From a phage, in sequence record PZ379177.1: a DNA stretch of 64,000 nucleotides. One strand, given 5' to 3'. The notes beneath the pieces are model-generated. The model was not told where the DNA came from. It made no database searches and saw only the letters and a program-made list of their open reading frames with translations. This document shows positions 1 to 64,000 of this stretch, piece by piece. How positions within the stretch are numbered: position 1 is the stretch's first letter; every line of letters starts with the position of its first letter. The position numbers were made by a program, and so were the translations under genes.

Positions 1-66
1 TTGCGCTGAATTGATGAATTTCATAAGTAACGCCAAACAAGTCAATTACTTTATTCTTTCTCATAT

Positions 67-939
67 TTATGCCGATGGTGCAACGCCGCCCGTCACCGTA
101 AATATATCATCACGACTTGCTAAATCATATTCAAGTTGCATGATGACAAATGTGGTGTCGTTCAAGCTTGGGTTTAAGACTGATTTGAATTTAACACCTT
201 GTGCAAGCTTCAAATCTGCGTTATACATACAAGTAAAGTCTGCACCCCACTCGTTCCACATCGGTATTCCGACAAATTCCTCAATGACCGTAATCTGGTC
301 TGGATTTAGAATTTTGTCTTTATCCTTGGCAATTAACGTATCGTCATCAATGTATGCCGCGATGGAGTTGCGTTGATAGTTCTGGATCTCAAGCAGCAGC
401 GCAGCAGCGACATATGTCGTTCTTCCTGGATTCACAAGTCGCTGATTGTTAATCGACGTATCACAAATAACAGTATCGATGTCCATTTGTTTTGCAGACC
501 ATTCCACAAACTCTTTGAAAGTCGGGTTGGATGGCGCAGCTTGAGTGATGAACTTAGTTCTGTTTATTTGGTTGGTGTAGCAAGTGATTCTGATGACAAT
601 ATTCGGCGGCGGCGCTGTTATCTCAACTGTCGTCACCTGTCCCTTGTATACCAAGTTGCTGCTGATTACATTCCCTTCTCTGTATCCAGCTTCAATAGTC
701 ACGTTGACGTAGTTCGCCGCCAGCTGGCCTTGATCACGCAGACGTTTGTTGAATGCCGTGAAGTTGGAAAGCAGGTACTCTCTCAAGTACCCTGTTAATC
801 CTGCGACTTCAATCGTGGCCTTATTCTGAACGGAAAGTGCTGCCTTTTTGATTCGGCATCTAAGCATCAATCCTTCGTCAAGCACTTGGCTTGTGCCATC
901 CGGCATGGATAAGGTGACTTTAAGGATTCTCTTTTTCAA
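67..939 (-). CDS. hypothetical tail/baseplate protein, immediately downstream of the tape-measure-like gene
   Basis: 290-aa ORF, 4-nt gap to upstream gene, position in tail module; no motif recognised. Confidence 0.4.
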   Translation of the reverse strand: MKKRILKVTLSMPDGTSQVLDEGLMLRCRIKKAALSVQNKATIEVAGLTGYLREYLLSNFTAFNKRLRDQGQLAANYVNVTIEAGYREGNVISSNLVYKGQVTTVEITAPPPNIVIRITCYTNQINRTKFITQAAPSNPTFKEFVEWSAKQMDIDTVICDTSINNQRLVNPGRTTYVAAALLLEIQNYQRNSIAAYIDDDTLIAKDKDKILNPDQITVIEEFVGIPMWNEWGADFTCMYNADLKLAQGVKFKSVLNPSLNDTTFVIMQLEYDLASRDDIFTVTGGVAPSA

Positions 940-943
940 ATGA

Positions 944-3124
944 TCACCACTTCAAAGGTGTAGCAGTAAGGTTGTTTATGTCGTTGATATCATCTTGTTC
1001 AAGCACGCGCTTAGTCTCAATAGCCGTGCTTCGTGGGTCTTGAGCGCCGTTGACGTTGATGACAACGTTTTTCTGACCCATAGTGATATCACGCCCACCA
1101 GGTCGACTATTCGCGGAGAGGTCGCCGCCGTATTTCTGGAACGCCTCAAGCTGGAATGCCGCAAGACGAGCATTCTTCATCGCTTCGGCCTGAATGTTCG
1201 GTCTTACGCCTGGAGTTGAAGCCAGCTGCATGTTTTTAATATAATCCCTTTGCGTTCCAAGTTTAAGGTAAGTTTGAGCAAAGTCAATATCACCTTTGTT
1301 AACTTGCCCTTGCATCAGCTGCTCAACTGGCACGTTTAGGTATCCTGCAATGGCTTCTTGCAACTGTCTGTATTGCACCGTTTGGCGGGATTGGCCTTGT
1401 ACTGGTGCATAGCTTCCTTTCGGCGCTTCTGCTCCGCTGCCGCTAAGAACTGGAGTAACTGGTGCACCTTGCGGCGCTCCTGTGGCGTATTCTCCATTCG
1501 CCTGTCGGTCGAGAGCAGCCATCACCTTGCCAGGATATGCACGGGTGTTCTTTCCCCATCCGCTGCGGTCATATCCACCGTGATACATAGTCAGGGCAAG
1601 ATTCCAATCGCCATTGGCAGCGGTTAAATATTCCTTGAGAAGTTGAGCGCCGCCCATAATGTTTTGTCTTGGGTCGTTACCGTCTGTAATGCCAAGTCCC
1701 TTGAAGTTGGAAGGCATTATTTGCATCAATCCGGTCGCGCCTGCTCCGCTCACAGCGTTAGGGTTGAATCCAGATTCGACTTCTGTGACGGCCTTCATCA
1801 TCGCAACAGGGATTCCATAACGCTTGGAGGCTTCCTCATAGATTGAGTCATATGCAGTCGGATTTCCTGACCCCAAGTTGTTGCCTACGGTCGCACCAGT
1901 GCTTAGTGCTGGCGTGCCAGGCATTGCGGATTGGCCTGCGCTTCGTCCTATCTCACCAGCCCATGCAGCCCACGCTTGTCGCTCATCAATAACACCAGCA
2001 AAGGTTGAAACGGCGCTTGAAAACAGGTTTATATCGCGAGTGAAAAGTGCTTGCGCAGAACGTTGTTCAGCCGCGTTTTGCTCCTGGTTCCTCTGGCGTT
2101 TCACATCGCCGTCAGCCATCTGAGTTATCCATCTATCAACGGCACGCTCGTGACGCTCGTTAACAGCCGCCTGTTTATCGAACGGGTGTTTCAAATCAGC
2201 GATGAAATTGTCGACAAATTCAGACCATCCATCAGACATCCTTTGGAACATCATCTGGAATCCTTCGACTGTATCGGCGGTCTTGCTGACAAGCATCGAG
2301 AATGCAGGCATCACGTTCTCACCGATTACCAGTTCAATGCGTCGCCAGTCTTCTTGAATTTGGCCCATGCTGTTTCGTATCGTTTCAAGCGCAGCCTGCT
2401 GTCTTTGCAGCTTCGCCGTTTCTTCGTCGCTTATACGGGTGCTTTCTTTGACTGATTGATTTCGCTCACGAAGCGCACGGACTTCATCGGCGGTAAAACC
2501 TGCCAGAGCACCAATAGCACGAGCGGTTTGCTCATTCACACTTCTCAGCTTTGTGCCAATTTCATCAAGCAGCTGGTTTGTGTCTTTGATGCCGCCGTTA
2601 CTGTTGAAAGGACTGGTCCCCATCTTGTTCAGAAGCAAGTTATCCTTGTTCATCACATCGGGGTTGGTGTATGCGTTAAATGCGAGATTAGAAGCCTTGC
2701 TGATTAAATCCCTTGACCCTTGCGCACCAAGAACTCCGCCTGAACTTTCATTCAATTGTCGCTGTAGTTGCTCCACTCCGATTGGTGAAAGCCCTGCTTC
2801 AAATCCAAGCTTCCTTTGCGCTTCATATTCTTTTCGAACATCAACGATTGATTTAACGACAACAGCCAATCCTGCAACAACAGGAACGAGCGCGGCGAAG
2901 CGATAAGTAAGCCGCGCAAGGATTCCGTCAATAGACCCCAGTTCAGCTGTGAGAGGCTTCAACTCACCAAACACATCTTTGAATGCTCCGGTGAAGTCTT
3001 TACCAGCGGACTTTGCCTTTTTGTTTGTCTGATCAACCTTATCTTGCAATTGCTCAAGACGATTGATGGACTCTTTCAAGTCCACCGTATATTGAAGCAC
3101 AAATTTTTCTAATGAGTCAGACAC
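944..3124 (-). CDS. tail tape-measure-like / tail lysin protein with C-terminal soluble lytic transglycosylase (SLT) domain
   Basis: 726 aa; coiled-coil N-terminus, hydrophobic segment ALVPVVAGLAVVV, SLT-like motif VTEVESGFNPNAVSGAGATGLMQIMP near C-terminus. Confidence 0.65.
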   Translation of the reverse strand: MSDSLEKFVLQYTVDLKESINRLEQLQDKVDQTNKKAKSAGKDFTGAFKDVFGELKPLTAELGSIDGILARLTYRFAALVPVVAGLAVVVKSIVDVRKEYEAQRKLGFEAGLSPIGVEQLQRQLNESSGGVLGAQGSRDLISKASNLAFNAYTNPDVMNKDNLLLNKMGTSPFNSNGGIKDTNQLLDEIGTKLRSVNEQTARAIGALAGFTADEVRALRERNQSVKESTRISDEETAKLQRQQAALETIRNSMGQIQEDWRRIELVIGENVMPAFSMLVSKTADTVEGFQMMFQRMSDGWSEFVDNFIADLKHPFDKQAAVNERHERAVDRWITQMADGDVKRQRNQEQNAAEQRSAQALFTRDINLFSSAVSTFAGVIDERQAWAAWAGEIGRSAGQSAMPGTPALSTGATVGNNLGSGNPTAYDSIYEEASKRYGIPVAMMKAVTEVESGFNPNAVSGAGATGLMQIMPSNFKGLGITDGNDPRQNIMGGAQLLKEYLTAANGDWNLALTMYHGGYDRSGWGKNTRAYPGKVMAALDRQANGEYATGAPQGAPVTPVLSGSGAEAPKGSYAPVQGQSRQTVQYRQLQEAIAGYLNVPVEQLMQGQVNKGDIDFAQTYLKLGTQRDYIKNMQLASTPGVRPNIQAEAMKNARLAAFQLEAFQKYGGDLSANSRPGGRDITMGQKNVVINVNGAQDPRSTAIETKRVLEQDDINDINNLTATPLKW

Positions 3125-3127
3125 AGT

Positions 3128-3544
3128 TTACCCCTTGTTTGGAGTCTCGCCGCTGAGGAATGGCGCGATTAATCGCATCGATTCGCCGATGAATGCTGCA
3201 GCCATTTCGCCGCCAGCTTGTTCCCAGTAGCCTTCACGCTCGGCGTGAGTATCTGGGTTTATACCGTTCTCCATGAGGACTGCTTCGAAGACTTCTTTAA
3301 GGTTTTCCCAGTCACCAAGATGGTTGTCAATTAGTGCACCAGTGCTTAATGGGATTTCTTGGCCCACATCAAGCTCGACTTTTGCGAAGCTCAACACTTC
3401 CATCGTATACTCTGAACGAAACGCAGGGTCCTTCGACATTGCAAATTCGACAAAGCGACGCTGAATATTCCAGCCTTCCATCGCAGTCATTTTGCTGATT
3501 TTGATTTCTACTGTACGACCAGTTTGTTTGTTGGTGATCTTCAT
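3128..3544 (-). CDS. hypothetical protein (possible tail assembly chaperone by position)
   Basis: 138-aa ORF tightly packed upstream of tape-measure-like gene. Confidence 0.4.
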   Translation of the reverse strand: MKITNKQTGRTVEIKISKMTAMEGWNIQRRFVEFAMSKDPAFRSEYTMEVLSFAKVELDVGQEIPLSTGALIDNHLGDWENLKEVFEAVLMENGINPDTHAEREGYWEQAGGEMAAAFIGESMRLIAPFLSGETPNKG

Positions 3545-3545
3545 T

Positions 3546-4106
3546 TTATATTCCTACTGTTGATTTTATTTTATTATATAACGAACTCACAGTTGTAGTC
3601 AAACTGACTGGTTCTTTAATAGCAACACCATTTGATGATTCGTCTGCAGATTGTTTAGGGTCGAAGCTTCCTTGAATGCTAAATGACGTTTGCTCGAAAG
3701 TTATTACTATTGAGACTCCATTCAAGTTTTCTTCTGACTGGGTTATTTCAACGTCGGACATCGACATTTTACTGGCAATGATGCTTCGAGAAGTTATTGA
3801 AAATGTGACTTCGTCATCATCAAATGAATTTATGATATTTTCAATTGTAGACTGGTCATTGCAAATTACGTTTAACGCCATATGGGCTGGCATTACAACC
3901 TTTGCCGCCTGTAAATTGCTTACTGATGACGTGCTTGATACTTCGACAACCTGCATGGCTGTACCAGCAAGAGGGAATTGAGTTGTTTCTGCTGGGGATG
4001 TTATTTCTGCAGAAACAGGTGAAAGCCTTGTCCAGACAGGAAGACCTGTTGACTCATTCGTTATGGTCAAAGATTGACCAGAAAGCAGAATCGAAACGAA
4101 GTCCAT
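3546..4106 (-). CDS. hypothetical tail-module protein
   Basis: 186-aa ORF, 1-nt gap to neighbour, same strand operon. Confidence 0.4.
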   Translation of the reverse strand: MDFVSILLSGQSLTITNESTGLPVWTRLSPVSAEITSPAETTQFPLAGTAMQVVEVSSTSSVSNLQAAKVVMPAHMALNVICNDQSTIENIINSFDDDEVTFSITSRSIIASKMSMSDVEITQSEENLNGVSIVITFEQTSFSIQGSFDPKQSADESSNGVAIKEPVSLTTTVSSLYNKIKSTVGI

Positions 4107-4639
4107 CAGAACATCCCCTTGATACCATTCATCACCTTTGTAGCGACGCCAGTGACGCTGGCAGAAGTTTCTTTTATGTATGCAATGCCGCGCTCTATTA
4201 CTGTTGAGTCGCCTGCCTGCGCTGTTTGAATAGACACATCCTGCTGTGTTAATATCTCATGGAAGACCAATTGTATGGGCTGAGATGTTATATTGTCAGC
4301 GTCCTGGCTGAAGTTGTTATTTTGCAGCACCATACGTTCGAATATTAGACCACGGGAATTAATTGTGTATATAGTCGACCTGTTTTGCAACATCTTAGCT
4401 ATTGCATCTGATGCGCTTTTCGTCTGAGCTATCACGGTGACAGTGAGTATTCGCGGCATCTTTACTCTGCCATCGACAATATAGCTGCCGTCTTCCCTTT
4501 GGTTTTTGAATATCTTCGCTTGGAGTCTTATTTTAACGTTAACAATCGCCCAACCAAGCGTTGACACTTCCCCAAGGTTGAAGCTTCTTATTGTGAAGCT
4601 TCTGTTGGAAAGACTATATGACAATAAATCGATAGCCAT
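4106..4639 (-). CDS. hypothetical tail-module protein
   Basis: 177-aa ORF, start/stop overlap with neighbours. Confidence 0.4.
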   Translation of the reverse strand: MAIDLLSYSLSNRSFTIRSFNLGEVSTLGWAIVNVKIRLQAKIFKNQREDGSYIVDGRVKMPRILTVTVIAQTKSASDAIAKMLQNRSTIYTINSRGLIFERMVLQNNNFSQDADNITSQPIQLVFHEILTQQDVSIQTAQAGDSTVIERGIAYIKETSASVTGVATKVMNGIKGMF

Positions 4640-5136
4640 TAAATTGACCCCAATATGCTCTGCACCACGCCTTTTGCAATTTGCGATGTGCTCTGTGCGC
4701 CGCCGTAGCTGGCAAACACGAATGTGTATCTGTTTGTCTTACGACGACCGGACTGCTCAATGGAGTCGCCAAGCGGACCGCTGATGATGGTCCCGTTCGA
4801 AAACGCCACTCTGCCGCCATCAGGATATGTAATAAGCATTGATGTGACATCCTGGATAGGAAGCCACTTGAATCCGCCTTTACGAGCGGAAAGCAAAAGC
4901 TTTAGGTTTATGTCATCTTCAGTGTTTGGGATCACCGCAATGGATACGCGAACGACGGCGGCCTTGTCATAAATACAAATGCCGCCGTCATAAGTAAGTT
5001 GATAGCCTACTGATTCAACTTCCTCAATAATTAGCGAATCCTGGTCATCAGACAAAGAACTGATATTCAGCCCAACAGGAAAAGATTGGAGAGCGACAAT
5101 TCTAATGCTTGTGCCAAATCCACTAATATTGACCAT
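4639..5136 (-). CDS. tail tube-like protein, paralog of 6087..6554
   Basis: 165 aa; N-terminus MVNISGFGTSIRIVA and later blocks align to 6087..6554 product (MINVSGFGASIRLVA; LTYPSG/ITYPDG). Confidence 0.5.
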   Translation of the reverse strand: MVNISGFGTSIRIVALQSFPVGLNISSLSDDQDSLIIEEVESVGYQLTYDGGICIYDKAAVVRVSIAVIPNTEDDINLKLLLSARKGGFKWLPIQDVTSMLITYPDGGRVAFSNGTIISGPLGDSIEQSGRRKTNRYTFVFASYGGAQSTSQIAKGVVQSILGSI

Positions 5137-5138
5137 GT

Positions 5139-5405
5139 TTACTCCGCAGATGCAGATTTAACTGCTGCAAGAATTTCATCCTTATAAGAAAGACCTTTGA
5201 TGTCAATCTCATGTTCCTTTGCATAAGCCTTCAATTCAGAGACGCTCATTGAATCAAAATCAACTTTCGATTCCACTTCCTTCTCTTCAACCTGTTCTTT
5301 CTTCTCCGCAACAGGGTTTGAAGTCTTTTTGAATAATTCCGATGCGTCTTCAAATTTTTCGCCAAATTTCATGACGCCATTAGCAAAATGAATTACTTGT
5401 GCCAT
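5139..5405 (-). CDS. hypothetical protein
   Basis: 88-aa ORF in tail operon, acidic, no motif. Confidence 0.4.
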   Translation of the reverse strand: MAQVIHFANGVMKFGEKFEDASELFKKTSNPVAEKKEQVEEKEVESKVDFDSMSVSELKAYAKEHEIDIKGLSYKDEILAAVKSASAE

Positions 5406-5761
5406 TATTGATTACTCACCTTTATACGTTCGCCATAAATAGTCACCACTTCAGCGGTGAATCCAAGAATACCGTTTTGGATGGTGACAGTCAATGAGTC
5501 GATTCCGGCAACGTCTGCTTTCTTCAGAATAGCATCTGCAATCGACTTTCTCGCACCGTCTTCATCAACGGGCGATTTGAAAACAGTGCCTAAATAATCG
5601 ACTCCGTTTTCAACATCGTACAAGTCTTCACCAAGTCGCAGTTGATGCGCTGCCTTGATAACTTGTACCATGGCCTTTTCTCCTGACAGAATATTCAAAT
5701 TTCTTCCATCAGGCAGAAACAGGTCGTTGTTATCATTAACTTCAATCGTTAGAGTTGTCAA
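5405..5761 (-). CDS. hypothetical protein
   Basis: 118-aa ORF, start overlaps upstream stop. Confidence 0.4.
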   Translation of the reverse strand: MTTLTIEVNDNNDLFLPDGRNLNILSGEKAMVQVIKAAHQLRLGEDLYDVENGVDYLGTVFKSPVDEDGARKSIADAILKKADVAGIDSLTVTIQNGILGFTAEVVTIYGERIKVSNQ

Positions 5762-6087
5762 ATTGCAAACTCCGCTTCAGCAGTTTTCTGGAATTCAGCC
5801 AACTCAGATTCTGACATGTAATATAAATTACAGCCGCCAGAGTTAAAATTCTCATAATCGGGTGTGCTGTCAAAAATAAAATTGCCGTACCCAATCATGA
5901 GATATTTATAAGGCACCATTGGTATACCACCAAAACAACGTACCCCCTGAATCAACAATTCGCCATTGCGGTAAACATCTGCGCACATGTGCTCAATTGC
6001 GGCGAATATGTGCAGCTGCCAATAAGCACCGTCAACGTTAAAGCTGATATTCTGGTTAGGTACGCTGTCAAGTGGTATTTGATACAT
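5758..6087 (-). CDS. hypothetical protein
   Basis: 109-aa ORF, overlapping start/stop with neighbours. Confidence 0.4.
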   Translation of the reverse strand: MYQIPLDSVPNQNISFNVDGAYWQLHIFAAIEHMCADVYRNGELLIQGVRCFGGIPMVPYKYLMIGYGNFIFDSTPDYENFNSGGCNLYYMSESELAEFQKTAEAEFAI

Positions 6088-6554
6088 TATAAAATCTCTT
6101 GGTTGCTCACGCCAGTTTTGACTACGTTCTCAAACTTAAAGCGATATTGACGTGTTTTTACACGACCCTGAGACTGGATGCCAGGAATTACTGAGCCAGT
6201 CGTCAAAGTGCCCTTGTTCAGTGTAATGACCATGCCAGAAGGGTAGGTCAGAATAAGGGTGATCACGTCTTTCGCAGAGTTCTTTCGCTTGCCTACACGG
6301 TTAGCCGCTGCCAGAACATCTAAGTTCACATCGCTTTCAGAAGTAGGGATGATGTTGACGCCTACTTCAAGAGGGTTGGCACGGTTCCATACTACCAGGT
6401 CACCGTTCAATCCCATTGCTGCTTCAGAGATTTGAAGATCAGGCGCGTCAATCGGATCAGCATCATCTGCGAAATCAGAAAGAGTTACACCATTTGGAAA
6501 AGTGTTTGATGCCACTAAACGAATCGAAGCGCCAAAACCGGAAACGTTAATCAT
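6087..6554 (-). CDS. tail tube-like protein
   Basis: 155 aa; directly downstream of sheath-like gene; paralog of 4639..5136. Confidence 0.5.
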   Translation of the reverse strand: MINVSGFGASIRLVASNTFPNGVTLSDFADDADPIDAPDLQISEAAMGLNGDLVVWNRANPLEVGVNIIPTSESDVNLDVLAAANRVGKRKNSAKDVITLILTYPSGMVITLNKGTLTTGSVIPGIQSQGRVKTRQYRFKFENVVKTGVSNQEIL

Positions 6555-6601
6555 TACAGATTCCTCTCAGAGAGATGGCCGCCAGTTACGGCGGCAATTA
6601 T

Positions 6602-8140
6602 TTAGATAAGAACGTCACGACCTTCAACGCGACGCACAGCATCATCTTTAGAGTAGATTAGCGTGTATGTTGCATAGTATTCGGTGCGCCCATCGGAAGT
6701 GGTTTCAGTATCAAAATCTACAGTCAGCCAGTAACCGATAGTTTCAACCTGCCGCCAAGCAGTGTTGTCACCGGAAGTTTGCGTGATGTATTGTTTCTGA
6801 ATCTCAGTCAGCGCCTTGCCAACAGAGATGGTGCCGTTCACTTTTGCGTTATCCACAGCAACCTGAATCATGGCTTGCACAGTCGCCTTCCCTTCTTCGT
6901 TAGCAGGGACGCGACCAAGATTCAAGAACATGCTGAACAGCTGAGATGTAATAGCAGACTTGAGCCACATTTCGTTGGCATAAGTGTTCATATCAACTGC
7001 TGCTGTCGACCCGCCCATCAATACGCCGCGCTGGAAGAATGCCAAGGTTTGTCCGGCCTGCTGAGTAGCACCGATGTAGTTCGCACGGTTTTGATCAGCA
7101 GTATCTGCGCGAGAGTCAGTTGAAACAGTCACGTTGCGAGTATCAAACTGATAATACATGTAGTTTTGAGTCGCATTCACAGTATTATAGTTTGTTGCCG
7201 CGAGGATTTCAGCAGGTGCTTGGTCGATGTAATCGTTGGCAAGGTTAGTTGCGCGAATCATCATGCCAACGCCTGAGTACCCTTTCAGAGCGGTGTAGTA
7301 TGACCCGATATTAGCGAACGAAGTCGAGAATAAATACATGTACATATTATTCTGCGAATGAGTCCACGCTGCCACAGCGGTAATTTCTTCCAGAGTTCGG
7401 TCAGCCCCAGCAAAAAGGAATGAGCCAAAGTTGTTGGAGATTTCCACAGATGCCGCGATGGCTTCTACCGGACTTGAAACGCCCTGGCCTGCAACGGTTA
7501 CGGTGCCAGTGGTGGTCCAACCCAATGCTTGAGACGGGTCGGTCGGTTGGCCTGTGACGTTGATAGACAGGTTGCCTGCACCAGCGGTCGACGGCGCTGC
7601 TTCCAGTGTAAACTGCTGAGTATTAGCATTCCAATACACTTCTGCATCAGCAAGTGCAGGCACCGACGTGCCACCAGCTGATGCAAATTTAGTATTGATT
7701 GCCGTTTCCAGAAGTTCAGCCACATTTGCCAGACTTGTTGCCGCTGAAAGGTTAATTGCGTCAGTCAGGTAGTCTGTACCATCATAAGTAATGCTTAAGA
7801 TAGCGCCAGTAAATGCTTGAAAAGTAGCAAGCACTTTAGGCTCAGTATCACCGATGACCATTGCTGGAATCGCAGTTGAAACAATGCGCGAGAAGCTGAT
7901 TGAATCAGGTGAGTTAATTTGCTTGCTGATGAATCCAAAATATAATGCTGCGCGCTTATATTCTTCGGAAGAATAACCGAAATATGATCCAACAGCATCA
8001 GCCGTTGAAAATTCTGCTACAATGCCAGGCGGCAGAACTGTATTAGAAGTCATGACGCGAAGAGACAGTTTGCGAACTGCAACAGCCGCGCCTGCTCCGA
8101 CCCCTGATACAATTTTAATATAACGAGATTGACTGATCAC
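6602..8140 (-). CDS. tail sheath-like protein
   Basis: 512 aa, Thr/Ala/Gly-rich structural protein followed by tube-like gene; assignment by gene order and composition only. Confidence 0.45.
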   Translation of the reverse strand: MISQSRYIKIVSGVGAGAAVAVRKLSLRVMTSNTVLPPGIVAEFSTADAVGSYFGYSSEEYKRAALYFGFISKQINSPDSISFSRIVSTAIPAMVIGDTEPKVLATFQAFTGAILSITYDGTDYLTDAINLSAATSLANVAELLETAINTKFASAGGTSVPALADAEVYWNANTQQFTLEAAPSTAGAGNLSINVTGQPTDPSQALGWTTTGTVTVAGQGVSSPVEAIAASVEISNNFGSFLFAGADRTLEEITAVAAWTHSQNNMYMYLFSTSFANIGSYYTALKGYSGVGMMIRATNLANDYIDQAPAEILAATNYNTVNATQNYMYYQFDTRNVTVSTDSRADTADQNRANYIGATQQAGQTLAFFQRGVLMGGSTAAVDMNTYANEMWLKSAITSQLFSMFLNLGRVPANEEGKATVQAMIQVAVDNAKVNGTISVGKALTEIQKQYITQTSGDNTAWRQVETIGYWLTVDFDTETTSDGRTEYYATYTLIYSKDDAVRRVEGRDVLI

Positions 8141-8152
8141 GTCGGTGTCCTC

Positions 8153-8638
8153 TTATTTAATGACTTGGCTGCTGACAGATTGCCACATGAGGCTGGTGTG
8201 AATCAAAGGCTTGTCGAATCCCTTCACACGTACAGTATATCTGGCGTTTGGTTGCCACGGTCCGTTTTTAATTGATTCGACAATCTTTGCTTCCATCGCA
8301 AGCCCAATTTGACCCAATGCCTGTCTAGCGTCTATTTTACCGGAAAAAATCTTTTTAGCAATTTTATTCTCTATTTCACTGCGCTCACTAACGAATAATT
8401 CATAGGCATATCTCATGAATGGTCTGGGTGGCACTTCCACCCTGACTGGGCCTTGTCCAAAGTTCAAAACGGCTATGTGACCAAATTCGTTAAGTCGCGC
8501 GACTTCTGACACCAGTATGCCTTCTCCACCAGTTTCTGAAGGGTATCTGGTGGAATCAAACCATCCTGCTTCAACAGTAAGACCCTTCATAGATTGAAGC
8601 GCCTTAATTTGTTTTTCTATCATTTTTGATTTTGTCAT
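8153..8638 (-). CDS. hypothetical head-tail joining/completion protein
   Basis: ORF 8153..8698 trimmed to internal Met (MTKSKMIEK) to avoid 59-nt overlap. Confidence 0.4.
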   Translation of the reverse strand: MTKSKMIEKQIKALQSMKGLTVEAGWFDSTRYPSETGGEGILVSEVARLNEFGHIAVLNFGQGPVRVEVPPRPFMRYAYELFVSERSEIENKIAKKIFSGKIDARQALGQIGLAMEAKIVESIKNGPWQPNARYTVRVKGFDKPLIHTSLMWQSVSSQVIK

Positions 8639-8639
8639 A

Positions 8640-9221
8640 TTACACCGGAACGTCACCCAAATCATTATTAACAGCTCTTGCCACTGCAGGAGTATCAATT
8701 GAAATTGCGTTTCTGTGAAGTATTACCAAATCAAAAGAAGGGAATGATTCGAATTGAGACATGTCATCATAAAACTTTTCATTATTATTCATGTCGATTC
8801 GATATACTGAAGCTTGGTGCTTTTTAAACCAATCTCTCAGATTAGCTTTATGAGTTATGAATCTTGCCAAATAAGTCAACACGTCATTAGCAGTAGGCTT
8901 TTCTGGATTGCCAGGAACTTCTGGGAATAAGCCGCTGATTTGAAAACGTGTTGCGTATATCTGATCTTCAATATCTTTAAATTTTCCGTTTACAAATTGA
9001 GACTCATCATTGACAAATTCACTTTTCCTCATGGACCATCCAAACGGAACTGAGAATAAAAGGTTAAACCAAATTTGGTCACCAGTCGGAATACCCTGTT
9101 GAGTCGGTTGATACTTTTTCTGGACCGGAACAGCAGAAAGGTCTGCACGACTATACGCCGCCAGACCTTCTTCAATTCGCGTTGCCAGCATGTCAATCAG
9201 GTCGACATCTGTCATATACAC
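8640..9221 (-). CDS. hypothetical protein
   Basis: 193-aa ORF in structural operon. Confidence 0.4.
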   Translation of the reverse strand: MYMTDVDLIDMLATRIEEGLAAYSRADLSAVPVQKKYQPTQQGIPTGDQIWFNLLFSVPFGWSMRKSEFVNDESQFVNGKFKDIEDQIYATRFQISGLFPEVPGNPEKPTANDVLTYLARFITHKANLRDWFKKHQASVYRIDMNNNEKFYDDMSQFESFPSFDLVILHRNAISIDTPAVARAVNNDLGDVPV

Positions 9222-9222
9222 C

Positions 9223-9609
9223 TCAAGTAGACACTGGAAAGCTTTGTTTTATTTCCACGGCAAGGCAAGTCGTCCAACCATCTTGGTCAAACCATGTCGT
9301 TTCATCTTCCATTTTATACGTTTTCCCACCAAACACAAAATAGTCGCCGGAAGCGTCGCGGTCAAGGTCAACAATGTCTTTGTCTACCCAGATTTTGACA
9401 TAGTTCTTTTGAAGCTCCAATCCAAGCTCGACGTATTGATTTCGAAGAACAGCCTGCACCGAAGCAAGTAGCGTGATTGGTTCTTCATAAGTGGTAACGT
9501 AGTTGCGCATTTTATCAAGAGCGCGCCCCTTGTACATGTAATATTGAATCGGTTGGCGACCGATGACCTTTGTCGCAACTCGATATAAGTTTACGCCAGG
9601 AATCCTCAC
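9223..9609 (-). CDS. hypothetical protein
   Basis: 128-aa ORF in structural operon. Confidence 0.4.
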   Translation of the reverse strand: MRIPGVNLYRVATKVIGRQPIQYYMYKGRALDKMRNYVTTYEEPITLLASVQAVLRNQYVELGLELQKNYVKIWVDKDIVDLDRDASGDYFVFGGKTYKMEDETTWFDQDGWTTCLAVEIKQSFPVST

Positions 9610-10070
9610 CAGAATACCCCACCAATTTTACGAAATCCTTCGCGCTCTGGAAGACCGCCAAACGACAAGCCGCCGACAGCCAGTGCTTGCAGAAGCGCCC
9701 AAAGCGCCATGCCATAAGGAGTGCTTGAAAGCCAGTATTCCCAACCATCACTTGCAGGCGGCGCTACCTTATTCACGGTGATGTCACCGATTGTTGCACC
9801 AGTCACGAAGCCGCCTTGTTCAACTCCGTCACCAGAAGACACAGACACCTGTTGGTCTGTGGCTATGCATAAAAGATGAGCCGTCATATATTCCAATGCC
9901 AGCTCCAATTTACTGCCATTTAAAACACGACAAGGACTGTCTTGTGATTCAATAAATTCACATGCCATGTCATAGAATACTTGAAGCGTTGCGTCAGGGA
10001 ATTTGACCTGATCAGCAAACTGTGGAAATTTTATTCTGAACTTGTCGTAATCTAATGACATGGCATTCAC
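9606..10070 (-). CDS. hypothetical protein
   Basis: 154-aa ORF, 4-nt overlap with neighbour. Confidence 0.4.
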   Translation of the reverse strand: MNAMSLDYDKFRIKFPQFADQVKFPDATLQVFYDMACEFIESQDSPCRVLNGSKLELALEYMTAHLLCIATDQQVSVSSGDGVEQGGFVTGATIGDITVNKVAPPASDGWEYWLSSTPYGMALWALLQALAVGGLSFGGLPEREGFRKIGGVFW

Positions 10071-10075
10071 CTTAT

Positions 10076-10540
10076 TTAAACGCGGAACAAATCATCTTCT
10101 TGGTCGCCGCTCAATTTAACCTTGATGCGCTTGTCAGCAGTTTCACGCGTCATAGGTGCGAACGGGTCATCTGACATGCCGCGCACTTCTTTAGCGACAG
10201 CCTTGTGATTGCCAACGATGTCGTGGTTAACCACTTTAACCAGACCTTTTTCAAGGTGCTGCTTGAATACGTGATGATCTTTTAAATGTTCAAAATCAGC
10301 ATCGCTTACAACGGTGACGATTCCTTCAGGAGTCCACAAAGGTGCACCATCAGCGCCTTTTGCCATTTCACCAAAGCCGGAAGTTGCCGAAGTAAGACCA
10401 GCACCGCCCTTGATCAGAATCTGTTTGCGAATATTTGGAAGAGCGCCTGAACCAGCTTTTGCGTTCGGATTTTCTTTCACTTCCGTATAGAAAGTGTAGT
10501 TGACTGACATAGACATAGTTGAAACGATGTATTTTGGCAT
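10076..10540 (-). CDS. hypothetical structural protein
   Basis: 154-aa ORF downstream of capsid gene. Confidence 0.4.
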   Translation of the reverse strand: MPKYIVSTMSMSVNYTFYTEVKENPNAKAGSGALPNIRKQILIKGGAGLTSATSGFGEMAKGADGAPLWTPEGIVTVVSDADFEHLKDHHVFKQHLEKGLVKVVNHDIVGNHKAVAKEVRGMSDDPFAPMTRETADKRIKVKLSGDQEDDLFRV

Positions 10541-10655
10541 TTTGTAGTCCTATTTATATAAGCCTCAGATAAGCCCCTACAGCCCTTGAGGTCTATTGAT
10601 ATGGGGCGAAGCCTTTCGACCACGCCCCATGTGTTTTACTGTGTAATCACAGCAA

Positions 10656-11795
10656 TTAGATACCAGTCATACGGACGACTGCGAAAGGACGCTTGAGCAG
10701 AACGCCTGCTGTTGCGTTTGCGTAGTCTTCAACGTAGCTCTTAGCACGTTTCTCAACGCCCAGAGTCATGAACTTAGTCTGGACCAGCTGACTGAATACT
10801 GAACCATCATCGCTTGAGCCATCAATTGAGGAATCGATGTGATCAGCGTACAGATATGCCACATTCAGGAAAGTCGGGTCACTGCCAAGTGCGCCGTTGA
10901 GTTCCGGTGCAGATTTGATCTTCATCTTCGGATAAGTCTGGGTGATCCAGTCACGTACAGAAATACCGAAGTCGGTGGTGTTTGACAGCCAATCAATAGA
11001 GTTGGTCGGCAGCGCCAGAGTCATGTCAACCTTCTCTGGATCAATCTGGTCCTGAGAGTTTACACGAATTTGACGAACCATCAAACGGATGTCTGCAGTC
11101 ACCTGTTGGAAGGTCGCAGTAGCCCAGCCGGAAGTGGTGTTTGAAGTCATCGCCGCTGGCAGGTTTGGATCATTCAGGAAGCCGAACGTGCGGTTGTTCC
11201 CGTTGTACCAACCATAGAAGCCGATTGCGTTACGCATGATTTCCAGAGATACAGCAGCCTGCTGGCGCTTGGTTTCTGCGGAGTTCAGACGCATCGCAGA
11301 CGCGCGACCTTCTTCCAGCATGCCGACTGCCATGCCCATTTCACCGCGAACGATGGAACGGCGTTCAAAGTTTACGTTCCAGCTTGCCAGAGGAATAGCG
11401 GTGAAATCACCATATTCAACTGCGGTGCCAGCTGGTTCAACAATGCCCTGAACGATTTCTGCATCTTCCCACTGGCCAACGGTGTCAATACCAACCAGCT
11501 CGTCAATTTTACGAGCAGCGGTCATGATTTTGACGAAGCCAGGCAGCCACTGTTGCAGGAACTGCAGCGGGGTCGGGATTGATGGCGTGGTCTGCGGCGC
11601 AGTAAATGCGGCGTCACCTACGCGGAAAGCGCCTGCACGGTTTAAGTGCTCAATCTGATCACGCACAATCGCGGAATCAAACACAATACCGATACGCGCA
11701 AGCTGGGAAACAGCCGCGTCGGTCACGGATTGCATATCAAAAGGGCGCACCTTGCTCGCTGGGAGGCGAGAGTGTGTTTGGCTAATGCGAGTCAT
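10656..11795 (-). CDS. major capsid protein (putative)
   Basis: 379 aa; position after scaffold-like gene; followed by a 115-bp hairpin-containing intergenic region; composition typical of coat proteins. Confidence 0.55.
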
Positions 11796-11809
11796 TATTC
11801 ACCTGCCTA

Positions 11810-12427
11810 TTAACGAGTCAATTGTACAATGGTATAAGTGGAAGACTGGACGCTTGGGCCGGAAAGGGCAATAGCAGTCGGGTCAATCACAATACCGCCT
11901 GGGATGGCAACCATGCCAGTTGGCAGTGAGCCAGTATAGGCGATAATTGCACCGATAGGCAAGTTGTTCGGGTTGTTGCCGCTGGAAATGCCTTTAGGTA
12001 CATAAGCGAGCAGGTCGCCGTAGTTCAGCGTCTGCGGGCTGGTGCTTGGGTTGAATACTTCAACTACGAGGCCCGTGCACATATCATAGAACTCGCCTTC
12101 GCTATATTGAGGCAGAACCATGCTGGCACCCAAAGGACCAGTAGAGTTGCCATACAGCGCGTAACGCTTGCTATTGCCGAGGATGCCGTAGTAGTTGGTG
12201 CCGCCCAGCTCAACTTCAAAGTCCTGCGCGCCCAAAGTTTTGGTTTGACCAGTACCCATTAAGGATACGTCAGTCTTAAAACCGAACACACGGCTGATGG
12301 CGTTTACGTTTGCGCCTTCGTTGGCGTTGGCAATTCGGCCTGGCTTCCCACGCTGTGGGCCGTCGCGAACGATGTCGCCAGGAAAGCCAGTTGTATATTG
12401 ACGGCCTACACTAGTTTGGAAAGTCAT
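11810..12427 (-). CDS. hypothetical head protein (decoration-like?)
   Basis: ORF trimmed to Met (MTFQTS) preceded by AAAGGGG RBS; Gly/Ser/Thr-rich. Confidence 0.45.
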   Translation of the reverse strand: MTFQTSVGRQYTTGFPGDIVRDGPQRGKPGRIANANEGANVNAISRVFGFKTDVSLMGTGQTKTLGAQDFEVELGGTNYYGILGNSKRYALYGNSTGPLGASMVLPQYSEGEFYDMCTGLVVEVFNPSTSPQTLNYGDLLAYVPKGISSGNNPNNLPIGAIIAYTGSLPTGMVAIPGGIVIDPTAIALSGPSVQSSTYTIVQLTR

Positions 12428-12429
12428 AT

Positions 12430-13848
12430 TTATTCCCCTTTCAACCAAGCTTCAAATGCTTCGTCAGTTGCTGCAGAATCCGCAGCGGCCTTTTGTTTTG
12501 CGACTACACGCTGTTTTTGACCGTGTTCAACGCCGCGCAGATAGTTATCCACAACGTCAAACTCAGCACCATCAACGCACTTCAAGCCTAACTTTTTAGC
12601 GCCATATTTCGCTACGGACTTGGAGTCCATAGTTGCATGATCAAAGGCACCAACAACTTTAGACAGGCGCTGGTAGAGGCTATTCTTACGAGCAGAATCA
12701 GCGTAGAAAGCAGCAACTGCTGAATCAGATGCCATTGAGTGTTCCCCTTTTGCTGGACCTGGCGACGCTTTCGCCGCTTTTGTCGGTTTGTCATCTTTTT
12801 CGACCGAAGCCCCCTTTACGTTGCTGTTTTGCAGGCCGCTAACCACATCTTCAGCTTTGTCGCAAGGTGATACATCTTCAGCCTTGACTTCAACTTCTTC
12901 GTCTTTGACTTCGGCTTCAACTTCTTCTTCATCACCTACCGCGCCACCTTTCAGTTTTGCAATAAGTGCTTCGATTTGGCTGATCAGTTGCGGAAGCTCG
13001 CCACCAGCGTGAGATTCAGTTTCAACTTCAAACTTCTCTTCACCTTCTGGAGTCTCTTCAGCTTCTGCTTTGACTTCTGGATCAACCATCACTTCTTCAC
13101 GTTCTTCGGTTGAATCCTTCTCTTCTGCTTTCACTTCAACTTCGTCCTGATGAGCAGCTTCGGTGCTCTCTTCATTCAGAAATTGTTCGAGCGCAGGGAT
13201 CAGTGATTTCAGCTGTTCAACAGCATTATCACGCGCTTTACCTTTTAACGGTTTTGGCATGTCTAAATCCTCGTTGGATGGTGTTACAGTCGTCAAACAA
13301 AGATGGTCAAAGCAACGACCATCCAGCACCCGTGCACCTGGTACTCGACCAACGTCCACGAGAGCAATGTGGTTGCCGCGAAGAGTTGTCTGTACCACTT
13401 CATACGGCTGCCCGTCAAACTCTCCAGACTGTATGATGAATTCACAGTCATAGCCCAAAGACAAGTCAACCTTTCCAGAATCGATGGCTTTCTTCAGACG
13501 ACGGCTAAAAACTTTAAGATCGCCGCGCATCCATGGCTTGTCATAATAAACATTGCCAGTTAGAACGCCATCAACGCCATACTCTTCGGGTGCTGTGTTA
13601 TCCTCATCACCTTCGAATCCAGAAAGCATTTCGTGATTGTCTATGAAAGGGATATTTTTGAATGAATCTATCGCTTCGGGGTCTTTCACCGCTGACTCTG
13701 GGCGATAAACTTTTACGATGCGATTCGGATCACCATCAAGTCCAACCTGACCTGCAGAATAATCAAAAATGCCAAATGACGAAATGGGACAACCCACAAT
13801 CGTCAAGAATCCATTTTTGTCAATTTCGCGTGCCGTTTGCATTCGCAT
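12430..13848 (-). CDS. scaffolding protein with N-terminal prohead-protease-like domain (putative)
   Basis: 472 aa; C-terminal half highly acidic (E/K/V/A low complexity) typical of scaffolds; first gene of leftward structural operon. Confidence 0.45.
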   Translation of the reverse strand: MRMQTAREIDKNGFLTIVGCPISSFGIFDYSAGQVGLDGDPNRIVKVYRPESAVKDPEAIDSFKNIPFIDNHEMLSGFEGDEDNTAPEEYGVDGVLTGNVYYDKPWMRGDLKVFSRRLKKAIDSGKVDLSLGYDCEFIIQSGEFDGQPYEVVQTTLRGNHIALVDVGRVPGARVLDGRCFDHLCLTTVTPSNEDLDMPKPLKGKARDNAVEQLKSLIPALEQFLNEESTEAAHQDEVEVKAEEKDSTEEREEVMVDPEVKAEAEETPEGEEKFEVETESHAGGELPQLISQIEALIAKLKGGAVGDEEEVEAEVKDEEVEVKAEDVSPCDKAEDVVSGLQNSNVKGASVEKDDKPTKAAKASPGPAKGEHSMASDSAVAAFYADSARKNSLYQRLSKVVGAFDHATMDSKSVAKYGAKKLGLKCVDGAEFDVVDNYLRGVEHGQKQRVVAKQKAAADSAATDEAFEAWLKGE

Positions 13849-13958
13849 CCACCCTCAAATAAGTATTGTGTATTATATCTAATGAAAAAAACTTAGGCAA
13901 ACAATAATTATGGTTTGAATATGTATAACAACCGATATAGCCGCGCCTTAATTAGTGT

Positions 13959-14221
13959 GATACGGATGATACGGATAAAATGAGGCGTATTTTTATCCGT
14001 ATCGGTGTATAAGCCGCGCTATCACTGGTGTGCTACGGATGATACGGATGATACGGATACTTTTCATATATAAGAGTTTATAAAAAAAATAAAATTAAAT
14101 TAGATATATAATTTTAAATTAATTTATTTGAATTCCTATAAAGTATCGCGGCAACGCGTATCATCCGTATCATCCGTAAGATTCTTTTGAAAACAACTAC
14201 TTACTTGATACGGATGATACG
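13959..14221. repeat. complex regulatory repeat module copy 1: inverted arrays of 9-bp GATACGGAT units flanking an AT-rich core
   Basis: GATACGGATGATACGGATA at 13959 and 14041, ATCCGTATC in opposite orientation at about 13995 and 14156-14184; core 14060-14150 is >85% AT. Confidence 0.6.
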
Positions 14222-14265
14222 TCATTATACGCGTAAAATCCTGCGGCAATCCATTGCCAGGCGAT

Positions 14266-14403
14266 TCAGTGAATATTAAAAAGCACTCCAGCAACTAAAA
14301 CGCCAATCAGCATCGAGTCGTAAACAGCCCATTTCCAAGAAAGCAAAGAGTTGCAATTAATATTTCGCACTTTAACGTAACGTGACTGAATAATCTTTTG
14401 CAT
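14266..14403 (-). CDS. small membrane protein (45 aa), not in ORF track
   Basis: ATG at 14403 preceded by AGAGGAAG RBS overlapping upstream stop; product MQKIIQSRYVKVRNINCNSLLSWKWAVYDSMLIGVLVAGVLFNIH has a C-terminal hydrophobic helix. Confidence 0.35.
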   Translation of the reverse strand: MQKIIQSRYVKVRNINCNSLLSWKWAVYDSMLIGVLVAGVLFNIH

Positions 14404-14413
14404 AACTTCCTCT

Positions 14414-15334
14414 TTAGTTCAACTTAATTGCGGTGATCTGTCCGTAAACGGTAGATGTCAATGCGTCTGTGCATTGATAGTTTAGATACACGTTGCCAGG
14501 CGCGGCAAGAGTAATTATCTTTGTTGGGATATTGCCGCCGAAACGACCTGCAGCCCGAATGCCAGCTGACATTGTAAATGCATCATCCGTAATATCTGAA
14601 TTACTTGTTGACAGCTTGACTGTAATTCCGGTATTCGCTTGAACTCCTGCTGTCGCGACAGTCAACTGACTTGCTGTCACAAGCCATTTCCCTGCAGGCA
14701 GGTTTAAGGTTGCCAGATTCACCAGAGTTGTCGGAGGATTGCTTACGCTGTTGCTTGCGTTCTGCACAGTGCTTGCAGCAGCATTAAGGACGCCAGAACC
14801 ATCAATTGATAGTGTCGTTCCTACCTTTATGCCACCCAAGGTTGATGCTGATGCAATCGGTAATGAGTATTGAGTCACACTAATTGTACCGTCACCTGCA
14901 ACGCTTATGCCACTTCCTATTTTGACGCCGCCAAGAACAGAAGCCGTTGCCGCTGGTAGTGTGTATTGGTTGCTGCTGGATTTGACTACCTTAACGGCGA
15001 CAGCATTCTTGGACCCTCCAGACTCCATGCCTATAATCACTGCTTCTCCAAAAGCGATGGCGATCGTAGATGCAGTTAAACCAGTCTGCACGTCTGTTAT
15101 GTTCATTTTGGGAACTGAAAGTGTCAGATTCGGCTTGCTGGTAGAATCGCCATCATTACCGATCATAAAGAACTGGCCAACTGAATTGTATCCAGACGCC
15201 AATGGCGGACTCAATGGAACAATCAGGTTTTTATCGGATGTGAATTCCGAAACAATCGCCAAACCGTTAGCATATACAGCAGGCAATACTGGCGTTTGTC
15301 CAGATAGAGGAAACGTGCTGATTGGTATCGTCAT
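14414..15334 (-). CDS. fibre-like structural protein with internal sequence repeats
   Basis: repeated block ATASVLGGVKIGSGISVAGDGTISV / ASASTLGGIKVGTTLSIDGSGVLN; start trimmed to internal Met to avoid overlap. Confidence 0.45.
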   Translation of the reverse strand: MTIPISTFPLSGQTPVLPAVYANGLAIVSEFTSDKNLIVPLSPPLASGYNSVGQFFMIGNDGDSTSKPNLTLSVPKMNITDVQTGLTASTIAIAFGEAVIIGMESGGSKNAVAVKVVKSSSNQYTLPAATASVLGGVKIGSGISVAGDGTISVTQYSLPIASASTLGGIKVGTTLSIDGSGVLNAAASTVQNASNSVSNPPTTLVNLATLNLPAGKWLVTASQLTVATAGVQANTGITVKLSTSNSDITDDAFTMSAGIRAAGRFGGNIPTKIITLAAPGNVYLNYQCTDALTSTVYGQITAIKLN

Positions 15335-15341
15335 AATGACC

Positions 15342-16193
15342 TCAAATGATTGGTATTTTTCTGCACTTGCAGTGTATCGCCCATCCAGGAGGACCGATGT
15401 CACCCTTTTTGAACTTCAACTCTCCGCCCACTTCCCATAGACGCTTGTCATCAAGTTTGAATCTCATTCCGTCGACATGTTCATGAGAGATTCGCGGCTC
15501 CTTTCCTGCTCCTGAGTGCGCCCATTCAAATTCTTCAACTCCATTCTGGCGCATCCTTTCATCGCTTAGAACGCAATACAATTTGCTTGTCTGGTCTTTA
15601 GCGATTAAGTCGACTCTCTTTGCAGAGAAGTGTTTTACGTTTCGCAGCGCCGCCTGAATGCCTGACGTGCCTTGCTGGGCTGGGTCGGGCGAAGTCAGCG
15701 AAAGCATGACTGCTTCGTACACTCTGTTGTGAATATCCTCGCCGACCTTAGTCACTAGAGTCGTGTTAAACGTCTCGCTTGTTCTAAGAGTGTTCTCAAC
15801 GAATTTGTTATATGTGGCCTTTGGCGCTTCTATGCCTGCGGACTTAAGGCTGGCGAATGTAGCAGAAGTAGCACCCTTTTCAACCGACTTGATAAAATCA
15901 GCGGCAATCTTCGACCCAACACGAGCAAACGCCTTTGCCCATTTCAGCTGCAGACGTTTCATAAGAGTTTGGAATGTTGAATCAGCAGAGTCTTGCGCAA
16001 AGAACTTCTGCACCTGCTTCTTTTCAAGCCACTCTGAAATTCCTGCCTGATAGTCATCAATCATCGCATAGCAAAGACCTTTCATCTCACGACGGTAGGC
16101 CATCGCAATAGCGTTTGATGGGATTATCGGACTGCCGCGCCCGATTCTATCGGGTGAGCGGCGTTCACGTTTTTTCGAAGCTTTAAAAGCCAT
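15342..16193 (-). CDS. head morphogenesis protein, Mu gpF / SPP1 gp7 family
   Basis: motifs HEHVDGMRF and GPPGWAIHCKCR near C-terminus; located directly downstream of portal. Confidence 0.7.
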   Translation of the reverse strand: MAFKASKKRERRSPDRIGRGSPIIPSNAIAMAYRREMKGLCYAMIDDYQAGISEWLEKKQVQKFFAQDSADSTFQTLMKRLQLKWAKAFARVGSKIAADFIKSVEKGATSATFASLKSAGIEAPKATYNKFVENTLRTSETFNTTLVTKVGEDIHNRVYEAVMLSLTSPDPAQQGTSGIQAALRNVKHFSAKRVDLIAKDQTSKLYCVLSDERMRQNGVEEFEWAHSGAGKEPRISHEHVDGMRFKLDDKRLWEVGGELKFKKGDIGPPGWAIHCKCRKIPII

Positions 16194-16194
16194 A

Positions 16195-18603
16195 TCAACC
16201 TTGCTTCGGTGAATTAGTAGGATTATTGAGTGCTCCGTATGCTTGAGAGCAATCACCCTTCAACCACTCCTTGAATGAGTTCACATCTAATTCGTGGATT
16301 GAGTCGAATCCGTTCCAACCGTTACCAAATGATGCTTGATAAGCTTCTTTCGCTTCTTCTGCTGAATCGAATCCAAGCATACACTTGTGTTCATCAAACT
16401 CGCCAGAGTAGTTATCGTTTTGGTTCACGATAAAGACTTTCGGCGACTTCAGATTTGGACCCACAAAGCAGTCGACTTCATCACCGTCTGCGCCCTTGGT
16501 GCCCTTGATGAATCCGTAGTGGTGCGGCATCTTCACGGCCCATTCACCGTCAAGGCTGTTTCCTCTACGAATGCTGTTTCGCGGATTCTCAATGCCAAGA
16601 ATCATTCCGTGCAACTTCATCTTAGGTAATGATGCTGCGTCCATTTTACCCACGTTGTGGCGTAAGTTGACGACGTGTCCTTTAACGCTTGGAAGGGTAG
16701 ACGGTTGCACCGACCGTGAATCTTTTTGAGGGTCAAAATCCACATCCTGACCTTCTTTCAGGTAGTAATCCGCAATACCCTCCAGCCCTTCTTTCAACTG
16801 CGTTAGGACATCAACCTGATGGCTTGATTCATCACCGGTATCGTCCATGTTGATTTCGACAGGCGCTTTGTCAGGGTTTTCCGCCAACTCACCACGCGCA
16901 GCACCCTCTGGCATAATACCTGTTTCGCTATAGAACTGGCCGCCCATCTTAACGACATCAGCTTTCGCCTGTTCAATATCGGCCTTACCTTGCAGGACTT
17001 CACCAGCAGACTTGCCAAGCAATGCCATATTCTCTGGAGACATCCCTGGGGTTTCTTCTGCTGCGTCTTCCGGCAGACGGTTGTAGCCGCTGTTTTTGTC
17101 GTCTTTGATGCGGTCGCGCTCTTCATCAGGAGAAATGACGCCAGCATCAATAAGAGTTTTGCCAGTGTTGGCTCGCTTATCATTGATTTCTGCAAGTTGA
17201 GTAGCAGTAAGTGAGCCAACTGGTTCCCATGCAACCTTAACATCGACATCCACCCCTTCTGATTTGAGAAGGATTTTGTAATGGCGGTCGAGAATTTTTG
17301 TCAGGTCATGCTGCTGGCACGTTTCCAACTCTTCGTGATAGCTGACCATCTCGAATTCACCAGTGGCGTTAAAGCCTTTTGGCGAAGTCCCAAGCAGTTT
17401 GGTCGACGGAACTTTTGCGATTGCGGCCACAAGCTGGTACTGGTTCATGATGATGCTGTCGAAGTCTGACAAGTTGATGTCAAACTGGTCCATCTCTTCT
17501 TTTTGGCCAAGCACTTTGACTGCATAGTTGTCGCGGTACTTGATCCACATCATCAGACGTTCTGCAAAAGACCGCTCATTGGCAATAGCCTTGTCAACGT
17601 CGGTCCGCAGCGTCGTTGTACGCTTGGACATCGCCAGCAATGGCGCTTCGTTGGCGGTACGTTCAGCGGCATAGATGCGTTCATAAATCTGCTGAGTCAG
17701 AGGGATGCCGCCGTAAATATAAGTCGGCTTGAGAATATCAGCTGGCTCATCGTTGCGCAAGATTATGAGGTGGCTGCGATGATAACGTTGTCCGCTGATT
17801 ACCCAATATTCTGGGTCATAGAAGTGCTGTGATGCAGGGTCTGCCGTGTTTTCAGACGTCAGAAACGGCATCATCCAATAAGGGTCAACCTGAATGATTC
17901 CCTTATAAGACCCCTTTGTCACACCATCAATGTTAAAAGGCTTGCTGTAATATTCTGGGTCATCGCTACGCACATCAAATATGATGACGCGGATACCAAA
18001 AATATTTTTGAATCGTTCGGCTTCAACTAAGTGCTCTTTGATATTAAATTCTTTATCAATTTGCTTTAGGCGTTCGCTTGCCTGTACTGACAATTCTGAC
18101 TCAGAACTGGATTTGACTTCCCAACCTTTACGGACCGCATCGCGGCCTACCATGGAACACGCCTTGTTCACCAGCCAATGCTGTGCGATGATGGCACAAG
18201 CTTGATAGCCGATGAATGACTGTGACAGATACCAGTTTTGAAGTTGAATAGGTACTGTGTATGGGTTGACTTGCCCTTCTGAACTGATGTTCTTTAAGGC
18301 ATTATCCATAACCTTTTTGGATACTGTTGCGGAATCGACTGAACGACCTTTTATGATTGCAACACCATCGCCATTAATATCAGGCTCATATAAAGGGAAG
18401 TCATCAACCGTTTTAAAGGTCGGTCGATTGCTTTCAGTCTTTTCCCAGCGTTGACCGCTGCCGCGCCTTTCAAGGCGTTCAAACGGTGCCAATGGGTCGC
18501 CTGGCGGCATCTCCGCTGGTTCGGCTTCTGGTTGCGTCTTCTCCCAGAGTTTTATGCCAAGAATTTTCATTGTTAACGCCACCTGACAGTGAAAGGGAAT
18601 CAA
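16195..18603 (-). CDS. portal protein with C-terminal inorganic pyrophosphatase-like domain
   Basis: 802 aa between terminase and Mu-F-like gene; C-terminal HHYGFIKGTKGADGDEVDCFVG and AEEAKEAYQASF resemble family I PPase YGYINHTLSLDGDPVDVLV and AEAAKAEIVASF. Confidence 0.6.
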   Translation of the reverse strand: MIPFHCQVALTMKILGIKLWEKTQPEAEPAEMPPGDPLAPFERLERRGSGQRWEKTESNRPTFKTVDDFPLYEPDINGDGVAIIKGRSVDSATVSKKVMDNALKNISSEGQVNPYTVPIQLQNWYLSQSFIGYQACAIIAQHWLVNKACSMVGRDAVRKGWEVKSSSESELSVQASERLKQIDKEFNIKEHLVEAERFKNIFGIRVIIFDVRSDDPEYYSKPFNIDGVTKGSYKGIIQVDPYWMMPFLTSENTADPASQHFYDPEYWVISGQRYHRSHLIILRNDEPADILKPTYIYGGIPLTQQIYERIYAAERTANEAPLLAMSKRTTTLRTDVDKAIANERSFAERLMMWIKYRDNYAVKVLGQKEEMDQFDINLSDFDSIIMNQYQLVAAIAKVPSTKLLGTSPKGFNATGEFEMVSYHEELETCQQHDLTKILDRHYKILLKSEGVDVDVKVAWEPVGSLTATQLAEINDKRANTGKTLIDAGVISPDEERDRIKDDKNSGYNRLPEDAAEETPGMSPENMALLGKSAGEVLQGKADIEQAKADVVKMGGQFYSETGIMPEGAARGELAENPDKAPVEINMDDTGDESSHQVDVLTQLKEGLEGIADYYLKEGQDVDFDPQKDSRSVQPSTLPSVKGHVVNLRHNVGKMDAASLPKMKLHGMILGIENPRNSIRRGNSLDGEWAVKMPHHYGFIKGTKGADGDEVDCFVGPNLKSPKVFIVNQNDNYSGEFDEHKCMLGFDSAEEAKEAYQASFGNGWNGFDSIHELDVNSFKEWLKGDCSQAYGALNNPTNSPKQG

Positions 18604-18732
18604 TCTATATTATAAATATTCATGTGTTTGTAAGCAAATGATATGTATGGTGATCATAAATAGTTCATAAAATATTTTGCTTTTGTATCATTTTGAGTTA
18701 TATTTTAGTTAACTAAACGAAAGGAGATTGAA

Positions 18733-19149
18733 ATGAGCACAACAATTGTATTTGTCGTCCTACACAACGGCGAAGTCGTTAACGTATGCGAATATGAAGA
18801 AATGGCAAAGGCCACTGCTGCGAGATACGAAGGTGCTACTATTGACCCGTGGATTTTAGATGCGCGCAGCGTCTTGCAGGCGACTTTAGATGAGTGGTTG
18901 TTGGGTCGCAAGGTCTATCCAGTAGACAACATCGACTCAATTCAAGGCGAAACAGTATACTTTGAAGATGAATGCGTTCGCGGCATCGGCAAATTTATGG
19001 GATTATGTCCATCTTCATCCAAAAATAAATTTTATCGTATTCAAGTTGAAGAAAACGATATGTTTGACAAAGTCACGCGCTCGATTGTTCCTGGCGGCGG
19101 CACTCCAATCTTTATGGCAGAATCAGACATCAAGGGGATTATCAAATGA
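18733..19149 (+). CDS. hypothetical protein
   Basis: 138-aa ORF with strong RBS AAAGGAG 6 nt upstream of ATG. Confidence 0.5.
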   Translation: MSTTIVFVVLHNGEVVNVCEYEEMAKATAARYEGATIDPWILDARSVLQATLDEWLLGRKVYPVDNIDSIQGETVYFEDECVRGIGKFMGLCPSSSKNKFYRIQVEENDMFDKVTRSIVPGGGTPIFMAESDIKGIIK

Positions 19150-19385
19150 GAACTTTAACCGAACTCGATGTTTTGAAAGATGTTGCAGCCGCGCTGGGCG
19201 TTGAAGTCTCCGAAAAGTCGACACTGGGTGCGTTGCGTCGCGATTTACTCGAAGCCGTCGACCGCAACGATTTTGATCGTAAGTGTTTGCAAAAGAAGAT
19301 TCGACAGGCAGTAAGGGCGGGTAAGCGATTCCGTGCCAGGTCGTTTGCCGCAAGAAAACTCGACCTTCAGCACGGAATGCTTTAA
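19146..19385 (+). CDS. hypothetical protein
   Basis: 79-aa ORF, ATGA start/stop overlap with upstream gene. Confidence 0.45.
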   Translation: MRTLTELDVLKDVAAALGVEVSEKSTLGALRRDLLEAVDRNDFDRKCLQKKIRQAVRAGKRFRARSFAARKLDLQHGML

Positions 19386-19388
19386 TTG

Positions 19389-20849
19389 TCAAAGGTTAGA
19401 GAAGAAGCCGGATGCTGCAACAATTGGTTTCATCAACGCCATGATTGCTGCGTCCGCTTTGTTAGGCGATTTGACTCCACGCTTTGCCATATCCTTTTTC
19501 GATTCAACTTTAAACTTACCAAGCACAGACGTGTCTTTGCGCGGCGCTGACATCTCAAAAAGAAATGTCTCAATTTCTTCCGCAGACCAAGCAGGAATCC
19601 CAAGTTCTGGAATGCCGTCTGTGTCGATGGAAATCAGCTCATCAGTCGGGTATACGGCCTGCCCTGTTGCATACTCATATGTCTTCCTGAATCGTTCGGC
19701 AATCTCAGTCCATTTTTGCGCTTTTATGTTTGCGAAATGGTCTTTATTGAGTATTTCAACGTGTGGTAACTCAAGGAAGACGTCATCAGGATCATCAACA
19801 GCACCTTGCGCGTTGAACGCATTAAATTCGATTCTTGGGAATGTTGGATTTTCATGGATTGCATACTCATTAAGCTCATCAAATTTTGAACCAGCAAATG
19901 CACCAACACCGATGGCGTCATAGGTAATTGATGCGCCGAATGTTAATGCATCTTTCCAAACTCCGCTTGCGGACTTAAGCAATTCATCTTCCAGACCTTC
20001 CCATGTCTTGATGCCGCGCAATACGTTGCCCGTGACAAATGCTGTGGCGTTTAAGTCGTCGCCGTCGTCTGCCACGTCAAAGCCTATGCGGTTAGACCCT
20101 GACAAGCTCCATCCCAGCGTAGGGTGTTTGTGTAGGTTTAGCGCGGCCTTGACGAATGCACGGTTTATGACAGACTTGTCGCCGCCTGTCTTCGGTACTC
20201 CGCCATAAACGTGTTCTGCCTTTTTCGGGTCGCGCTCATACATGCCAGCAATAACGTCCAGCATTGTTTGCGACAAGAATGGATTGTCCTGCCAGTTAAT
20301 CTTCTTAACGATGGCGTTCTTCGGCGGTCGCATGACAAAGTTCTGGTAGACGAAATCAGCCTCTTCATCAGGGTTAAATATGATCCATATTTCGGACCCT
20401 TCCTTACGAATTGTCGGCTCAATAATGTCCCACTGCTCTTCAGTCAGCGCGTGCGCTTCCTCAAGCCAAAGAACATCAACGCCTTCTGTTGATTTGATTT
20501 CGTCAACGTTGCGTGCAATACCGTAAAATAAAAATTCAGATTTTGTTCTTTTGTGTTCAATAGAGTTCTTTAATAAGTTGAACTCGTCTTTAAAATCAGA
20601 AATCTCTATTTTGTCTTTTAATAGCGTATATACTGATTCAGAAATCTTGTTCTGGAATTGTCGGACGCAAAGGAATTTTAATTTAAAGTTTGCCGCCAAA
20701 TAAATAGCAAAACCAGCGGCATCATGCGATTTGGAAGATGCACGACCGCCGTATATTACTTTGTATCGCGCTTTCGTCTTCCAGACTTCTCTTAAAGCAG
20801 GATTCAACTGGTACATGACTTTCCAATTATGTGTTAATATTTTATTCAT
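19389..20849 (-). CDS. terL: terminase large subunit
   Basis: 486 aa; Walker A-like KVIYGGRASSKSHD near N-terminus, acidic nuclease-type C-terminal half. Confidence 0.8.
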   Translation of the reverse strand: MNKILTHNWKVMYQLNPALREVWKTKARYKVIYGGRASSKSHDAAGFAIYLAANFKLKFLCVRQFQNKISESVYTLLKDKIEISDFKDEFNLLKNSIEHKRTKSEFLFYGIARNVDEIKSTEGVDVLWLEEAHALTEEQWDIIEPTIRKEGSEIWIIFNPDEEADFVYQNFVMRPPKNAIVKKINWQDNPFLSQTMLDVIAGMYERDPKKAEHVYGGVPKTGGDKSVINRAFVKAALNLHKHPTLGWSLSGSNRIGFDVADDGDDLNATAFVTGNVLRGIKTWEGLEDELLKSASGVWKDALTFGASITYDAIGVGAFAGSKFDELNEYAIHENPTFPRIEFNAFNAQGAVDDPDDVFLELPHVEILNKDHFANIKAQKWTEIAERFRKTYEYATGQAVYPTDELISIDTDGIPELGIPAWSAEEIETFLFEMSAPRKDTSVLGKFKVESKKDMAKRGVKSPNKADAAIMALMKPIVAASGFFSNL

Positions 20850-20967
20850 ATTATAGTTTGCTTGCGACAGCTATATCAAGTAAAATTATGATTCCAGCTT
20901 AGTATTGGATAAAGGGTGATCTTTTCGGCCAGATTCTTTCTGGCCATTTTTTTATCAGGAGTAAATC

Positions 20968-21198
20968 ATGGCCCTAGTAAATATTCAACTCACTCCATCT
21001 TACACTTCCGTTCTTTCTGTTGCTGAAAACGTATCAGGCGCACTTATTCAAGTTCGCGGCGGTGCCGCAGAGATCTGTTTCGAAGAAAAAGCCGATGACA
21101 AGTTGATCGGAATAGCAGTTGTTGGCACGGTCACAATCCCGCCAGGCGTTGAGATTTTCGCGAAAGGAAGCGGCACATTAGTCGTGTCTTCTCACTAA
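20968..21198 (+). CDS. hypothetical protein
   Basis: 76-aa ORF preceded by AGGAG RBS. Confidence 0.4.
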   Translation: MALVNIQLTPSYTSVLSVAENVSGALIQVRGGAAEICFEEKADDKLIGIAVVGTVTIPPGVEIFAKGSGTLVVSSH

Positions 21199-21287
21199 TC
21201 ATTTGCCATGGACGGCATAAATTCACAAAAAGTTTGCCTTTCTGAAACTCTGCATTATAATCATATTAACTCAAAACCGGAGGTAAT

Positions 21288-21503
21288 ATGAAACTAATCG
21301 ACCGCGCCATCAAAGTCATTGATAATCACTCCACCGCGCTTGCTTTCGTGATGGGATTTTGTTTCACTGCTGCGTTTGGCGACGTTCACACATTCAAGTC
21401 TGTCATCTTGTGCTGGTCCATTTGGTCACTTATTTCTCTGGTTTTGATTCTTCCGATGACATGGCTTGTTCTTACTTGTCTGGAATCTCAAGGTGAAGAC
21501 TGA
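21288..21503 (+). CDS. small membrane protein
   Basis: 71 aa with two hydrophobic helices; RBS GGAGG upstream. Confidence 0.4.
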   Translation: MKLIDRAIKVIDNHSTALAFVMGFCFTAAFGDVHTFKSVILCWSIWSLISLVLILPMTWLVLTCLESQGED

Positions 21504-21724
21504 TGAGGCTATCAATCAAAGAGCGGGCAAAGCGACCCAAAAGGAGTGAGCCAAAGTCCAAATACACATGCATCGGCGGACCATTCGACGGTCAAGTGAT
21601 GTGGCTTTCAAAATCTAATCCATCGACGGTTGAGTTCAGCCTTCATGGAATGCGCGGCAGATACCTGCTAAATAGAGAAACAAGTGGCAGTACATTCGTG
21701 GAGTGGAAAGAAAATGGCAAATGA
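21503..21724 (+). CDS. hypothetical protein
   Basis: 73-aa basic ORF, start overlaps upstream stop. Confidence 0.4.
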   Translation: MRLSIKERAKRPKRSEPKSKYTCIGGPFDGQVMWLSKSNPSTVEFSLHGMRGRYLLNRETSGSTFVEWKENGK

Positions 21725-21947
21725 ATTGACTTTAACAGTACCAAAAGAAGTGCTAGACAAGGCATATGCAGATTCTGTAAAAGAATTGGCTGGAGTGCTT
21801 GGAATTGAAAATGAATTCAACGTTCAGCTGCAATTCCTTAAGGATACTCTTCAGATTAAAGAGAACAGAGAGGCGGGAAGTGGTGCGCCTTTAGCTTTAG
21901 CAATCCTCTATGCGGGACTTGTTTTGCAATCTGGAGATGAACTGTGA
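21714..21947 (+). CDS. hypothetical protein
   Basis: ORF trimmed to MANELT start with GTGGAAAG RBS. Confidence 0.4.
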   Translation: MANELTLTVPKEVLDKAYADSVKELAGVLGIENEFNVQLQFLKDTLQIKENREAGSGAPLALAILYAGLVLQSGDEL

Positions 21948-22143
21948 ATCGTTGGTGCAGTTGGAAGTTGAAACGTCTCGCCTGGGCCAATGCCGCCAAT
22001 TCTGCTGGCCCAATCACCGCTGGTGTTGGGTCGATATGGGATGGTGAGGGCCGTTGGGACTCGCTGTGTGGCACGCGCTTATTCTTTCGCGTAAAATAAT
22101 ATTCGCCCTTCCCACATCGGGAAGGGAATTTAAAGAGGTTATC

Positions 22144-22485
22144 ATGAACAACACTTTATCACAACTTCTAATATGGACCATCGCCGCTATCATCGGCACC
22201 GTTATTATGATGTCAAGTGCAAAGGCCGATACGGATATTTGCGGCAGACTTATGTCTGAGAATGGCGAGATTTATTATGGCAACTCAAAAGGTGATTATA
22301 TATCGACTGAAGTTTGCGCTCAGAAGAAAGCAGAAATGCAAAAGCAGTATCATGAAGATCAATCCATATCTCAGGCCGCGCTGATTGAATTAAGTATATC
22401 AGCCATCATCTTTCTAATCGTTTTTATGCTCATTATTAAACCAAATAATGACAGCAACCGTCATATTCCTCTCAAAAGAAATTAA
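22144..22485 (+). CDS. secreted/membrane protein
   Basis: ORF trimmed to MNNTLSQ start with AAAGAGG RBS; N-terminal signal-like helix and C-terminal hydrophobic helix. Confidence 0.45.
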   Translation: MNNTLSQLLIWTIAAIIGTVIMMSSAKADTDICGRLMSENGEIYYGNSKGDYISTEVCAQKKAEMQKQYHEDQSISQAALIELSISAIIFLIVFMLIIKPNNDSNRHIPLKRN

Positions 22486-22523
22486 GGCTATAATACGGTT
22501 GTCGACAAAACGAGGACCGTAAA

Positions 22524-24866
22524 ATGCCAAGGCTAATATTCAAAAACAACTTTGAGGTCGCGCTCGCTCAGCCAACGACGACTTCAAACACCACAATCAC
22601 AATTCGCTCAGGGTCGGGCTTTCCGACCTTGGGCGCAAACGAGCGTGTAGTGGCGACAATCGTTGACGCTGCAACAGGCCTCCAATTCGAAATCGTCACA
22701 GTAACAGCCGTTGTTGGAAACGTCCTGACCGTGCAGCGTGCACAAGAAGGAACTGCAGCGCGTGCATGGGCAGCTGGCGATTTACTTTCCATTCGAACAA
22801 CTGCCGCGACTTTGACGGGTACTGTCCGAAACTTTGGAGAGATTCCCTCAGGCATCAACCTTAATGCGCTTACTGGCAGCTGGTTCGGTCAGTATTATCA
22901 ACCTTCTAGTGGCGCAGCATCAACTGCGCTTAATTACCCACTCCAATCGTCTGGCGTGCTGGAAGTAATTCAAATTTCAGCAAATGCTTGCTCACAAAAA
23001 TACACTACCACAGTAGGTTTTGAATATAATAGAACATTTGATGGCGCATCATGGTCACCTTGGAAGAGGGTTTATAGCGAACTCGATGTAATCCCAGTCT
23101 CCAACGGTGGTACAGGTCAAACTACCATCCAAGGAATGAAGTCTGCTTTTGGATTCGGGCAAGTCGCTGATCAGAATATTGTTCCTACTTCGATGGGCGG
23201 CACAGGCTCAGCAGACAACGCTCAAGCATGGCTAAATATTCGTCCACAAGGCTCAACACCGCTTGCTGGCGACCCAGTTAACGACTATGATGCGACAACT
23301 AAGCGTTGGGTTGAGAACTTAGTTAACACAGGCACCGTTGGCCCAAGTATGAACGGCGTCATGAACTATGGTGTTGGTGATTTCCATCTTCGCAATAGTA
23401 GATCATATATTCAGCAATACGAAGTCGTTGCAGACGGGCAATTACTAAACCGTGCTGACTGGCCTGAACTTTGGGCATATGCACAGATGCTTTCACCCAT
23501 TGCAGATGCCGATTGGCTTGCGGATAAGTTCAAACGTGCAAAATATTCTTTAGGCAACGGAACAACGACATTCCGTGTCCCAGACCTTAACGGTGTCCAG
23601 ACAGGTTCTGTACGGGCGCTGTATGGGCGCGGCGATGGCGGAAACTCCACTGCGAACGGTCAAATATTCGAATCTGCCGCGCCAAACATCACAGGCTCAG
23701 CCGCAGGTGTATCGGCAGGCACTTATGCGCAAATTTTTGGCACAGCCGTCCGAGGTGCTTTTTACACAAACAATGATTTGTACCCTCAAGGCGCTGGCGA
23801 CACCATACCTGTTGGAAGCGGTGCAGTAGAGGGTCGTCTCAATACAATAAATATTGATGCATCCAGATCAAGCCCGATTTATGGAGCAGCAACTGACGAA
23901 ATCATGGGCCGCAACTTTGTAGGCATTTGGGTTATTCGTGCATCGGGCGGATTTGTTGCCGCGAATACGCAATGGCAAGTTATCAATGCTGATGCTGTTC
24001 GCCCAGGGTCTGGAGTGAAGGCATCTTCTGGACAGGTAAAGGCACAATACAAAATTGGGACGACAGTTGAAGCAGAAGCAGGATTGCGAAGCGATGCATA
24101 CATGGATGGTATGTATTACGCAATAATGTCTGTCTACAACAAAACAAAAGGTGTTACAAAGGAATTTGCATTTGGCGATGATGGAATGCTGAATGGTGAC
24201 AGATACACTGCAAGATATGGCACATTGATGGCTTGGAGTGAGACTGGTACTAGAAGGGGAACATTCTCGATTGAGAACCAGTCACTTGCGGCGAACTATG
24301 CATTCAATAGTCTGCTCAGTGGTGGGCAATCGGTATCAGCAGGATATTATACTTCTACACACTTTGGCATGATTCACAATGACGGTGGAAGCTTTGCTCA
24401 ATCGTGCTGGCACGTGGTTGGTGACGAAAACAACGGGTATGGTTGCCGATTGGCGATTCAACCAAACAACGATAACATATTCTTTTATCGTTGGGTGCCT
24501 GGTGATACCGCTACTTATACACTTGCAAAGAATGCTGTGTCTGATGAAAGGCTTAAATCTGATATCACTGATGTCTCTGTTGATAAGGCTTGGGCGAATA
24601 TTGCTGCGCTTAACTTTGTTAATTTCGTCTATAAGTCCGATGAACAGCAAAGGTTGCGGCGCGGCATCATAGCACAGCCTACAGAGTTAATTGAGCCTCT
24701 TTATGTTAAAACTCGTAAATTTTACGACGACAACAATGTGCAACAAGAGCAAAAGGAGCTTGACACAACTCCAATGCTTCTTGACACGATGCACGTGGTT
24801 CAGGAGTTGATGAAAAAGGTTGAGTCACTAGAGGCAGAGATAGCCGCGCTGAAATCAGCAAAATAA
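22524..24866 (+). CDS. tail fibre protein with C-terminal intramolecular chaperone (peptidase S74-type) domain
   Basis: 780 aa; C-terminal block SDERLKSDITDVS...ALNFVNFVYK...GIIAQ typical of auto-cleaving fibre chaperone domains. Confidence 0.7.
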   Translation: MPRLIFKNNFEVALAQPTTTSNTTITIRSGSGFPTLGANERVVATIVDAATGLQFEIVTVTAVVGNVLTVQRAQEGTAARAWAAGDLLSIRTTAATLTGTVRNFGEIPSGINLNALTGSWFGQYYQPSSGAASTALNYPLQSSGVLEVIQISANACSQKYTTTVGFEYNRTFDGASWSPWKRVYSELDVIPVSNGGTGQTTIQGMKSAFGFGQVADQNIVPTSMGGTGSADNAQAWLNIRPQGSTPLAGDPVNDYDATTKRWVENLVNTGTVGPSMNGVMNYGVGDFHLRNSRSYIQQYEVVADGQLLNRADWPELWAYAQMLSPIADADWLADKFKRAKYSLGNGTTTFRVPDLNGVQTGSVRALYGRGDGGNSTANGQIFESAAPNITGSAAGVSAGTYAQIFGTAVRGAFYTNNDLYPQGAGDTIPVGSGAVEGRLNTINIDASRSSPIYGAATDEIMGRNFVGIWVIRASGGFVAANTQWQVINADAVRPGSGVKASSGQVKAQYKIGTTVEAEAGLRSDAYMDGMYYAIMSVYNKTKGVTKEFAFGDDGMLNGDRYTARYGTLMAWSETGTRRGTFSIENQSLAANYAFNSLLSGGQSVSAGYYTSTHFGMIHNDGGSFAQSCWHVVGDENNGYGCRLAIQPNNDNIFFYRWVPGDTATYTLAKNAVSDERLKSDITDVSVDKAWANIAALNFVNFVYKSDEQQRLRRGIIAQPTELIEPLYVKTRKFYDDNNVQQEQKELDTTPMLLDTMHVVQELMKKVESLEAEIAALKSAK

Positions 24867-24873
24867 TTCACTC

Positions 24874-24900
24874 AAGGCGCTGAAAAGCGCCTTTACTTTA
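24874..24900 (+). terminator. rho-independent terminator
   Basis: hairpin AAGGCGCTGAAAAGCGCCTT followed by T-rich tract, 8 nt after tail-fibre stop. Confidence 0.5.
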
Positions 24901-24947
24901 TGCTCGATTAAGTTATACTCATTATACGTTAACAAGTGAGGTGGTTC

Positions 24948-25154
24948 ATGGAAATTAAAGTATTGTCCGATTTTGTGAAAAGTATCGAAGCCAAAGGCAT
25001 GACAATCAAGGCCAAAGGCAGTCTCGTTTGCATTGATAAGCAACAAAGCGATCAAAGTATATCACTTGATGATATCAAAACGATGCAAAAGCTCAATAAG
25101 AAAGGTGCTTTGCACGAGTTCTTAACGGATATTGGAGCAGTGGACAATGGATAA
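24948..25154 (+). CDS. hypothetical protein
   Basis: ORF trimmed to MEIKVL start with GAGGTGG RBS. Confidence 0.4.
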   Translation: MEIKVLSDFVKSIEAKGMTIKAKGSLVCIDKQQSDQSISLDDIKTMQKLNKKGALHEFLTDIGAVDNG

Positions 25155-25248
25155 AGAGGCACGGCGCTTTGCATTTTGGGGCACGGTTTGTGTTGTCTCC
25201 CTGTTTGGGATAGTTTACGCAATCATTCATGCTGCTGCGGCATAAATT

Positions 25249-25644
25249 ATGATCATCGATATTGAAAAGGCGCTTAAGCGTGAACTGACACCAGGCGCAA
25301 CTCCTGGTGAAGAAGCCTACTACCGACCAAAGTCGCAACGCACCAATGATATTCCGGTCGCCAAGCGTACAGTGAATAAAAACGGTCAGCGGTCGCGACC
25401 GCGCTCTATCCGGTCCGGTGAGAAGCTGAAAACGATTCGTCAGTGTCTACAACGCCTCGAAATCATGGGTTGTCGCGCTTATATCGACCCTGATGGAAAG
25501 GTTCTGGTGAGAATTGGCAATAGTACACAACTACAAGACGGATTGCCCTGCGGCGAATCCAGACCCATAGCCAAGACCGACCGTGTAGCTACTGGCCGCG
25601 AGATTGAGGAAAGTTGGTTGGGTGCTTTCTTATTAAAATATTGA
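25249..25644 (+). CDS. hypothetical protein
   Basis: 131-aa basic ORF. Confidence 0.4.
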   Translation: MIIDIEKALKRELTPGATPGEEAYYRPKSQRTNDIPVAKRTVNKNGQRSRPRSIRSGEKLKTIRQCLQRLEIMGCRAYIDPDGKVLVRIGNSTQLQDGLPCGESRPIAKTDRVATGREIEESWLGAFLLKY

Positions 25645-25651
25645 GGATTAT

Positions 25652-25849
25652 GTGAATCAAAATGAATCAGTAGCATTCTTACAATGGCTGGAAGGTGTGG
25701 TGGAGTATTACGCTCCAAAAGACCGCTTCATCTTTCAAGGAAAAAGTTACAAGCGCAAAGGGCAGGCCCAGAAAGCAGCGCGTAAGTACTGGAAGGAAGT
25801 TTATTCAGAGTTCTTTCAGCAGATGGGCAGCACAGTTGGTATCGATTGA
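25652..25849 (+). CDS. hypothetical protein
   Basis: 65-aa ORF. Confidence 0.4.
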   Translation: MNQNESVAFLQWLEGVVEYYAPKDRFIFQGKSYKRKGQAQKAARKYWKEVYSEFFQQMGSTVGID

Positions 25850-25944
25850 TGAATGTTGATTTCGTGATGTTTTTGATCATATTGGCGATAAGTTCAGTAT
25901 TTGTTGTCGCTATGATCGCGCTTATTGATTGGTTGGATAAATAA
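25849..25944 (+). CDS. small hydrophobic protein (31 aa), not in ORF track
   Basis: ATG shares its A with the upstream TGA stop; product MNVDFVMFLIILAISSVFVVAMIALIDWLDK is a single transmembrane helix. Confidence 0.3.
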   Translation: MNVDFVMFLIILAISSVFVVAMIALIDWLDK

Positions 25945-26602
25945 ATCGTGGTTTTGGTGATTTTGGTGATTTAACCGTGAATCGTGGGTCGCTGTGGCGG
26001 CCCTTTCTTTTGCCTGCCGCGCAGGAGTGTACTGCAAATTTACTGTGGGCACAAAATAGTACGGTACTGTCCAGGACTTTTTCTTTGAAAAGTTAGTGGA
26101 CCAAATGTGTCGTATTTTGATTAGTGTACTGCAAATTCCATCAAGTAGCAAAACGCACCAAAAGACCCATGCCATAAAAACCACACGAACGCAATAATCA
26201 ATCGCCGTTACAGTTTCCAGCGTTACAATTCGAAAGCGAATGATTCGATGCATAATAATATGAAGCATAATGATTCGAAAGCTAATGATTGCGTGTAGGA
26301 TAATATCGGTGGGGATTATTCTAGATGCATGTAATTTCGCATGCGTACTATTTTCGGACGAAGGGTCGGCATATTCCTCGTTTTAGTTCGGAACGAAGGG
26401 AAAGTTTTGCGCCTTTATAAAACAATGACTTACGCGACCCGCCCTAACGGTCCGATATAGGTGTCTATATAAAACAAGGACTTACGCGATGTTCTCCATT
26501 TAACGTAATACCCGTTATGCGAACTAAGGCGCATCTCGACGAAGATTATGCGACGACGAAGGGAAGGATAAAGGAGTTTTCGCGGAGAAGCGCATCGAGA
26601 TA

Positions 26603-26634
26603 GGGACGAAGAAAAGCCGCGACTAAGCGCGGCC
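26603..26634 (-). terminator. rho-independent terminator closing the leftward arm of the atypical cassette
   Basis: minus-strand hairpin GCCGCGCTTAGTCGCGGC followed by TTTTCTTCG, about 20 nt after the 26654 stop. Confidence 0.4.
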
Positions 26635-26653
26635 TATTAGTAACGGAAGGGTA

Positions 26654-26944
26654 TTATAAGGAAACGATTTTAAAGAAAGAGTAACGGCCTTCGCCTTCGG
26701 ATACCGCGAGATATTCGCCGCCGAACTCCGTAGCAAAATAAACCTTGCCTTCGATAGTAACGCGGAAGGTAGAAATATCTTCCTCTTCGAGTTCCGTAAA
26801 TTCGCTAAAATCGATAGGACTATGAAGCTCCTCGATAGTCGCATCTACGTTAAAGAGATAAACGTTTTTAAGTTTTTCGCCAAATACGTTAGAGTTTTCG
26901 GAAGTTTCGGCGCGAGCGTTACGGATAGCGGCTAAAGTAATCAT
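26654..26944 (-). CDS. hypothetical small acidic protein (cassette gene 1)
   Basis: 96 aa; AGGAGATTATTATG initiation context; CG-rich codon usage unlike flanking phage genes. Confidence 0.55.
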   Translation of the reverse strand: MITLAAIRNARAETSENSNVFGEKLKNVYLFNVDATIEELHSPIDFSEFTELEEEDISTFRVTIEGKVYFATEFGGEYLAVSEGEGRYSFFKIVSL

Positions 26945-27045
26945 AATAATCTCCTAGTTGGGTCGGGAGGGTAGCGACCTATTCGCTACCTCATCCCCTC
27001 TCGATATAAAACATTATAGTCTTAGTGTACGAAGAAGTAAAGCAC
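26945..27045 (-). promoter_or_regulatory. sigma70-type promoter plus structured 5' UTR for cassette gene 1
   Basis: minus strand TTTACT-N17-TATAAT, then hairpin GGTAGCGA-ATAGG-TCGCTACC, then AGGAG RBS. Confidence 0.5.
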
Positions 27046-27052
27046 TTTTTCA

Positions 27053-27355
27053 TTATTCTGCGATAAAATATTTATAAGCTTTATCGCCTTCTACGTCGAT
27101 ATACTCGACGATAATTAACGCTTCGCCGCGAGGCGTAACCGTCTCGATAAGGGTAACGGCTTCGTCGTCGGTCTTCGCGAAGCGGATGGCGCTACGTTCG
27201 GCATACTTCATATCGTCGAAGGAAAGGCCGATGAAGGCGACCGCGCGGACCTTAATGGCGCTAGATTCTAGTTCCGCGTTAACGGCGGCGATAAGAGAGC
27301 GAACAGTTAAGCGGTCTTCGTCGTAAGTAAGGATGGAAGAGATTAAAGTAGTCAT
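27053..27355 (-). CDS. hypothetical small acidic protein (cassette gene 2)
   Basis: ORF trimmed to MTTLISS start with GGGAGCTTTATTATG context; same atypical codon style. Confidence 0.55.
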   Translation of the reverse strand: MTTLISSILTYDEDRLTVRSLIAAVNAELESSAIKVRAVAFIGLSFDDMKYAERSAIRFAKTDDEAVTLIETVTPRGEALIIVEYIDVEGDKAYKYFIAE

Positions 27356-27396
27356 AATAAAGCTCCCGATGCTAGTAGAAGAAAGGGCCATCGCCC

Positions 27397-27579
27397 GTCT
27401 CGATATAAACAAGTATACGCGAGTGTACGAAGAAGTAAAGAAAAAAGATAAAATAATTTATCGCATTTTTATCTAAAAAGTGCTTTACTTTTTTCTACAC
27501 TATATTATAATGTACTCATATCGGGACGGGATGAGTTAACGAATAGGTCGTTAACGCCTCTCCCAACTAGGAGTTTATT
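27397..27579. promoter_or_regulatory. divergent promoter pair with central palindromic operator and structured 5' UTR
   Basis: leftward TTTACT-N16-TATACT; rightward TTTACT-N16-TATAAT; between them AGATAAAA-N13-TTTTATCT; rightward UTR hairpin GTTAACGA-ATAGG-TCGTTAAC then AGGAG RBS. Confidence 0.5.
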
Positions 27580-27894
27580 ATGGCTATCGTTACCCGCTTT
27601 ACCCTCGAAAACGCAACCGCCGAAGTCCAGGGCGTTACGCTTACTTACGGCGAAATTCTCGCTAAATTCTCCGGCGTTCGCTTAGGCGAAGAAATTAACG
27701 ACGCGACGGTAATCGAGCAACTCGCTGCTTCTCGCTTAGAGCGCGACGAAAACGGATTCTTCGAAGTCGATGCGGAATTAAATTTATGCGGTAAAACGGC
27801 GTTTATTAACGAGTTCGAACTCGCCGTTTTAGTTAATTACGATAGCAAAGCTTACGCCTTCGCCCTCGAATTAATCGAAGACGACGAAGAGTAA
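27580..27894 (+). CDS. hypothetical small acidic protein (cassette gene 3)
   Basis: 104 aa, acidic C-terminus IEDDEE; AGGAGTTTATTATG context. Confidence 0.6.
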   Translation: MAIVTRFTLENATAEVQGVTLTYGEILAKFSGVRLGEEINDATVIEQLAASRLERDENGFFEVDAELNLCGKTAFINEFELAVLVNYDSKAYAFALELIEDDEE

Positions 27895-27974
27895 GAGAGG
27901 ATTTTTAGAGCGTCGTGCGCGGCGCTTTAATAAAATTCTTTCGCGCCTAGCGCCCTAACAAATAGGAGTTTATT

Positions 27975-28601
27975 ATGGTTAGCTTAAATCGCTTTTCTAC
28001 TAGCGGCGACGTTATCGCAACTAAGACCGCCGACCTCGTTGCATTCTATAATGCAAATTCCGGCTCAAAACCGATTAAGAAGTTTGCGGACCGCCGGACC
28101 GCCGAGACTCGCGTAATCGCGTTAATCGAGTCCTTAAACGCGCTCGATGCGCCGTCCAACGAGTCGCCCATCCCCGACGCGAAGGCGCGCGAGGAAGTGT
28201 CCAGCGATGTAAAAACTCATAAGGCGCGTGCGGTCGTTAAAAAGGCTGAGCCGACCCAGGAAGAACTCGACGCGATGACCGACGAAGAATATGAAGCCTT
28301 CGTTAAGAGCGGTTTAAATGATAGTGCAAATTGCGTAGTGCAAAATGGAACTCCTTCCCATCGCCGTTCGAATAGCGAAGGTATTGCAAAAAGCTGGGAT
28401 AATAAGGAAGTGGCGCAAAAGCGTCTCACCCGTAACGGTGTCATGGTCGAGGGTGTAGGCGAGTTCAAATCGGTCCGCGTAGCGTTCGCTGCGCTGGGAT
28501 TACCGGATAGCAAGCACATTCGCTTCCGCATGAAGCTTAAGGAAGCTGGGCGCTTGAACTTCGAGTTCGGCAACAAGTCCTACACCTTCCAGATTATCTA
28601 A
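27975..28601 (+). CDS. hypothetical protein (cassette gene 4)
   Basis: 208 aa; identical AGGAGTTTATTATG context; contains two ATAGTGCAAAT-type motif copies in its coding sequence. Confidence 0.6.
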   Translation: MVSLNRFSTSGDVIATKTADLVAFYNANSGSKPIKKFADRRTAETRVIALIESLNALDAPSNESPIPDAKAREEVSSDVKTHKARAVVKKAEPTQEELDAMTDEEYEAFVKSGLNDSANCVVQNGTPSHRRSNSEGIAKSWDNKEVAQKRLTRNGVMVEGVGEFKSVRVAFAALGLPDSKHIRFRMKLKEAGRLNFEFGNKSYTFQII

Positions 28602-28607
28602 TAGAAT

Positions 28608-28631
28608 GGCGGCCCTTCGGGGTCGCTTTTC
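28608..28631 (+). terminator. rho-independent terminator closing the rightward arm of the cassette
   Basis: hairpin GGCGGCCC-TTCG-GGGTCGC followed by TTTT, 7 nt after the 28601 stop. Confidence 0.4.
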
Positions 28632-28651
28632 ATAGTGCAAATTGGTGGCTT

Positions 28652-28915
28652 ATGAATACGCTCATTCTCATCGCTACGTTATCCATCGGAAGTGGTCGCA
28701 CCTTATCCCTTTACGACCATAGTGCAAATTGCGCTTATCCTACGCGCGTTGCGGCGATAGTTAATAGTGCAAATAAGATGCTATTCGAGACTTGCTGGCG
28801 GGTCGATAACGAGAAAGGTCGGGTAGTCTTAGGTTATAGTGCAAATCTGCTGGTGGAGTCGTTCGATTGGACGGTTGAAGGTCGTAAATTGTTACGGAAA
28901 GTGACTAAAAGATGA
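28652..28915 (+). CDS. questionable ORF (87 aa) carrying three in-frame copies of the 11-mer
   Basis: weak RBS; motif copies read as HSANCA, NSANKM, YSANLL; may be a repeat region rather than a gene. Confidence 0.25.
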   Translation: MNTLILIATLSIGSGRTLSLYDHSANCAYPTRVAAIVNSANKMLFETCWRVDNEKGRVVLGYSANLLVESFDWTVEGRKLLRKVTKR

Positions 28916-28976
28916 CTTATAATAATACACTTTCTAACGCGTTTATGGTTGTAACCTTCCCCGTCGTATTACCGAT

Positions 28977-29016
28977 GGCCCTAGAAGTGGAGAAAATGTG
29001 TTCTAGGGCCGTTTTA
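28977..29016 (+). terminator. rho-independent terminator
   Basis: perfect 10-bp inverted repeat GGCCCTAGAA...TTCTAGGGCC followed by GTTTTA. Confidence 0.5.
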
Positions 29017-29029
29017 TAGTGCAAATTGG

Positions 29030-29503
29030 CTAGTGGCGGGAGAATTGCTCACCTTCTTTGGCCGCCTCTCCAAAATCCTTGTAGAAATCGTCCATGGAAC
29101 GGCCCATTTTACTATTGCCGTTTTCATCAATCATCGTGATGCCGTAGATGATATTCAGTTCACGAATAGCATTAAGTTTGGCTGACGCCGCGACTTCTGG
29201 ATCACGCACAAGCTTGACCAAATTGTGAATTGCACCTTTTACGCTCCACAAATCCTTGAGTGGCATCTCTTCCATACGCTTTTTGAAGCGCATCTTGTAG
29301 TATGGATTGCGTTGCGCGCAAAGGATTCGCTGGCCAGTGTAGTTATCCGTTGCAACTTCCATTCCAAATACTAGTGCAAAAGCTGCGCGCATGTCATGGC
29401 CCTGAATAACAAGGTCAATGAACTCATCGAATAAAGCCTGATTGTGCTCTGCAAATCGCGGGTCTTCAAAGTCTTCAGGCATCGCTACATAATCTTGACT
29501 CAT
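29030..29503 (-). CDS. hypothetical protein (speculatively terminase small subunit-like)
   Basis: 157 aa with normal phage codon style; no clear SD; both candidate ATGs lie inside copies of the 11-mer (read as TTTGCACTATG on the coding strand). Confidence 0.45.
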   Translation of the reverse strand: MSQDYVAMPEDFEDPRFAEHNQALFDEFIDLVIQGHDMRAAFALVFGMEVATDNYTGQRILCAQRNPYYKMRFKKRMEEMPLKDLWSVKGAIHNLVKLVRDPEVAASAKLNAIRELNIIYGITMIDENGNSKMGRSMDDFYKDFGEAAKEGEQFSRH

Positions 29504-29654
29504 AGTGCAAAATCCCATAGTGCAAATTAATAGTGTGAATTATACAATGGATGGACATTATATTCAAGTGCAGATTGATGTTCATTATGGCTATAAACGT
29601 ACACAAATCATAGTGCTGAATGGATAACGGACCGTGGTGCGTGGTGTACTGTTT

Positions 29655-30004
29655 GATACGGATAAAAGAAATCCATCCCTTTCGCCGCTTGTTATGCAAA
29701 TCAATGACTTAGCCGCTGCTGGCTGGTTTAAGCGTATCATGACGTATCATCCGTATTGCCGCAAGTCTTTGTTTTTACTTATATCTTACGGATAATACGT
29801 TAAATATATAAATTAACATAAGTATGAGGATGTAGAAAAAAAATTAATTTAAATTAATTCAAAATGGAGTTAATTAATTTTTGAAATAATTCTGGTTACA
29901 ATAAGGAAAAATGGCGTATCATCCGTATCATCCGTAAGATTCAGTGTACAAATCCAGGCGCGGCGCACCCTAGCGCCATGATACGGATAAAAACCTATCC
30001 GTAA
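29655..30004. repeat. complex regulatory repeat module copy 2 (GATACGGAT units flanking an AT-rich core)
   Basis: 29-bp block GCGTATCATCCGTATCATCCGTAAGATTC identical to 14156-14184; GATACGGATAAAA at 29655 and 29980; AT-rich core 29800-29900. Confidence 0.6.
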
Positions 30005-30319
30005 GAGTGTACGCTTCAATTAAAGAATCCAGGCGCGGCGCGGCTTTCACCACCACACACCACGGTTCACTCTCCAAAATCCGCACACTAAATTCCAAAA
30101 TCCAATGCTCATACTCCAAAAATAAATCCAAATTTCCATTTTATTTATTATTTTCATCCACAATATACTAAATTCTATCCGTATTAACCACGACTCAACC
30201 CACCACGATTCATGCCAATCACTTCAAAATTTCCATCGAAAACGACAAAAGGCCGCGTAAAGCGACCAATTGCACACATTCCATTATTCAAAACACGTAA
30301 ACGAGTGTTCTTTTATCCA

Positions 30320-30859
30320 CTATAATTTAGGCATCAATCCCTTTTCCGTTCTCCTTTTTATCTCGTCTTCTATCATTTTATTGGTCACTCTATAGCCAAT
30401 CCTTTCCAATTCCATTAATACTTCCTTTTGGTATTTTCTTATTTTCACAATGTCAACCGTATCCCTCCAATAAGATAATACCTTCTTAATGACTGACTTT
30501 TCCATTTTATATCTGGCGGTAGTCATATACTTCATTTTAAAAATAGAGTTGATCGCATCAGTCTTTAACCATTCCTTTCTTAATTCAGGATGATCATTCC
30601 AAAGAGTAATGGCGAACTCCTGCGGACTTTTGCACCTGCTTTGAAGCTCCTTTATATAGTCAGCCGTTTTTACTTTTCTATCTAAACGCGCGCGGCAAAC
30701 GGTGCACTCTTCCTTGAGCAACCAATCGGCCTTCTTATCAATTTGCAAAGTTGAATTGCCATCCCTTTTATACCTGCCGCAAAAGCTTATGCCTTCATCT
30801 TTTAAGAAGTAATGCAACTCTTTAGAGTATTTCGCTTTACGCCAAAAGCCTCCCATCAC
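30320..30859 (-). CDS. hypothetical protein
   Basis: 179-aa basic ORF. Confidence 0.45.
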   Translation of the reverse strand: MMGGFWRKAKYSKELHYFLKDEGISFCGRYKRDGNSTLQIDKKADWLLKEECTVCRARLDRKVKTADYIKELQSRCKSPQEFAITLWNDHPELRKEWLKTDAINSIFKMKYMTTARYKMEKSVIKKVLSYWRDTVDIVKIRKYQKEVLMELERIGYRVTNKMIEDEIKRRTEKGLMPKL

Positions 30860-31425
30860 CCCTCCTTAACTACCCGATAAGCAACAACGTCCCAAGCTTC
30901 TCCGTGGTGATCCCAATGCAAAACACTCGAGTGAATTTGATCATTGCCACGTTCGCCGTTACGCATTTTGAATTCAACCATTTCCCCAGGCACCGGATTA
31001 TCGCCACCAAACCACACGGTCCACGCTTCCTCCTTCGGCGCATCAGAATCCACGCCTATAGTAGCAACGACGTCATGCAACTGCTTAACGAGCGCCGACG
31101 CATCACGGACTTGTGAGCGTAATGCAACCAACTCGCGTTGCACTTCACTGTATTTCGCTTCCAGCGCGGCATAATCAGCAAACTTCACATATGAACCAGA
31201 GGTGTCATCACCCTCTGTATTGAGCCATGCATCATTGCAGTTTACTGCATACGTTTTAACTTCACCGCATTTCGGCTCAAGCGCGACGCGACTTTTTACT
31301 TCACTGTATTTCGCTTCCAGCGCGGCATAGTCCTCATATTCAACATAGCCGCCTTCATCATCCTTTACAACTTCGCATGTGCAAGCGTGCTGCGTGCAAT
31401 AATCAACATCATAACGTTGTATCAT
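30856..31425 (-). CDS. hypothetical protein with internal tandem duplication
   Basis: 189 aa; repeated block DYAALEAKYSEV encoded by duplicated DNA around 31138-31175 and 31288-31325. Confidence 0.45.
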   Translation of the reverse strand: MIQRYDVDYCTQHACTCEVVKDDEGGYVEYEDYAALEAKYSEVKSRVALEPKCGEVKTYAVNCNDAWLNTEGDDTSGSYVKFADYAALEAKYSEVQRELVALRSQVRDASALVKQLHDVVATIGVDSDAPKEEAWTVWFGGDNPVPGEMVEFKMRNGERGNDQIHSSVLHWDHHGEAWDVVAYRVVKEG

Positions 31426-31642
31426 TTAACTTCTCCAAAATTTCGATGGCGATTTGTGTTTGCTTCTCAAGAGCAAGACGCAACATGTCAATTTGCAAGT
31501 CACGGTGGGCCAGTTCAGCGGCGATGTCTGACTTGCGGTAAAGTCCTTCATGAGTCATGGCATAGATGTGGCGCGTATAATAGCCGCCCTCGTCGAGTTG
31601 CTCGATGTCACGTTGCCCGACTGCGTATTGTTTATCGGTCAT
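31409..31642 (-). CDS. hypothetical protein
   Basis: 77-aa ORF in tightly packed leftward block. Confidence 0.35.
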   Translation of the reverse strand: MTDKQYAVGQRDIEQLDEGGYYTRHIYAMTHEGLYRKSDIAAELAHRDLQIDMLRLALEKQTQIAIEILEKLNDTTL

Positions 31643-31695
31643 GATGCATCCTTAGTTGGATAAAATTTAGGATTGGCCTTGTAGAATGCTTTGAG

Positions 31696-31971
31696 TCATG
31701 CCTTTGCTTCGGCAATGCTGCTGAACTCTTCCTTGGAGAGTCCGGTGCGGTCCTCGCCTGCGACCTTGAAATGGATGCGCACCTTGAGCCGAAGGTTGGT
31801 TGCTCTCGCGTAGTGGCCTTCATAGCCGTGATGGTCTAGGCTTACGATTGCGGCGAGAAGCTCGCAATCTTCTTTATCTGGATTGCCGCTGTAACAAGTC
31901 GGCCAGCCGCGACGTTGGAATGACCTGTATGAGCCTGTTGGCTCAGGGTCCACGTACCATTTCAATTTCAT
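31696..31971 (-). CDS. hypothetical protein
   Basis: 91-aa ORF. Confidence 0.35.
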   Translation of the reverse strand: MKLKWYVDPEPTGSYRSFQRRGWPTCYSGNPDKEDCELLAAIVSLDHHGYEGHYARATNLRLKVRIHFKVAGEDRTGLSKEEFSSIAEAKA

Positions 31972-32291
31972 TCAAATTTCTCCGTTTCTTTAATACACTG
32001 TAATACTTCTTCAAGGCCGACTTCAACTTGAACATTGCTTTGACGCATCTCATCAATGAAGTCATCTTCACAGCGTATCGGGTTGTGCATTGTTGATATT
32101 TCAAATACCTCGACGTGACTTACCAAAGGCAGAAGGTGCTTCCTTACTAGTTTGATCAAAACATCGTGGGAGTCTTTGTCTTTTAATTCTGATTCAATAT
32201 TGTTTTCTTCACAGAAAAGTGACACGATGTCACCATCCATGAATCCGAACTTAGATGCAAGCGAACGCGCCTGCAAGTTAAGAGTTTTCAT
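31968..32291 (-). CDS. hypothetical protein
   Basis: 107-aa acidic ORF, 4-nt overlaps with neighbours. Confidence 0.4.
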   Translation of the reverse strand: MKTLNLQARSLASKFGFMDGDIVSLFCEENNIESELKDKDSHDVLIKLVRKHLLPLVSHVEVFEISTMHNPIRCEDDFIDEMRQSNVQVEVGLEEVLQCIKETEKFE

Positions 32292-32686
32292 TTGACCTTC
32301 TCCAATTGGAATCTCGCTTCTGGAAAGCCTGCGACAAACATGTCACGGCCCTCGACATCACGCTTCACGAACCAACGCATCCCGTTGACGACCGTGAAGA
32401 CAATTTGCCTTCCATCAATAATAAGTCCTTTTGCCTCATAAAGCAAATAAGTCTGCCCGACTTTGAAGCTTAACATATCCTTGCTTGTGCTGGTGCACTT
32501 AAGCCGCCACTGGGTGAGATTGGATTCGCTTGCCTCGATGTCAACAACCTTACCGCGCAGCAGCGATGTGCGCTGAAGCTCTTGCATTTGCTCGTCGAAC
32601 GTTAGCTCACGGCCTTCTTGCTCTTCCATTATTCCTCCACGACGCGATGATAGACATTCTTGCGCCGCTTTGCCTTGTACAGACAA
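32288..32686 (-). CDS. hypothetical protein, paralog of 33366..33728
   Basis: shared block FKVGQTYLLY vs FKVGETYKLF. Confidence 0.4.
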   Translation of the reverse strand: MSVQGKAAQECLSSRRGGIMEEQEGRELTFDEQMQELQRTSLLRGKVVDIEASESNLTQWRLKCTSTSKDMLSFKVGQTYLLYEAKGLIIDGRQIVFTVVNGMRWFVKRDVEGRDMFVAGFPEARFQLEKVK

Positions 32687-32773
32687 CGGTCGCCGCTGCG
32701 GTTGTAGATGTTAAGCCAGGTGCGCTTACTAATCTTATATGGCACATGCGGCTTGATGAATAACAAACGGGCT

Positions 32774-33067
32774 TTAAGATTGGATGTCATAATATTTACC
32801 TCCAGCCATATTTTCTTTAATCTCTTTTAATGCCGCGCGACCTGCTTTTGTCATCACCACGGATGAATAGCGCGTCGGGTCTTTCTCCCCTGGCACCGCC
32901 CAATCAACAAGGCCCAACCGGAATAAGACAGGGATTGATGGCGCATTGATGTCGTGAAACAGTGATGGCCGCTTTTCATAAGCCTTCTTGCGGTCGCCGC
33001 GCAGCATGTATGGCGTTCCGTCTTCCATCCGGTACAATGTTTGAATTTGCGCTAGACTTAGTCTCAT
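32774..33067 (-). CDS. hypothetical protein
   Basis: 97-aa ORF. Confidence 0.4.
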   Translation of the reverse strand: MRLSLAQIQTLYRMEDGTPYMLRGDRKKAYEKRPSLFHDINAPSIPVLFRLGLVDWAVPGEKDPTRYSSVVMTKAGRAALKEIKENMAGGKYYDIQS

Positions 33068-33369
33068 AGCTCCCCTCCAAACGTTGCAACACGGATGCCG
33101 CGCCGCTCGAACGTTAACATTGGGTTAAGGCCGTCAGCGCAAGTGATGAACAAATCATCAACGATAAGCTCATATCCGCCGACGTAAAGGATGAATGTGT
33201 CATCGCTGTTCTTCAACAGCATTATGGCAGCAATTCCGTTTTTGTTATTATTGAATCCGTGCACCGTCACCTCACCGACTTGCCTTTCAGTAAAGGTTTT
33301 AATGGCACCACAGTTCACGGCTTCTTGCAAAGCGTTCAAAATCTTTTTCTTCATCGCTTCGGTACTCAT
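33064..33369 (-). CDS. hypothetical protein
   Basis: 101-aa ORF, 4-nt overlap. Confidence 0.4.
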   Translation of the reverse strand: MSTEAMKKKILNALQEAVNCGAIKTFTERQVGEVTVHGFNNNKNGIAAIMLLKNSDDTFILYVGGYELIVDDLFITCADGLNPMLTFERRGIRVATFGGEL

Positions 33370-33728
33370 AGCTCACCCTCTTTAAAAACAAAGCCGCTGA
33401 TAACAGATTGATAGTAGTTCACGCCGCGCACCTCTACAACCTTGCAGCGATGGGCCTGGCCCTTATGTTCTATCCACCAGACTTCCATATCAGGCAAGTT
33501 GTTGCGACGCGTCAACCAGCCGTGAAACAGCTTGTATGTTTCGCCGACCTTAAAAGGTTTCAGCGTACCGTAAGAATCAACCTTGAATGCGCAGACAACA
33601 TCTTTGCTGTCTTTGTGCACCGCGTCATGAAATAATCCGCTTCTGCCAAACCTTTCGTCGTAACTCATAATCATTTCTCCTTTGCTTGATGAACTAAGTA
33701 TAATACAGACAAATAAAAAGGCAAGCAT
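33366..33728 (-). CDS. hypothetical protein, paralog of 32288..32686 (true start may be internal Met MSYDERF)
   Basis: 120-aa ORF; shared FKVG[EQ]TY block. Confidence 0.4.
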   Translation of the reverse strand: MLAFLFVCIILSSSSKGEMIMSYDERFGRSGLFHDAVHKDSKDVVCAFKVDSYGTLKPFKVGETYKLFHGWLTRRNNLPDMEVWWIEHKGQAHRCKVVEVRGVNYYQSVISGFVFKEGEL

Positions 33729-33746
33729 TTAGCTCACCTTTTTGAA

Positions 33747-34007
33747 TTAAATATTCTTTGCCTCTTCGTGAAGGCCGACCGACCTTAGTTTACGCCGCAA
33801 GTAAGCTTTCTTTTCGCTCTCCCGTCCGGCTGGAGTGACGCGCCAGCGTAATGTGTTCTCCAGATTCTTGCGACGGTTGTGCTCGTCGAGTAGCTCTACC
33901 AGTGCCTTTGCGTCGTCGAGTGTTAACGCCACGGGCCGCGACCCATTAACGGCTTGTCGAAGCTTCCGCGCGGCAACGGCCAACTTAGTCATCGGACCCT
34001 TGTTCAC
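33747..34007 (-). CDS. hypothetical protein
   Basis: 86-aa basic ORF. Confidence 0.4.
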   Translation of the reverse strand: MNKGPMTKLAVAARKLRQAVNGSRPVALTLDDAKALVELLDEHNRRKNLENTLRWRVTPAGRESEKKAYLRRKLRSVGLHEEAKNI

Positions 34008-34396
34008 GGCAACTCCTTATTCATCGGCGTTATGGACAGCACCTTCACTTCAGTGATGTCACGGTTGTATTCGCGCTTGATTTGTAGAATCTGGGATTGG
34101 ATGCGCGCGATAAAGTGCGACGTGATTCCTTCCTTAACGTTAATCCAAGCCGCAAGTTGGATTGAGTCGATGTCACTTCTCAATGTCGTTGGGCAGTTAA
34201 TAGCACTTGGCGCACCGCTCGCACCGTAAGCCAGTTGCGCGTCATAAGCTGAATACTTGAATGACACCAGAAACATTCTTTCTTCAAGTTCGCTTTCGCT
34301 CTTAGGATTCTTATCACAGTTAATCATGTGCTGCACGAACTCTTCGTGTGGAAGGTGCATCACATCGTGGCAATAAGGGCAACGCTTCATTCTCAT
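34004..34396 (-). CDS. hypothetical Cys/His-containing protein
   Basis: N-terminal CPYCHD...H...H...C zinc-finger-like motif. Confidence 0.4.
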   Translation of the reverse strand: MRMKRCPYCHDVMHLPHEEFVQHMINCDKNPKSESELEERMFLVSFKYSAYDAQLAYGASGAPSAINCPTTLRSDIDSIQLAAWINVKEGITSHFIARIQSQILQIKREYNRDITEVKVLSITPMNKELP

Positions 34397-34629
34397 TTTG
34401 CATACTCCATAGCATATTGCTGCAGCTTAAATGCAGCCTTTTGTAATTGTTTACGACGCTCATTCAATTCTTTCCATTCTTCTTCAGGACAATTTAGAGA
34501 GTAGGCCTTGTTTGCAATCTTGATTAGTGATAAATGCGTTTGTTGAAAGCGCGACACCATACGCAACTCGTTGCGCTTGTTGAAAGACAGCTTACCCAGC
34601 GCGGCATTCATAATTGCACCTCGACACAC
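34393..34629 (-). CDS. hypothetical protein
   Basis: 78-aa ORF. Confidence 0.35.
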   Translation of the reverse strand: MCRGAIMNAALGKLSFNKRNELRMVSRFQQTHLSLIKIANKAYSLNCPEEEWKELNERRKQLQKAAFKLQQYAMEYAK

Positions 34630-34925
34630 GATTCACTAGCCTCGAAGCCCCACCCCTCCAGGCCGACTTCGCCGCAACAGCGCACACTTGCCCAGCCAGT
34701 CATGAGCCATTGGTGATACTTTTCGAAGTATGTCGGCTTTTCTGAGTAACAATGAACAAGGCCGTTATCGTCAATGGCCACGTAACGCGTCCAAGGTGCA
34801 ACGGGTACAACTACGTCGCCGTGGTCTTCTGGCCAAGGCTTGATGTGTACAGCTGTGTTCAAGTCTACGTTTAACACGCTTCCTAACCGCTCGTCTTGTT
34901 CCTTGTCGATTCCTAAGTAAATCAT
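34608..34925 (-). CDS. hypothetical protein
   Basis: 105-aa ORF. Confidence 0.4.
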   Translation of the reverse strand: MIYLGIDKEQDERLGSVLNVDLNTAVHIKPWPEDHGDVVVPVAPWTRYVAIDDNGLVHCYSEKPTYFEKYHQWLMTGWASVRCCGEVGLEGWGFEASESCVEVQL

Positions 34926-35010
34926 AATTCACCTCGCTTGTTTGTCTTGATGAAAAGAGTATAAGTATTGATAAAAGAAAAGGCAAGCATTTAGCTCACC
35001 TTTTTGATAT

Positions 35011-35343
35011 TCATTTTACATAGTGGAGTAGGTCAATCTCTATCTCGTGCCGCGTCCTTGTTATCTTTGTATCACCCGTCCGATGGGAGAATTGATAGAA
35101 GAAAGAGTCTTTGTGAGCACCTCGTTCAAACGTCATGCTGGCAATTCTGCACCCGCATATTGCATCAAGCTTTGCTCCGTTGGACAAAAGGTTGAATGTC
35201 AATACAGTGTTATCCATCCTTGCGTTTTGTTTGATGCACTTCTTTAAGAAGTAATAAGAATCAGCAAAAGAATTGGCCTTCTTCCATACTTCTTTTATCA
35301 ATCCACGCTCATGCGCGGCGAGTATCTGATCACGGGTCATCAC
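35011..35343 (-). CDS. hypothetical protein
   Basis: 110-aa ORF. Confidence 0.4.
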   Translation of the reverse strand: MMTRDQILAAHERGLIKEVWKKANSFADSYYFLKKCIKQNARMDNTVLTFNLLSNGAKLDAICGCRIASMTFERGAHKDSFFYQFSHRTGDTKITRTRHEIEIDLLHYVK

Positions 35344-35642
35344 TGCACCTCTGTTATTCCGGTAATTCGAACGATGACTGTGTCATCCAAATTGAACTGC
35401 TGCCGCGCGACGCGTTTGATGTCGTCCTTAAGGTCCGCAATCAACTCCCTTGTTAACACTGTACGCTCTGAAACGTCATATTGAACGTCAAAGGTATACT
35501 CGCCATAAAATACCGCGCCATTGGGAAGTTGCACGACATAGAATGCCATATACATCGCATTGATATAATCTTCCATTATACATTCTCCGAATCTTGATGA
35601 TATTTCGTAAGCCATTTTTGATATCGAAATAAGCAATCGCAA
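35340..35642 (-). CDS. hypothetical protein
   Basis: 100-aa ORF. Confidence 0.4.
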   Translation of the reverse strand: MRLLISISKMAYEISSRFGECIMEDYINAMYMAFYVVQLPNGAVFYGEYTFDVQYDVSERTVLTRELIADLKDDIKRVARQQFNLDDTVIVRITGITEVQ

Positions 35643-35857
35643 GCCTTTTTATTGCTTTTAAATCTTTCTAAGAAAAGAGTGTCAACTCCCATTGTTAAGG
35701 ATTCGTCACAGCTCGAACGACCTACCAGCCACAAGCTATAAGTCTGAATGTCCAACCCATAATTTCTATCAAGATTCAAACGCACTTTTAACGGCCTTTC
35801 ACCTTGCTCTTTTTCGAATTTCGTTAATCTTTCTTTAAAAGTATCTTTATTCATTAT
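35576..35857 (-). CDS. hypothetical protein
   Basis: ORF trimmed to internal Met MNKDTF to remove overlap. Confidence 0.35.
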   Translation of the reverse strand: MMNKDTFKERLTKFEKEQGERPLKVRLNLDRNYGLDIQTYSLWLVGRSSCDESLTMGVDTLFLERFKSNKKACDCLFRYQKWLTKYHQDSENV

Positions 35858-36201
35858 ACATTCTCCACGGGTCGACGGATGAGTTTGCGTAATCCTTCGG
35901 GCCATACCTTCTTGATGACGGCCTTCGCTGGGCTGGATGAAAGCTTCTTCAGCTTCAATAGAACACAGCCTTCATCATCGTTCGGTTGCACCTGGATAAC
36001 GACGCGCGCTTGTCGGTCGATGACCATGACATCGCCAACGCGAATGTCTTTTACCAACACGCCCATCTCCTTCGTGCCGGATACGCCAATCACATGGTCG
36101 CATCGAACGCGCGGCGGTAGCAGCGTGCCACCTTCAGCCATCTCACGCACGCGCTTCTTGATCTCTGCGCCATACAGCACTTCGTCTTTAACATGAGCCA
36201 T
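35854..36201 (-). CDS. hypothetical protein
   Basis: 115-aa ORF. Confidence 0.4.
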   Translation of the reverse strand: MAHVKDEVLYGAEIKKRVREMAEGGTLLPPRVRCDHVIGVSGTKEMGVLVKDIRVGDVMVIDRQARVVIQVQPNDDEGCVLLKLKKLSSSPAKAVIKKVWPEGLRKLIRRPVENV

Positions 36202-36670
36202 GGTCGAGTACCTTATAAAGAGTGCAAGAAGGACTGCTGAATTCCCTTAATGCATAAGCCACGTTCAAGCTGCCAGGTTCTTTCTTTGCGTTTGTCACTT
36301 CCATGTATTGGCAGCCGTTTATGCTGTATCGTCTTACTACAACAGCATTGAAAATCTGACTGCCGTAATAGACGCAGACGATAACATCACCGACTTCTAT
36401 TTTATCAGCCGGAACAGGTTTAAGGCGCGGCTTTTTATCAACATAAGTTTTAATAGGAACTTTTACGCAACGTGATTGATGATGGACAAGTCTTTCAACA
36501 TGCCTTTTTGTTGGCGGTAAGATATTGAATGACTCAACACCTGCAAACTCGTTGTCGATAAATGTATTTATTTTCATCCTTAATGGCATTGGGACGTCGC
36601 ATTGACTTGCTGCCGCTAAAATAATTGCGGCTTCTGATTTACTTAACATTAAAGGGCGATGGATGATCAT
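36188..36670 (-). CDS. hypothetical protein
   Basis: 160-aa ORF. Confidence 0.4.
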   Translation of the reverse strand: MIIHRPLMLSKSEAAIILAAASQCDVPMPLRMKINTFIDNEFAGVESFNILPPTKRHVERLVHHQSRCVKVPIKTYVDKKPRLKPVPADKIEVGDVIVCVYYGSQIFNAVVVRRYSINGCQYMEVTNAKKEPGSLNVAYALREFSSPSCTLYKVLDHGSC

Positions 36671-36824
36671 AATTAACCTCTGATTTGTGACACAAAACGT
36701 TTATAATGTTCTTTGGCTAAGACGCGTGCGCGCTCTTTTGTATGGCCGCTGGCTTCAAGTACGCGGCGAAGCTGCTTGATTGCGTCCGCTTTACTAATCT
36801 TGTTATCGTTAAACTGAAATTTAT

Positions 36825-37046
36825 TCATGCTTCACAAGCCGCCTTAATTTGACGTGGAGTAACGATGACTACTTCACCAACCAGTGACTTGTCATCTTCT
36901 TTTACCGTATCGATTCGAACGCGATAGTGATTGCGACCGCGCGAATCAGTAAGGTATTGATCCAGCTCAAGGATGGTGCCTGCGCGCATATTCTGTCCTG
37001 ACATCCAACTGATGCGGTCCCCAGCCTTAAGAGTTTTCTTGCTCAT
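36825..37046 (-). CDS. hypothetical protein
   Basis: ORF trimmed to internal Met MSKKTLK. Confidence 0.3.
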   Translation of the reverse strand: MSKKTLKAGDRISWMSGQNMRAGTILELDQYLTDSRGRNHYRVRIDTVKEDDKSLVGEVVIVTPRQIKAACEA

Positions 37047-37053
37047 CTTCAAC

Positions 37054-37332
37054 TCACTTATAATATTTAAACATAGCCGCGCAAAAGTCTTGCATGGCAT
37101 TCTTAATTTGCTTCTTGAACAACGGGTCGTGCATCGTTTCAACATTCGTCTTAATCCGAACGTGACCGATAACATCAAACGCAGTTGCCGGCATCGGCTC
37201 ATAGATTTCATGATCGTTCAATATTATATCTAGTCTTGACTCAGAAATCACGGGATAATTCTTTCCAGCAGTAAACTGGTCATCAATCGATGACGTGCAC
37301 TTGACAAAGAACACTTTGTATGTAGAAATCAT
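37054..37332 (-). CDS. hypothetical protein
   Basis: 92-aa ORF. Confidence 0.35.
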   Translation of the reverse strand: MISTYKVFFVKCTSSIDDQFTAGKNYPVISESRLDIILNDHEIYEPMPATAFDVIGHVRIKTNVETMHDPLFKKQIKNAMQDFCAAMFKYYK

Positions 37333-37767
37333 AGTGAGTCCTTCGGGCCGCAGTAGCGCCCGTCCAGGTATCGGTCGTATTGGATTAAAGCGAATGTTTT
37401 CAACGAAAGGTTACGGCGCTTAAACAGGTGACCCGTTGATGGATTCTGCTCGTGCGCCGTAGGATAAAGGCGTGTCAGGTAGTGGATGAGGACTTGTAAA
37501 GCCCTACGTTGCTTTGTTATTCTCCCTTGTGTATTCATGGCTGAATCTACCCTCTGTCAATATCCGGTCGTGGATGACTATACCAGTGCACCGCAGGCGG
37601 TTGGCATTGCTTCGCGCCTTTGCTGCTTGATGAGGATTGAACAAGCCAAATAAACTAGCCTTAAAAGCAAACTGGTAATATTTGATTAAGGTACTAAGTG
37701 CTAACTCAATCCTGTCTAAATTAATCATAATATCACCTCGTCAGAAAAGCAAATATTTTGATGATAA

Positions 37768-38415
37768 TTATCCTGTGGCCTGCATATTGCGTACATACTT
37801 CTGCTCTAATGAATAGATGAAGTCGGCGACCGTCAATCCTTTGGTGTGCCACTCATACATTGTGTAGCCTGTATTCAGGAAATAGCCGCGCACTTTATCC
37901 ATCGCTTCAGCTTCCTCCATGGAAGCCATCAGCGCGGCGACGTTATCATAAGAAGGCACAAATCCCTTCTTGCGTAGCGCATTGCGCAAATCTTTAGTTC
38001 TGAATCCAATCTTGCACGGGTCATCACGGCCCGTTGATGATGCAACCTTCGGCAAAGCAAGGAACTCTTTGAGGAACATCGAGATGTTCAGGTCGCCTGC
38101 ATCATCAAGCTTCTGGAGTCGGTTGCGACCGCGCCCCTTGAATTCACTCGCACGGGGGTGAGCGCCAAAACAGTGCGCACCTTCCAATTTAGGGTCGATG
38201 ATCATCAAATCTTTTCCTACGCGCAATTCAACGTAGTAAAGGTATGTCTCATCGACAAGCTTCGTGCGTTTACAGGTGATGGAGTCCTTATCGTAACCAA
38301 AACCACGCAACACGGTTGAAATCATCCGGTTCATTTCTTCTCCGTGAACGTCACTCTCTTTGTTCAGTTCACCGAGATGTTGAAAGAATTTAGCGATGTT
38401 GATTGCTTTATTCAT
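37768..38415 (-). CDS. hypothetical protein
   Basis: 215-aa ORF immediately downstream of primase-helicase gene. Confidence 0.45.
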   Translation of the reverse strand: MNKAINIAKFFQHLGELNKESDVHGEEMNRMISTVLRGFGYDKDSITCKRTKLVDETYLYYVELRVGKDLMIIDPKLEGAHCFGAHPRASEFKGRGRNRLQKLDDAGDLNISMFLKEFLALPKVASSTGRDDPCKIGFRTKDLRNALRKKGFVPSYDNVAALMASMEEAEAMDKVRGYFLNTGYTMYEWHTKGLTVADFIYSLEQKYVRNMQATG

Positions 38416-40085
38416 CAGAATTCATCCTTATCTCTTCCTAAAGAACGTTTGCGCTCAATAACCTTCTTCAAGAATTCAATATCTTCAGGGTCAGACTCGT
38501 CGCGAATAAGATACGCTAAGATAGTCATCAAGTCAGAAATGTATTCCCCTGCTTCATTCTTAATCAGCGGCGTAAAGTATCCACGCTGGTTGCGATAGGT
38601 CGCAGGCTCAAATCCAAGCTTCGACATGTGCGGCGCAAGGGTACGTGAGAAAGGCGACTTGCCGCACTTAGCTCTGAATCCCATAGCGATTGCACCACTG
38701 GTGATGTGCCAGCGTCCGCTGTGATGTCGGTCATAAGGCGCGGTAATGACGACTTCAACAAGGTCGTTGTCGACCATCTCATCACGGATAACGCCGCGAG
38801 CACGTTCCATTTCATTCTTGCTAAACTCAGTAAGCATGCGAGATGTTTCACCAACAAACGCGTTGTAACCTGCTTCGCCGTGCTTCTCCATCCATGCAGC
38901 GCACTCAGCCATCAATTGCCAAACGTCTTCTTTCAAAGTGGAAAGATCAGCTTGGAAGTCTTTCGACCAGTTCGGCTGCCCGTCCTTGTCAGCAAGTTGG
39001 CCAACAAAGATAGGATATACACGACGGTTGCCCGTGTCATCACGCTGCATACCTGCGTATTCGTTGCCGTCCATGATAGCAATCCACTGGCGTGGTTTAA
39101 CCTGCGTATCTTCAAATTTGAAGTCCAGGTCATCTTCCGTCTTAGTCAGGAATGCTTTCATGTTTTCGATGTCAGCCTTTTTAAAGCCTGTCATCTCGCC
39201 AACGTTCGCGATAATTGAGCGACCCGTAATAGCTCGCAAGAACGGGTTGAAGTTCTGCGCGGCCAAGTTCAACGGAATCGGTGTTGCGTGGCGGTCGTTC
39301 ATAATAGCTTCGCAAAGTAGCTTACTAAAATAACTCTTCCCTGCGTTCTGGCCGCCGATGAGCGCGATGGAGATTGGCGCTTGACATCCAGGGTTTGTCA
39401 GGCGGTTGTAGAGCGATAGCCAAAAATACACACCGATTTGTCGGTTTAACTCTGTATCGAACGGTCGGAATAGCTCGATAAGGTATTTTTCAATGCGCGC
39501 AGTACCGTCCCATTCAGGAAGCTTCTTGTAGAAGAAGTCCATCAGGTCGTCGCGCTGATAACGCATGGCCCATTCCTTATAGGATTGAGCGACCTGACGT
39601 GAGTTTGGGTTGGACAGTCCTGCTGCGTCGACAGCGGCAACTATCTCTGTGACTTCCAAAGTACGGTCGGTGAATGTTTCGCCGCGATGGTCGACTAAGC
39701 GCCCACGAAAAGTATCTTTGTGAGGGAATGGAACAACGCCACTTCCCTTATCAAACAACGCGTCGAAAACCGCATAACGGTTCATGTCACTCGTCCGGTC
39801 TGCCTGTAGAACGAAGTCATCTTTGGTAGGCTTGTAGTGAGGGAACTTGATTACCTGAAGTGAGGCGAGCAAGCGTGCTCTTTCAACCAAGTCTTCTTCA
39901 CCGTAGCATTCCATGCGCTCTGCATCTTTCTCAACAGCCTTATGCTGGAGGCTGATTTTAGCTCTGGTGCCTTGCTGCTCTGCCGCTTGCATCTCTTCTG
40001 AAACACCAGCGTCTTGAATTTCGTCAAAGATTGCACCAAATTCATCACCTGTATCCTCTGGAAGATTGTCATGTTCAATTGACAT
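38415..40085 (-). CDS. primase-helicase-type P-loop NTPase (D5/P4 family-like)
   Basis: 556 aa; Walker A IALIGGQNAGKSYFSKLL in C-terminal half. Confidence 0.55.
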   Translation of the reverse strand: MSIEHDNLPEDTGDEFGAIFDEIQDAGVSEEMQAAEQQGTRAKISLQHKAVEKDAERMECYGEEDLVERARLLASLQVIKFPHYKPTKDDFVLQADRTSDMNRYAVFDALFDKGSGVVPFPHKDTFRGRLVDHRGETFTDRTLEVTEIVAAVDAAGLSNPNSRQVAQSYKEWAMRYQRDDLMDFFYKKLPEWDGTARIEKYLIELFRPFDTELNRQIGVYFWLSLYNRLTNPGCQAPISIALIGGQNAGKSYFSKLLCEAIMNDRHATPIPLNLAAQNFNPFLRAITGRSIIANVGEMTGFKKADIENMKAFLTKTEDDLDFKFEDTQVKPRQWIAIMDGNEYAGMQRDDTGNRRVYPIFVGQLADKDGQPNWSKDFQADLSTLKEDVWQLMAECAAWMEKHGEAGYNAFVGETSRMLTEFSKNEMERARGVIRDEMVDNDLVEVVITAPYDRHHSGRWHITSGAIAMGFRAKCGKSPFSRTLAPHMSKLGFEPATYRNQRGYFTPLIKNEAGEYISDLMTILAYLIRDESDPEDIEFLKKVIERKRSLGRDKDEF

Positions 40086-40221
40086 TTAATCCTCCTGATA
40101 CGGCTTTGTTATATTGTTGCATGGATATATCCTTTCAGGGTGCGGTAAATAAACGCCAGATTTCTGGCGTTGTATATTAATATAGTAAAACTCAATTTAA
40201 AGCAATATAACTGGTGAACTA

Positions 40222-40512
40222 TCAGCAAGGAAATTGGTTGGCGTATGCCTTTCTCAATTTGTTTACTGATTGAACAGCATGAAGGTATTGGCAATCGGTG
40301 AAGATGCGGCGCAAATGATCCATAGAAGACAGGTCATCGTTAGTAACCACCAGAATCTCTTCCGAAGGACAGCCAGCTTCTTTGACAATCTCATTGAGAT
40401 TTGCGCCACTAATTTCTTCAACACGTTTCACCTCATCGATACCGTAAACATCAACGGCAACTTCGATGTCGTCATCGCTGATATTTTCACCATAAAGAAT
40501 TACAATATTCAT
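40222..40512 (-). CDS. hypothetical protein
   Basis: 96-aa acidic ORF. Confidence 0.35.
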   Translation of the reverse strand: MNIVILYGENISDDDIEVAVDVYGIDEVKRVEEISGANLNEIVKEAGCPSEEILVVTNDDLSSMDHLRRIFTDCQYLHAVQSVNKLRKAYANQFPC

Positions 40513-40631
40513 CCACTCACCCCTGCCAAATAATATGCCATATCCAATACATATAATAGCCCCAGGATGATGACAAGGGAAATGATTAATGTGTATTTCT
40601 TTACGGCTTTCATAAGTATCTATACCTAAAT

Positions 40632-40895
40632 TTACTGTTGAGGATCACCAATGGAGTCTGTTGCATCCCATTCAACGCGTGCTGTGCGCTCTGCTGGTGG
40701 GCAACCTTCGCCAGCGTAAAGCTCCACAACGCCTTCATGAGAGCAGCACTGGCACTCTACAAGGTCGCCATCTTCCCAGGCACCTTCCTCCGCGTTGCGA
40801 TGCTGCCGCACCTTGATAACATCGCTTGCACAGTTAGGACAAGTCGAGAGATTGCTGGTAACGTTCCAGGTGAACTCGTTACGGAAAGCACCCAT
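40632..40895 (-). CDS. hypothetical zinc-ribbon protein
   Basis: CPNCASD...CQCCSHEG motif; start trimmed to internal Met. Confidence 0.35.
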   Translation of the reverse strand: MGAFRNEFTWNVTSNLSTCPNCASDVIKVRQHRNAEEGAWEDGDLVECQCCSHEGVVELYAGEGCPPAERTARVEWDATDSIGDPQQ

Positions 40896-40896
40896 G

Positions 40897-41187
40897 CTAC
40901 ACCTCTTGATCTCTTTGCTGTTGAATCGCGGCTGAAGCTTCGTCAAAATTGACTGGCTCAACGGTGAACGTTGCACTGACCGTAAGGTTTTTAATAGTCA
41001 GCAGCGTATTGAATCGTTCGGCCTGAAGATTCATAGCGACATGCGTGGATACGTTAAGGATTGCCCCAACAACTTCCTCCACTGCGTAGCCTGCAAACAA
41101 AGGAAGAATCTGGTTGACAAGCTTAAGCTCGTTTTCAACACGAAGATTTTGTGCTTCTTCAACGGTCATCATTTTTGGTTCGTTCAT
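40897..41187 (-). CDS. hypothetical protein
   Basis: 96-aa ORF. Confidence 0.35.
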   Translation of the reverse strand: MNEPKMMTVEEAQNLRVENELKLVNQILPLFAGYAVEEVVGAILNVSTHVAMNLQAERFNTLLTIKNLTVSATFTVEPVNFDEASAAIQQQRDQEV

Positions 41188-41394
41188 TTTTATTCCTTAA
41201 CAAATTCAGAGTAGTGTTGGGCCGCAGCCGCTTGATGGTGAGCCATGACTCCTTGAAGGGTCGGAAGCTCTGCTGGTTTAGGTTCTAACGACTTTAACAG
41301 ACATTCAACCTCGATGTTCAATTCTTCGCTTTGCATGAATCACCTCTGCTTCAGTTCATAAAATGATTATAGTTGCTATGAAAATAAAAGCAAA

Positions 41395-42477
41395 CTATTT
41401 TATGCCACCTGCACGACGATTTATCATGTCAAGTTGATTCTCAATATAAGGCATGACGATTGCTTCAACAAAAGCAGTCCAACCTTTCTTGCCTTCCCCT
41501 TTCCGGTGACAGTCGTGAGCGCAACCGAAAACGAATTCATGTTCAGCGCCAGGGATTGGGCCGCGAAAATAAGCGCCGTATGGGTCGCCGTTGGTGTGTT
41601 CTTCACCCCAAGGACAGATGATGCGGCATTTGCCTGACATGTTTTCAACAACATCGCCATCGGACCCTTCACCCATCTTATTGCGAGCAAGGATTTGCTG
41701 GGCTATTTTATACCAAACAGCATCATATTTGTATTCGTCAACGTCAATTTGAATTTCACGCTTTTGCGGCATAACGACGTGGAAACCGAAGGCTTGGCAA
41801 ATCTCTTCGATTGTGTAGCGCAAAGAATAGTCTGCATGAACAAGTCGGCAGCGGAACGGGTCGCCGTTCTCATCGACATATTTATAGGGGCCGTCGTGAG
41901 TCACACGCTTGTTGTTGATGCACCCAGGAACACGGCCCACGCGCGTTACGTCTTTAATCGTGTTGTCGCCGCCCTTCTTGAGTACCATGTTAACGAAAGA
42001 CCCAAGGAACGCTTTGAACTGAATAAGATGGTCAATCGGTTCTTTAAAGAAGTACCAAAGCTGGTGGTTGTTCGGTGAAGTCTCGACGATGACAGTCGGC
42101 TTCAGTCGCTCGAAAAAGAATTCCAAATCTAAATCGCCTTTGGACCCTTTACCGTGACCGATGTCGTCGACCATCATCGCCATACCGTGACCAAAGGCCG
42201 ACTCTGTACGCCAGTATCGCATCTCACCCGTCTTTGGGTTGGGAGACTTACGCATCGAACTGATGCAAGCATAGCCGTTTTGGTGCTGCATGAGCGGCTT
42301 GCCCAACTTCCAAGGCTTAGGCCAGAAGCTGCTGTTGATCTTCTTGCCGCGTTCGTCGGTCTGTACCGTTGCTTCAGGAGCAAACACCGTCATGACGCGC
42401 TCATCTTCTGGAATGCCTCTTTGGAGTTCTGTTAAAAACTCTTCGATTATTTTTGCTTCTTCTCTTAAACTAGCCAT
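41395..42477 (-). CDS. replication-associated protein with C-terminal Cys/His cluster (possible primase-polymerase)
   Basis: 360 aa; acidic MMVDDIGHG motif and C-terminal CPWGEEH...CAHDCH cluster; no secure family assignment. Confidence 0.35.
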   Translation of the reverse strand: MASLREEAKIIEEFLTELQRGIPEDERVMTVFAPEATVQTDERGKKINSSFWPKPWKLGKPLMQHQNGYACISSMRKSPNPKTGEMRYWRTESAFGHGMAMMVDDIGHGKGSKGDLDLEFFFERLKPTVIVETSPNNHQLWYFFKEPIDHLIQFKAFLGSFVNMVLKKGGDNTIKDVTRVGRVPGCINNKRVTHDGPYKYVDENGDPFRCRLVHADYSLRYTIEEICQAFGFHVVMPQKREIQIDVDEYKYDAVWYKIAQQILARNKMGEGSDGDVVENMSGKCRIICPWGEEHTNGDPYGAYFRGPIPGAEHEFVFGCAHDCHRKGEGKKGWTAFVEAIVMPYIENQLDMINRRAGGIK

Positions 42478-42637
42478 CTTTCTTTCCTTCGGTGATCAAT
42501 ACCTGCAGTATAATATTGAGTGATACAAAGTCAACAATATTTACCATTTAGTTCACAATTTCGATTTACTTTGCTTTATACTATATCTGCAATTATACTA
42601 TCAGAAAATATTTCCGCACTAACAAAGGTCGCCTGAA

Positions 42638-42964
42638 ATGAACGAAAAAGAGACGAAGCAACGCGAACGTGCAACACACGTCGGCATCGTTGAGTCCTTC
42701 CTTAATACAAGATTGAATTCAAGCCTAACAATCATGCGATTCCTGGGTCAACCAGACAGAATCAAATTTATTTTTGCCGCAAATCCGGTATCGCTGTACA
42801 TCCCTGTTGAATCCATGGCGTACTTAGTGCGCGACGAGAAAGGATGGAAGATACCAAACACAACTGTTTTCTTCAGCCATGTTGATGGTGAGATGTTTGA
42901 ACGAAAAGAAGATTGCCATTTTATTCCAGTATATCTGGACCTTGACAGCGTAGTGGAGTTATAA
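42638..42964 (+). CDS. hypothetical protein
   Basis: 108-aa ORF, first gene of rightward replication block. Confidence 0.4.
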   Translation: MNEKETKQRERATHVGIVESFLNTRLNSSLTIMRFLGQPDRIKFIFAANPVSLYIPVESMAYLVRDEKGWKIPNTTVFFSHVDGEMFERKEDCHFIPVYLDLDSVVEL

Positions 42965-44148
42965 TGAGCATTCCAGAATTTAATGATGAGCCAGTGATTC
43001 AGTTTAACGCGCAACAAATCGATGCCATCGAGAAGGCCGTTGCATGGTACAAGCGATTGCAGGACGGTAAAACTACGAAGCGCGTGTTTTTCATTGCTGG
43101 CTATGCAGGGACTGGTAAAACCTCTATTGCTCGCGAGATTGTGCGCCGATGTGTCGGTGAGTACGGCGCTATCTATATTGCTCCGACCGGAAAGGCTGCA
43201 AGCCGATTAAAGCAAAAAGGCTGTCGTGGCGCTAAGACCCTTCACCAGTTCATCTATAACGTGCGCGGCGTTAACGATGACAATGAACCAATCTTCGCAA
43301 GAAAGTCAACGCTTGATGAAAGGCCGCACCTTGTCGTCCTTGATGAAGCTTCAATGGTCGGTGAGTGGGACACAGAGCGCCTTCTTGATCACCGCATCCC
43401 TGTCCTGGCATTAGGCGACATTGGACAAGTCCCTCCGGTAAAAGCCGCAGCCTACTTTACCGAAGAAGCCGTTGACGTACTGTTAACCGAAATCATGCGG
43501 CAGGGGAAAGAGTCAAACATAATCCGCGCCTCCTTCTTCGTGCGCCAAGGCAACCGACTTCCTCCGCGTGAATACGATGACGTCAAAGTATTGGCAGAAT
43601 CGCCGCGCGTTACTGCGTTGAAGAAATTCATGGGCAAAGATGATCAAATTATTTGCTCCTATAACAGCACCAAAGATAAATGGAATTCATTATTACGGCA
43701 AGTGAGCGGACGTATAACGCCAATGCCAGGAATCGGTGAGAAGGTTATTTGCACCTTCAACCAACACGGGCCAGGATTCTGTAATGGCGAGCAAGGGATT
43801 GTTATTAGCTATGAGCCAGTGCCGGACTTTGAAAGGGATGAAGATGAGTCGAATGAAATCATGTATGTTAATTTACGCTCATTGACTGATGGGAAAGATA
43901 TAAAGGTAAAGATCAATCCTCTTTCCTTCTCTACTGATCAGGAAGTGCGCAAAGAGGCCCAACGCGCTGTTGGAGGCATGGACTATGGCTATGTCATCAC
44001 GGTGCACAAATCGCAAGGCAGCGAGTGGGACAATGTGTGCGTGCTGGAAGAAATCTTGCACGGCGTTCCGTACTCCAAGATGATGTACACCGCTATCACC
44101 CGTGCTAAGAAGAATCTGACCGTGTACCGTGATTTGAAAGCGCGTTAA
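42964..44148 (+). CDS. Dda/RecD-like superfamily 1 DNA helicase
   Basis: Walker A GYAGTGKTS, Walker B VVLDEASMV, motif VI VITVHKSQGSEWDNV. Confidence 0.75.
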   Translation: MSIPEFNDEPVIQFNAQQIDAIEKAVAWYKRLQDGKTTKRVFFIAGYAGTGKTSIAREIVRRCVGEYGAIYIAPTGKAASRLKQKGCRGAKTLHQFIYNVRGVNDDNEPIFARKSTLDERPHLVVLDEASMVGEWDTERLLDHRIPVLALGDIGQVPPVKAAAYFTEEAVDVLLTEIMRQGKESNIIRASFFVRQGNRLPPREYDDVKVLAESPRVTALKKFMGKDDQIICSYNSTKDKWNSLLRQVSGRITPMPGIGEKVICTFNQHGPGFCNGEQGIVISYEPVPDFERDEDESNEIMYVNLRSLTDGKDIKVKINPLSFSTDQEVRKEAQRAVGGMDYGYVITVHKSQGSEWDNVCVLEEILHGVPYSKMMYTAITRAKKNLTVYRDLKAR

Positions 44149-44307
44149 TGTTGACGTAAATTTACGAAAAATAAAACTGAAAATCAGTTTAATTAAAGTG
44201 GCATTGCCGCCATAGTTTTTAGTTGCTACTGGCGGCGACTGAAGGCATAATTAAGTTATCCCAAACGGGGAATATAAAATAAACTAATTTATTTAAGGAC
44301 TGTGAAT

Positions 44308-45147
44308 ATGGCCGAAGCAATCAAAGTATTATCTAAAGAAGAAAAACAAGCAGCCGCAGCAGAACGTCGTCGCGTGGCTGAAGAAAAACGCCTGGCTAAA
44401 AAGAAAGAAGCCGAAGAAAAACGCCAGAAGCGTGAGCAGGAAAAACAAGCCAAGCGTGAAGAAGCTGCGCTGAAACGCAAGCAAGCTGCTGATGAGAAGG
44501 CTCAGAAGCGTGCTGAAGAAGCAGCTAAGAAAGCTAAAGAGCGTGCAGAAAAGGCTGCCGCTAAGAAGGCAGAGCGTGAAGCCGCTAAAGCCGCTAAAGA
44601 AATTGAAAAGGCAAAGGCGAAAGAAGAAGCCAAGCGCCTGAAAGCTGAGCAGGCTGCGGCCAAGAAAGCTGAGCGTGATCAAGCCCGTGCTGCAGCGAAG
44701 GCCGAAAAAGAGAAGGCAAAAGAAGAAGCTAAAGCGAAACGCAAGGCAGAGCGTGAAGCTGCTAAGATTGCGGCGAAAGAAGCTGCAGAACAGCAGAAAG
44801 AACAGCGTAAGAAAGAAGCTGAAGAACGTCGCAAAGCCATCGCAGAACGTAAGGCTGCTAAAAAGGCAAACGGTCAGCGTCGTGCAAAAGCCACTCACTT
44901 CATCTACACTGGCAATGGCCTGAGCCAGCCGCAAGAGCATTCCACCCGTGGACGCGTTCTGGCGGCGATCAAAGAAGGCGAAGTTGGCGTGGCGCAGTCT
45001 ATCGATGAGCTGGGCGAAAAAGTTAAAGATCAACTGTTTGGCGCTTCCGTTCGCTCCTACCTGAGCAAGCTGGAAGAGATGGGCCACATCGAGTTTGTCG
45101 ATGTTGAATCCAATGACGATGCCGAAGACGGTGATCAAGCGGAATAA
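44308..45147 (+). CDS. Lys/Ala/Glu-rich coiled-coil protein with globular C-terminal domain
   Basis: about 190 aa of KAE low-complexity repeat, then a non-repetitive 80-aa C-terminus; RBS AAGGA before ATG at 44308. Confidence 0.5.
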   Translation: MAEAIKVLSKEEKQAAAAERRRVAEEKRLAKKKEAEEKRQKREQEKQAKREEAALKRKQAADEKAQKRAEEAAKKAKERAEKAAAKKAEREAAKAAKEIEKAKAKEEAKRLKAEQAAAKKAERDQARAAAKAEKEKAKEEAKAKRKAEREAAKIAAKEAAEQQKEQRKKEAEERRKAIAERKAAKKANGQRRAKATHFIYTGNGLSQPQEHSTRGRVLAAIKEGEVGVAQSIDELGEKVKDQLFGASVRSYLSKLEEMGHIEFVDVESNDDAEDGDQAE

Positions 45148-45175
45148 CCTGTAGGACGGTTATGTAGCGGTAATT

Positions 45176-45203
45176 GACCCACACTTGTTGTGGGTCTTTT
45201 TTC
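45176..45203 (+). terminator. rho-independent terminator
   Basis: hairpin GACCCACACTTGTTGTGGGTC followed by TTTTTTCG. Confidence 0.5.
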
Positions 45204-45281
45204 GTCTGTACTAAATAGAAATGACTTGTTGCTGTAAAATAATTTAGCTATTATACTTCTCATATCACCCACAAAGGACAA

Positions 45282-46277
45282 ATGAACATGAAACAACCTG
45301 TAATGATTATCGGCGGCGGCTTGGCAGGACTTATTACCGCGTGTCACTTCCCGAACTCTATTGTGTACGAAGCAGGGGAGCGAGCGCCACAGCACAAGGC
45401 GCTGCTACGCTTTCGCGGCGAAGAAGTAAGCCGTATTACCGGAATACCTTTTAAGGCCGTGACAGTTGACAAGGCTGTGTATTTTCGCGGTAACTACTAC
45501 CACGACCATTGCCCAATTAACCTTGCAAATATGTATTCCATGAAGGTCACCAATCAGTTTGGCAGCCGTTCAATCATGAAGCTTAAGACTGCAACGCGTT
45601 ATATTGCGCCTGATGACTTTTATGATCAGCTTGTCGACAAACTGGGTGACCGCATATTCTTTAATACTCCGGTTGATACTCTTTGCGGCTATAGCGAGAC
45701 GCCAATCATCAACACGTCGCCGCTGCCAGTAATGATGAAGCTTGCTGGGATTGATCAAAAGCTTGATTTCTCATTTGATAAAGCAAACATTCGCGTTTAC
45801 CGCTTTAAGATTAAACGTAAGTGTGATTTGTATCAGACAATTTACTTCCCTGACTACTCCGTCAGAACTTACCGCGCATCAATTACTGGTGACACACTTA
45901 TCATTGAAACCATTCCTTTGGTCAGCGTGAGTGAAGCTGCAGTTGAAGCCGCTGGCGGCATCACTCGTTACCGTGACATGAAGCTGCGCGCAGAAGTCGA
46001 CGAAGTGTTGACAGCCTTTGGCCTCTCATGGAGTGACATCGCTCTTGAAGAAGTTGAAAAGGTCGACCAGAAATATGGCAAGATTGTCGACATTCCGAAA
46101 GACTTGCGACACGCCCTACTCCTGCAGCTGACCATGGATTTAAACGTGTTTAGTGTCGGTCGATTTGCTACCTGGCGCAACATTTTGCTTGATGACGTCG
46201 CTCATGACCTTGTTGAAGTTGAAAAACTCATCAAAGCAAATAACTATCAAAAATTTGCTTATATTGCTAATAAATAA
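45282..46277 (+). CDS. FAD/NAD(P)-binding oxidoreductase (putative)
   Basis: N-terminal dinucleotide-binding motif MIIGGGLAGL. Confidence 0.5.
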   Translation: MNMKQPVMIIGGGLAGLITACHFPNSIVYEAGERAPQHKALLRFRGEEVSRITGIPFKAVTVDKAVYFRGNYYHDHCPINLANMYSMKVTNQFGSRSIMKLKTATRYIAPDDFYDQLVDKLGDRIFFNTPVDTLCGYSETPIINTSPLPVMMKLAGIDQKLDFSFDKANIRVYRFKIKRKCDLYQTIYFPDYSVRTYRASITGDTLIIETIPLVSVSEAAVEAAGGITRYRDMKLRAEVDEVLTAFGLSWSDIALEEVEKVDQKYGKIVDIPKDLRHALLLQLTMDLNVFSVGRFATWRNILLDDVAHDLVEVEKLIKANNYQKFAYIANK

Positions 46278-46342
46278 TTTGCTTTCTGCTTCAATGGGCG
46301 TATACTTTAATCATTGAAGCAGAACTCATAGAGGAAACGAAA

Positions 46343-46789
46343 ATGAAACGAATCACTGGAATCGCGCTTGCCGCGACTGCTATTCTCGGCACCATGTATA
46401 TGGAAGCGACTGAAGCCGCTGTCCGTACTTCCGATTCAATCGCTGTTTACGATTGTGAAGCGATGGACGGTAAGACCGCAGCAACGACTGGTGCAAAGAT
46501 TACCACTTACATCGGTGTGAATGAGCAAGAAGGTCTGAATATTCAGATTCAGGGATTCACGGGAAAAGGTGTCAACCGGACTCCGTGGATGCAACGTTTC
46601 ACTTTCGTCCAGCCTCGTTCAACTGGCGGCTTTATCAACCTGATTGGTGAAAACCGTTCTGGTGCAGAAATCTTTACATCAATGAGTTCTAATAATGAAC
46701 CAAAGAAAAGTTTTCAGTTGCTTTATAACGCACAATTCGTTTATCATTGCGTTTTCTCTGGTGATCAGCAACTGGTAAATTACCGTTAA
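46343..46789 (+). CDS. secreted protein of unknown function
   Basis: N-terminal signal-peptide-like segment MKRITGIALAATAILG. Confidence 0.45.
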   Translation: MKRITGIALAATAILGTMYMEATEAAVRTSDSIAVYDCEAMDGKTAATTGAKITTYIGVNEQEGLNIQIQGFTGKGVNRTPWMQRFTFVQPRSTGGFINLIGENRSGAEIFTSMSSNNEPKKSFQLLYNAQFVYHCVFSGDQQLVNYR

Positions 46790-46802
46790 TAGGATAATTA
46801 AA

Positions 46803-47576
46803 ATGAAAGTTGAATTAGTAAGATACACCCAAGATGCACTTGAACTTCTGCTGGAAACAAAGAACACGCGCATGACTGGCAAGCCTGTCTCTGAGATGAC
46901 AGAGTCAGAGAAACAAGAGCACTGGCGATATATGCTTGACACCATCAAGTCACCTTTTGACTTTGTGGACTATATCTTTGACATCACCGACGTGTCTAAG
47001 AACATGACCCATCAAATGGTGCGCACCCGCACAGGCGCATATCAAGAGCGCACCAGTCGCGCTCAGGAGTCGTCAGCGTTTGATGCGATTCGTCCGAAGG
47101 CTTTTGAACATCCTGAAGGGTCCACAAGCGTGCTTGGCGAAAAGTGGGATGATGCCATGGCGACTATTGACGCAATCTATCAAGAGTTGCGCGCGGCGGG
47201 TGCAGAAATCCAAGATGCGCGTGGCGTCCTGCCTTCGAATATGCAAACGCACATCATGGCCAAGTTCAACTTGCGCACGCTGCAACAAATGGCATCCAAC
47301 CGCCTCTGCACGCGCACTCAAGGCGAGTACCAAAACGTATTTCGCGCAATGGTTGCTGAAGTTCTTAATGTGCACCCGTGGGCAAACCCTCTCTTACAGC
47401 CGCTGTGCATCGGTATGGGTAAGTGCGCATTCCCTCGTCACGGTAAGGCCCATTGCCCTTGGTATCGTGATTGGATGGATACCACTGCACAGCAAGAAGA
47501 ATTACGCATCCAGTTTTGGGATGCCGCGCCAATCACCAATAATCCAGTTGCCAAAGATGGAGTATCAAAAGGATGA
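46803..47576 (+). CDS. ThyX-like flavin-dependent thymidylate synthase homolog (putative)
   Basis: overall resemblance to ThyX; the RHR-x7-S signature region reads RTRTGAYQERTSR, so the His appears replaced. Confidence 0.45.
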   Translation: MKVELVRYTQDALELLLETKNTRMTGKPVSEMTESEKQEHWRYMLDTIKSPFDFVDYIFDITDVSKNMTHQMVRTRTGAYQERTSRAQESSAFDAIRPKAFEHPEGSTSVLGEKWDDAMATIDAIYQELRAAGAEIQDARGVLPSNMQTHIMAKFNLRTLQQMASNRLCTRTQGEYQNVFRAMVAEVLNVHPWANPLLQPLCIGMGKCAFPRHGKAHCPWYRDWMDTTAQQEELRIQFWDAAPITNNPVAKDGVSKG

Positions 47577-48421
47577 AAACCTTAAACATTTTTGATTTAG
47601 ACGGCACCATATTTAATGACGCTTGGCGTTTACAATACATCGATAAAGAAAACAAGAACTATGATGGCTATCACGAGCGATTGACTCATGATGATCACTT
47701 TCCTAATATAGCTTCGCAAGTAGGCTGGTCACTAAGTGAAGGCGCTGTTGAGTTCTGGACAGCGCGACCTAACAAGTGGCGTGCGACTACAACTAAGAAG
47801 TTGGAAGATACTTTCGGATGTATGCCTGGCGTAATCATACGCATGCGCGGCGATGATGATTTGCGTAGCGCGGCAGCATTGAAAGCAGATTACATGCGTC
47901 GACTCCCTTCAGGCTATGATCAGGTGTATGTGTACGACGACCGCGCAGACGTTTTGGATGCCATGATCATTGAAGCGCGTCCAAAGACTGGCGTCACGTT
48001 CCGATTCTACCTTTGCACCAATGGTAGCTTCACGGAATACCACACACTTTTTAACCGCTCTAATAAAGCGAAAGTGCCTACTACGCAGGACACGCTGGGA
48101 GATTCGTTAGAAGCAACCAAGCCTGCCACCGCCGCCGATATTCTTGATGCGATGGCCGCGACCTTCCGTGAGCGCAACGCCGTTTATGGCGATAACGCTG
48201 TGATGGTAGGTCAGGTTATGCAGGTGCTTTTCCCTAATGGCGTAACGTTGAAAACGCCGGAAGACTACCACATGTGGCATCTGTTCGAGCTTAAGATTGT
48301 CAAGCTTACACGCTTTGCAATCAGCGGCCTGAAGCACGAAGACTCTATACACGATGATGGTGTTTACAGCGCCATGTGTGAACGTCTTGTCAACACCCAT
48401 AATATTAATTTCAATAAATAG
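47573..48421 (+). CDS. HAD-superfamily hydrolase fused to C-terminal domain of unknown function
   Basis: HAD motif I IFDLDGTIFN near N-terminus; ATGA overlap with upstream gene. Confidence 0.55.
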   Translation: MKTLNIFDLDGTIFNDAWRLQYIDKENKNYDGYHERLTHDDHFPNIASQVGWSLSEGAVEFWTARPNKWRATTTKKLEDTFGCMPGVIIRMRGDDDLRSAAALKADYMRRLPSGYDQVYVYDDRADVLDAMIIEARPKTGVTFRFYLCTNGSFTEYHTLFNRSNKAKVPTTQDTLGDSLEATKPATAADILDAMAATFRERNAVYGDNAVMVGQVMQVLFPNGVTLKTPEDYHMWHLFELKIVKLTRFAISGLKHEDSIHDDGVYSAMCERLVNTHNINFNK

Positions 48422-48485
48422 TTTACTTGTGCGTTTCGATGAGTTATATTTATCTCATCGAAACGAAGTCCAAAAGGATAAATAA

Positions 48486-49169
48486 ATGAAAAAAGTAATT
48501 GTTGTAACTGGCTGCAATTCCGGTCTTGGTAAATCCATTTTTGACACCCTTGGTGCTTACGGTCATGAAGTTGTCGGTATTGATTTGGAGAACGGCTATG
48601 ACATCCGTAACGCGAAACAGATGAAAGAGCTTCTCTCTCAATACGACGTAGAAGGCTTGATCAACTGCGCTGGCGTCAACTCCAACAACTGGTTCGAAGA
48701 TGTTAACTACGAAGAGTTCAATCGCGTTATGCACACCAACGCCTTCTCTTTCGTCAACACGACTCAGGCCGCGCTGAAAAGTCTTATTGACAACAAAGGT
48801 TTTGTGATCAACATCGTTTCCAACGCTGCGCATATTCCTATGACGTCCAGCTTGTGTTATAATGCATCCAAGGCTGCTGCGCTTATGATTAGCAAGCAGA
48901 TGGCTCACGAGCTTACGCCTAAGTACGGAATCACGGTATTCTCTATTAGTCCTAACAAGCTACGTGGTACTGGCATGTCCAAACAGATTGAAGATGCTGT
49001 TTGCGCGACTCGCGGCTGGACTCCTGAGTATGCTGCTGAATACCAGAAAAAGGCGTTGATGAACGGATTGGAGACTGAGCCGCAAGTAATTGCTGACTTC
49101 ATTCGCCATATCTTAATTACGGGCGCATGGCGCTTTATGTCTGGTACTGATATTCCATTTGGGAAATAA
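48486..49169 (+). CDS. short-chain dehydrogenase/reductase (SDR)
   Basis: cofactor motif VTGCNSGLGKS and catalytic YNASKAA (YxxxK). Confidence 0.7.
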   Translation: MKKVIVVTGCNSGLGKSIFDTLGAYGHEVVGIDLENGYDIRNAKQMKELLSQYDVEGLINCAGVNSNNWFEDVNYEEFNRVMHTNAFSFVNTTQAALKSLIDNKGFVINIVSNAAHIPMTSSLCYNASKAAALMISKQMAHELTPKYGITVFSISPNKLRGTGMSKQIEDAVCATRGWTPEYAAEYQKKALMNGLETEPQVIADFIRHILITGAWRFMSGTDIPFGK

Positions 49170-49171
49170 AT

Positions 49172-49342
49172 CATGACTATCAAAGTTGTTGTAGAAGTGA
49201 TTGGCGACGTAGCAGAAGTGAAGATTGATCAAGAAGGTGTTGGATTTGAAGTAATAAGAATCGAAAACGCAAAGATTAACCACGAGCGCGTCGGTGCCAT
49301 TGAGACTTATTCCATCGAAGGCAACACAGTAATTAATCAATA
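49172..49342 (+). CDS. small hypothetical protein (56 aa), not in ORF track
   Basis: ATG 2 nt after upstream stop; product MTIKVVVEVIGDVAEVKIDQEG... Confidence 0.3.
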
Positions 49343-49363
49343 ATATTTAATTAAGGAAACAAA

Positions 49364-49915
49364 ATGCCACATTTTAAAATTGAACAAATCGCCCTGTCAA
49401 TTCCAGGTGCTCAGCGCGCACAGAATTTCCTGGCTAAAATCGGCCTGACAGAATGGTTCCATGATCACGTTGTTGCTACTGGTCGCGTATTTGAAGCTGA
49501 TGTCTTTAAGGGTCAGCGCGGCGATTGCACCAACGAAGCTGACTTGCGCTTCAACTATCAGGCTGGCAACGGCACCGATGGCGGCGCTGGTAAGCCTCTT
49601 GAGCTTGAAATTCTTGACTATACAAAAGGTTGCAACTGGATTCACGAAAACATCGAATACATCGATGCGCACGACAATCAGGTTAGCCATCTTGGTATGC
49701 ACGTGACTGCCGCTGAACTTGCTGAATGGCGCAAGTTCTTTAAAGAAGAAGGCATTCAGGTTGCGCAGGAAGTCGTAACCGACTCTCACACCAACCCAAA
49801 TATTGCTGGTCAGCGTCGTTACAACTATGTGATCTTTGATACGCGTGAGATCATCGGCGTTGATTTGAAGTTTATCGTGCGCTTGAATCAAGACGGTACT
49901 CCGTACACTGTATAA
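49364..49915 (+). CDS. hypothetical protein (possibly VOC/glyoxalase-like)
   Basis: 183-aa ORF with RBS; fold assignment is a guess. Confidence 0.4.
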   Translation: MPHFKIEQIALSIPGAQRAQNFLAKIGLTEWFHDHVVATGRVFEADVFKGQRGDCTNEADLRFNYQAGNGTDGGAGKPLELEILDYTKGCNWIHENIEYIDAHDNQVSHLGMHVTAAELAEWRKFFKEEGIQVAQEVVTDSHTNPNIAGQRRYNYVIFDTREIIGVDLKFIVRLNQDGTPYTV

Positions 49916-49931
49916 CGAATCGTGAATCTGT

Positions 49932-49957
49932 GGCCGTCCTAATGGGCGGCCTTTTTG
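49932..49957 (+). terminator. rho-independent terminator
   Basis: hairpin GGCCGTCCTAATGGGCGGCC followed by TTTTTG. Confidence 0.5.
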
Positions 49958-49969
49958 TAGGAGGCCAAT

Positions 49970-50512
49970 GTGTTATTTCTCCCTTATGACTTCGAAACAA
50001 CCGGATTGACCGTGCACCCGAAAGCGCCGCTTGGGATGCAGCCGCGCCCTATTGAATTTGCAGGTCTGTTGACAGACGGCAAAGAGATTATTGAAACGTT
50101 TGAATTCATAATTAATCCTGAAATCGTGATTGAAGAAATTATCACAAAGATTACCGGATTAACAAATGAAGACCTTGAGTGCAATCCACCATTCATCAAT
50201 TTTGTCCCGCAGCTAAAAGAAATCTTCAAGAAGACGGCTGCCACTATCGCGCACAACCATGCGTTCGATAAAAACATTCTTGATTATGCACTACAGCGCG
50301 AAGGACTTACGCTTGATGATGTTAATTTTCCAGAAATAAACATTTGTACAGTTGAGCAAACCTTGCCTATTTTTGGCCGAAGAGTTAAGCTTCAAGAGCT
50401 GTATGAATTATATTTCGGAAAATATGAACAGAAACACCGTGCATTAGACGACGTAATATTACTGCACAAAGTCTGCCAACAAATTGGCGTATATGACATC
50501 TGGAGTAAATAA
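49970..50512 (+). CDS. DnaQ-like 3'-5' exonuclease (DEDD family)
   Basis: Exo I motif YDFETTGL; GTG start with GGAGG RBS; directly upstream of polymerase gene. Confidence 0.7.
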   Translation: MLFLPYDFETTGLTVHPKAPLGMQPRPIEFAGLLTDGKEIIETFEFIINPEIVIEEIITKITGLTNEDLECNPPFINFVPQLKEIFKKTAATIAHNHAFDKNILDYALQREGLTLDDVNFPEINICTVEQTLPIFGRRVKLQELYELYFGKYEQKHRALDDVILLHKVCQQIGVYDIWSK

Positions 50513-53409
50513 TGTTTCCACAATTGAGAGTTCGCAGCGGTTACACGTTCAAAGAAGTTTATGGACGGCATCCTGAAATTATAGCACGGCTCAAAGAGTT
50601 GGGCTGCGAAGTCGCGGCATTAGTTGATAACAACACATGGGGTCACGTTCGCTGGGAAAAGGAATGCCAGAAAAATGATATTAAGCCTATGTTTGGAATG
50701 GAGATTCCAATCATCGACCCTGATGCGGACCCGAAAAAGGGATTCAAACCGAAGGCTTGGATATTGGCCCTTGACTTAAAATCTTTTTACAACGCTACAA
50801 CACTTGCAACGCAGCGTGGTGGTCTTACCCGTGCAGAGTTCGGGGCGCTTGATGGCGTCGTTAAATTCTGTGGCGGTGCCGTGGAACTGCTGCGGCCAGA
50901 GGACTACGACTATATAGACGTCAACCCATCGTCGTTCCTTTTGGCAAAGCGCCAGGCGTTGGCTCATCGTAGCAGTGGAAGGCCGCTGGTTTTAACCGGA
51001 TACAATCACATGCCTTCTCCTGAGCACGTTGACTTCGCTTATGCGTGGGAAGTGCGCGACACGGTTAAGCCGCATTGCATCGTTGACGTTGAAGACTTGC
51101 GCAAACAGCTTAAAGGCATCTTGACTGAAGATGAGCTTGATCAGGCAACGGCCAATGCCGTGGACATCGCGAACGGCATAGTCGGACTTGACTTGAAATT
51201 GCGTAAGGCACCGATTATTCACCTTGCTGGTGACATGGTAAAGCTTGCTCGCGAGGGGATGGAGTACCGTCTAAAAGCAGGTCACATCAAAGAATGGACT
51301 CAGGAATATGAGGACCGCTTCAACGAAGAAATTCACCAGATTCAGCTGAAAGATTTCGACTCATACTTTCTGGTGGTAGCGGACCTTGTACGATTCGCAA
51401 AAACAAAAATGCTAGTCGGTCCTGCGCGCGGCTCATCGGCTGGTTCACTTGTTTGCTATTGCCTCGGCATCACGGAAGTGGACCCAATACCGTATAAACT
51501 GCTTTTTGCCCGATTCATCGACGTAAGCCGCGCCGACCTTCCTGACATCGACATCGACTTTGAAGATACCAAACGCTATATGGTGTTTGATTATCTTAAA
51601 GAGAAATACGGCGAAATGAACGTTGCAAAGCTTGGCAACATTAACACGCTTAAGGCCAACTCAGTAATGGCGCAGGTTGGTAAGAAGTTCAACATTGGAT
51701 ACCACGAAACGGCCAACATTAAAAACGCACTGCTTGAATACTCATCCGGTGACGCCCGTTATGGCCACGGCCTGGAGGATACCTTTGCCACAACAACCAC
51801 GGGTCAAGAGTTTGTGGCCAAATATCCTGATGCCGCGCGTTGCATGGGCGACCTTGAGATTCACCCGTCTCACACAGGTGTTCACGCAGCGGGAATCATT
51901 GTGTGTAATGACCCAATCTCTGATTATTGTACTGTAACTGCAGAAGGGATTGCACAAATTGATAAGCCTGACAGCGAATACCTTAACCTTTTGAAGCTTG
52001 ATGCGCTGGGCCTTCGTACTCTCGGCATTATTTCTGATACAGGCGTTATTGATGCTGAAACGCTCTACGGCATCAAGCTTGATGATCAAAGCGTCCTTGA
52101 CATTCTTAACGAAAACAAGATGTCAGGCATCTTCCAGTTTGAAGGCGACGCTGTACGCTCAGTAACAAACTTTGTGCACGTCGATAACTTTAACAAAATC
52201 GACAACCTGACGGCTTTGGGTCGACCTGGCCCGTTGTCATCCGGTATGGCCCAGAAATACATTGAACGCGCAGCAGGGCGTGCGCCGATTGAATACGACG
52301 TGCCGCAGCTTGAGCCGTACTTAAAAGAGACTTACGGCGTGTTCCTTTACCAAGAGCAAATCATGGCCGTGGTTAAAGAGATTGGTTCATTTGACTGGGC
52401 GAAAACATCCGCTGTGCGTAAGGCAATGTCAGGCCGTAAGGGTGAGGAATACTTTAACAAGCTTGGCGAAGACTTTGTTGCAGGCGCAATAAATAACGGC
52501 GTACCGGAAGCGGATGCAAGAAAGCTTTGGCAGGCGATGGCTACGTTCGGGTCATGGGGCTTTAACAAGTCGCACTCCGTGTCATACGCGGTCGTGACCT
52601 ACTGGACCTTGTGGCTTAAACGACACTACCCGTTGGAATTTGCCGCTGCTTGCTTACGCGCTGCTAAGGACGAAGACCAGACGATTGCGATATTACGTGA
52701 ACTTGCGAAGGAAGGCGTGGATTATGTGCCAATCGACCCTGATCACTCTTCAATGAACTGGACCATCGCTAACGGAAAGCTAATCGGCGGCATCATGAAC
52801 GCGAAAGGGTACGGAATGGTGAAGGCGATGAAGTATATCGAAGCACGTGAAGCCGGAACCTTAACGCAAAAGCAAAAGGACGCATTGGCCAATGCTGAAG
52901 TAAAATACGGCGACCTTACAGAGATGCACACAAAGTTCGGCTGGGCGTATAATGACCCGTATCTGATTGGTGTGACGTCCGGCGCTTCAATACGCCAGAT
53001 GAAGGAAGTCGGTGATGACGAGCGCGCAATAGTAATCGGCAAGTTGACAAAGAAAGTGCTTGCGGACGAGAACGAAGCAACACGCATCCGTAAACGACTT
53101 GAGCGCGGCATCTATACAAAGCACGGCAAGCTTAAAAAGGGTCTTCAAGTTGATGGCCGCTACGCAGAGTTTGACCAGTACGGGAACAAGCTTGAGACTC
53201 AGTTCATCGACCTTATGTGCAAAGACGACTCGACCGACTCGCCAATGCGCTTCAGGATTCGCCCAGAGAAGTTCCAGAAGTACGGGAAGTACATTGCTGA
53301 AAACGTCGGGAACGGCGCATTCTTCCTGATGAAAGGTCGCAAGCTTGAAGGCATTGACATGTTCATCGTTGACGTGATCAAACAGGTGTATCCAGATGGC
53401 AACAAATAA
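50512..53409 (+). CDS. DNA polymerase III alpha (DnaE)-like replicative polymerase
   Basis: 965 aa; N-terminal PHP-like start, central GPARGSSAGSLVCYCLGITEVDP and DIDIDFE motifs. Confidence 0.7.
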   Translation: MFPQLRVRSGYTFKEVYGRHPEIIARLKELGCEVAALVDNNTWGHVRWEKECQKNDIKPMFGMEIPIIDPDADPKKGFKPKAWILALDLKSFYNATTLATQRGGLTRAEFGALDGVVKFCGGAVELLRPEDYDYIDVNPSSFLLAKRQALAHRSSGRPLVLTGYNHMPSPEHVDFAYAWEVRDTVKPHCIVDVEDLRKQLKGILTEDELDQATANAVDIANGIVGLDLKLRKAPIIHLAGDMVKLAREGMEYRLKAGHIKEWTQEYEDRFNEEIHQIQLKDFDSYFLVVADLVRFAKTKMLVGPARGSSAGSLVCYCLGITEVDPIPYKLLFARFIDVSRADLPDIDIDFEDTKRYMVFDYLKEKYGEMNVAKLGNINTLKANSVMAQVGKKFNIGYHETANIKNALLEYSSGDARYGHGLEDTFATTTTGQEFVAKYPDAARCMGDLEIHPSHTGVHAAGIIVCNDPISDYCTVTAEGIAQIDKPDSEYLNLLKLDALGLRTLGIISDTGVIDAETLYGIKLDDQSVLDILNENKMSGIFQFEGDAVRSVTNFVHVDNFNKIDNLTALGRPGPLSSGMAQKYIERAAGRAPIEYDVPQLEPYLKETYGVFLYQEQIMAVVKEIGSFDWAKTSAVRKAMSGRKGEEYFNKLGEDFVAGAINNGVPEADARKLWQAMATFGSWGFNKSHSVSYAVVTYWTLWLKRHYPLEFAAACLRAAKDEDQTIAILRELAKEGVDYVPIDPDHSSMNWTIANGKLIGGIMNAKGYGMVKAMKYIEAREAGTLTQKQKDALANAEVKYGDLTEMHTKFGWAYNDPYLIGVTSGASIRQMKEVGDDERAIVIGKLTKKVLADENEATRIRKRLERGIYTKHGKLKKGLQVDGRYAEFDQYGNKLETQFIDLMCKDDSTDSPMRFRIRPEKFQKYGKYIAENVGNGAFFLMKGRKLEGIDMFIVDVIKQVYPDGNK

Positions 53410-53818
53410 CCGTGAGCAGAAATACATATTCGTGCCTTTGAAGAAGCATTCAGAATCGGTATTGAAGCTTCAACGAATCGAGTCGATGACTGGTGATGGC
53501 GTGCCGGACGTAATCGGCACCAACCGGAAAGGGCGCGGCTTTTGGCTTGAAATGAAGTTCTTTGAATCGTGGCCTGCAAGGGCCACCACTGCACCTTTCA
53601 GAAATGCATTTGAGAAAGGCCAATGCAGCTTTCTTTCTTCGTGGAATGATTGGAAATACCCATCATTTGTTCTGCTTAAGGTTGATTCTGAGAAGATGTT
53701 TTATTTAGTCCACCCTTCTATTGAATTAAAGCGTTATAATATTGCAGACGTTCAACGTGAGATAATCGTGAAGGGAACTATTCATCACATCATCAAGTAT
53801 TTAGAGGAATTGTCATGA
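53396..53818 (+). CDS. VRR-NUC domain nuclease
   Basis: GVPDVIGTNRKGRGFWLEMK motif; immediately upstream of SNF2 helicase. Confidence 0.5.
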   Translation: MATNNREQKYIFVPLKKHSESVLKLQRIESMTGDGVPDVIGTNRKGRGFWLEMKFFESWPARATTAPFRNAFEKGQCSFLSSWNDWKYPSFVLLKVDSEKMFYLVHPSIELKRYNIADVQREIIVKGTIHHIIKYLEELS

Positions 53819-55338
53819 AAACACAAGGAATGCGCCACCAATTATTGGCGCTTGATAAAGCAGGCCGCAGAAAATACTTTGCTTATTTTATGGAGCAGGG
53901 TCTTGGCAAAACCTGGACTGCTTTGGCAGAGTTTGAAAAGCACTTCACTGCTGGCGCGTTCGATGCCATGGTCGTCATCGCTCCAAACGGTGTCCACTCC
54001 AACTGGATTCGTCGTGAAGCACCAGAACACCTTTCCATCAAGTGGATTGGGCACTACTGGCGCGGCAACGACAAGATGAAGACTAAAAAGGGCAAGGCGC
54101 TTTGGGAGAAGATGTTTGCTGATCACTACCCTGAAGGCGAAGTGCCTGCGCGCATCTTCTCATTCAACATCGATACCGTCAACACACCAGTAGGTTATCA
54201 ACACATCGAGTCGGTCTTGAAGAAATACCGCTGCCTGATGATCATTGATGAATCGACTCGCATCAAAAATAACACAGCAAAACGCTCCATCAAGGTCGTG
54301 GAGTTGGGTCGGCTGGCAAAGGCCCGTCGAATCCTTTCTGGCACGCCGTTGCCGCGCTCGCCTGCGGATATTTACATGCAATATCACTTCCTTGAAGCAG
54401 GCTTGCTCGGCACCAAATCTTTCCGCGCCTTCAACTCTGAATTCACTGTGCTACTTGAAGCGCACGACCCAGAAATGCAAGCCATCCTCAAGAAAATCGG
54501 CGGCAATGGCTATGGGATTCCGCAAGTGCCGCGCAAAGACCAGTTTGGCCGACCGATGTACAAAAACCTTGACAAGCTTATCCGGCTGATGGAACCGCAC
54601 TATTTTCGTGCGACAAAAGCGGAATACTTGCCTGACCTTCCAGAGAAGGTGTATAAGTTTATCGACTTCGAGCTGTCGCCTAAACAACGCGATGTCTACG
54701 ATGAACTCAAGAATGAGTACAACTATTTGATGGAATACAAGGGCGAAGAAGAAAACGTCAAGTTTGAGATGATCGCATCTCGCACTAAGATGAAGCAGGT
54801 GACATCAGGCTTTGTTAAGGTGTATGATGAGATGGTCTACATGGAAGACAACCCACGATTCACAGCCTTTAAGGATTATGTGGAAGGGGTGCTGGAAGAC
54901 GACCCAGAGCGCAAATTCATTGTTTGGGCCATCTTTAAGGAAGAGATGAACCAGATTAAGGACTGGCTTGAGTCTGAAGGCGTGGTCACTGGTGTGTACA
55001 ACGGTGAAACATCAAAAGAGCAGCGCGAGTTCTTGATTGATGACTTCCAGAAAAACACAGTCGAGAACGGTGGAACGCAAGTGTTGGTGTGTCACGCAGC
55101 TGCGGCAGGCATCGGAATCACGCTTACCGCCGCCGACTTGGCAATCTATTATTCTTGCAACTATGACAACGAGTTGCGAAAGCAATCCGAAGACCGAAAT
55201 CACCGCATCGGCACCAAATCAAGCGTGTTGTATGTTGATTTTATTGGCGTTGATACCATCGACGAAGAAATTCAGCGTTCACTGAGCATGAAATCTATGC
55301 TTGCTGATCACATCCTCGACGGCAAAAAGATGAATTAA
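53815..55338 (+). CDS. SNF2-family helicase
   Basis: Walker A GLGKTWTA, DExx box MIIDESTRI, C-terminal helicase domain. Confidence 0.7.
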   Translation: MKTQGMRHQLLALDKAGRRKYFAYFMEQGLGKTWTALAEFEKHFTAGAFDAMVVIAPNGVHSNWIRREAPEHLSIKWIGHYWRGNDKMKTKKGKALWEKMFADHYPEGEVPARIFSFNIDTVNTPVGYQHIESVLKKYRCLMIIDESTRIKNNTAKRSIKVVELGRLAKARRILSGTPLPRSPADIYMQYHFLEAGLLGTKSFRAFNSEFTVLLEAHDPEMQAILKKIGGNGYGIPQVPRKDQFGRPMYKNLDKLIRLMEPHYFRATKAEYLPDLPEKVYKFIDFELSPKQRDVYDELKNEYNYLMEYKGEEENVKFEMIASRTKMKQVTSGFVKVYDEMVYMEDNPRFTAFKDYVEGVLEDDPERKFIVWAIFKEEMNQIKDWLESEGVVTGVYNGETSKEQREFLIDDFQKNTVENGGTQVLVCHAAAAGIGITLTAADLAIYYSCNYDNELRKQSEDRNHRIGTKSSVLYVDFIGVDTIDEEIQRSLSMKSMLADHILDGKKMN

Positions 55339-55412
55339 TATCAAAAATAATTTGACTTGTCATGGAAGATGAGTCATAATTACTTCATCGAAACGAAACA
55401 GAGGAATACAAA

Positions 55413-55676
55413 ATGGTACGCATCCTTGAACGTTACAAAAATGAAGCTACTGGCGCAATCGCTTTCAAACGTCTTTTGGTCAAAGAAATTGACGGGATGT
55501 TCCGCGTTGTTAAAGAGTTTGATTATGGCAACGGTGCTGGGGTGAATACCGTTATTATGCCTGGCATCAAGGCGTATAAAACCTTGAAAGGCGCTGAGAA
55601 GGCTTTGGCGGCTTGGAAGCCTGAACGTTATCAAATGACCCGTGTTGAAGGGCTAATGCAAGAAGGTAAAATATGA
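55413..55676 (+). CDS. hypothetical protein
   Basis: 87-aa ORF. Confidence 0.4.
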   Translation: MVRILERYKNEATGAIAFKRLLVKEIDGMFRVVKEFDYGNGAGVNTVIMPGIKAYKTLKGAEKALAAWKPERYQMTRVEGLMQEGKI

Positions 55677-56230
55677 GCAATATTAATTGGGAAGATGATT
55701 TGCCGCAGGTCGCTCCTGAGAGCATTCAAGAGCGCCTTGCGCGCTTAGTATCTGAACTGGCAGAACGCCAAGAAGCTTTGACAGAGCTTGAAGATGAAGC
55801 TGATATGCAAAAGCAGCGAATCAGTGAAATCAAAACTGTTCTGCTTCCTGGCGTTATGGATGAGCTTGGCGTGTCCGAAATCAAGCTTGAGGACAAGACC
55901 AAAATCAAGGTCGAGTCCAAGGTGAATGCTTCAATCAAGAAAGAAAACGAATTAAAAGTTTTCGATTGGCTTGTCAACAACGGTTACGGCGGCTTGATCA
56001 AGTCCAGCGTCACGGCTGAGTTCGGTCGCGAAGAAATCGAACAGGCGCAAGAGATTGTTGCCGCGCTGCGTGAAGATGGTGTTGAAGTCACATTGAAACA
56101 AGGCGTTCATTCTGCTACACTGAAGTCATTTGTAAAAGAACAGCTGGAAGCAGGCAATCCAGTTAGTGAAGATATTAGCGTTTTTGAATACAAAGAAGCT
56201 AAAATAACCTTGCCTAAAAGCAAAAAGTAA
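55673..56230 (+). CDS. hypothetical coiled-coil protein
   Basis: 185-aa acidic ORF. Confidence 0.4.
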   Translation: MSNINWEDDLPQVAPESIQERLARLVSELAERQEALTELEDEADMQKQRISEIKTVLLPGVMDELGVSEIKLEDKTKIKVESKVNASIKKENELKVFDWLVNNGYGGLIKSSVTAEFGREEIEQAQEIVAALREDGVEVTLKQGVHSATLKSFVKEQLEAGNPVSEDISVFEYKEAKITLPKSKK

Positions 56231-56289
56231 TTTAACCTTTATCTTGAAATCAGGTTGCCACGAAACTTGATACTATAGGAAAATATCAA

Positions 56290-57150
56290 ATGTCTAAGAA
56301 AGAAACTACCGAAGTTGCAGTGAAAAACACCCAGATGTCCGCTATGGCTGATTTTGTCGACATGACCGATTTTGGCGCTGGTTTTGAAGGTGCCGATGCC
56401 GATGCATATGCCATTCCTTTTATCGTCGTGCTGCAGAAGATGTCTCCTATGGTCGACGAAGATGATCCAAAACACGTTCCTGGCGCAAAAGCTGGCATGC
56501 TTTACAACACCGTTACTGGTGAGTTGTATGACGGCAAGAAAGGCGTGCAGATCATTCCTTGCGCATTCAAACGTACCTTCATTCTTTGGGGCGGTCGCGA
56601 GTCCGACGATAAAGGCTTTAAAGGTGAATTTACCAAAGAGCACGTTGATGCAGAAGTAGCGGCAGGCCGCGCTGTTGAGATCAACGGTAAAGTATTTGTG
56701 CCGGACGAAAACGGCAAGGTGCACGAGAAGAAGTCTCCTTACTACGCAGATACACGTAACCACTTCGTAATTCTGTTGAACGAAGAAACGGGTGAATTTG
56801 GTAGCGCAATGCTGTCTTTGACTTCTTCCATGATCAAGCCGTCTCGCATGCTGATGACCGCTCTGCAGCAGAAGAAAGTTCAGACTCCGCAAGGTCTGAA
56901 AACGCCGCCGACCTTTATGAACATCGTTCGCATGGGTACTGCATCCCAGTCCAAAGACGGCAACACCTGGTCCGTTCTTAAGTTTGAGCTGGAAGGTCTG
57001 GTGCAGGACAAAGGTCTGTACGAAGTCGCCAAGGCATTCCACAACGACGTAGTTGGCGGCAACGTTAACATCGACCGCAGCAAGCAAGAAGAAGCAAGTG
57101 GCGCTGCTGGCCCTGTCAATGAAACTCCGACCGACGCAGAAGAGTTTTAA
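56290..57150 (+). CDS. possible ssDNA-binding protein
   Basis: acidic C-terminal tail ending in Phe (TPTDAEEF), as in T7 gp2.5-type SSBs; replication-module context. Confidence 0.35.
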   Translation: MSKKETTEVAVKNTQMSAMADFVDMTDFGAGFEGADADAYAIPFIVVLQKMSPMVDEDDPKHVPGAKAGMLYNTVTGELYDGKKGVQIIPCAFKRTFILWGGRESDDKGFKGEFTKEHVDAEVAAGRAVEINGKVFVPDENGKVHEKKSPYYADTRNHFVILLNEETGEFGSAMLSLTSSMIKPSRMLMTALQQKKVQTPQGLKTPPTFMNIVRMGTASQSKDGNTWSVLKFELEGLVQDKGLYEVAKAFHNDVVGGNVNIDRSKQEEASGAAGPVNETPTDAEEF

Positions 57151-57169
57151 TCGACAATCAAATCAACAA

Positions 57170-57198
57170 GGCTGCCGATTGGCGGCCTTTTATTTATC
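57170..57198 (+). terminator. rho-independent terminator
   Basis: hairpin GCTGCCGATTGGCGGC followed by CTTTTATTTAT. Confidence 0.45.
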
Positions 57199-57207
57199 TG
57201 GTGCATC

Positions 57208-57726
57208 ATGATAGAAAGAATTGTACCGCTCCTGAAGATTCTGGCCCTTGTTGGCGCATTTGCCGCTGGATCATACGTTGAAGACCTGCAGCAAACCAAC
57301 GCATCACTGGCCAAGGATAATCAATATCTGACATCGCTTAATGAGCGTAAGGACAAGATAAATGCACTCGAAGAGCAAATTGCATCTTTACAGGTTGAAT
57401 CGGCATCGGCATATGAGAAGGGTCGCCAGGAAGCGCAACTGGTTGCTGATGACACTATTGCTAGTTACAAGTCTGGGAATATCAAGCTGCGCGAGCAACT
57501 CAGCTGCTCCCGTGAGTTACTCAGGAGTATGCCCGACTCTGCGACCACTGGACGCCTCTCTATCCCAGAAGGAAACTGTGGACTATCAGAAGAAGATGTC
57601 AGATTTCTTGTTCAGTTCGCCGCAGAAACAAACCGATTAAAAGAGAAGGTTAATAGCTTGATTGATACTTATAATCAGGCTAAAATAAAAATCGATCAAT
57701 TCAATGCATCAAAGGAAAATAAATGA
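57208..57726 (+). CDS. i-spanin (Rz-like)
   Basis: N-terminal TM helix IVPLLKILALVGAFAAG followed by long coiled coil; contains nested o-spanin ORF in another frame. Confidence 0.5.
   Translation: MIERIVPLLKILALVGAFAAGSYVEDLQQTNASLAKDNQYLTSLNERKDKINALEEQIASLQVESASAYEKGRQEAQLVADDTIASYKSGNIKLREQLSCSRELLRSMPDSATTGRLSIPEGNCGLSEEDVRFLVQFAAETNRLKEKVNSLIDTYNQAKIKIDQFNASKENK
57413..57640 (+). CDS. o-spanin (Rz1-like lipoprotein), nested within i-spanin gene
   Basis: MRRVARKRNWLLMTLLLVTSLGISSC signal with lipobox ISS-C; short Pro-rich mature part. Confidence 0.45.
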   Translation: MRRVARKRNWLLMTLLLVTSLGISSCASNSAAPVSYSGVCPTLRPLDASLSQKETVDYQKKMSDFLFSSPQKQTD

Positions 57727-58316
57727 AACAGATTTATGCAAACATTCGCCAGTGGGCTTCTGACCGTAACATCATCCAAGGTTGCGACCTTAAGGACCAA
57801 TACCCGAAGCTTATCAGCGAGTTTGGGGAGTTAACCGACCACGTTGATCAACTCCATGACCTTGTGTTCTTTGACCCTGAAATCGGATATACAGAGCAGG
57901 CCATTTGTGATTTGCAAGCCGCAATCAAGGACGACATCGGTGATTGCCTTGTTGTGTTAACTATTCTTGCCGCGCAAAATGGTGCAAAAATCGAAGACAT
58001 CAACGGCGGCGGTTGCGCTGACAAAGGCGCTCACCCTCATTCCTTTATCCTTCGCTTGGCGAAGACTCTCGGACGGCTTGGTGACGCCATTGCTAAAAAT
58101 CAAAGCATGGATATTGATGTCACTATCATGGCCGCAGTCGATTATCTTTCCGGCGTAGCGCATGATTATGGACTTCGACTGTCTGATTGCGCTCAAGCCG
58201 CCTATGAAGACATCAAGGACCGTAAAGGTGTGATGTACAACGGAACGTTTATCAAATCGACTGATCAGGCTTATGCCTATGCGCTGGAACAAGTGATGAA
58301 TAAGGAGTTTGAGTGA
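57723..58316 (+). CDS. MazG-like nucleotide pyrophosphohydrolase (putative)
   Basis: helical protein with EFGELTDH and DDIGDCLVVL motifs resembling MazG EExxE/D boxes. Confidence 0.35.
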   Translation: MKQIYANIRQWASDRNIIQGCDLKDQYPKLISEFGELTDHVDQLHDLVFFDPEIGYTEQAICDLQAAIKDDIGDCLVVLTILAAQNGAKIEDINGGGCADKGAHPHSFILRLAKTLGRLGDAIAKNQSMDIDVTIMAAVDYLSGVAHDYGLRLSDCAQAAYEDIKDRKGVMYNGTFIKSTDQAYAYALEQVMNKEFE

Positions 58317-59290
58317 TGGCAGGAGAAATCAAAGCATTAAAACCAATGAAAGGTTGCCAGCGTAAACAAATCATCGAGCGCGGCGAAGATGTGCCGCTGC
58401 CTTGCGGATTATCCTTCAAGGTCGATGGAATACGCGCGATGGCGTATGACAACTTGCCAATGGGCACATCCGGCATGGCACTGCGCAACATTCAAATCAA
58501 AAAAGAGTTCCTATTCTTGGGTGAATTGATTCACGGACTTGATGGAGAGCTAATTGACGGTAATCCGAATGACAAGAACGTCATGCAACAGGCCTATACT
58601 GCATGCATGAACACTGATGCAATCACTAACTTTACATGGTGGGTGTTTGATGACTTCAGCGACCCTGATTTGCCTTTTGAAAAGCGTTATGCAAACTATC
58701 GCGCTAGAGTTGCTGAAGTCAATCAGCACCTCATCAACCATGGTCGACGCCCATTCCTTCGCGCTCTCGAATATCGAAACATCGAAAATATGGAACAGTA
58801 CGCGGCGATGCAAATCGAAGCAGACCAACTTGGCTATGAAGGCTTGTATGGCAAGTCTTGGACGGGCAAATACAAGCATGGCCGCGCGACGCCAAAGTCA
58901 CGTGATGTGTGGAAGGACAAGCCGTGGACCGATGAGGAAGGACTGATCATAGACTTCGTTGAGATGATGGAGAACAACAACGAAGCATTCATTGATGAGT
59001 TGGGTCGCACTAAGCGTTCGAAAGAGGCTGAAGGCTTAGTTGCAAAAGGATACCTTGGATCATTTGTGGTTGTCAATCCAAAATATGTTGATGAGAAAGG
59101 TGAAATGATTCCTTTCCGCGTCTCCGCTGGTTCAATGCCTATGGCAGAGAGAAAAATGCTTTGGGAGAATCGCGAGAATTATCGCAACAAGTATCTGACA
59201 TATAAATTCTTCAACTTTGGCATCGTTGACGTGCCGCGCTCTGCCTTGTATAAATGCTTCCGTGATATTACCGATATGGAGTATTTTTAA
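58316..59290 (+). CDS. ATP-dependent DNA ligase
   Basis: adenylation motif I SFKVDGIRAM (KxDGxR); ATG shares its A with the upstream TGA stop. Confidence 0.6.
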   Translation: MAGEIKALKPMKGCQRKQIIERGEDVPLPCGLSFKVDGIRAMAYDNLPMGTSGMALRNIQIKKEFLFLGELIHGLDGELIDGNPNDKNVMQQAYTACMNTDAITNFTWWVFDDFSDPDLPFEKRYANYRARVAEVNQHLINHGRRPFLRALEYRNIENMEQYAAMQIEADQLGYEGLYGKSWTGKYKHGRATPKSRDVWKDKPWTDEEGLIIDFVEMMENNNEAFIDELGRTKRSKEAEGLVAKGYLGSFVVVNPKYVDEKGEMIPFRVSAGSMPMAERKMLWENRENYRNKYLTYKFFNFGIVDVPRSALYKCFRDITDMEYF

Positions 59291-59363
59291 CACACTGGAT
59301 AAATAATTGGTGCGTATAATCTATCGCGCCGTTTTCTAGAATTTAATATACAGTGTATACATA

Positions 59364-59393
59364 AAGCCGGAAATTTCCGGCTTTTCTTTTATT
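59364..59393 (+). terminator. rho-independent terminator
   Basis: hairpin AAGCCGGAAATTTCCGGCTT followed by TTCTTTTATTT. Confidence 0.5.
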
Positions 59394-59465
59394 TACTTTC
59401 GGCGTATTTACTTTCAAAACCTTGAGCCTATACTATTAATATTCATAATCAAAAGGTGAATTATA

Positions 59466-60008
59466 ATGAAAGCGAACAAATTAAAGATTGTTTTGATCAT
59501 CATCATGGCTATGCTGACAGTTATATTCTTCACCAAGACTGCATCGGCTGAAAATATGTTTACGCCGCCGAATGGAAGTGCAAAAGTTTTGACAAGATAT
59601 TTCAACAATGGGCAGTCATTTGAGTTTTGCTGGAATAAATACGACGTAATAAAAGAAAGATTTGACAAAGAAAAGATGTGCGTAATGAATGATCGCGGTC
59701 GGCAGGTCGTGTCGTTTGTGTTCGGAATGTCAATGGCAAAAGTTGATGCCCCTGAAATCGTTGTCAGGTATAATACATTGGACAGCGGCCTTGTCGACAA
59801 GACATACCCTGTTGCAGTAGACAGCAGGACAGGCGGCGCACTAATACTCACTCCAGAAGATAAATCAGATGTCGTTAACATGCTCATCAACAGCAAAGAC
59901 GTAATCGTGTTTTATCATATTGAAGGCGTATCAGACTACCAAATGGCCTACTATCCACTGCCCTTGAGAGATTCTTCAGGTAATGTTAAGACACAGGAAG
60001 CGCGTTGA
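59466..60008 (+). CDS. secreted/periplasmic protein of unknown function
   Basis: signal-peptide-like N-terminus MKANKLKIVLIIIMAMLTVIFFTKTASA. Confidence 0.45.
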   Translation: MKANKLKIVLIIIMAMLTVIFFTKTASAENMFTPPNGSAKVLTRYFNNGQSFEFCWNKYDVIKERFDKEKMCVMNDRGRQVVSFVFGMSMAKVDAPEIVVRYNTLDSGLVDKTYPVAVDSRTGGALILTPEDKSDVVNMLINSKDVIVFYHIEGVSDYQMAYYPLPLRDSSGNVKTQEAR

Positions 60009-60235
60009 CATGGGTGGTAGTTATGCAGAAAGATTTGGAAGAAAACAAAAGGCTGAAAAAGGCTTTGACGTCTCAAATCTTGTCCCTGTTGGTAAAGCTT
60101 ATTGGGGAGTCAATTAGCAACAAGGTGGCACGGGCCGCGATTGTGGGTGCAATTGGTATGGCGGGTTATTATTTCGACTTACCAGACATTGATACAAGTT
60201 CCGCTCCGCCCGTCCAAGTTGAAGCCGTAAAATAA
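60005..60235 (+). CDS. small membrane protein (holin candidate by context only)
   Basis: 76 aa with one hydrophobic helix AAIVGAIGMAGYYF; converges on endolysin gene. Confidence 0.3.
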   Translation: MTWVVVMQKDLEENKRLKKALTSQILSLLVKLIGESISNKVARAAIVGAIGMAGYYFDLPDIDTSSAPPVQVEAVK

Positions 60236-60237
60236 AC

Positions 60238-60262
60238 AAAGGCCCATATGGGCCTTTTTTCT
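60238..60262. terminator. bidirectional rho-independent terminator between convergent genes
   Basis: hairpin AGGCCCATATGGGCCT flanked by A-run upstream and T-run downstream. Confidence 0.55.
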
Positions 60263-60906
60263 TACATAACTGCTAGTGCATCTTTGTAACGCTTTCTTCG
60301 CAACTCACCGTGGTTTGCTGCATTCGGCGCGGCCCCGTTAATCCGCTTAACGGTTGAATCAAAATTTCCTGCATCCGCAAGAGGAATACAGCCGCTATTC
60401 TTAAAGAACCATGCCGCGCTGTCAGCAATGTATTTTGGTTCAGTCAGAATATCAGGATTGTTCAATGCATCGTATCCTGATTGACGCGTATATTCCGCAT
60501 AGTTGGCCTTGCCAGTAAGCTGAATGGCACCACGGCCACGATACTTCCAACCGTCGCCAGATGATACCGAACCGTTGCCCATGCGGTTTGCATATGTATT
60601 ATTGGCGATTTCCACAGGTTTACGTGCAATCGACAGGGCCAATGAGTTCGGGGCGCTTCCAGAACGACCGTTGACGCTGTAACGACTAGGCCATGTATTG
60701 GCAAGACCTTGAGCAGAGTAGTTGAGATTTTCCACAAAGGTCTTCAAGCTGCCCGTTTCTACTCCTACGTTTGCAAGGAATGCCGCGATGGCATTCTTGC
60801 TTTTGATTCCGTAGTGCTCACAAGCCTGCTTGAAAGGGTCCACCCATTTCTCTGCAACATCCATGCTGCATCCGGTCCCTTTAGATATTACGTTTGCGTT
60901 AATCAT
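60262..60906 (-). CDS. endolysin, glycoside hydrolase family 19-like
   Basis: motifs FLANVGVETG and GRGAIQLTGKANY. Confidence 0.65.
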   Translation of the reverse strand: MINANVISKGTGCSMDVAEKWVDPFKQACEHYGIKSKNAIAAFLANVGVETGSLKTFVENLNYSAQGLANTWPSRYSVNGRSGSAPNSLALSIARKPVEIANNTYANRMGNGSVSSGDGWKYRGRGAIQLTGKANYAEYTRQSGYDALNNPDILTEPKYIADSAAWFFKNSGCIPLADAGNFDSTVKRINGAAPNAANHGELRRKRYKDALAVM

Positions 60907-60914
60907 AAATCACC

Positions 60915-62759
60915 TTATGCGCTTCTGTACCAGCCATTCAAAACAACGTATCGCGGCAAAGTCGCAACAGCCGTTGGCACCGACTGCCCTGCATTGCCAG
61001 TGTTACCGACCACATCGTGAGTGTGAGCGGGAAGGGTATAGCTGTGGCTGTGATTGCCAGCGTAATTTATATTCAACCCATGGGTGTGTGATCCAGAAGA
61101 TTGAATATTATGAACGTGGTTGCCATTAGTTGACGTATTGTATTTGTAGTTATCCCAGTCGCCGCCTTTGCGACTTCCGAAGTTGTTGTGTGTCCCATCA
61201 TAAACGCCGTACCGCGCATCGCTAGTATTGGCTTCACCCCAGCTACTGTCATGGTGGTGGTTGCCTGCCGTGTCCATTCCGTGCACGTGAGCGCCGTTTT
61301 GACTGGTATCGCCTGTGTGGTTGTGGTTGCCTGCGTCTCCAGTGGTATTGGACCATGGACCACTTTGTCGCGTGGTAATGTTCACACTGTGATTGTGGAG
61401 AGGAAGCATGGCGGCGGTAAGGGTAACAGAGTCTGCTCCGCCTGTATCAAGACCGTTTCGTGCAGCGCCGGACGTTCGAATCACCATGTTATCAGGCAGT
61501 CGTGTCCATACCTGGCCGTAAGCGCCCAGTTTAGTATTCGGGTTGGTCCCGTTGGTGAGGAATCGAGTCTCACCGACTTCGAACACATCACCCATAGTGA
61601 TCAACTTCGCAGCCAAAGCATCGAGTTGGCGCTTTGTAACAAACTGTTGCGGCTCAGTAGCATCAACGCCGATTTGCGCCGCGCCAAACGCCTGAAGGAG
61701 ACGCCAAACAGTTCCGTCATAAATGATGGTGAATGGCAGCAATCCTACGATAGCGCCAGCTGGCAACTCGCCGCCGTCGAATCCAAGAACGGCAACTTTG
61801 TTTACACCAATGGTCACGGTGACAGGTCCGGTAGTCGTTACATCATTGACGATTGTCAGGCGACTACCTGCTGACGGAGGCCATGAATACCCTGCTGGAA
61901 CGGTGAGAATTATATCTTGCGCGCCTTTACCTGATGCAAGATTCGGCGTTCCAATTTGCACATCTTGAACAGTGGCATTTTGAATCCAAGCACTCCAAGC
62001 ACCAGAAGTATAAGAGCGAGTAAACAAATAGCCATTCATTGATGTATATTGCTGCAAGGCAAAGGTTTGCGCATCGACCTGCCAAGCGCAGACCTGCAGT
62101 CGACCTGCAACCTTCGTTGCGCCAACCGCATTCGGGATGTTAGAGCACAGAGCGGCGACGGCATAGGATTGAATGACGATAGTTGTGGATGTCGTGATGT
62201 TATCGAAGTCCACAAAACTTGAAATCAATCCGCGAACAAAGTACGGGTTTTGCGCATCGCCGCCAGCAGGCATCGGAATGTATTTTCGCGCTTCGCTGGG
62301 CAGTGTTAATTCCTGCCAAGATTCCGTTTCTCCGTTAGCTGGTACGGCGCTTGTGTTGCCGTCGACCACGCTCTGAAAGATGCGCCACTCAGGTGCTGAA
62401 GGCGTTCCAGAGTTGCTGACAACGATGGCATTTTTCGGGTATCCATCAGGCTTCAAGTCAGAAGAGAAATATTGTTGAGCGCCATGATCTTGAATAAACA
62501 TAAGGTTGTCTGTGATCAAATTCAGCAACCAGTTCATCGATTCGCGCTCAACAGCTTTCGCGGCGACGTTTCCAGCCTCCAGAGCAAGCGCATAGTCAGG
62601 GGTGTAGCCGCGCTGGAAGTTTACATAACCGCTTGGGCTTGCATCCGGCACCACGGATACATCACCGCTTTGCGCGAAAGGTCTGTTAATAAGTGTTGGC
62701 ATTGCCGTTCCTCTACACGATGTATTTAATTTTTGATAAAAGGGTCGATGCCCAATCAC
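60915..62759 (-). CDS. tail fibre protein with His-rich C-terminal repeats
   Basis: 614 aa; C-terminus has repeated HxH and GNH motifs (NHNHTGD, HVHGMD, NHHHDS, HVHNIQ, HTHGLN, HSHSYT, HTHDVV). Confidence 0.55.
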   Translation of the reverse strand: MIGHRPFYQKLNTSCRGTAMPTLINRPFAQSGDVSVVPDASPSGYVNFQRGYTPDYALALEAGNVAAKAVERESMNWLLNLITDNLMFIQDHGAQQYFSSDLKPDGYPKNAIVVSNSGTPSAPEWRIFQSVVDGNTSAVPANGETESWQELTLPSEARKYIPMPAGGDAQNPYFVRGLISSFVDFDNITTSTTIVIQSYAVAALCSNIPNAVGATKVAGRLQVCAWQVDAQTFALQQYTSMNGYLFTRSYTSGAWSAWIQNATVQDVQIGTPNLASGKGAQDIILTVPAGYSWPPSAGSRLTIVNDVTTTGPVTVTIGVNKVAVLGFDGGELPAGAIVGLLPFTIIYDGTVWRLLQAFGAAQIGVDATEPQQFVTKRQLDALAAKLITMGDVFEVGETRFLTNGTNPNTKLGAYGQVWTRLPDNMVIRTSGAARNGLDTGGADSVTLTAAMLPLHNHSVNITTRQSGPWSNTTGDAGNHNHTGDTSQNGAHVHGMDTAGNHHHDSSWGEANTSDARYGVYDGTHNNFGSRKGGDWDNYKYNTSTNGNHVHNIQSSGSHTHGLNINYAGNHSHSYTLPAHTHDVVGNTGNAGQSVPTAVATLPRYVVLNGWYRSA

Positions 62760-63945
62760 CAGTCAAGTCAGTTATATTCATGCTTGAAACATAACCGCCA
62801 GCAGCACTTCTTGGAAAGTTTACTGTCGCTACAACATCACCATTCGAAGCTATCAATTGAACTCCAGTCGCCAGTGACCCTGGGTTTTTGATGTATATAG
62901 AAGTTGCAGTTTTCTTTGCAAAATCTTCGCTTGTTGAAATCGCAAGCGCATTCATCGTATTACCAGAAACAAGCATCAAGCTTAAAATATCAAGTTCAAG
63001 AGTCGTACCAACTTCGGTCGGCAAGTCTTTCCCTGATATCAAACCGATGCTGATTCCACCTGTCGAACCATCCCAAGTCGTTCCTGCAACAATCTCAGCG
63101 GCAAGGTCAATTTCGATACGTTGCAAATCACCTGCGCCTATGCTGTAGAATTTAGGGATATAGCCGCCCATACCATCCGGTACGGTTACGAAAAGTTTTT
63201 GACCGTTCACCGTGTTGTTTTTAACTATTGCGATAAATGACAAAGGACCAGTCAGGCTGCCAGTGTATTTAGTAGCAAGTACAGCGCGTGCATAGCCGGA
63301 CGATGGCACAGTCCCTATTGTAGCGGAAAGCTTGAATGATGGAAACTGGTTGGGCACACCGCTTATTGGCGTTGCCGTTACCGTGTTGCCTCCGTCCTTG
63401 ACAATATTGCCAAAAGATGTGCCGTCATTGGGCTGTGTGTATCGCCAGTAGTTTGTGATCGCGGCACGTGGGATTTCACGACCAAAGTCATCTCTTGATG
63501 CTTTTGAGATTGAATAGTCGTTGACAAGTGCGCCGTCGATAACTTGGTTCACACCTTTCAAAGATTCAAGCTGTCGTATTACACCTTTGAAGTTGTTCAG
63601 CGACCACTCGTTTATGCCGCCAACTCTGATGATGCCGTCAGTGTTAATCCATGCGACACCTTCCGTTTCGAATCCTACTCGCGTGTCTGTTATGTTGCTG
63701 ACAGTCAAATCAATATCAGATAAGTCTGCGACTTCTTGGTAAAGCTGCCAACGTATCCCAGCGTTTGCTGGCAAGAATCCTTCATTCCTGTCGCCAACTA
63801 GCGTCTTAAAGTTATCAGACAAGTTGTTGGCAAAATAAGGCCCGATGACATATTCCATGTAATAGTCAGCGGTCGGCGGCGGCGGTACGCCGTCCAATCG
63901 GCTAACGTTCCATGAGCGTCTGATGCCGTCAGTCTCTGCAATCAA
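62713..63945 (-). CDS. tail fibre/baseplate-associated protein (putative)
   Basis: 410-aa ORF upstream of tail fibre in same operon; a further upstream gene probably continues beyond the window edge. Confidence 0.4.
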   Translation of the reverse strand: MIAETDGIRRSWNVSRLDGVPPPPTADYYMEYVIGPYFANNLSDNFKTLVGDRNEGFLPANAGIRWQLYQEVADLSDIDLTVSNITDTRVGFETEGVAWINTDGIIRVGGINEWSLNNFKGVIRQLESLKGVNQVIDGALVNDYSISKASRDDFGREIPRAAITNYWRYTQPNDGTSFGNIVKDGGNTVTATPISGVPNQFPSFKLSATIGTVPSSGYARAVLATKYTGSLTGPLSFIAIVKNNTVNGQKLFVTVPDGMGGYIPKFYSIGAGDLQRIEIDLAAEIVAGTTWDGSTGGISIGLISGKDLPTEVGTTLELDILSLMLVSGNTMNALAISTSEDFAKKTATSIYIKNPGSLATGVQLIASNGDVVATVNFPRSAAGGYVSSMNITDLTGDWASTLLSKIKYIV

Positions 63946-64000
63946 TGTTGCGTTTCCTGGGTACGGGTAGCCGCCGATTGAACCAGAGTACGCAAGTGAT

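What the first reader, a model, noticed from the sequence alone, without database searches (positions are those of the whole stretch)
26026..26137. Duplicated 15-mer AGTGTACTGCAAATT related to the 11-mer family
Two exact copies lie 97 bp apart in the non-coding stretch after the rightward tail-fibre block. The 15-mer shares TGCAAATT with the ATAGTGCAAAT array 2 kb downstream and AGTGTAC with the cassette promoters (AGTGTACGAAG). It may be a related regulatory site that links these elements.
Basis: seen in the sequence. Interest (0 to 1): 0.35.

Follow-up and report, generated by a model that had tools for sequence, protein, structure and literature searches.

The report
Repeat pair beside phage genome end
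Two identical 15-base words sit just outside the exact point where this E. coli phage's 3.7-kb terminal repeat ends, in every relative examined, so they are most likely part of the DNA signal that tells the packaging enzyme where to cut the genome; this function is inferred, not shown.

Summary
AGTGTACTGCAAATT occurs exactly twice in 64 kb, at 26026 and 26123 on the + strand, in DNA that is truly non-coding. This is far more than chance would give.

The window is a Wifcevirus (E. coli myovirus, WFC/WFH/Mansfield group) with a direct terminal repeat (DTR) of about 3.7 kb. Four independent records place one physical genome end at window 26160|26161. That is 23 nt after the second copy.

In 19 genomes and 4 metagenomic contigs the copies sit at -135/-134 and -38 from that border. 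They lie in a roughly 600-bp zone between convergent terminators.

Neither copy resembles a sigma-70 promoter, and no Rfam family matches. The "cassette promoters" are sigma-70-type promoters that read on the opposite strand. There AGTGTAC is only spacer sequence, so that link looks like coincidence.

The link to the TAGTGCAAAT family is plausible but marginal. That family is a DTR-only array on the + strand around the small-terminase gene. A matrix built from it ranks the 15-mers 13th and 14th of 128,000 positions.

Best reading (confidence about 0.45): the pair is a protein-binding signal that helps define the inner DTR border during concatemer cutting. This is a new member of a known kind and of moderate interest.

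The parts
26026..26040 (+). 15-mer copy 1 (distal), AGTGTACTGCAAATT; starts 135 nt before the first DTR base
   Evidence: Present at -135/-134 in 19 of 19 genomes. It carries single substitutions in Bas99 and WFC (T8 to G) and in ECO71P1 (C10 to A).
26123..26137 (+). 15-mer copy 2 (proximal), AGTGTACTGCAAATT; ends 23 nt before the DTR border
   Evidence: Present at -38 in 19 of 19 genomes. T8 is C in Bas98, Bas101 and TH32. The metagenomic contigs agree.
26093..26107 (+). Possible degenerate third copy, TTAGTGGACCAAATG (compare TTAGTGTACTGCAAAT); weak
   Evidence: family D3. The site is conserved in the alignment. Whether it is a real member was not tested.
25986..26011 (+). Intrinsic terminator that ends the rightward tail-fibre operon (GGGTCGCTGTGGCGGCCC followed by TTTCTTTT)
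   Evidence: Annotated as a terminator in WFH.
26160..26161 (.). Inner border of the direct terminal repeat, a physical genome end (...AAACGCACCA|AAAGACCCATGCC)
   Evidence: Mansfield PhageTerm DTR 1..3673. WFH's two DTR copies are 3701 bp with 0 mismatches. The Ro157lw and SP13 records end at the same base.
26161..29865 (.). Direct terminal repeat (3705 bp, a single copy in this window)
   Evidence: Korf et al. 2019 report a terminal repeat of about 3.7 kb.
26614..26635 (-). Intrinsic terminator of the leftward DTR genes; with 25986-26011 it encloses a roughly 600-bp zone that is probably not transcribed and that holds the pair and the border
   Evidence: Annotated as a terminator in Mansfield and WFH.
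28322..29527 (+). Array of 10 TAGTGCAA(A/T) sites, all on the + strand and found only in the DTR; possibly the same recognition family as the 15-mers
   Evidence: Relatives have 7-10 copies per genome, always on the + strand.
29030..29518 (-). Small terminase (TerS) gene inside the DTR; the candidate binder
   Evidence: PDB 7uxe 'Small terminase', E = 6e-34. Annotated as TerS in Mansfield.
29865..29866 (.). Far border of the DTR, the other physical genome end (...TTAATTCAAAAT|GGAGTTAATT), in an A/T-rich core

Best explanation
The two 15-mers are sequence-specific protein-binding sites that form part of the cis signal marking the inner border of the phage's long direct terminal repeat.

The proposed mechanism has three steps:
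- In replicated concatemers a DNA-binding factor occupies the two sites. The factor is most likely the small terminase or a terminase-associated protein.
- The sites lie 23 and 120 nt beyond the cut point, on the unique-sequence side.
- The bound factor positions or triggers the large terminase to cut precisely at 26160|26161. This produces the genome end that carries the second copy of the repeat.

Shown here:
- the pair exists;
- the stretch is non-coding and probably untranscribed;
- the pair is fixed in position relative to the border;
- the border is precise.

Inferred:
- the sites are bound by a protein;
- the binder is terminase;
- binding sets the cut.
For: Four independent determinations put a genome terminus at the same base, 23 nt after copy 2. 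These are the Mansfield PhageTerm annotation, the WFH duplicated ends and the record ends of Ro157lw and SP13. Ro157lw was also called by PhageTerm (PMC6454146).

The pair sits at -135/-134 and -38 from that border in 19 of 19 genomes and 4 of 4 metagenomic contigs. AGTGTAC is invariant in all 38 GenBank/IMG copies.

The interval 26000-26200 has mean pairwise identity 0.95-0.99. That is as high as or higher than the coding DTR sequence, whereas DNA left of the terminator is variable.

The two copies are identical but embedded in unrelated flanks, which is the pattern expected of binding sites and not of a duplication.

Several results argue against an RNA or promoter role and for a DNA-level role:
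- the pair lies between convergent terminators;
- no sigma-70-like promoter is found at either copy;
- no Rfam family matches;
- the single-stranded fold is unremarkable (z = -0.79);
- the phage encodes no RNA polymerase or sigma factor.

The 15-mers are the best matches in the genome to the TAGTGCAAAT array outside the array's own span and its two degenerate DTR copies (ranks 13-14 of 127,962). That array is DTR-only, on one strand, and overlaps the start of the TerS gene. This placement resembles known TerS recognition sites such as lambda cosB R sites and the P22 and SPP1 pac sites, as summarised in PMC9611059.
Against: - No binding, cleavage or mutational data exist.
- The whole 175-bp block is conserved. 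The 15-mers (3 of 30 columns variable) are not clearly more conserved than their neighbours (about 16 of 105 variable; counted).
- All available relatives are close, so conservation has little power.
- The WFC record places the border 83 bp further out, between the two copies.
- The flank outside the other border shows no counterpart. It is hypervariable, and its AGTGTAC pair is not conserved.
- The homologous TerS of phage E217 showed no appreciable DNA binding in vitro (PMC9611059).
- Membership of the array family is marginal.
Confidence: 0.45

Rival explanations
1. The pair is an operator or insulator site for a transcription factor. A phage or host DNA-binding protein would bind the 15-mers, and perhaps the TAGTGCAAAT array and the GTACACT promoter spacers, to regulate or shield early DTR genes from late read-through.
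For: - The DTR holds strong sigma-70-type early promoters whose spacers contain GTACACT.
- Two array sites sit in the 5' leader and start of the TerS gene, just downstream of its promoters.
- A DTR-encoded 208-aa protein has a C-terminal helix-turn-helix plus beta-hairpin in a confident model with pLDDT 84.8.
Against: - The pair is not next to any promoter or gene start. It lies after a good terminator and before 450 nt of further non-coding DNA.
- Only 7 nt are shared with the promoters, on the antisense strand, and the third promoter lacks the heptamer.
- The array sites share one orientation regardless of gene direction.
Confidence: 0.15
2. The repeat has no function of its own. It would be a chance or historical repeat preserved only because all known Wifceviruses are recent relatives and the block is constrained for some other reason.
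For: - All relatives are 92-99% identical here, and no relative with intermediate divergence exists.
- The 15-mers are not significantly better conserved than the sequence between them.
Against: - An exact 15-nt repeat at short range is expected about 0.01 times per window.
- The copies have unrelated flanks.
- Their position next to a precise genome end, and their resemblance to a strand-specific DTR array, would both have to be coincidences.
- Neighbouring non-coding DNA at 26200-26350 and the flank beyond the far border do diverge.
Confidence: 0.18
3. The pair is an injection or genome-entry signal, analogous to the conserved repeat-rich untranslated region at the inner end of the phage T5 terminal repeat (iss). 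The sites would pause DNA entry after the terminal repeat has entered, or anchor the DNA.
For: - The architecture is similar: a long DTR carrying small early genes with strong host-type promoters, and a conserved, repeat-rich untranslated zone of about 600 bp straddling the inner DTR end.
- T5 is described this way in bioRxiv 10.1101/866236.
- Ro157lw was classed as 'T5-like long DTR'.
Against: - No DnaA boxes occur anywhere in or near the DTR.
- No A1/A2-like proteins were detected.
- The 15-mers lie outside the repeat, whereas the T5 iss lies inside it.
- Two-step transfer has never been reported for this genus. One study reports a 3-5 minute cycle (PMC11990801), which leaves little time for a pause.
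Confidence: 0.08
4. The pair belongs to a replication-origin or iteron system. The 15-mers and the TAGTGCAAAT array would be iterons for a DTR-encoded initiator such as the 208-aa protein, like lambda iterons inside gene O.
For: - The repeats share one orientation and lie partly inside and next to the 208-aa gene.
- The phage uses an RSF1010 RepB-type primase, which acts at specific sites.
Against: - The pair is 2.2 kb from the array, with no A/T-rich unwinding element beside it (GC 0.39-0.45).
- The 208-aa protein matches no initiator family.
- The A/T-rich, inverted-repeat-flanked cores lie elsewhere, at 29800-29900 and 14050-14150.
Confidence: 0.07

Closest known systems
Lambda cos architecture (cosQ-cosN-cosB, with R sites bound by the small terminase gpNu1)
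   Same: - Short repeated recognition words lie beside a precise terminase cut site.
- TerS-type sites cluster at or inside the start of the TerS gene, as the array does here.
- Signals on both sides of the cut are used for initiation and termination.
   Different: - Lambda makes 12-nt cohesive ends, not a 3.7-kb repeat.
- R sites are close to the cut, whereas the array here lies 340-1545 bp from the far end and the 15-mers flank the other border.
- No IHF consensus lies near the pair.
- Binding is untested here.
T7/T3 concatemer-junction processing signals (short-DTR phages)
   Same: - The terminal repeat is exact and not permuted.
- Both borders must be recognised in a sequence-specific way.
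- The repeat must be duplicated during maturation.
   Different: - The T7 repeat is 160 bp, and its processing is coupled to phage RNA polymerase transcription across the junction.
- This phage has no RNA polymerase of its own, and the pair lies between terminators.
- No sequence similarity was tested or expected.
Phage T5 untranslated repeat region 3 / injection stop signal at the inner end of the long terminal repeat
   Same: - The DTR is long and carries early genes.
- A highly conserved, repeat-rich untranslated zone straddles the inner DTR end, beside variable coding DNA (bioRxiv 10.1101/866236, compared).
   Different: - The T5 region is defined by paired DnaA boxes and large inverted repeats inside the repeat.
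- Here there are no DnaA boxes, no A1/A2 homologues were detected, and the 15-mers lie outside the repeat.
pac sites of SPP1, P22 and Sf6 (TerS recognition within or next to the terS gene)
   Same: - The TAGTGCAAAT array overlaps the terS start and its neighbouring genes.
- The large terminase is SPP1-like according to the Mansfield annotation.
   Different: - Those phages package by the headful mechanism, giving imprecise, permuted ends.
- Wifceviruses have exact ends.

Membership tests
Terminal-repeat border / terminase recognition signal (cos- or pac-type cis element) | Lies next to a precise physical genome end | tested here: met
   Copy 2 ends 23 nt from the border. The border was fixed by four independent records and PhageTerm was used for two of them.
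Terminal-repeat border / terminase recognition signal (cos- or pac-type cis element) | Position relative to the end is conserved among relatives | tested here: met
   Offsets of -135/-134 and -38 in 19 of 19 genomes and 4 of 4 metagenomic contigs. All relatives are close, so the power of this test is limited.
Terminal-repeat border / terminase recognition signal (cos- or pac-type cis element) | Bound by terminase and required for cutting or packaging | not testable with these tools
   This needs a gel shift or footprint and mutant phage with termini mapping.
TAGTGCAAAT array family of the DTR | Matches the array consensus clearly above background | tested here: inconclusive
   The array-only matrix gives ranks 13-14 of 127,962 with scores of 11.1 and 10.9. 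Background hits score 10.8 and 10.6, and true members score 15.7-25.4. The 15-mers have C at the invariant G.
TAGTGCAAAT array family of the DTR | Same strand and confined to the terminal-repeat region | tested here: met
   All members and both 15-mers are on the + strand within 26030-29527. There are none on the - strand and no core copies elsewhere.
Sigma-70-type promoter (the 'cassette promoter' family) | -35 and -10 hexamers at 16-18 nt spacing, on the strand that reads into a gene | tested here: not met
   There is no promoter-like hit at either 15-mer on either strand. The cassette promoters read on the strand opposite to AGTGTAC.
T5-type injection stop region | Paired DnaA boxes and large inverted repeats inside the terminal repeat | tested here: not met
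   No TTWTNCACA site lies between 23768 and 48727, and the pair lies outside the repeat.
Known structured RNA | Match to an Rfam covariance model, or unusually stable folding | tested here: not met
   No Rfam hit with E up to 1 in 25500-30500. Fold z-score is -0.79.

The most novel reading that the evidence does not exclude
The 15-mers and the TAGTGCAAAT array are one recognition code read by the decameric small terminase of the Wifcevirus/Pbunavirus lineage. The array inside the repeat would load terminase for initiation near the far end, and the two variant sites just past the inner border would act as the stop-and-cut mark. This would be a two-part signal explaining how an exact 3.7-kb terminal repeat is measured. 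It would be the first defined TerS recognition sequence for this family and a concrete model for long-DTR formation, whose mechanism one of the papers read here describes as unknown (PMC6454146).
Probability: 0.2. Interest if true: 0.7.

Novelty: new member of a known kind. Interest (0 to 1): 0.4.

Why it matters
How phages with long exact terminal repeats define and duplicate those repeats is poorly understood. PMC6454146, citing Casjens and Gilcrease, states that the mechanism for long repeats is unknown.

No recognition site is known for the small terminase of the Pbunavirus/Wifcevirus lineage, which includes widely used therapeutic Pseudomonas phages.

A conserved pair of identical words 23 nt from a precisely mapped end gives a small, specific target for mutagenesis and binding assays. 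The phage group can now be grown on E. coli K-12 derivatives (BASEL Bas98-101).

If the sites do nothing, the result is still useful. It shows that the finding is a terminal-repeat border feature and not a promoter family.

Tried and rejected
- **Promoter reading.** The sigma-70 scan found nothing at the pair. It also showed that the cassette promoters read on the opposite strand.
- **Structured RNA.** Rfam found nothing and the fold was unremarkable.
- **Coding.** The - strand ORF is not conserved.
- **Symmetry between the two DTR borders.** Local alignment of the two flanks was no better than shuffles. The AGTGTAC pair beyond the far border is absent from most relatives.
- **Deeper evolutionary test.**
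  - TerS-based recruitment from GenBank phages, IMG/VR and metagenomes gave only relatives at 96% identity or more, or at 41% or less.
  - Two distant relatives, Salmonella PCSE1 and Serratia Spe5P4, showed no comparable array, and their termini are unknown.
  - The 15-mer scan of IMG/VR mostly returned single chance hits.
- **Identifying the binder.**
  - Pfam and PHROGs were uninformative for all DTR ORFs.
  - The single-sequence model of the 208-aa protein failed (pLDDT 38).
  - The alignment-based model was confident, but its fold matches were not significant.
- **Host-factor sites.** There are no DnaA boxes near the DTR and no IHF consensus near the pair.
- **Target-site duplication of an insert, or a recombination site.** Rejected by inspection: the 82-nt interval has no terminal inverted repeats, no relative has an empty site, and no recombinase is annotated.

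Full report
**Observation.** The 15-mer AGTGTACTGCAAATT occurs at 26026-26040 and 26123-26137 on the + strand. These are the only two sites in the 64-kb window with up to two mismatches on either strand, against 0.19 expected. An exact 15-nt direct repeat within 150 nt is expected about 0.009 times per window analytically and arose in 2 of 120 Markov simulations. Only four loci in the window show one.

The repeat is exactly 15 nt and its flanks are unrelated. The stretch is non-coding. The mechanical 124-aa ORF on the - strand is truncated or lacks a start in most relatives, and curated records annotate no gene there.

**What the window is.** Megablast identifies a Wifcevirus, an Escherichia/Shigella myovirus of the WFC, WFH, ECML-117 and Mansfield group, at 91-95% identity. 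The genus is described as having a terminal repeat of about 3.7 kb (Korf et al. 2019, PMC6563267). It is distantly related to Pbunavirus (PMC11990801). The curated Mansfield map shows no phage RNA polymerase or sigma factor. It also shows a small terminase gene far from the large terminase gene.

**The key context: the pair abuts a genome end.**
- Mansfield carries a PhageTerm-predicted direct terminal repeat (DTR) at record positions 1..3673.
- The WFH record holds both DTR copies, 3701 bp with no mismatch.
- The Ro157lw and SP13 records end at the same base. Ro157lw was called by PhageTerm as a non-permuted, long, T5-like DTR (PMC6454146).
- All four map to ...AAACGCACCA|AAAGACCCATGCC, which is window 26160|26161. 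Copy 2 therefore ends 23 nt from a physical genome end, on the unique-sequence side.
- Only the WFC record differs. Its recorded repeat ends 83 bp further out, between the two copies.
- The other border is at 29865|29866. The window therefore holds one collapsed DTR copy, 26161-29865.

**Conservation.** In 19 genomes the copies lie at -135 (or -134 after a 1-nt deletion) and -38 from the first DTR base. AGTGTAC is invariant in all 38 copies. Six copies carry one substitution, five of them at position 8. Four metagenomic contigs recruited through TerS, not through the motif, show the same arrangement.

Mean pairwise identity is 0.95-0.99 for 26000-26200. It is lower to the left of the terminator and at 26200-26350, and only 0.2-0.6 outside the far border. 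Within the conserved 175-bp block the 15-mers are not clearly better conserved than their surroundings. No relative of intermediate divergence exists: TerS is either at least 96% or at most 41% identical. Conservation therefore supports a constrained block, not the 15-mers specifically.

**Surroundings.** A good intrinsic terminator ends the tail-fibre operon at 25986-26011. A - strand terminator at 26635-26614 ends the leftward DTR genes (annotated). The pair and the border thus lie in a roughly 600-bp zone between convergent terminators.

No sigma-70-like promoter is found at either copy. No Rfam family matches at E up to 1. The single strand does not fold unusually. These results favour a DNA-level role over a transcriptional or RNA role.

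**The cassette promoters.** The scan finds TTTACT-16/17-TATAAT(TATACT) promoters at 27041..27013 (-), 27439..27412 (-) and 27484..27511 (+). Each lies just upstream of a small gene. AGTGTACGAAG is the reverse complement of their spacer. The third copy has CTACACT. The shared heptamer is therefore antisense spacer sequence. By my estimate, a 7-mer shared between a 15-mer and an 80-nt element has a chance probability of about 0.08. I regard this link as unsupported.

**The 11-mer array.**
- TAGTGCAA occurs 10 times, all on the + strand and all at 28322-29518, with no copy elsewhere in 64 kb.
- TGCAAAT is 12:0 for + versus - strand within 25950-30250.
- The array lies in the far third of the DTR, across two small genes and the start of the 162-aa gene.
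- That 162-aa gene is a small terminase by sequence (PDB 7uxe, E = 6e-34).
- Relatives keep 7-10 copies, always on the + strand, and the intergenic copies are invariant.
- A matrix built from these 10 sites ranks the two 15-mers 13th and 14th of 127,962 positions. They are the best hits outside the array's own span and its two degenerate DTR copies, but only marginally above background: 11.1 and 10.9 against 10.8 and 10.6, while true members score 15.7 or more.

The kinship is therefore plausible on strand, location and the shared TGCAAATT, but it is not established.

**Mechanism.** An exact, non-permuted DTR requires sequence-specific recognition of both borders in concatemers. This follows from established knowledge of T7-type maturation. 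For long repeats the mechanism is said to be unknown.

The best-supported reading is that a protein binds the two identical words and marks where the large terminase cuts, 23 nt away. The small terminase is the obvious candidate, because TerS sites commonly lie in or by the terS gene (PMC9611059) and the array resembles the 15-mers. Binding and its consequence are inferred, not shown.

Points against this reading:
- the WFC border discrepancy;
- the lack of any counterpart at the other border;
- the reported lack of in vitro DNA binding by the homologous E217 TerS.

**Rivals.**
- *An operator for a DTR-encoded regulator.* This is possible. The 208-aa protein has many remote relatives (835 representatives). 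Its confident model ends in a helix-turn-helix plus beta-hairpin, but the fold matches are not significant.
- *A T5-like injection-stop role.* This fits the architecture but fails the DnaA-box test, and the pair lies outside the repeat.
- *An origin or iteron role.* This lacks an adjacent A/T-rich element.
- *No function.* This cannot be excluded given the shallow phylogeny.

**Verdict.** The pair is a conserved feature of the terminal-repeat border and a testable candidate for a terminus-defining signal. It is a new member of a known kind, of moderate interest.

Noticed in passing
window 13950-14200 and 29780-29945: Two loci share one architecture. Each has an A/T-rich core with AAAAAAAAT..TTAAATTAATT-type runs, flanked by inverted TACGGATGATACGGAT and CGTATCATCCGTATCATCCGTAAGATTC repeats. 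The 28-mer at 14158-14185 is identical to 29915-29942. The far DTR border lies inside the second core. ATCCGTAWG gives 4 hits against 0.74 expected. These may be sites for one protein at two loci, origin-like or regulatory.
   Followed up: partly
window 28322-29527: The TAGTGCAAAT array itself has 10 copies on one strand, found only in the DTR, partly inside coding sequence. It overlaps the leader and start of the small-terminase gene. The two invariant intergenic copies (28632, 29016) each directly follow a + strand terminator. It is a candidate TerS recognition (pac/cosB-like) array and appears to be undescribed.
   Followed up: partly
window 26942-27050, 27343-27440, 27475-27582: Three copies of a roughly 80-100-nt cassette (sigma-70-type promoter, leader, ribosome-binding site and ATG), two on the - strand and one on the + strand. 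Each drives a different small DTR gene. Two of the promoters face away from each other across 27412-27511.
   Followed up: partly
window 26161-26620: The inner 460 bp of the DTR is non-coding, conserved and packed with other short repeats: AATGATTCGAAAGC-type units at 26219-26306, a 25-mer CTWTATAAAACAAKGACTTACGCGA at 26413 and 26465, and ACGAAGGG words. Their function is unknown.
   Followed up: no
window 28849-28856 (also 7671, 13001, 40693, 42060): The Chi octamer GCTGGTGG occurs 5 times against 1.34 expected (1 of 100 shuffles reaches 5). The DTR copy is about 1 kb from the far end. By my inference it is oriented to be active for RecBCD entering from that end.
   Followed up: no
window 29866-30300: The flank just outside the far DTR border is hypervariable among otherwise 92-99% identical genomes (identity 0.2-0.6). 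It keeps recurring ATCCGTAAG...TGTAC...CCAGGCGCGGCG units. A GC-skew turn lies at about 29.9 kb.
   Followed up: partly
window 27975-28601: The 208-aa DTR protein (phrog_4730) belongs to a large uncharacterised family, with 835 representatives at 50% clustering. The family has conserved N- and C-terminal modules and no Pfam or PDB match. The model has pLDDT 84.8, with a possible winged-helix C-terminus.
   Followed up: partly
L005/L006 (WFC record MK373777.1): The terminal repeat recorded for WFC (3784 bp) ends 83 bp further out than in WFH, Mansfield, Ro157lw and SP13, inside the palindrome ACTTTTTCTTTGAAAAGT between the two 15-mers. This is either an imprecise call or a real difference in a genome whose copy 1 carries T8G.
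   Followed up: no
window 29699-29711: The only IHF-consensus site in the DTR region (AATCAATGACTTA) overlaps a TGCAAAT word and lies 155 bp inside the far genome end.
   Followed up: no
window 17805 and 17949: Another exact 15-nt short-range direct repeat, AATATTCTGGGTCAT, with copies 144 nt apart. It was not examined.
   Followed up: no

What the first reader, a model, noticed from the sequence alone, without database searches (positions are those of the whole stretch)
26603..28631. Self-contained bidirectional four-gene cassette with atypical composition and uniform expression signals
Four ORFs (26654..26944 and 27053..27355 leftward; 27580..27894 and 27975..28601 rightward) look unlike the surrounding phage genes. 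By eye they are enriched in CG-containing codons (GCG, CGC, TCG, ACG, CGA) and TTA. All four share an AGGAG-N-TTTATTATG initiation context. The unit is bounded by hairpin terminators on both sides. The products are small, mostly acidic, and carry no motif I recognise. This pattern fits a horizontally acquired or otherwise distinct accessory module, for example anti-defence or host takeover, but its function is unknown.
Basis: partly seen in the sequence, partly recalled or inferred. Interest (0 to 1): 0.85.

Follow-up and report, generated by a model that had tools for sequence, protein, structure and literature searches.

The report
Terminal-repeat early-gene island purged of TG/CA
The four-gene cassette is a host-transcribed early module in the terminal repeat of an E. 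coli Wifcevirus phage, whose DNA is almost free of the dinucleotides TG and CA; this purge is conserved in three phage genera and matches which restriction systems can stop these phages.

Summary
The window is a Wifcevirus (97% identical to Bas98/WFC). The cassette lies inside the ~3.8-kb direct terminal repeat (window ~26080-29865), starting ~0.2 kb from a physical genome end.

The four ORFs, both flanking terminators, three near-identical sigma70-type promoters and a GGAG-N0-2-TTATTATG start context unique to these genes are confirmed.

The odd composition is neither GC nor codon bias. It is a strand-symmetric ~5-fold purge of TG/CA (o/e 0.27 versus 1.17), with CG and TA doubled, over ~26300-28200. 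Genes g1-g3 sit close to the theoretical TG/CA minimum for their proteins (6/9/8 observed, 2/2/4 possible, 30-38 expected). GATC is also missing.

Myosmarvirus (Serratia/Erwinia) and Kylevirus (Pantoea) have equivalent islands at the same terminal position with largely different genes. PB1, T7 and the T5 first-step-transfer region do not.

Gene 4 belongs to the PB1-like lineage, so horizontal acquisition is not supported.

Published phenotypes fit a T5-like rule. Sites of five restriction systems these phages resist are absent from the repeat (0-1 in relatives); EcoP1 sites are present, and only EcoP1 restricts.

Protein functions and the agent selecting against TG/CA remain unknown.

The parts
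26080..29865 (.). Direct terminal repeat (DTR), collapsed to one copy in this window. The boundaries are approximate.
   Evidence: The WFC record carries the repeat twice (3784 bp, 100% identical) and its ends map to window ~29865 and ~26080. The Mansfield PhageTerm DTR of 3673 bp maps to ~26161-29833.
26130..26300 (+). C/A-rich leader between the repeat boundary and the island, carrying TAATGATT-type repeats.
   Evidence: Sequence read. TG/CA density is normal to high here (19 per 100 bp). Equivalent leaders occur in MyoSmar and Kyle.
26300..28200 (.). TG/CA-purged island (CA:TG base-pair steps ~5-fold depleted, CG and TA doubled, no GATC).
26410..26490 (-). Two degenerate copies of the leftward promoter / initial-transcript module, probably remnants of lost gene units.
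   Evidence: Sequence similarity read. ECML-117 and SP13 carry an extra leftward gene at this position.
26614..26635 (-). Intrinsic terminator that ends leftward transcription.
   Evidence: Annotated in WFC and Mansfield.
26654..26944 (-). g1: 96 aa, pI 4.4, a fast-diverging orphan protein.
   Evidence: It has 6 TG/CA, against a minimum of 2 and 30 expected.
26967..26993 (-). 5'UTR hairpin of g1 (stem GGUAGCGA/UCGCUACC, loop AUAGG).
27013..27041 (-). Promoter for g1: TTTACT-N17-TATAAT, within GCTTTACTTCTTCGTACAC.
27053..27355 (-). g2: 100 aa, pI 4.55, orphan protein.
27412..27439 (-). Promoter for g2: TTTACT-N16-TATACT.
27484..27511 (+). Rightward promoter for g3-g4: GCTTTACTT...TATAAT.
   Evidence: The same promoter type occurs in MyoSmar/Spe5P4 and Kyle.
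27533..27557 (+). 5'UTR hairpin of the rightward transcript (stem GUUAACGA/UCGUUAAC, loop AUAGG).
27580..27894 (+). g3: 104 aa, pI 4.07, a distant paralogue of g1 and an accessory gene.
27908..27925 (+). Weak hairpin followed by TTTAATAAAATT between g3 and g4 (possible attenuator).
   Evidence: Read from the sequence. Not reported by the terminator scan.
27975..28601 (+). g4: 208 aa, pI 9.1, found across PB1-like phages (phrog_4730, function unknown). The 5' third of the gene is purged of TG/CA; the rest is not.
28608..28626 (+). Intrinsic terminator that ends rightward transcription.
   Evidence: Annotated in WFC at -16.8 kcal. Sequence.
28048..29527 (+). Array of nine ATAGTGCAAAT repeats, all on one strand, in the inner part of the repeat around the small-terminase-like gene.
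   Evidence: 9 matches against 1.7 expected, and 0 of 100 shuffles reach 9.

Best explanation
The cassette is the immediate-early ('pre-early') module of a Wifcevirus, comparable to the first-step-transfer region of T5 and the host-takeover module of SPO1.

Shown:
- It lies in the ~3.8-kb direct terminal repeat and begins ~0.2 kb from one physical genome end.
- It is built from self-contained units of strong sigma70-type promoter (GCTTTACTT-N15/16-TATAAT), UTR, uniform Shine-Dalgarno/start signal, small gene and terminator. Two of its three UTRs carry a conserved hairpin.
- Its DNA has been recoded almost to the theoretical minimum of CA:TG base-pair steps. It also lacks GATC.
- The purge acts on DNA. 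It is symmetric on both strands, includes intergenic DNA, operates across codon junctions and has removed His, Gln, Cys, Trp and internal Met from the proteins.
- Polymorphism among 11 Wifcevirus genomes gives modest evidence that selection against TG/CA is still acting. The purge is kept in three genera whose islands no longer align.

Inferred:
- This segment is the first DNA exposed in the cell and is transcribed at once by host RNA polymerase.
- Its small acidic, fast-evolving products (g1-g3) and the conserved basic g4 establish takeover, including the genome-wide insensitivity to restriction reported for these phages.
- The rest of the genome is protected by those functions or by delayed entry. 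The leading segment can survive only by not being recognisable, so it is under unusually strong selection on its DNA sequence.

The purge removes every TG/CA-containing recognition site from the repeat: EcoKI, EcoAI-type, and CACAG of EcoCFT_II. AGACC of EcoP1 contains no TG or CA and remains. EcoP1 is the one system that restricts these phages.

The agent that makes each individual CA:TG step costly is not identified.
For: Identity and position:
- The window is 97% identical to Bas98/WFC.
- MyoSmar has a 3,559-bp DTR with the record opened at its left boundary (PMC6753285). Its island starts ~230 bp in.

Expression signals.

Hairpin: three different stems with full complementarity and an invariant CGA-AUAGG-UCG top.

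Purge:
- Dinucleotide and k-mer statistics.
- Codon junctions: NNY before A is T 52: C 8; before G it is C 102: T 11; Fisher p = 1e-24. Control genes show the opposite trend.
- Observed / minimum possible / expected TG/CA: 6/2/30, 9/2/37 and 8/4/38 for g1, g2 and g3.

Selection:
- The TG/CA-richer allele is the minority in 28 of 37 island SNPs (binomial p = 0.0026), against 58 of 105 in the flanks (Fisher p = 0.03).
- Transversions that change the TG/CA count are 4 of 44, against 31% expected (p = 0.0009).

Conservation: Myosmarvirus and Kylevirus, which has the same two-leftward, two-rightward cassette. Islands are not alignable between genera.

Controls without an island: PB1, T7 and T5 FST.

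Restriction concordance:
- PMC11990801 reports resistance to EcoKI, EcoCFT_I, EcoRI, EcoRV and EcoCFT_II, and strong sensitivity to EcoP1_I. The authors call the type III contrast unexplained.
- I identified the EcoCFT_II site as CACAG by matching the published site counts: 93 in Bas98 and 81 in T7.
- In the window's DTR there are 0 CACAG (5.3 expected, Poisson p = 0.005) and 0 EcoRI, EcoRV, EcoKI and EcoAI-type sites. There are 5 AGACC sites in both orientations.
- WFC and Bas101 give the same counts. Bas99 has six AGACC sites and one GAATTC at ~29853, near the inner boundary. Bas98 has one CACAG inside the repeat, at record position 62069 in g1.

Precedents:
- In T5, EcoRI and CRISPR act only on the first-step-transfer region (bioRxiv 10.1101/866236).
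- In Murciavirus, the leading region determines type I sensitivity (PMC12455610).
Against: - No transcriptome, entry-polarity or two-step-transfer data exist for these phages. Which end enters first is inferred.
- No protein has a recognisable fold or family. Pfam, PHROGs, PADLOC and PDB sequence searches were negative. AlphaFold models were poor (pLDDT 55).
- Generic restriction-site avoidance does not justify purging every TG/CA. By my own estimate (not a tool result), for random 7-base type I specificities it lowers the chance of at least one site in 2 kb only from ~0.22 to ~0.19.
- The island is enriched in short palindromes: TCGA ~3x, CTAG 11x, and six EcoRI sites in the Serratia island. 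That is the opposite of type II avoidance.
- About 55 TG/CA remain in the island, so it is not simply free of a cutter's site.
- Transitions that create TG/CA are not under-represented among SNPs (33 of 72 against 47% expected). Selection per site is therefore weak.
- The restriction concordance rests on six systems and on one decisive contrast.
- One of the four tested isolates, Bas98, keeps a single CACAG in the repeat. This fits the rule only through the type III requirement for two head-to-head sites.
Confidence: 0.55

Rival explanations
1. Self-immunity. An early phage function destroys host DNA at a short, TG/CA-containing target. The leading segment, the only phage DNA present at that time, is purged so that it survives. 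This is the idea Davison proposed for T5 A1 and FST DNA.
For: - It explains why very many short sites, rather than a few long ones, are purged, and why only the first ~2 kb is affected.
- TCA/TGA and CAG/CTG are the most depleted trinucleotides, at 0.13 and 0.07.
- The T5 precedent is stated in bioRxiv 10.1101/866236.
- From my own knowledge: T4 endonuclease IV prefers 5'-TCA in ssDNA.
Against: - No nuclease domain is detectable in g1-g4.
- About 55 TG/CA remain in the island.
- Host DNA degradation by Wifcevirus has not been reported in the papers read.
- The rest of the phage genome has normal TG/CA and would need separate protection.
Confidence: 0.15
2. Signal hygiene. Removing TG/CA abolishes every NTG start codon, the TTG of sigma70 -35 elements, extended -10 TG motifs and many transcription-factor sites on both strands. 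RNA polymerase and ribosomes would then be funnelled to the three real promoters and four real starts, giving the fastest possible expression.
For: - TTGA/TCAA is the single most depleted abundant tetramer: 1 observed against 32 expected.
- The real promoters use TTTACT rather than TTGACA.
- ATG is the least depleted TG trinucleotide, and the four start codons account for part of the residue.
- A previous study cited in PMC11990801 reports a very short latent period for these phages.
Against: - Promoter-like hits are not rarer in the island than in its surroundings.
- CA and TG are equally depleted on the sense strand, even in the Serratia island where all genes point the same way.
- The purge fades in mid-gene in g4 rather than at a transcript boundary.
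- Rare codons such as TTA and CGA are tolerated, which argues against optimisation for speed.
Confidence: 0.12
3. Modification-free zone. Virion DNA carries an undescribed modification targeted to a TG/CA context. The early genes avoid that context so that unmodified-template-dependent host RNA polymerase can transcribe the incoming DNA.
For: [quoted passage not shown]
- The genome encodes thymidylate synthase, a polynucleotide-kinase-like protein, MazG and a FabG-like reductase in one cluster.
Against: - PB1 has the same enzyme set but no island.
- A TG/CA-context modification would not protect GAATTC or GATATC.
- EcoP1 cuts the phage, so the DNA is not generally protected.
- No modification data exist.
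Confidence: 0.07
4. One reading: a horizontally acquired block that keeps the composition of a foreign donor.
For: g1-g3 have no homologues outside these phages. Only 5 hits were found among 1.84 billion representative proteins.
Against: - GC is identical to the genome.
- g4 belongs to the PB1-like lineage.
- The paralogue inside the island is purged and the one outside is not.
- Three genera with non-alignable islands share the purge at the same terminal position.
- To my knowledge, no organism has TG/CA o/e ~0.2 together with CpG ~2.
- Intergenic DNA and both strands are equally affected.
Confidence: 0.04
5. A region-specific mutational bias or biased repair (for example in terminal-repeat heteroduplexes) drives TG/CA to CG/TA without any selection.
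For: The signature is a single-parameter shift reachable entirely by transitions. The region is duplicated at both genome ends.
Against: - Only about half of the repeat is affected.
- GC content is unchanged although both T>C and G>A changes are needed.
- Young (minority) alleles mostly create TG/CA (28 of 37). Mutation therefore pushes towards TG/CA and something removes it.
- Amino-acid content has been reshaped.
Confidence: 0.05

Closest known systems
Phage T5 first-step-transfer (pre-early) region in the long terminal repeat
   Same: - It lies in a long direct terminal repeat next to the genome end.
- Leftward and rightward pre-early operons run from strong host-type promoters and are closed by terminators.
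- A repeat-rich tract follows in the inner part of the repeat (T5 annotation; window).
- The phage is insensitive to restriction except where sites lie in that region.
   Different: - The region is 3.8 kb rather than 10.2 kb, and holds four small genes rather than ~17.
- No homologues of A1, A2 or dmp were found in g1-g4; Pfam and PHROGs gave no such matches.
- Two-step transfer has not been demonstrated.
- T5 FST DNA has normal TG/CA (0.7-1.2) and only a CpG excess. The dinucleotide purge is therefore not a T5 feature.
Bacillus phage SPO1 host-takeover module in the terminal redundancy (Stewart et al. 1998; recalled from my own knowledge, not checked here)
   Same: Many small orphan genes in the terminal redundancy, each with unusually strong early promoters and ribosome-binding sites, dedicated to host shut-off.
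   Different: Different host and lineage, with no sequence relationship. To my knowledge no dinucleotide purge has been reported for it. SPO1 was not examined with the tools here.
T7 leading-end class I region (promoters A1-A3, then ocr) and 'leading region' anti-defence logic
   Same: - Strong host promoters sit within ~1.5 kb of the entering end.
- The first product is a small, very acidic protein that disables restriction (T7 annotation).
- The early-injected region decides type I sensitivity in Murciavirus (PMC12455610).
   Different: - No similarity of g1-g3 to Ocr was detected.
- The T7 leading region has normal TG/CA.
- Here, type II and one type III system are also evaded.
Restriction-site (palindrome) avoidance in phage genomes (e.g. 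Rusinov et al. 2018, cited within PMC8594841)
   Same: Selection at the DNA level removes recognisable motifs. GATC and all tested TG/CA-containing sites are absent from the repeat.
   Different: - Known avoidance concerns specific 4-8-bp sites genome-wide.
- Here a whole dinucleotide step is purged in a 2-kb segment.
- Many short palindromes (TCGA, CTAG, CGCG) are instead enriched.
Lambda nutL/nutR boxB hairpins
   Same: A small hairpin with an invariant loop and variable stem sits near the 5' end of both divergent early transcripts.
   Different: - No Rfam match.
- No boxA and no N-like arginine-rich protein was identified.
- g2 lacks the hairpin.
- No functional evidence for antitermination.

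Membership tests
T5-type pre-early / first-step-transfer region | Located within a long direct terminal repeat, adjacent to a physical genome end. | tested here: met
   The DTR maps to window ~26080-29865 and the island starts ~0.2 kb inside it. The same holds in MyoSmar.
T5-type pre-early / first-step-transfer region | Strong host sigma70 promoters driving divergent operons closed by terminators. | tested here: met
   Three TTTACT-N16/17-TATAAT/TATACT sites and flanking terminators were found. These are consensus matches only, with no transcript data.
T5-type pre-early / first-step-transfer region | Two-step DNA transfer with an injection stop signal. | not testable with these tools
   Only a repeat array (ATAGTGCAAAT x9) and ATCCGTA repeats in the inner part of the repeat are suggestive.
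T5-type pre-early / first-step-transfer region | Homologues of A1, A2, dmp or other T5 pre-early proteins. | tested here: not met
   Pfam, PHROGs and PADLOC returned no such hits for g1-g4.
T5-type pre-early / first-step-transfer region | Restriction acts only through sites in the first-entering region. | tested here: met
   - Site maps against published efficiencies of plating: in the window's repeat, 0 sites for EcoKI, EcoCFT_I, EcoRI, EcoRV and EcoCFT_II (CACAG), all of which the phages resist.
- There are 5 EcoP1 sites in both orientations, and the phages are sensitive to EcoP1.
- WFC and Bas101 match. Bas98 has one CACAG in the repeat, and Bas99 has one GAATTC at ~29853, at the inner boundary.
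- This is correlative.
SPO1-type host-takeover module | Array of small genes in the terminal redundancy, each with its own strong early promoter and strong ribosome-binding site. | tested here: met
   g1, g2 and g3-g4 have their own promoters, and all four genes share the GGAG...TTATTATG start context.
SPO1-type host-takeover module | Products shut off host macromolecular synthesis. | not testable with these tools
   No functional data. All family searches were negative.
Ocr/ArdA-type DNA-mimic anti-restriction proteins | Small, strongly acidic protein made first from the leading end. | tested here: met
   g1-g3 have pI 4.1-4.6 and net charge -7 to -15. Part of this acidity may be a by-product of the purge, for example Gln replaced by Glu.
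Ocr/ArdA-type DNA-mimic anti-restriction proteins | Sequence or fold similarity to Ocr, ArdA or another known mimic. | tested here: inconclusive
   No Pfam hit for g1-g4. The PDB sequence search covered only the g4 profile and found nothing. AlphaFold models of g1 and g2 reached only pLDDT 55, so no fold search was justified.
Horizontally acquired island / moron | Composition of a foreign donor, and absence from relatives. | tested here: not met
   GC equals that of the genome. The module is present in all 29 Wifcevirus records and in two further genera. g4 belongs to the PB1-like lineage.
Lambda-type nut (boxB) antitermination site | Conserved small hairpin in both divergent early leaders, plus boxA and a cognate N-like protein. 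| tested here: inconclusive
   The hairpin with covarying stems is present in two of three leaders. There is no Rfam match. No boxA or N-like protein was identified.

The most novel reading that the evidence does not exclude
The near-complete purge of CA:TG base-pair steps (together with GATC) from the first ~2 kb of the terminal repeat is the footprint of an undescribed, sequence-dependent process acting on the leading end of incoming phage DNA in Enterobacterales. That process could be a host activity or the phage's own early nuclease. Three genera have kept the purge while their genes turned over, and it decides which restriction systems can stop these phages. If so, 'dinucleotide-stealth' leading segments are a new anti-defence strategy, and the purge is a handle for finding the agent.
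Probability: 0.35. Interest if true: 0.85.

Novelty: new variant of a known kind. Interest (0 to 1): 0.72.

Why it matters
1. It offers a concrete, testable explanation for a puzzle the BASEL authors left open: why Wifcevirus phages shrug off five restriction systems, including one type III system, yet are killed by EcoP1, which has a similar number of sites. It points to the terminal-repeat cassette as the place to look for the unknown protective function.

2. A whole dinucleotide step has been purged to near the coding minimum, the proteins' amino-acid content has been reshaped, and the state is conserved in three genera. Two targeted searches of the held paper library found no description of it. 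It implies a strong DNA-level constraint on the first DNA that enters the cell, and the agent behind it is unknown.

3. It gives a simple compositional marker (CA:TG o/e below 0.3 next to a repeat boundary) for finding leading ends and immediate-early anti-defence genes in other fixed-end phages.

4. Wifcevirus phages are being considered for biocontrol of E. coli O157. Knowing their vulnerable region is of practical use.

Tried and rejected
Searches that found nothing:
- Pfam, PHROGs and PADLOC on g1-g4, ORF5, the Serratia island proteins and the variant alleles. The only hits were phrog_4730 (function unknown) for g4 and a 'transcriptional regulator' PHROG for the extra 69-aa ECML-117 gene, which is not in this window.
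- A PDB profile search with a five-member g4 alignment returned only noise.
- Rfam on 25800-30200 returned nothing.

Structure prediction:
- AlphaFold on g2 alone and on the g1 family alignment both gave pLDDT 55. No fold search was run because the matches would be meaningless.
- Two homologue searches for g4 returned almost only near-identical Wifcevirus copies, so no deep alignment could be built.
- A profile of the g1/g3 family against 1.84 billion representatives found 5 proteins.

Explanations considered and set aside:
- GC or codon-usage explanations: GC is flat, and the effect crosses codon junctions.
- HGT: see the rival explanations.
- Generic restriction-site avoidance as the driver: my own estimate of its benefit is small, and palindromes are enriched.
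- An RNA-level cause such as MazF (ACA) or start-codon avoidance: both TG and CA are depleted on the sense strand even where all genes share one orientation.
- RIP-like or deamination-like mutation: GC is unchanged and CG rises as well.
- 'ATGC is tolerated' as a clue: true in Wifcevirus (1.05) but not in the Serratia island (0.47), so probably idiosyncratic.

Controls: PB1, T7, T5 FST, Salmonella PCSE1, Aeromonas Gekk3-15 and ~70 IMG/VR loci carrying g4 homologues have no island.

Full report
**What the window is**

The region 26400-28900 is 97% identical to Escherichia phages HermannAdler_Bas98 and vB_EcoM_WFC. It matches 29 records in the phage collection, all but one of them at 90-99% identity and all Escherichia or Shigella phages of the genus Wifcevirus or closely matching it. 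Wifcevirus phages are ~68-kb myoviruses distantly related to Pseudomonas PB1-like phages (PMC11990801).

In records that keep the physical ends, the cassette lies inside the direct terminal repeat (DTR):
- WFC carries a 3784-bp repeat at both ends, 100% identical. Its ends map to window ~29865 and ~26080.
- The Mansfield PhageTerm repeat of 3673 bp maps to ~26161-29833.

The window is therefore an assembly in which the repeat is collapsed. The cassette starts about 0.2 kb from one physical genome end.

**Checking the observation**

- All four ORFs exist at the stated coordinates and are annotated as hypothetical proteins in several records.
- GGAG-N0-2-TTATTATG occurs exactly four times in 64 kb, once at each of the four starts.
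- A leftward terminator lies at 26635-26614. A rightward terminator lies at 28608-28626 (WFC annotation).
- Three near-identical promoter-like sites, TTTACT-N16/17-TATAAT or TATACT embedded in GCTTTACTT..GTACAC, lie at 27484-27511 (+), 27041-27013 (-) and 27439-27412 (-). g1, g2 and g3-g4 therefore each have their own promoter.
- g1-g3 are acidic (pI 4.1-4.6) and g4 is basic (pI 9.1).

**What the 'atypical composition' really is**

GC content is flat. The anomaly is a purge of the dinucleotides TG and CA.
- In 500-bp bins from 26501 to 28000, TG o/e is 0.17-0.29 and CA o/e is 0.22-0.37, against ~1.2 elsewhere. CpG is 2.0-2.2 and TpA ~1.25, against 0.66 elsewhere.
- When both strands are pooled, only CA/TG (0.27 against 1.17), CG (2.10 against 1.10) and TA (1.24 against 0.66) differ from the rest of the window. 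The other dinucleotides do not change. With base composition fixed, this is a single degree of freedom.
- TG/CA density is ~3 per 100 bp over 26500-28200, against a window mean of 14.2. Five of the six longest TG/CA-free stretches in the window lie here.
- The lowest 600-bp window (0.19) is 9.3 SD below the distribution outside the island.
- Every TG-containing trinucleotide is depleted: CAG/CTG 0.07, TGA/TCA 0.13, and ATG least at 0.50.
- GATC is absent (3.5 expected) and CTAG is enriched 11-fold.

**The purge acts on DNA, not on codons or RNA**

- It is equal for TG and CA in leftward and rightward genes, and it includes intergenic DNA.
- It works across codon junctions. In island genes, a third-position pyrimidine before an A is T 52: C 8. 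Before a G it is C 102: T 11 (Fisher p = 1e-24). Control genes show the opposite mild trend.
- A dynamic-programming calculation gives the minimum TG/CA count compatible with each protein. g1, g2 and g3 have 6, 9 and 8, against minima of 2, 2 and 4. With the phage's ordinary codon usage, 30-38 are expected.
- The proteins themselves have been reshaped. His, Gln, Cys, Trp and internal Met, the residues whose codons must contain CA or TG, are almost absent. Glu reaches 13.7%.
- The purge fades in the middle of g4. The first 75 codons have 12 against 27 expected, and the rest have 40 against 51. It therefore follows position along the DNA, not gene or transcript boundaries.

**The purge is a property of the place, not of gene ancestry**

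- g4 matches phrog_4730. It has homologues in Pbunavirus, Xanthomonas, Serratia, Pantoea and many uncultivated phages.
- I scanned 78 IMG/VR loci that carry a g4 homologue. Strong islands (o/e 0.15-0.28, 2-2.3 kb) occur only in Wifcevirus and in Myosmarvirus-type Serratia phages.
- In Serratia phage Spe5P4/MyoSmar, the island holds four rightward genes. The first is a paralogue of g4 with 15 TG/CA against 62 expected. The second g4 paralogue, 3.4 kb away and outside the island, has 138 against 129 expected.
- MyoSmar has a PhageTerm repeat of 3,559 bp, and its record was opened at the repeat's left boundary (PMC6753285). Its island begins ~230 bp from that boundary, after a C/A-rich leader and a GCTTTACTT...TATAAT promoter.
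- Pantoea phage Kyle (Kylevirus) has the same layout as the window: two leftward genes, two rightward genes (the second a g4 homologue), then small ORFs and a leftward terminase-small-subunit-like gene. It also has an island (o/e 0.22, CpG 2.1), the same promoter type and the same GATTAGTGTACTG motif upstream.
- The three islands are not alignable by blastn except for promoter-sized pieces. The shared composition therefore cannot be simple inheritance of sequence.
- GATC is 0, 0 and 1 in the three islands, against 3.5, 1.7 and 6.1 expected.
- PB1 (whole genome), T7, the T5 first-step-transfer region, Salmonella PCSE1 and Aeromonas Gekk3-15 have no island.

**Evidence for ongoing selection**

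In an alignment of 11 Wifcevirus genomes:
- The island has a lower transition/transversion ratio (72/44) than its flanks (48/19 and 101/32).
- The TG/CA-richer allele is the minority allele in 28 of 37 island SNPs (binomial p = 0.0026), against 58 of 105 in the flanks (Fisher p = 0.03).
- Transversions that change the TG/CA count are 4 of 44, against 31% expected (p = 0.0009).
- Transitions that change the count are not under-represented (33 of 72 against 47% expected).

This pattern fits many weakly selected sites. Mutation keeps creating TG/CA, because 40% of possible transitions in this CG/TA-rich sequence would do so, and those alleles stay rare. It argues against a purely mutational origin.

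**Other parts of the module**

- The leaders of g1 and of the rightward transcript carry a hairpin with an invariant top (CGA-AUAGG-UCG). The lower stems are completely different but fully complementary: GGUAG/CUACC and GUUAA/UUAAC.
- The Serratia phages have a third version (GUCGGG/CCCGGC) in front of their second island gene. Where g3 is missing (ECML-117, RCIP0319), the hairpin sits directly in front of g4.
- Rfam has no match for the hairpin. It is a structured element under selection, and its role is open: message stability, translational control or antitermination.
- Gene content turns over. g3 is present in only 11 records. In Mansfield and related phages a paralogue of g1 takes its place (blastp 1.6e-8). 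g1 alleles are 61-98% identical. ECML-117, SP13 and ECO71P1 carry extra small genes.
- The window keeps two decayed promoter copies at 26410-26490.

**Link to published phenotypes**

[quoted passage not shown] They are very sensitive to EcoP1_I, although EcoP1_I and EcoCFT_II have similar numbers of sites.

I reproduced their site counts for Bas98: AGACC 82, EcoRI 36, EcoRV 6, EcoKI 5 and GAG-N7-GTCA 4. I then identified the EcoCFT_II site as CACAG. It is the only 5-mer giving both 93 sites in Bas98 and 81 in T7.

Within the repeat of the window:
- There are no CACAG sites (5.3 expected, Poisson p = 0.005).
- There are no EcoRI, EcoRV, EcoKI or EcoAI-type sites.
- There are five AGACC/GGTCT sites in both orientations, which is what type III cleavage requires.

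WFC and Bas101 give the same counts. Bas99 has six AGACC sites and one GAATTC at ~29853, near the inner boundary. Bas98 has a single CACAG in the repeat, which should not be cleavable on its own.

This is the T5 pattern. T5 ignores EcoRI sites and CRISPR targets outside its first-step-transfer DNA but is hit through sites inside it (bioRxiv 10.1101/866236). A similar rule was shown for type I restriction of Murciavirus (PMC12455610). The concordance is correlative and rests mainly on the CACAG/AGACC contrast. It does explain an observation that the BASEL authors flagged as unexplained.

**Interpretation**

The best-supported reading is a T5/SPO1-like immediate-early module in the terminal repeat. 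Host RNA polymerase would express it from the first DNA to enter. Its products would establish takeover, including restriction insensitivity. Its own DNA must survive unprotected and is therefore under exceptional sequence-level selection.

What is shown: position, signals, the DNA-level purge, its conservation, modest polymorphism evidence of continuing selection, and the site maps.

What is inferred: entry polarity, timing, and the role of the proteins.

What is not explained: why every CA:TG step is costly.
- Generic restriction avoidance is quantitatively too weak, and short palindromes are enriched.
- Self-immunity to a phage nuclease, signal hygiene and a modification-free zone remain open rivals.

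**What failed**

All family and structure approaches to g1-g4 failed. No claim about their molecular activity is made beyond their size, charge, rapid turnover and position.

Noticed in passing
window 28048-29527 (+ strand): There are nine copies of ATAGTGCAAAT (seven exact, two with one mismatch), all on the same strand, in the inner half of the terminal repeat. Two lie inside g4, and others lie around and inside the leftward small-terminase-like gene (29030-29518). No shuffle out of 100 reaches nine. They could be terminase recognition sites or an injection-stop-like array.
   Followed up: partly
window 26026, 26123, 27024, 27422, 29943, 30006 (all + strand): Six of the eight AGTGTAC heptamers in the window cluster on one strand at both repeat boundaries and in the spacers of the two leftward promoters. 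GATTAGTGTACTG recurs just outside the island in Pantoea phage Kyle, and AGTGTACG recurs next to the MyoSmar repeat boundary. This may be a boundary or regulator site.
   Followed up: partly
window 26130-26300; L037 1-230; L098 4400-4640: A C/A-rich, G-poor leader of ~200-250 bp with TAATGATT/AATCATT repeats lies between the repeat boundary and the TG/CA-free island in Wifcevirus and Kyle. MyoSmar has a C/A-rich leader at the same position, where I did not look for these repeats. It contrasts sharply with the purge that follows.
   Followed up: no
window 13960-14232 and 29660-30000: There are two clusters of ATCCGTA-type repeats (T(T/C)ATCCGTAAG, loosely DnaA-box-like). One sits at the inner repeat boundary. 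The other is 16 kb away in a CpG-high, AT-rich stretch. The first 200 bp of the WFC genome also match the 14.1-14.2 kb cluster.
   Followed up: partly
L093 (phage T5, 1-20000): The T5 first-step-transfer repeat has CpG o/e mostly 1.1-1.5, against 0.5-0.9 in the following 10 kb, with normal TG/CA. This is a milder and different compositional boundary at the same kind of location.
   Followed up: no
L013 24-527 and L010 4605-5639 (Serratia phage Spe5P4): Myosmarvirus carries two paralogues of g4. A short one (167 aa) is the first island gene. A long one (344 aa) has an extra N-terminal domain and lies outside the island.
   Followed up: partly
window 29030-29518 (-): The gene annotated in Mansfield as the terminase small subunit (by HHpred) lies inside the terminal repeat. 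It is therefore present twice per packaged genome.
   Followed up: no
L006 1761-1970 (ECML-117; not in this window): An extra 69-aa leftward gene in ECML-117 and SP13 matches phrog_10377 ('transcriptional regulator', E = 1.6e-37). It is rich in Met and less purged of TG/CA than its neighbours.
   Followed up: partly
P0149 (103 aa; source not traced): This is a distant g1 homologue from an unidentified contig. It also lacks His, Gln, Cys, Trp and internal Met, which suggests a further TG/CA-free island in another phage.
   Followed up: no

What the first reader, a model, noticed from the sequence alone, without database searches (positions are those of the whole stretch)
26969..27555. Conserved 5'-UTR hairpin with compensatory base-pair changes
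The leader of gene 26654..26944 contains GGTAGCGA-ATAGG-TCGCTACC (26969-26990, read on the minus strand). The leader of gene 27580..27894 contains GTTAACGA-ATAGG-TCGTTAAC (27535-27555). Both are perfect 8-bp stems with an identical ATAGG loop. They differ at two stem positions, and both partner bases have changed to preserve pairing. Each is flanked by GGGATGAG upstream and CTCCC plus the AGGAG RBS downstream. Covariation argues for a functional RNA or DNA structure next to the ribosome-binding site, such as a protein-binding operator, a processing site or a translational control element.
Basis: seen in the sequence. Interest (0 to 1): 0.6.

Follow-up and report, generated by a model that had tools for sequence, protein, structure and literature searches.

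The report
Leader hairpin in phage early mRNAs
Two early genes of an E. coli phage of the genus Wifcevirus start with the same small RNA hairpin between promoter and ribosome-binding site; the structure is real and conserved, but it belongs to an ordinary kind of element and its function is untested.

Summary
The two hairpins lie at 26970-26990 (minus strand) and 27535-27555 (plus strand). Each has an 8-bp stem and an ATAGG loop, and they differ by two fully compensated base-pair changes.

The window is a Wifcevirus, a myophage of E. coli that is 97% identical to WFC. The hairpins lie inside its ~3.7-kb direct terminal repeat. They belong to paralogous cassettes made of a sigma-70-type promoter, a ~62-nt leader and a strong RBS. 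There are three such cassettes (P1, P2, P3). P2 carries a different, shorter hairpin at the same place.

In 25 genomes and 6 metagenome contigs the P1 and P3 hairpins are always present. The variants include a third compensated pair, two G·U wobbles and two single mismatches. The lower stem is also kept through different flank sequences.

There is no U-tract, no Rfam match, and no copy outside the genus. The related Kylevirus has the same promoters, mostly with short leaders that lack a hairpin.

My best reading is a cis-acting structural element of the 5'UTR of immediate-early mRNAs that stabilises or insulates them. This is inferred, not shown. The main rival is a specific protein operator, because the apical CGA-AUAGG-UCG never varies. 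I rate it a new member of a known kind, of modest interest.

The parts
27013..27041 (-). Promoter P1: -35 TTTACT (27041-27036), 17-nt spacer, -10 TATAAT (27018-27013). Predicted +1 is the A at 27007, the start of the conserved ATATCGAGA.
   Evidence: Consensus scan scores 10/12. Coordinates. Conserved in all wifcevirus genomes. The transcription start is inferred from spacing, not measured.
26965..26997 (-). P1 leader hairpin. Upper stem-loop 26990-26970 is GGUAGCGA-AUAGG-UCGCUACC. The lower stem pairs GGGA and G with C and UCCC, with two 1-nt bulges.
   Evidence: Sequence; fold; pair counts; covariance model hit of 66.9 bits.
26944..26955 (-). P1 RBS: AGGAG (26955-26951) and the ATG at 26944 of the 96-aa acidic ORFan gene 26654..26944.
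   Evidence: Annotated as a hypothetical protein in WFC and Mansfield.
26614..26635 (-). Intrinsic terminator that ends the P2/P1 leftward transcription unit.
   Evidence: 8 pairs, 6 G-C, T-rich tail. Annotated as a terminator in WFC, WFH and Mansfield.
27412..27439 (-). Promoter P2: -35 TTTACT, 16-nt spacer, -10 TATACT. Predicted +1 is 27406.
27381..27401 (-). P2 leader hairpin at the same position as in P1 and P3 but with a different sequence: GAGA.GGGC-GAUG-GCCCUUUC. It lacks the AUAGG loop.
   Evidence: Mansfield (AGAGGC/GCCUCU) and ECO71P1 (GGGAG/CUCCC) have other stems at this site and still fold into a hairpin.
27053..27355 (-). P2 gene, a 100-aa acidic ORFan. No terminator was found between its stop codon and P1, so P2 transcripts probably read through the P1 hairpin.
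   Evidence: WFC annotation.
27484..27511 (+). Promoter P3: -35 TTTACT, 16-nt spacer, -10 TATAAT. Predicted +1 is 27518. It lies back to back with P2.
   Evidence: (10/12).
27523..27564 (+). P3 leader hairpin. Upper stem-loop 27535-27555 is GUUAACGA-AUAGG-UCGUUAAC. The lower stem pairs GGGA.GGG with CCU.UCCC.
   Evidence: 62.3 bits. The lower stem re-forms in another register in the TH35-type variant (GACGGG/CCCGUC).
27569..27582 (+). P3 RBS: AGGAG (27569-27573) and the ATG at 27580 of the 104-aa acidic ORFan gene 27580..27894. The operon continues with the conserved 208-aa gene 27975..28601.

Best explanation
The element is an RNA hairpin in the 5'UTR of two immediate-early mRNAs of a Wifcevirus.

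Shown: three paralogous cassettes (sigma-70-type promoter, ~62-nt leader, strong RBS) lie in the direct terminal repeat and drive small acidic ORFan genes. In P1 and P3 the leader folds into a 13-14-bp hairpin of about -20 kcal/mol. It spans roughly +11 to +43 (P1) and +6 to +47 (P3) from the predicted start and ends 5-9 nt before the Shine-Dalgarno sequence. It has no U-tract.

Inferred: the hairpin forms as the host RNA polymerase transcribes these genes, and it acts in cis as a structural leader element. It would protect the short early mRNAs from 5'-end-dependent or scanning attack by RNase E, or it would lock the G-rich and C-rich leader segments against each other so that the A/U-rich RBS stays independent of whichever gene is placed behind the cassette. 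It is an accessory to the cassette, not a switch.
For: Identity and context. The window is 97% identical to phage WFC, and the region lies in the direct terminal repeat annotated for Mansfield.

Promoters. All three score 9-10 of 12 in the consensus scan. The conserved ATATCGRGA begins 6-7 nt after each -10 hexamer.

Structure.
- Two compensated pairs separate the paralogues.
- EC150 carries a further U-A to A-U flip.
- G·U occurs in P3 of five genomes and U·G in P1 of Bas99.
- 97.8% of cells are paired and 0/500 shuffles reach the observed covariation score.
- The lower stem is kept through three different 3' flanks.

Structure is kept more than sequence. P2 has another hairpin at the same position, and its orthologues in Mansfield and ECO71P1 have yet other stems. 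In Pantoea phage PA1, two of the four promoters of this type have hairpin leaders of unrelated sequence.

The P3 upper hairpin is the same (bar one G·U variant) whichever of three first genes follows it, so it belongs to the cassette and not to the gene.

5'-terminal stem-loops that stabilise E. coli mRNAs such as ompA and papA are established (review PMC3997798, refs 92-95).
Against: - No transcription start or mRNA half-life has been measured.
- With the predicted start, 5-10 nt stay unpaired at the 5' end. From my own recollection of the ompA work, that is more than the few nucleotides a classical 5'-terminal stabiliser allows.
- Thermodynamic modelling showed no clear gain in SD accessibility from the hairpin.
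- A generic structural role does not explain why the apical 11 nt (CGA-AUAGG-UCG) are identical in two paralogues that differ at about 21% of cassette positions. The chance of that is roughly 0.04-0.07 (my estimate from the differences counted).
- Two Kylevirus early leaders and one Kyle homologue have no hairpin at all.
- Single mismatches are tolerated in Bas98 and kaset.
Confidence: 0.4

Rival explanations
1. The hairpin is a specific operator for a trans-acting RNA-binding protein, either a later phage protein or a host factor. The protein would recognise the apical CGA-AUAGG-UCG on a stem of variable sequence. It would repress or activate both divergent early units (P1 and P3) together, for example to shut off early gene translation.
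For: The loop and the three closing pairs are identical in P1 and P3, while the outer stem covaries and the flanks diverge. Across all genomes the loop never varies and the closing pairs change only once, in Bas98. An invariant loop on a covarying stem is the classical signature of hairpins bound by proteins (my own knowledge). A hairpin with a similar loop, CGG-AAUAGA-CCG, lies in one Kylevirus early leader. It is 100% identical between PA1 and Kyle although the region is only ~74% identical.
Against: - No candidate binding protein was found. The downstream products are acidic (pI 4.1-4.6).
- The hairpin does not co-vary with the downstream gene.
- P2 and most Kylevirus cassettes lack the motif.
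- The covariance model does not detect the Kylevirus hairpin, so homology is unproven.
- The loop lacks the GGA motif that I recall as the CsrA site, and it is not like a GNRA loop.
- Diversity within the genus is low, so invariance of 11 nt carries little weight.
Confidence: 0.25
2. The hairpin has no function at the RNA level. It is an inherited palindrome within a repeated regulatory cassette that serves as a site of homologous recombination for shuffling ORFan genes, as PeSL cassettes do. Its symmetry would be restored by template switching within the palindrome (quasi-palindrome correction), which imitates compensatory evolution.
For: The cassettes are repeated, ~80% identical and associated with ORFans. 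P3 is joined to three different first genes, F13 has an extra P1 copy, and kaset's P1 looks like a recombinant of an EC150-type 5' arm with a standard 3' arm. Recombination between PeSL promoter/stem-loop cassettes is documented in T4-type phages (PMC2839356). Single mismatches persist in some isolates.
Against: The G·U state in P3 is found in five genomes. It is a mismatch in DNA but a pair in RNA, and it has not been corrected. The lower stem is imperfect and bulged, yet it is kept by non-palindromic changes in different registers, which template switching does not explain. The hairpin is present in every one of about 31 P1 and P3 copies.
Confidence: 0.12
3. The hairpin is a processing site, for RNase III or another double-strand-specific nuclease. 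Cleavage would give defined 5' ends and would separate the P1 gene from P2 read-through transcripts, as in the T7 early operon.
For: No terminator was found between the P2 gene and P1, so the P1 hairpin is also intercistronic. The extended stem has 13-14 bp with bulges.
Against: The helix is shorter than the roughly two helical turns typical of RNase III substrates (my own knowledge). P3 has no upstream cistron yet carries the same element. Nothing suggests an internal loop of the T7 R1.1 type. No Rfam match was found.
Confidence: 0.1
4. The hairpin is an antitermination signal in the nascent RNA, like lambda nut boxB or HK022 put. It would modify RNA polymerase so that it reads through downstream terminators.
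For: It sits just downstream of divergent early promoters, as nutL/nutR and putL/putR do. It is a short stem with a conserved pentaloop. The P3 operon contains internal terminators annotated in WFC.
Against: The P1 unit ends at a terminator with no gene beyond it on that strand, yet it has the same hairpin. I saw no boxA-like element. The loop AUAGG is unlike the boxB loops GAAAA and GAAGA. put needs two stem-loops of about 70 nt, and here there is one. No N-like basic protein was found in the region.
Confidence: 0.05
5. The inverted repeat is an operator on double-stranded DNA for a dimeric repressor that blocks elongation from P1 and P3.
For: It is a perfect inverted repeat located 11-32 bp (P1) and 17-38 bp (P3) downstream of the predicted transcription start at two promoters.
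Against: Symmetric half-site changes at two positions are not expected for an operator. The central 5 bp are asymmetric and invariant. The G·T state and the bulged lower stem have no meaning in duplex DNA.
Confidence: 0.05

Closest known systems
5'-UTR stem-loop mRNA stabilisers of E. coli (ompA, papA) (review PMC3997798)
   Same: A stable hairpin near the 5' end of an mRNA, upstream of the RBS and without a U-tract. Structure is conserved more than sequence. It works in cis and can be moved between genes.
   Different: The predicted unpaired 5' tail is 5-10 nt, longer than the few nucleotides I recall for classical stabilisers. The apical sequence is invariant between paralogues. No stability data exist for this element.
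PeSL cassettes (promoter-early stem-loop) of T4-type phages (PMC2839356, PMC4122927)
   Same: Repeated units of about 100 bp that combine a strong sigma-70-like early promoter with a G/C-rich stem-loop. They sit in front of ORFans in a plastic region, and the genes behind them are exchanged between close relatives.
   Different: PeSL stem-loops act as terminators. They lie upstream of, within, or just before the start of the promoter. Here the hairpin is well inside the transcribed leader and is not a terminator. There are only three cassettes, all in the terminal repeat, and recombination was not tested.
Lambda nutL/nutR boxB and HK022 putL/putR
   Same: RNA hairpins just downstream of divergent early promoters. 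boxB is a short stem with a conserved pentaloop.
   Different: No boxA element and a different loop. There is a single hairpin, no N-like protein, and one of the two units has nothing to antiterminate into.
Host-takeover gene clusters in the terminal repeats of SPO1 and T5 (my own knowledge)
   Same: Small early genes of unknown function with strong host-type promoters and strong RBSs, located in a long direct terminal repeat.
   Different: The phage lineage differs. As far as I know, a leader hairpin is not a described feature of those clusters.

Membership tests
Intrinsic terminator / attenuator | A G+C-rich hairpin followed directly by a U-run | tested here: not met
   The 3' flanks are CCCUCCCGACCC (P1) and CGCCUCUCCCAAC (P3). 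The terminator scan does not list either site.
PeSL (T4-type promoter-early stem-loop cassette) | A strong sigma-70-like early promoter within a repeated unit of about 100 bp in front of ORFans | tested here: met
   The three cassettes score 9-10 of 12 against the consensus. P1 and P3 are ~79% identical. The downstream genes have no family match.
PeSL (T4-type promoter-early stem-loop cassette) | The stem-loop works as a terminator and lies upstream of, within, or just before the start of the promoter | tested here: not met
   The hairpin lies well downstream of the predicted start, inside the leader, and has no U-run. The definition comes from PMC2839356.
PeSL (T4-type promoter-early stem-loop cassette) | Cassettes mediate modular exchange of the flanked genes | tested here: inconclusive
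   P3 is joined to three different first genes, F13 has an extra P1 copy, and kaset has a chimeric P1. Recombination itself was not shown.
Lambda-type nut site (boxA + boxB) | boxB: a 5-bp stem with a GNRA-like pentaloop (GAAAA or GAAGA); a boxA element upstream; an N-type arginine-rich protein | tested here: not met
   The loop is AUAGG on an 8-bp stem. I saw no boxA-like sequence in the leader. No family hit for the neighbouring proteins. The family features are from my own knowledge.
HK022 put RNA | Two adjacent stem-loops of about 70 nt just downstream of the early promoters | tested here: not met
   A single hairpin is predicted in a ~62-nt leader.
RNase III processing site (T7 R1.1 type) | About 20 bp of coaxial helix, usually with an internal loop; cleavage by RNase III | tested here: inconclusive
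   Only 13-14 bp with bulges are predicted. Cleavage cannot be tested with these tools.
5'-terminal stem-loop stabiliser (ompA type) | A hairpin within a few nucleotides of the 5' end of the mRNA that prolongs its half-life | not testable with these tools
   The start is only predicted, at 27007 and 27518, which leaves 5-10 unpaired nt. No half-life data exist.
Any Rfam family | A covariance-model match | tested here: not met
   cmscan of 25500-30000 at E<=5 gave only two chance-level hits elsewhere in the region.
N4-type hairpin promoter | A 5-7-bp stem with a 3-nt loop upstream of the start, used by a virion RNA polymerase | tested here: not met
   The loop is 5 nt and the stem 8 bp. The hairpin lies downstream of a sigma-70-type promoter. 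The family features are from my own knowledge.

The most novel reading that the evidence does not exclude
The hairpin, with its invariant apical CGA-AUAGG-UCG, is the operator of an unidentified RNA-binding regulator, either a phage middle protein or a host factor. The regulator would switch both divergent immediate-early units of the terminal repeat together. The element would be older than the genus and related to the perfectly conserved CGG-AAUAGA-CCG leader hairpin of the Pantoea Kylevirus phages. That would define a new translational control circuit in a group of very fast-replicating phages.
Probability: 0.15. Interest if true: 0.55.

Novelty: new member of a known kind. Interest (0 to 1): 0.3.

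Why it matters
Wifceviruses are poorly studied. They are reported to replicate unusually fast, with 3-5 minutes from adsorption to release, as cited in the BASEL paper. Nothing has been published on their early gene expression.

This analysis defines their immediate-early expression cassette: promoter, conserved transcript start, leader hairpin and RBS, all within the terminal repeat. It shows that the cassette is reused in front of interchangeable ORFan genes.

If the hairpin stabilises or insulates mRNAs, it is a compact, portable 5'UTR part for strong expression in E. coli. If it is a specific operator, it gives access to the early-to-middle switch of these phages. In either case it is an example of a familiar class, not a new principle.

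Tried and rejected
- **Rfam scan of 25500-30000:** nothing relevant.
- **IMG/VR scan for GGGATGAG-N7-ATAGG-N7-C:** 111 pattern matches in the loci held at that point. Only the 14 from wifcevirus DNA have paired stems; the rest are chance.
- **Promoter and leader pattern scans of IMG/VR and metagenomes:** only wifcevirus contigs carry the cassette.
- **blastn of the cassette against complete E. coli genomes:** no match, so it is not borrowed from host or prophage.
- **Covariance model of the hairpin:** only the two known copies in the window. The Kylevirus hairpin was not detected, so I do not claim homology.
- **Distant relatives found through the conserved 208-aa protein:** none has this promoter type. 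The one hairpin with an AAUAGA loop (L212) lies inside a coding gene and is a chance match.
- **SD-accessibility modelling with mutated arms:** no consistent effect. The idea that the hairpin sequesters an anti-SD sequence is therefore unsupported, though not excluded.
- **Mini-ORF reading:** AUG-AGG-UAG (P1) and AUG-AGU-UAA (P3) overlap the 5' arm. I rejected this because the AUG is lost in EC150, kaset and a metagenome copy while the hairpin is kept, and because it does not explain the changes in the partner bases.
- **Paralogy of the three downstream proteins and homology to the Kylevirus small genes:** none detected.
- **Structure prediction of the 208-aa protein from alignment A3:** The PDB sequence search found nothing.

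Full report
**Observation.** The sequence shows GGTAGCGA-ATAGG-TCGCTACC on the minus strand at 26990..26970. It also shows GTTAACGA-ATAGG-TCGTTAAC on the plus strand at 27535..27555. The two align in exact register. They differ at two stem positions, and in both cases the partner base has changed as well (G-C vs U-A, G-C vs A-U). The flanks GGGATGAG, CTCCC and CTAGGAG are present as described.

A perfect 8-bp hairpin is not rare in itself. The window has 13 with loops of 3-8 nt, against about 6.7 in shuffled sequence. What is unusual is the pattern between the two copies. P1 and P3 differ at 21 of 102 aligned cassette positions. The four differences inside the hairpin form two Watson-Crick-preserving double changes. 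Random substitution gives this with p of about 0.006, or 0.002 if all four changes are placed in the stem.

**What the locus is.** The window is a Wifcevirus, an E. coli myophage. The 2.6-kb region is 97% identical to phage WFC, and 29 GenBank records match it, nearly all named as or classified in this genus. By homology to phage Mansfield (PhageTerm-annotated repeat) and to WFC and WFH (repeat of about 3.7 kb, PMC6563267), the finding lies inside the direct terminal repeat. That repeat covers roughly window 26160-29830.

The hairpins are parts of three paralogous cassettes:

| Cassette | Strand | -35 | -10 | Predicted +1 | Hairpin | SD | ATG |
|---|---|---|---|---|---|---|---|
| P1 | minus | 27041-27036 | 27018-27013 | 27007 | 26997-26965 | 26955-26951 | 26944 |
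| P2 | minus | 27439-27434 | 27417-27412 | 27406 | 27401-27381 | 27367-27363 | 27355 |
| P3 | plus | 27484-27489 | 27506-27511 | 27518 | 27523-27564 | 27569-27573 | 27580 |

Each cassette has a sigma-70-type promoter (TTTACT, 16-17 nt, TATAAT or TATACT). A conserved ATATCG(A/G)GA begins 6-7 nt after the -10 hexamer, so I take its first A as the likely start; this is inferred. Next come a G/C-rich hairpin and an A/U-rich RBS, (T)AGGAG-N6-ATG in P1 and P3 and GGGAG-N7-ATG in P2.

- P1 and P3 share the AUAGG hairpin.
- P2 has a different, shorter hairpin at the same place (GAGA.GGGC-GAUG-GCCCUUUC).
- The downstream genes encode acidic ORFans of 96, 100 and 104 aa (pI 4.1-4.6). They match no Pfam or PHROG family and show no detectable paralogy.
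- P1 ends at an intrinsic terminator (26635-26614).
- No terminator was found between the P2 gene and P1.

**Structure.** The upper stems extend into longer hairpins. In P1, GGGA and G pair with C and UCCC below the 8-bp stem. The leader folds at -20.7 kcal/mol (P1) and -19.9 kcal/mol (P3). The 31-nt cores have z-scores of -3.4 and -2.7.

**Comparative evidence.** I extracted all cassettes from 25 wifcevirus genomes and 6 metagenome contigs. Every P1 and P3 copy found has the hairpin. The variants are:

- A U-A to A-U flip in EC150, which also has a bulged C.
- G·U at pair 5 in P3 of ECML-117, Ro157lw, SP13, F13 and RCIP0319.
- U·G at pair 3 in P1 of Bas99.
- A C·A mismatch in Bas98.
- An A·A mismatch in kaset, which looks like a chimera of the EC150 5' arm and the standard 3' arm.

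On 17 distinct leaders, 97.8% of cells are paired. Three pairs show changes on both sides, and no shuffle of 500 reaches the observed covariation score or percentage paired. Slid controls give 18-56% paired. These counts rest on only about three independent double events.

The lower stem is also maintained. The TH35-type P3 leader has a different 3' flank (CGCCCGUCGAG) that pairs with the unchanged 5' flank in another register, GACGGG/CCCGUC. In P2, the Mansfield and ECO71P1 orthologues have different stems (AGAGGC/GCCUCU and GGGAG/CUCCC) that still fold at the same position.

The G·U states are pairs on the mRNA-sense strand, which favours RNA over DNA. The Bas98 variant would be G·U on the antisense strand, so the strand argument is only suggestive.

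**Distribution.** The element has no Rfam match and no match in complete E. coli genomes. No paired-stem copy occurs outside wifcevirus DNA in IMG/VR or metagenomes. A covariance model finds only the two copies in the window.

The Pantoea phages PA1 and Kyle (Kylevirus) have a syntenic early region with the same promoter type. This includes a homologue of the 208-aa protein at 51-56% identity. Their small ORFans are unrelated to those here.

Two of their four early leaders are short (about 20-28 nt) and have no hairpin. One PA1 leader has an unrelated 6-bp hairpin that Kyle lacks. One leader has GGC-GA-CGG-AAUAGA-CCG-AA-GCC. That hairpin is 100% identical between PA1 and Kyle although the region is only ~74% identical. 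Its loop resembles AUAGG, but the covariance model does not detect it, so homology remains a lead only.

**Mechanism.** The following can be excluded or made unlikely:

- A terminator, because there is no U-run.
- Autoregulation by the downstream product, because the P3 upper hairpin is the same (bar one G·U variant) in front of three different first genes and the products are acidic.
- nut- or put-type antitermination. The P1 unit has no gene beyond its terminator on that strand, I saw no boxA, the loop is different, and there is a single hairpin.
- A duplex-DNA operator. Symmetric covariation, the G·T states and the bulged lower stem do not fit one.

Two serious readings remain.

The first, which I favour at about 0.4, is a generic cis-acting leader structure. 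It would either stabilise the mRNA against 5'-end-dependent or scanning attack by RNase E, or hold the G-rich and C-rich leader segments against each other so that the RBS behaves the same in front of any gene. The evidence for it is that a hairpin is kept at this position in all three cassettes, and in their variants, with different sequences. 5' stem-loop stabilisers are well established in E. coli (PMC3997798).

Several points count against it. The predicted unpaired 5' tail is 5-10 nt. Modelling of SD accessibility was inconclusive. Some Kylevirus leaders have no hairpin. The invariant apical 11 nt are left unexplained.

The second reading (about 0.25) is a specific protein operator. It explains the invariant CGA-AUAGG-UCG on a covarying stem and the perfectly conserved Kylevirus hairpin. 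It has no candidate ligand.

A recombination-module or templated-repair origin with no RNA function (about 0.12) and a processing site (about 0.1) cannot be excluded.

**Comparison with known systems.** The cassette architecture most resembles the PeSL elements of T4-type phages: an early promoter plus a stem-loop in front of shuffled ORFans (PMC2839356). It fails one defining feature, because PeSL stem-loops are terminators placed at or before the promoter. Functionally the nearest analogues are the ompA- and papA-type 5' stem-loops, but membership cannot be tested without 5'-end and half-life data. The setting, small early genes with strong promoters in a long terminal repeat, recalls the host-takeover regions of SPO1 and T5 (my own knowledge).

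**Verdict.** The inference of a selected RNA structure is supported. The function is untested. This is a previously undescribed example of a familiar class, confined to one phage genus and of modest interest. Interest would rise if loop-specific recognition were demonstrated.

Noticed in passing
window 26030-29527, + strand: The motif TA(G/C)TGCAAAT occurs 9 times (26030, 26127, 28322, 28633, 28720, 28765, 28837, 29017, 29518). All copies are on the + strand and inside or within ~130 bp of the inferred terminal repeat; 0.39 copies are expected by chance. The longer form is TCATAGTGCAAATTGG. Several copies lie inside coding sequence and some lie just before start codons. It could be a phage-specific promoter, a set of iterons, or terminase recognition repeats next to the TerS-like gene 29030-29518(-).
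   Followed up: partly
window 26219-26306: Near-tandem repeats of AATGATTCGAAAGC with 15- and 30-nt spacing lie just inside the inferred boundary of the terminal repeat (about 26160).
   Followed up: no
window 26413-26437 and 26465-26489: A 25-nt direct repeat, CT(T/A)TATAAAACAA(T/G)GACTTACGCGA, 92% identical, lies downstream of the terminator of the P1 gene. Its function is unknown.
   Followed up: no
window 26994-26986 (-) and 27531-27539 (+): A two-codon mini-ORF overlaps the 5' arm of each hairpin: AUG-AGG-UAG in P1 and AUG-AGU-UAA in P3. The two covarying 5'-arm positions are the third bases of codon 2 and of the stop codon. The AUG is lost in EC150, kaset and one metagenome copy while the hairpin remains, so this is probably a coincidence.
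   Followed up: yes
P3 cassette, window 27478-27582, and loci L058, L179, L180, L001, L182: The same P3 promoter-leader is joined to three different first genes among wifceviruses: the 104-aa MAIVTRF... gene, a ~94-aa MAILNVSS... gene, or directly the 208-aa MVSLNRF... gene. F13 carries an extra P1 copy, and some genomes have an additional ~50-aa gene between the P1 and P2 genes. The cassette behaves as a modular expression slot.
   Followed up: partly
L196 (Pantoea phage PA1), minus strand about 2424-2370; L197 (Kyle), minus strand about 2523-2470: A Kylevirus early leader contains the hairpin GGC-GA-CGG-AAUAGA-CCG-AA-GCC. It is 100% identical between the two phages although the surrounding region is only ~74% identical. 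Its loop resembles the wifcevirus AUAGG loop.
   Followed up: partly
window 27975-28601 (+): The 208-aa basic early protein (phrog_4730, function unknown) is the only conserved gene of this early region. It is 51-56% identical to its Kylevirus homologues and 32-52% identical (best aligned segment) to proteins on about 19 further, more distant IMG/VR contigs. Its C-terminus EFKSVRxAFxALxLPDSKHIRFRMKLKE is nearly invariant. It has no Pfam or PDB match.
   Followed up: partly
window 27533-27542 with 27589-27597: When 40 nt of coding sequence are included, the minimum-energy fold of the P3 mRNA pairs the 5' arm of the hairpin (GAGUUAACGA) with codons 4-6 (UCGUUAC), and pairs CUCC with the SD GGAG. 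This alternative conformer would close the RBS. It may be an artefact of thermodynamic folding.
   Followed up: no
window 29740-29995: Repeated CATCCGTA / TACGGAT(A/G) motifs, including ATCATCCGTATCATCCGTAAGAT and an inverted copy, lie around the position that corresponds to the physical genome end of phage Mansfield (about 29830).
   Followed up: no
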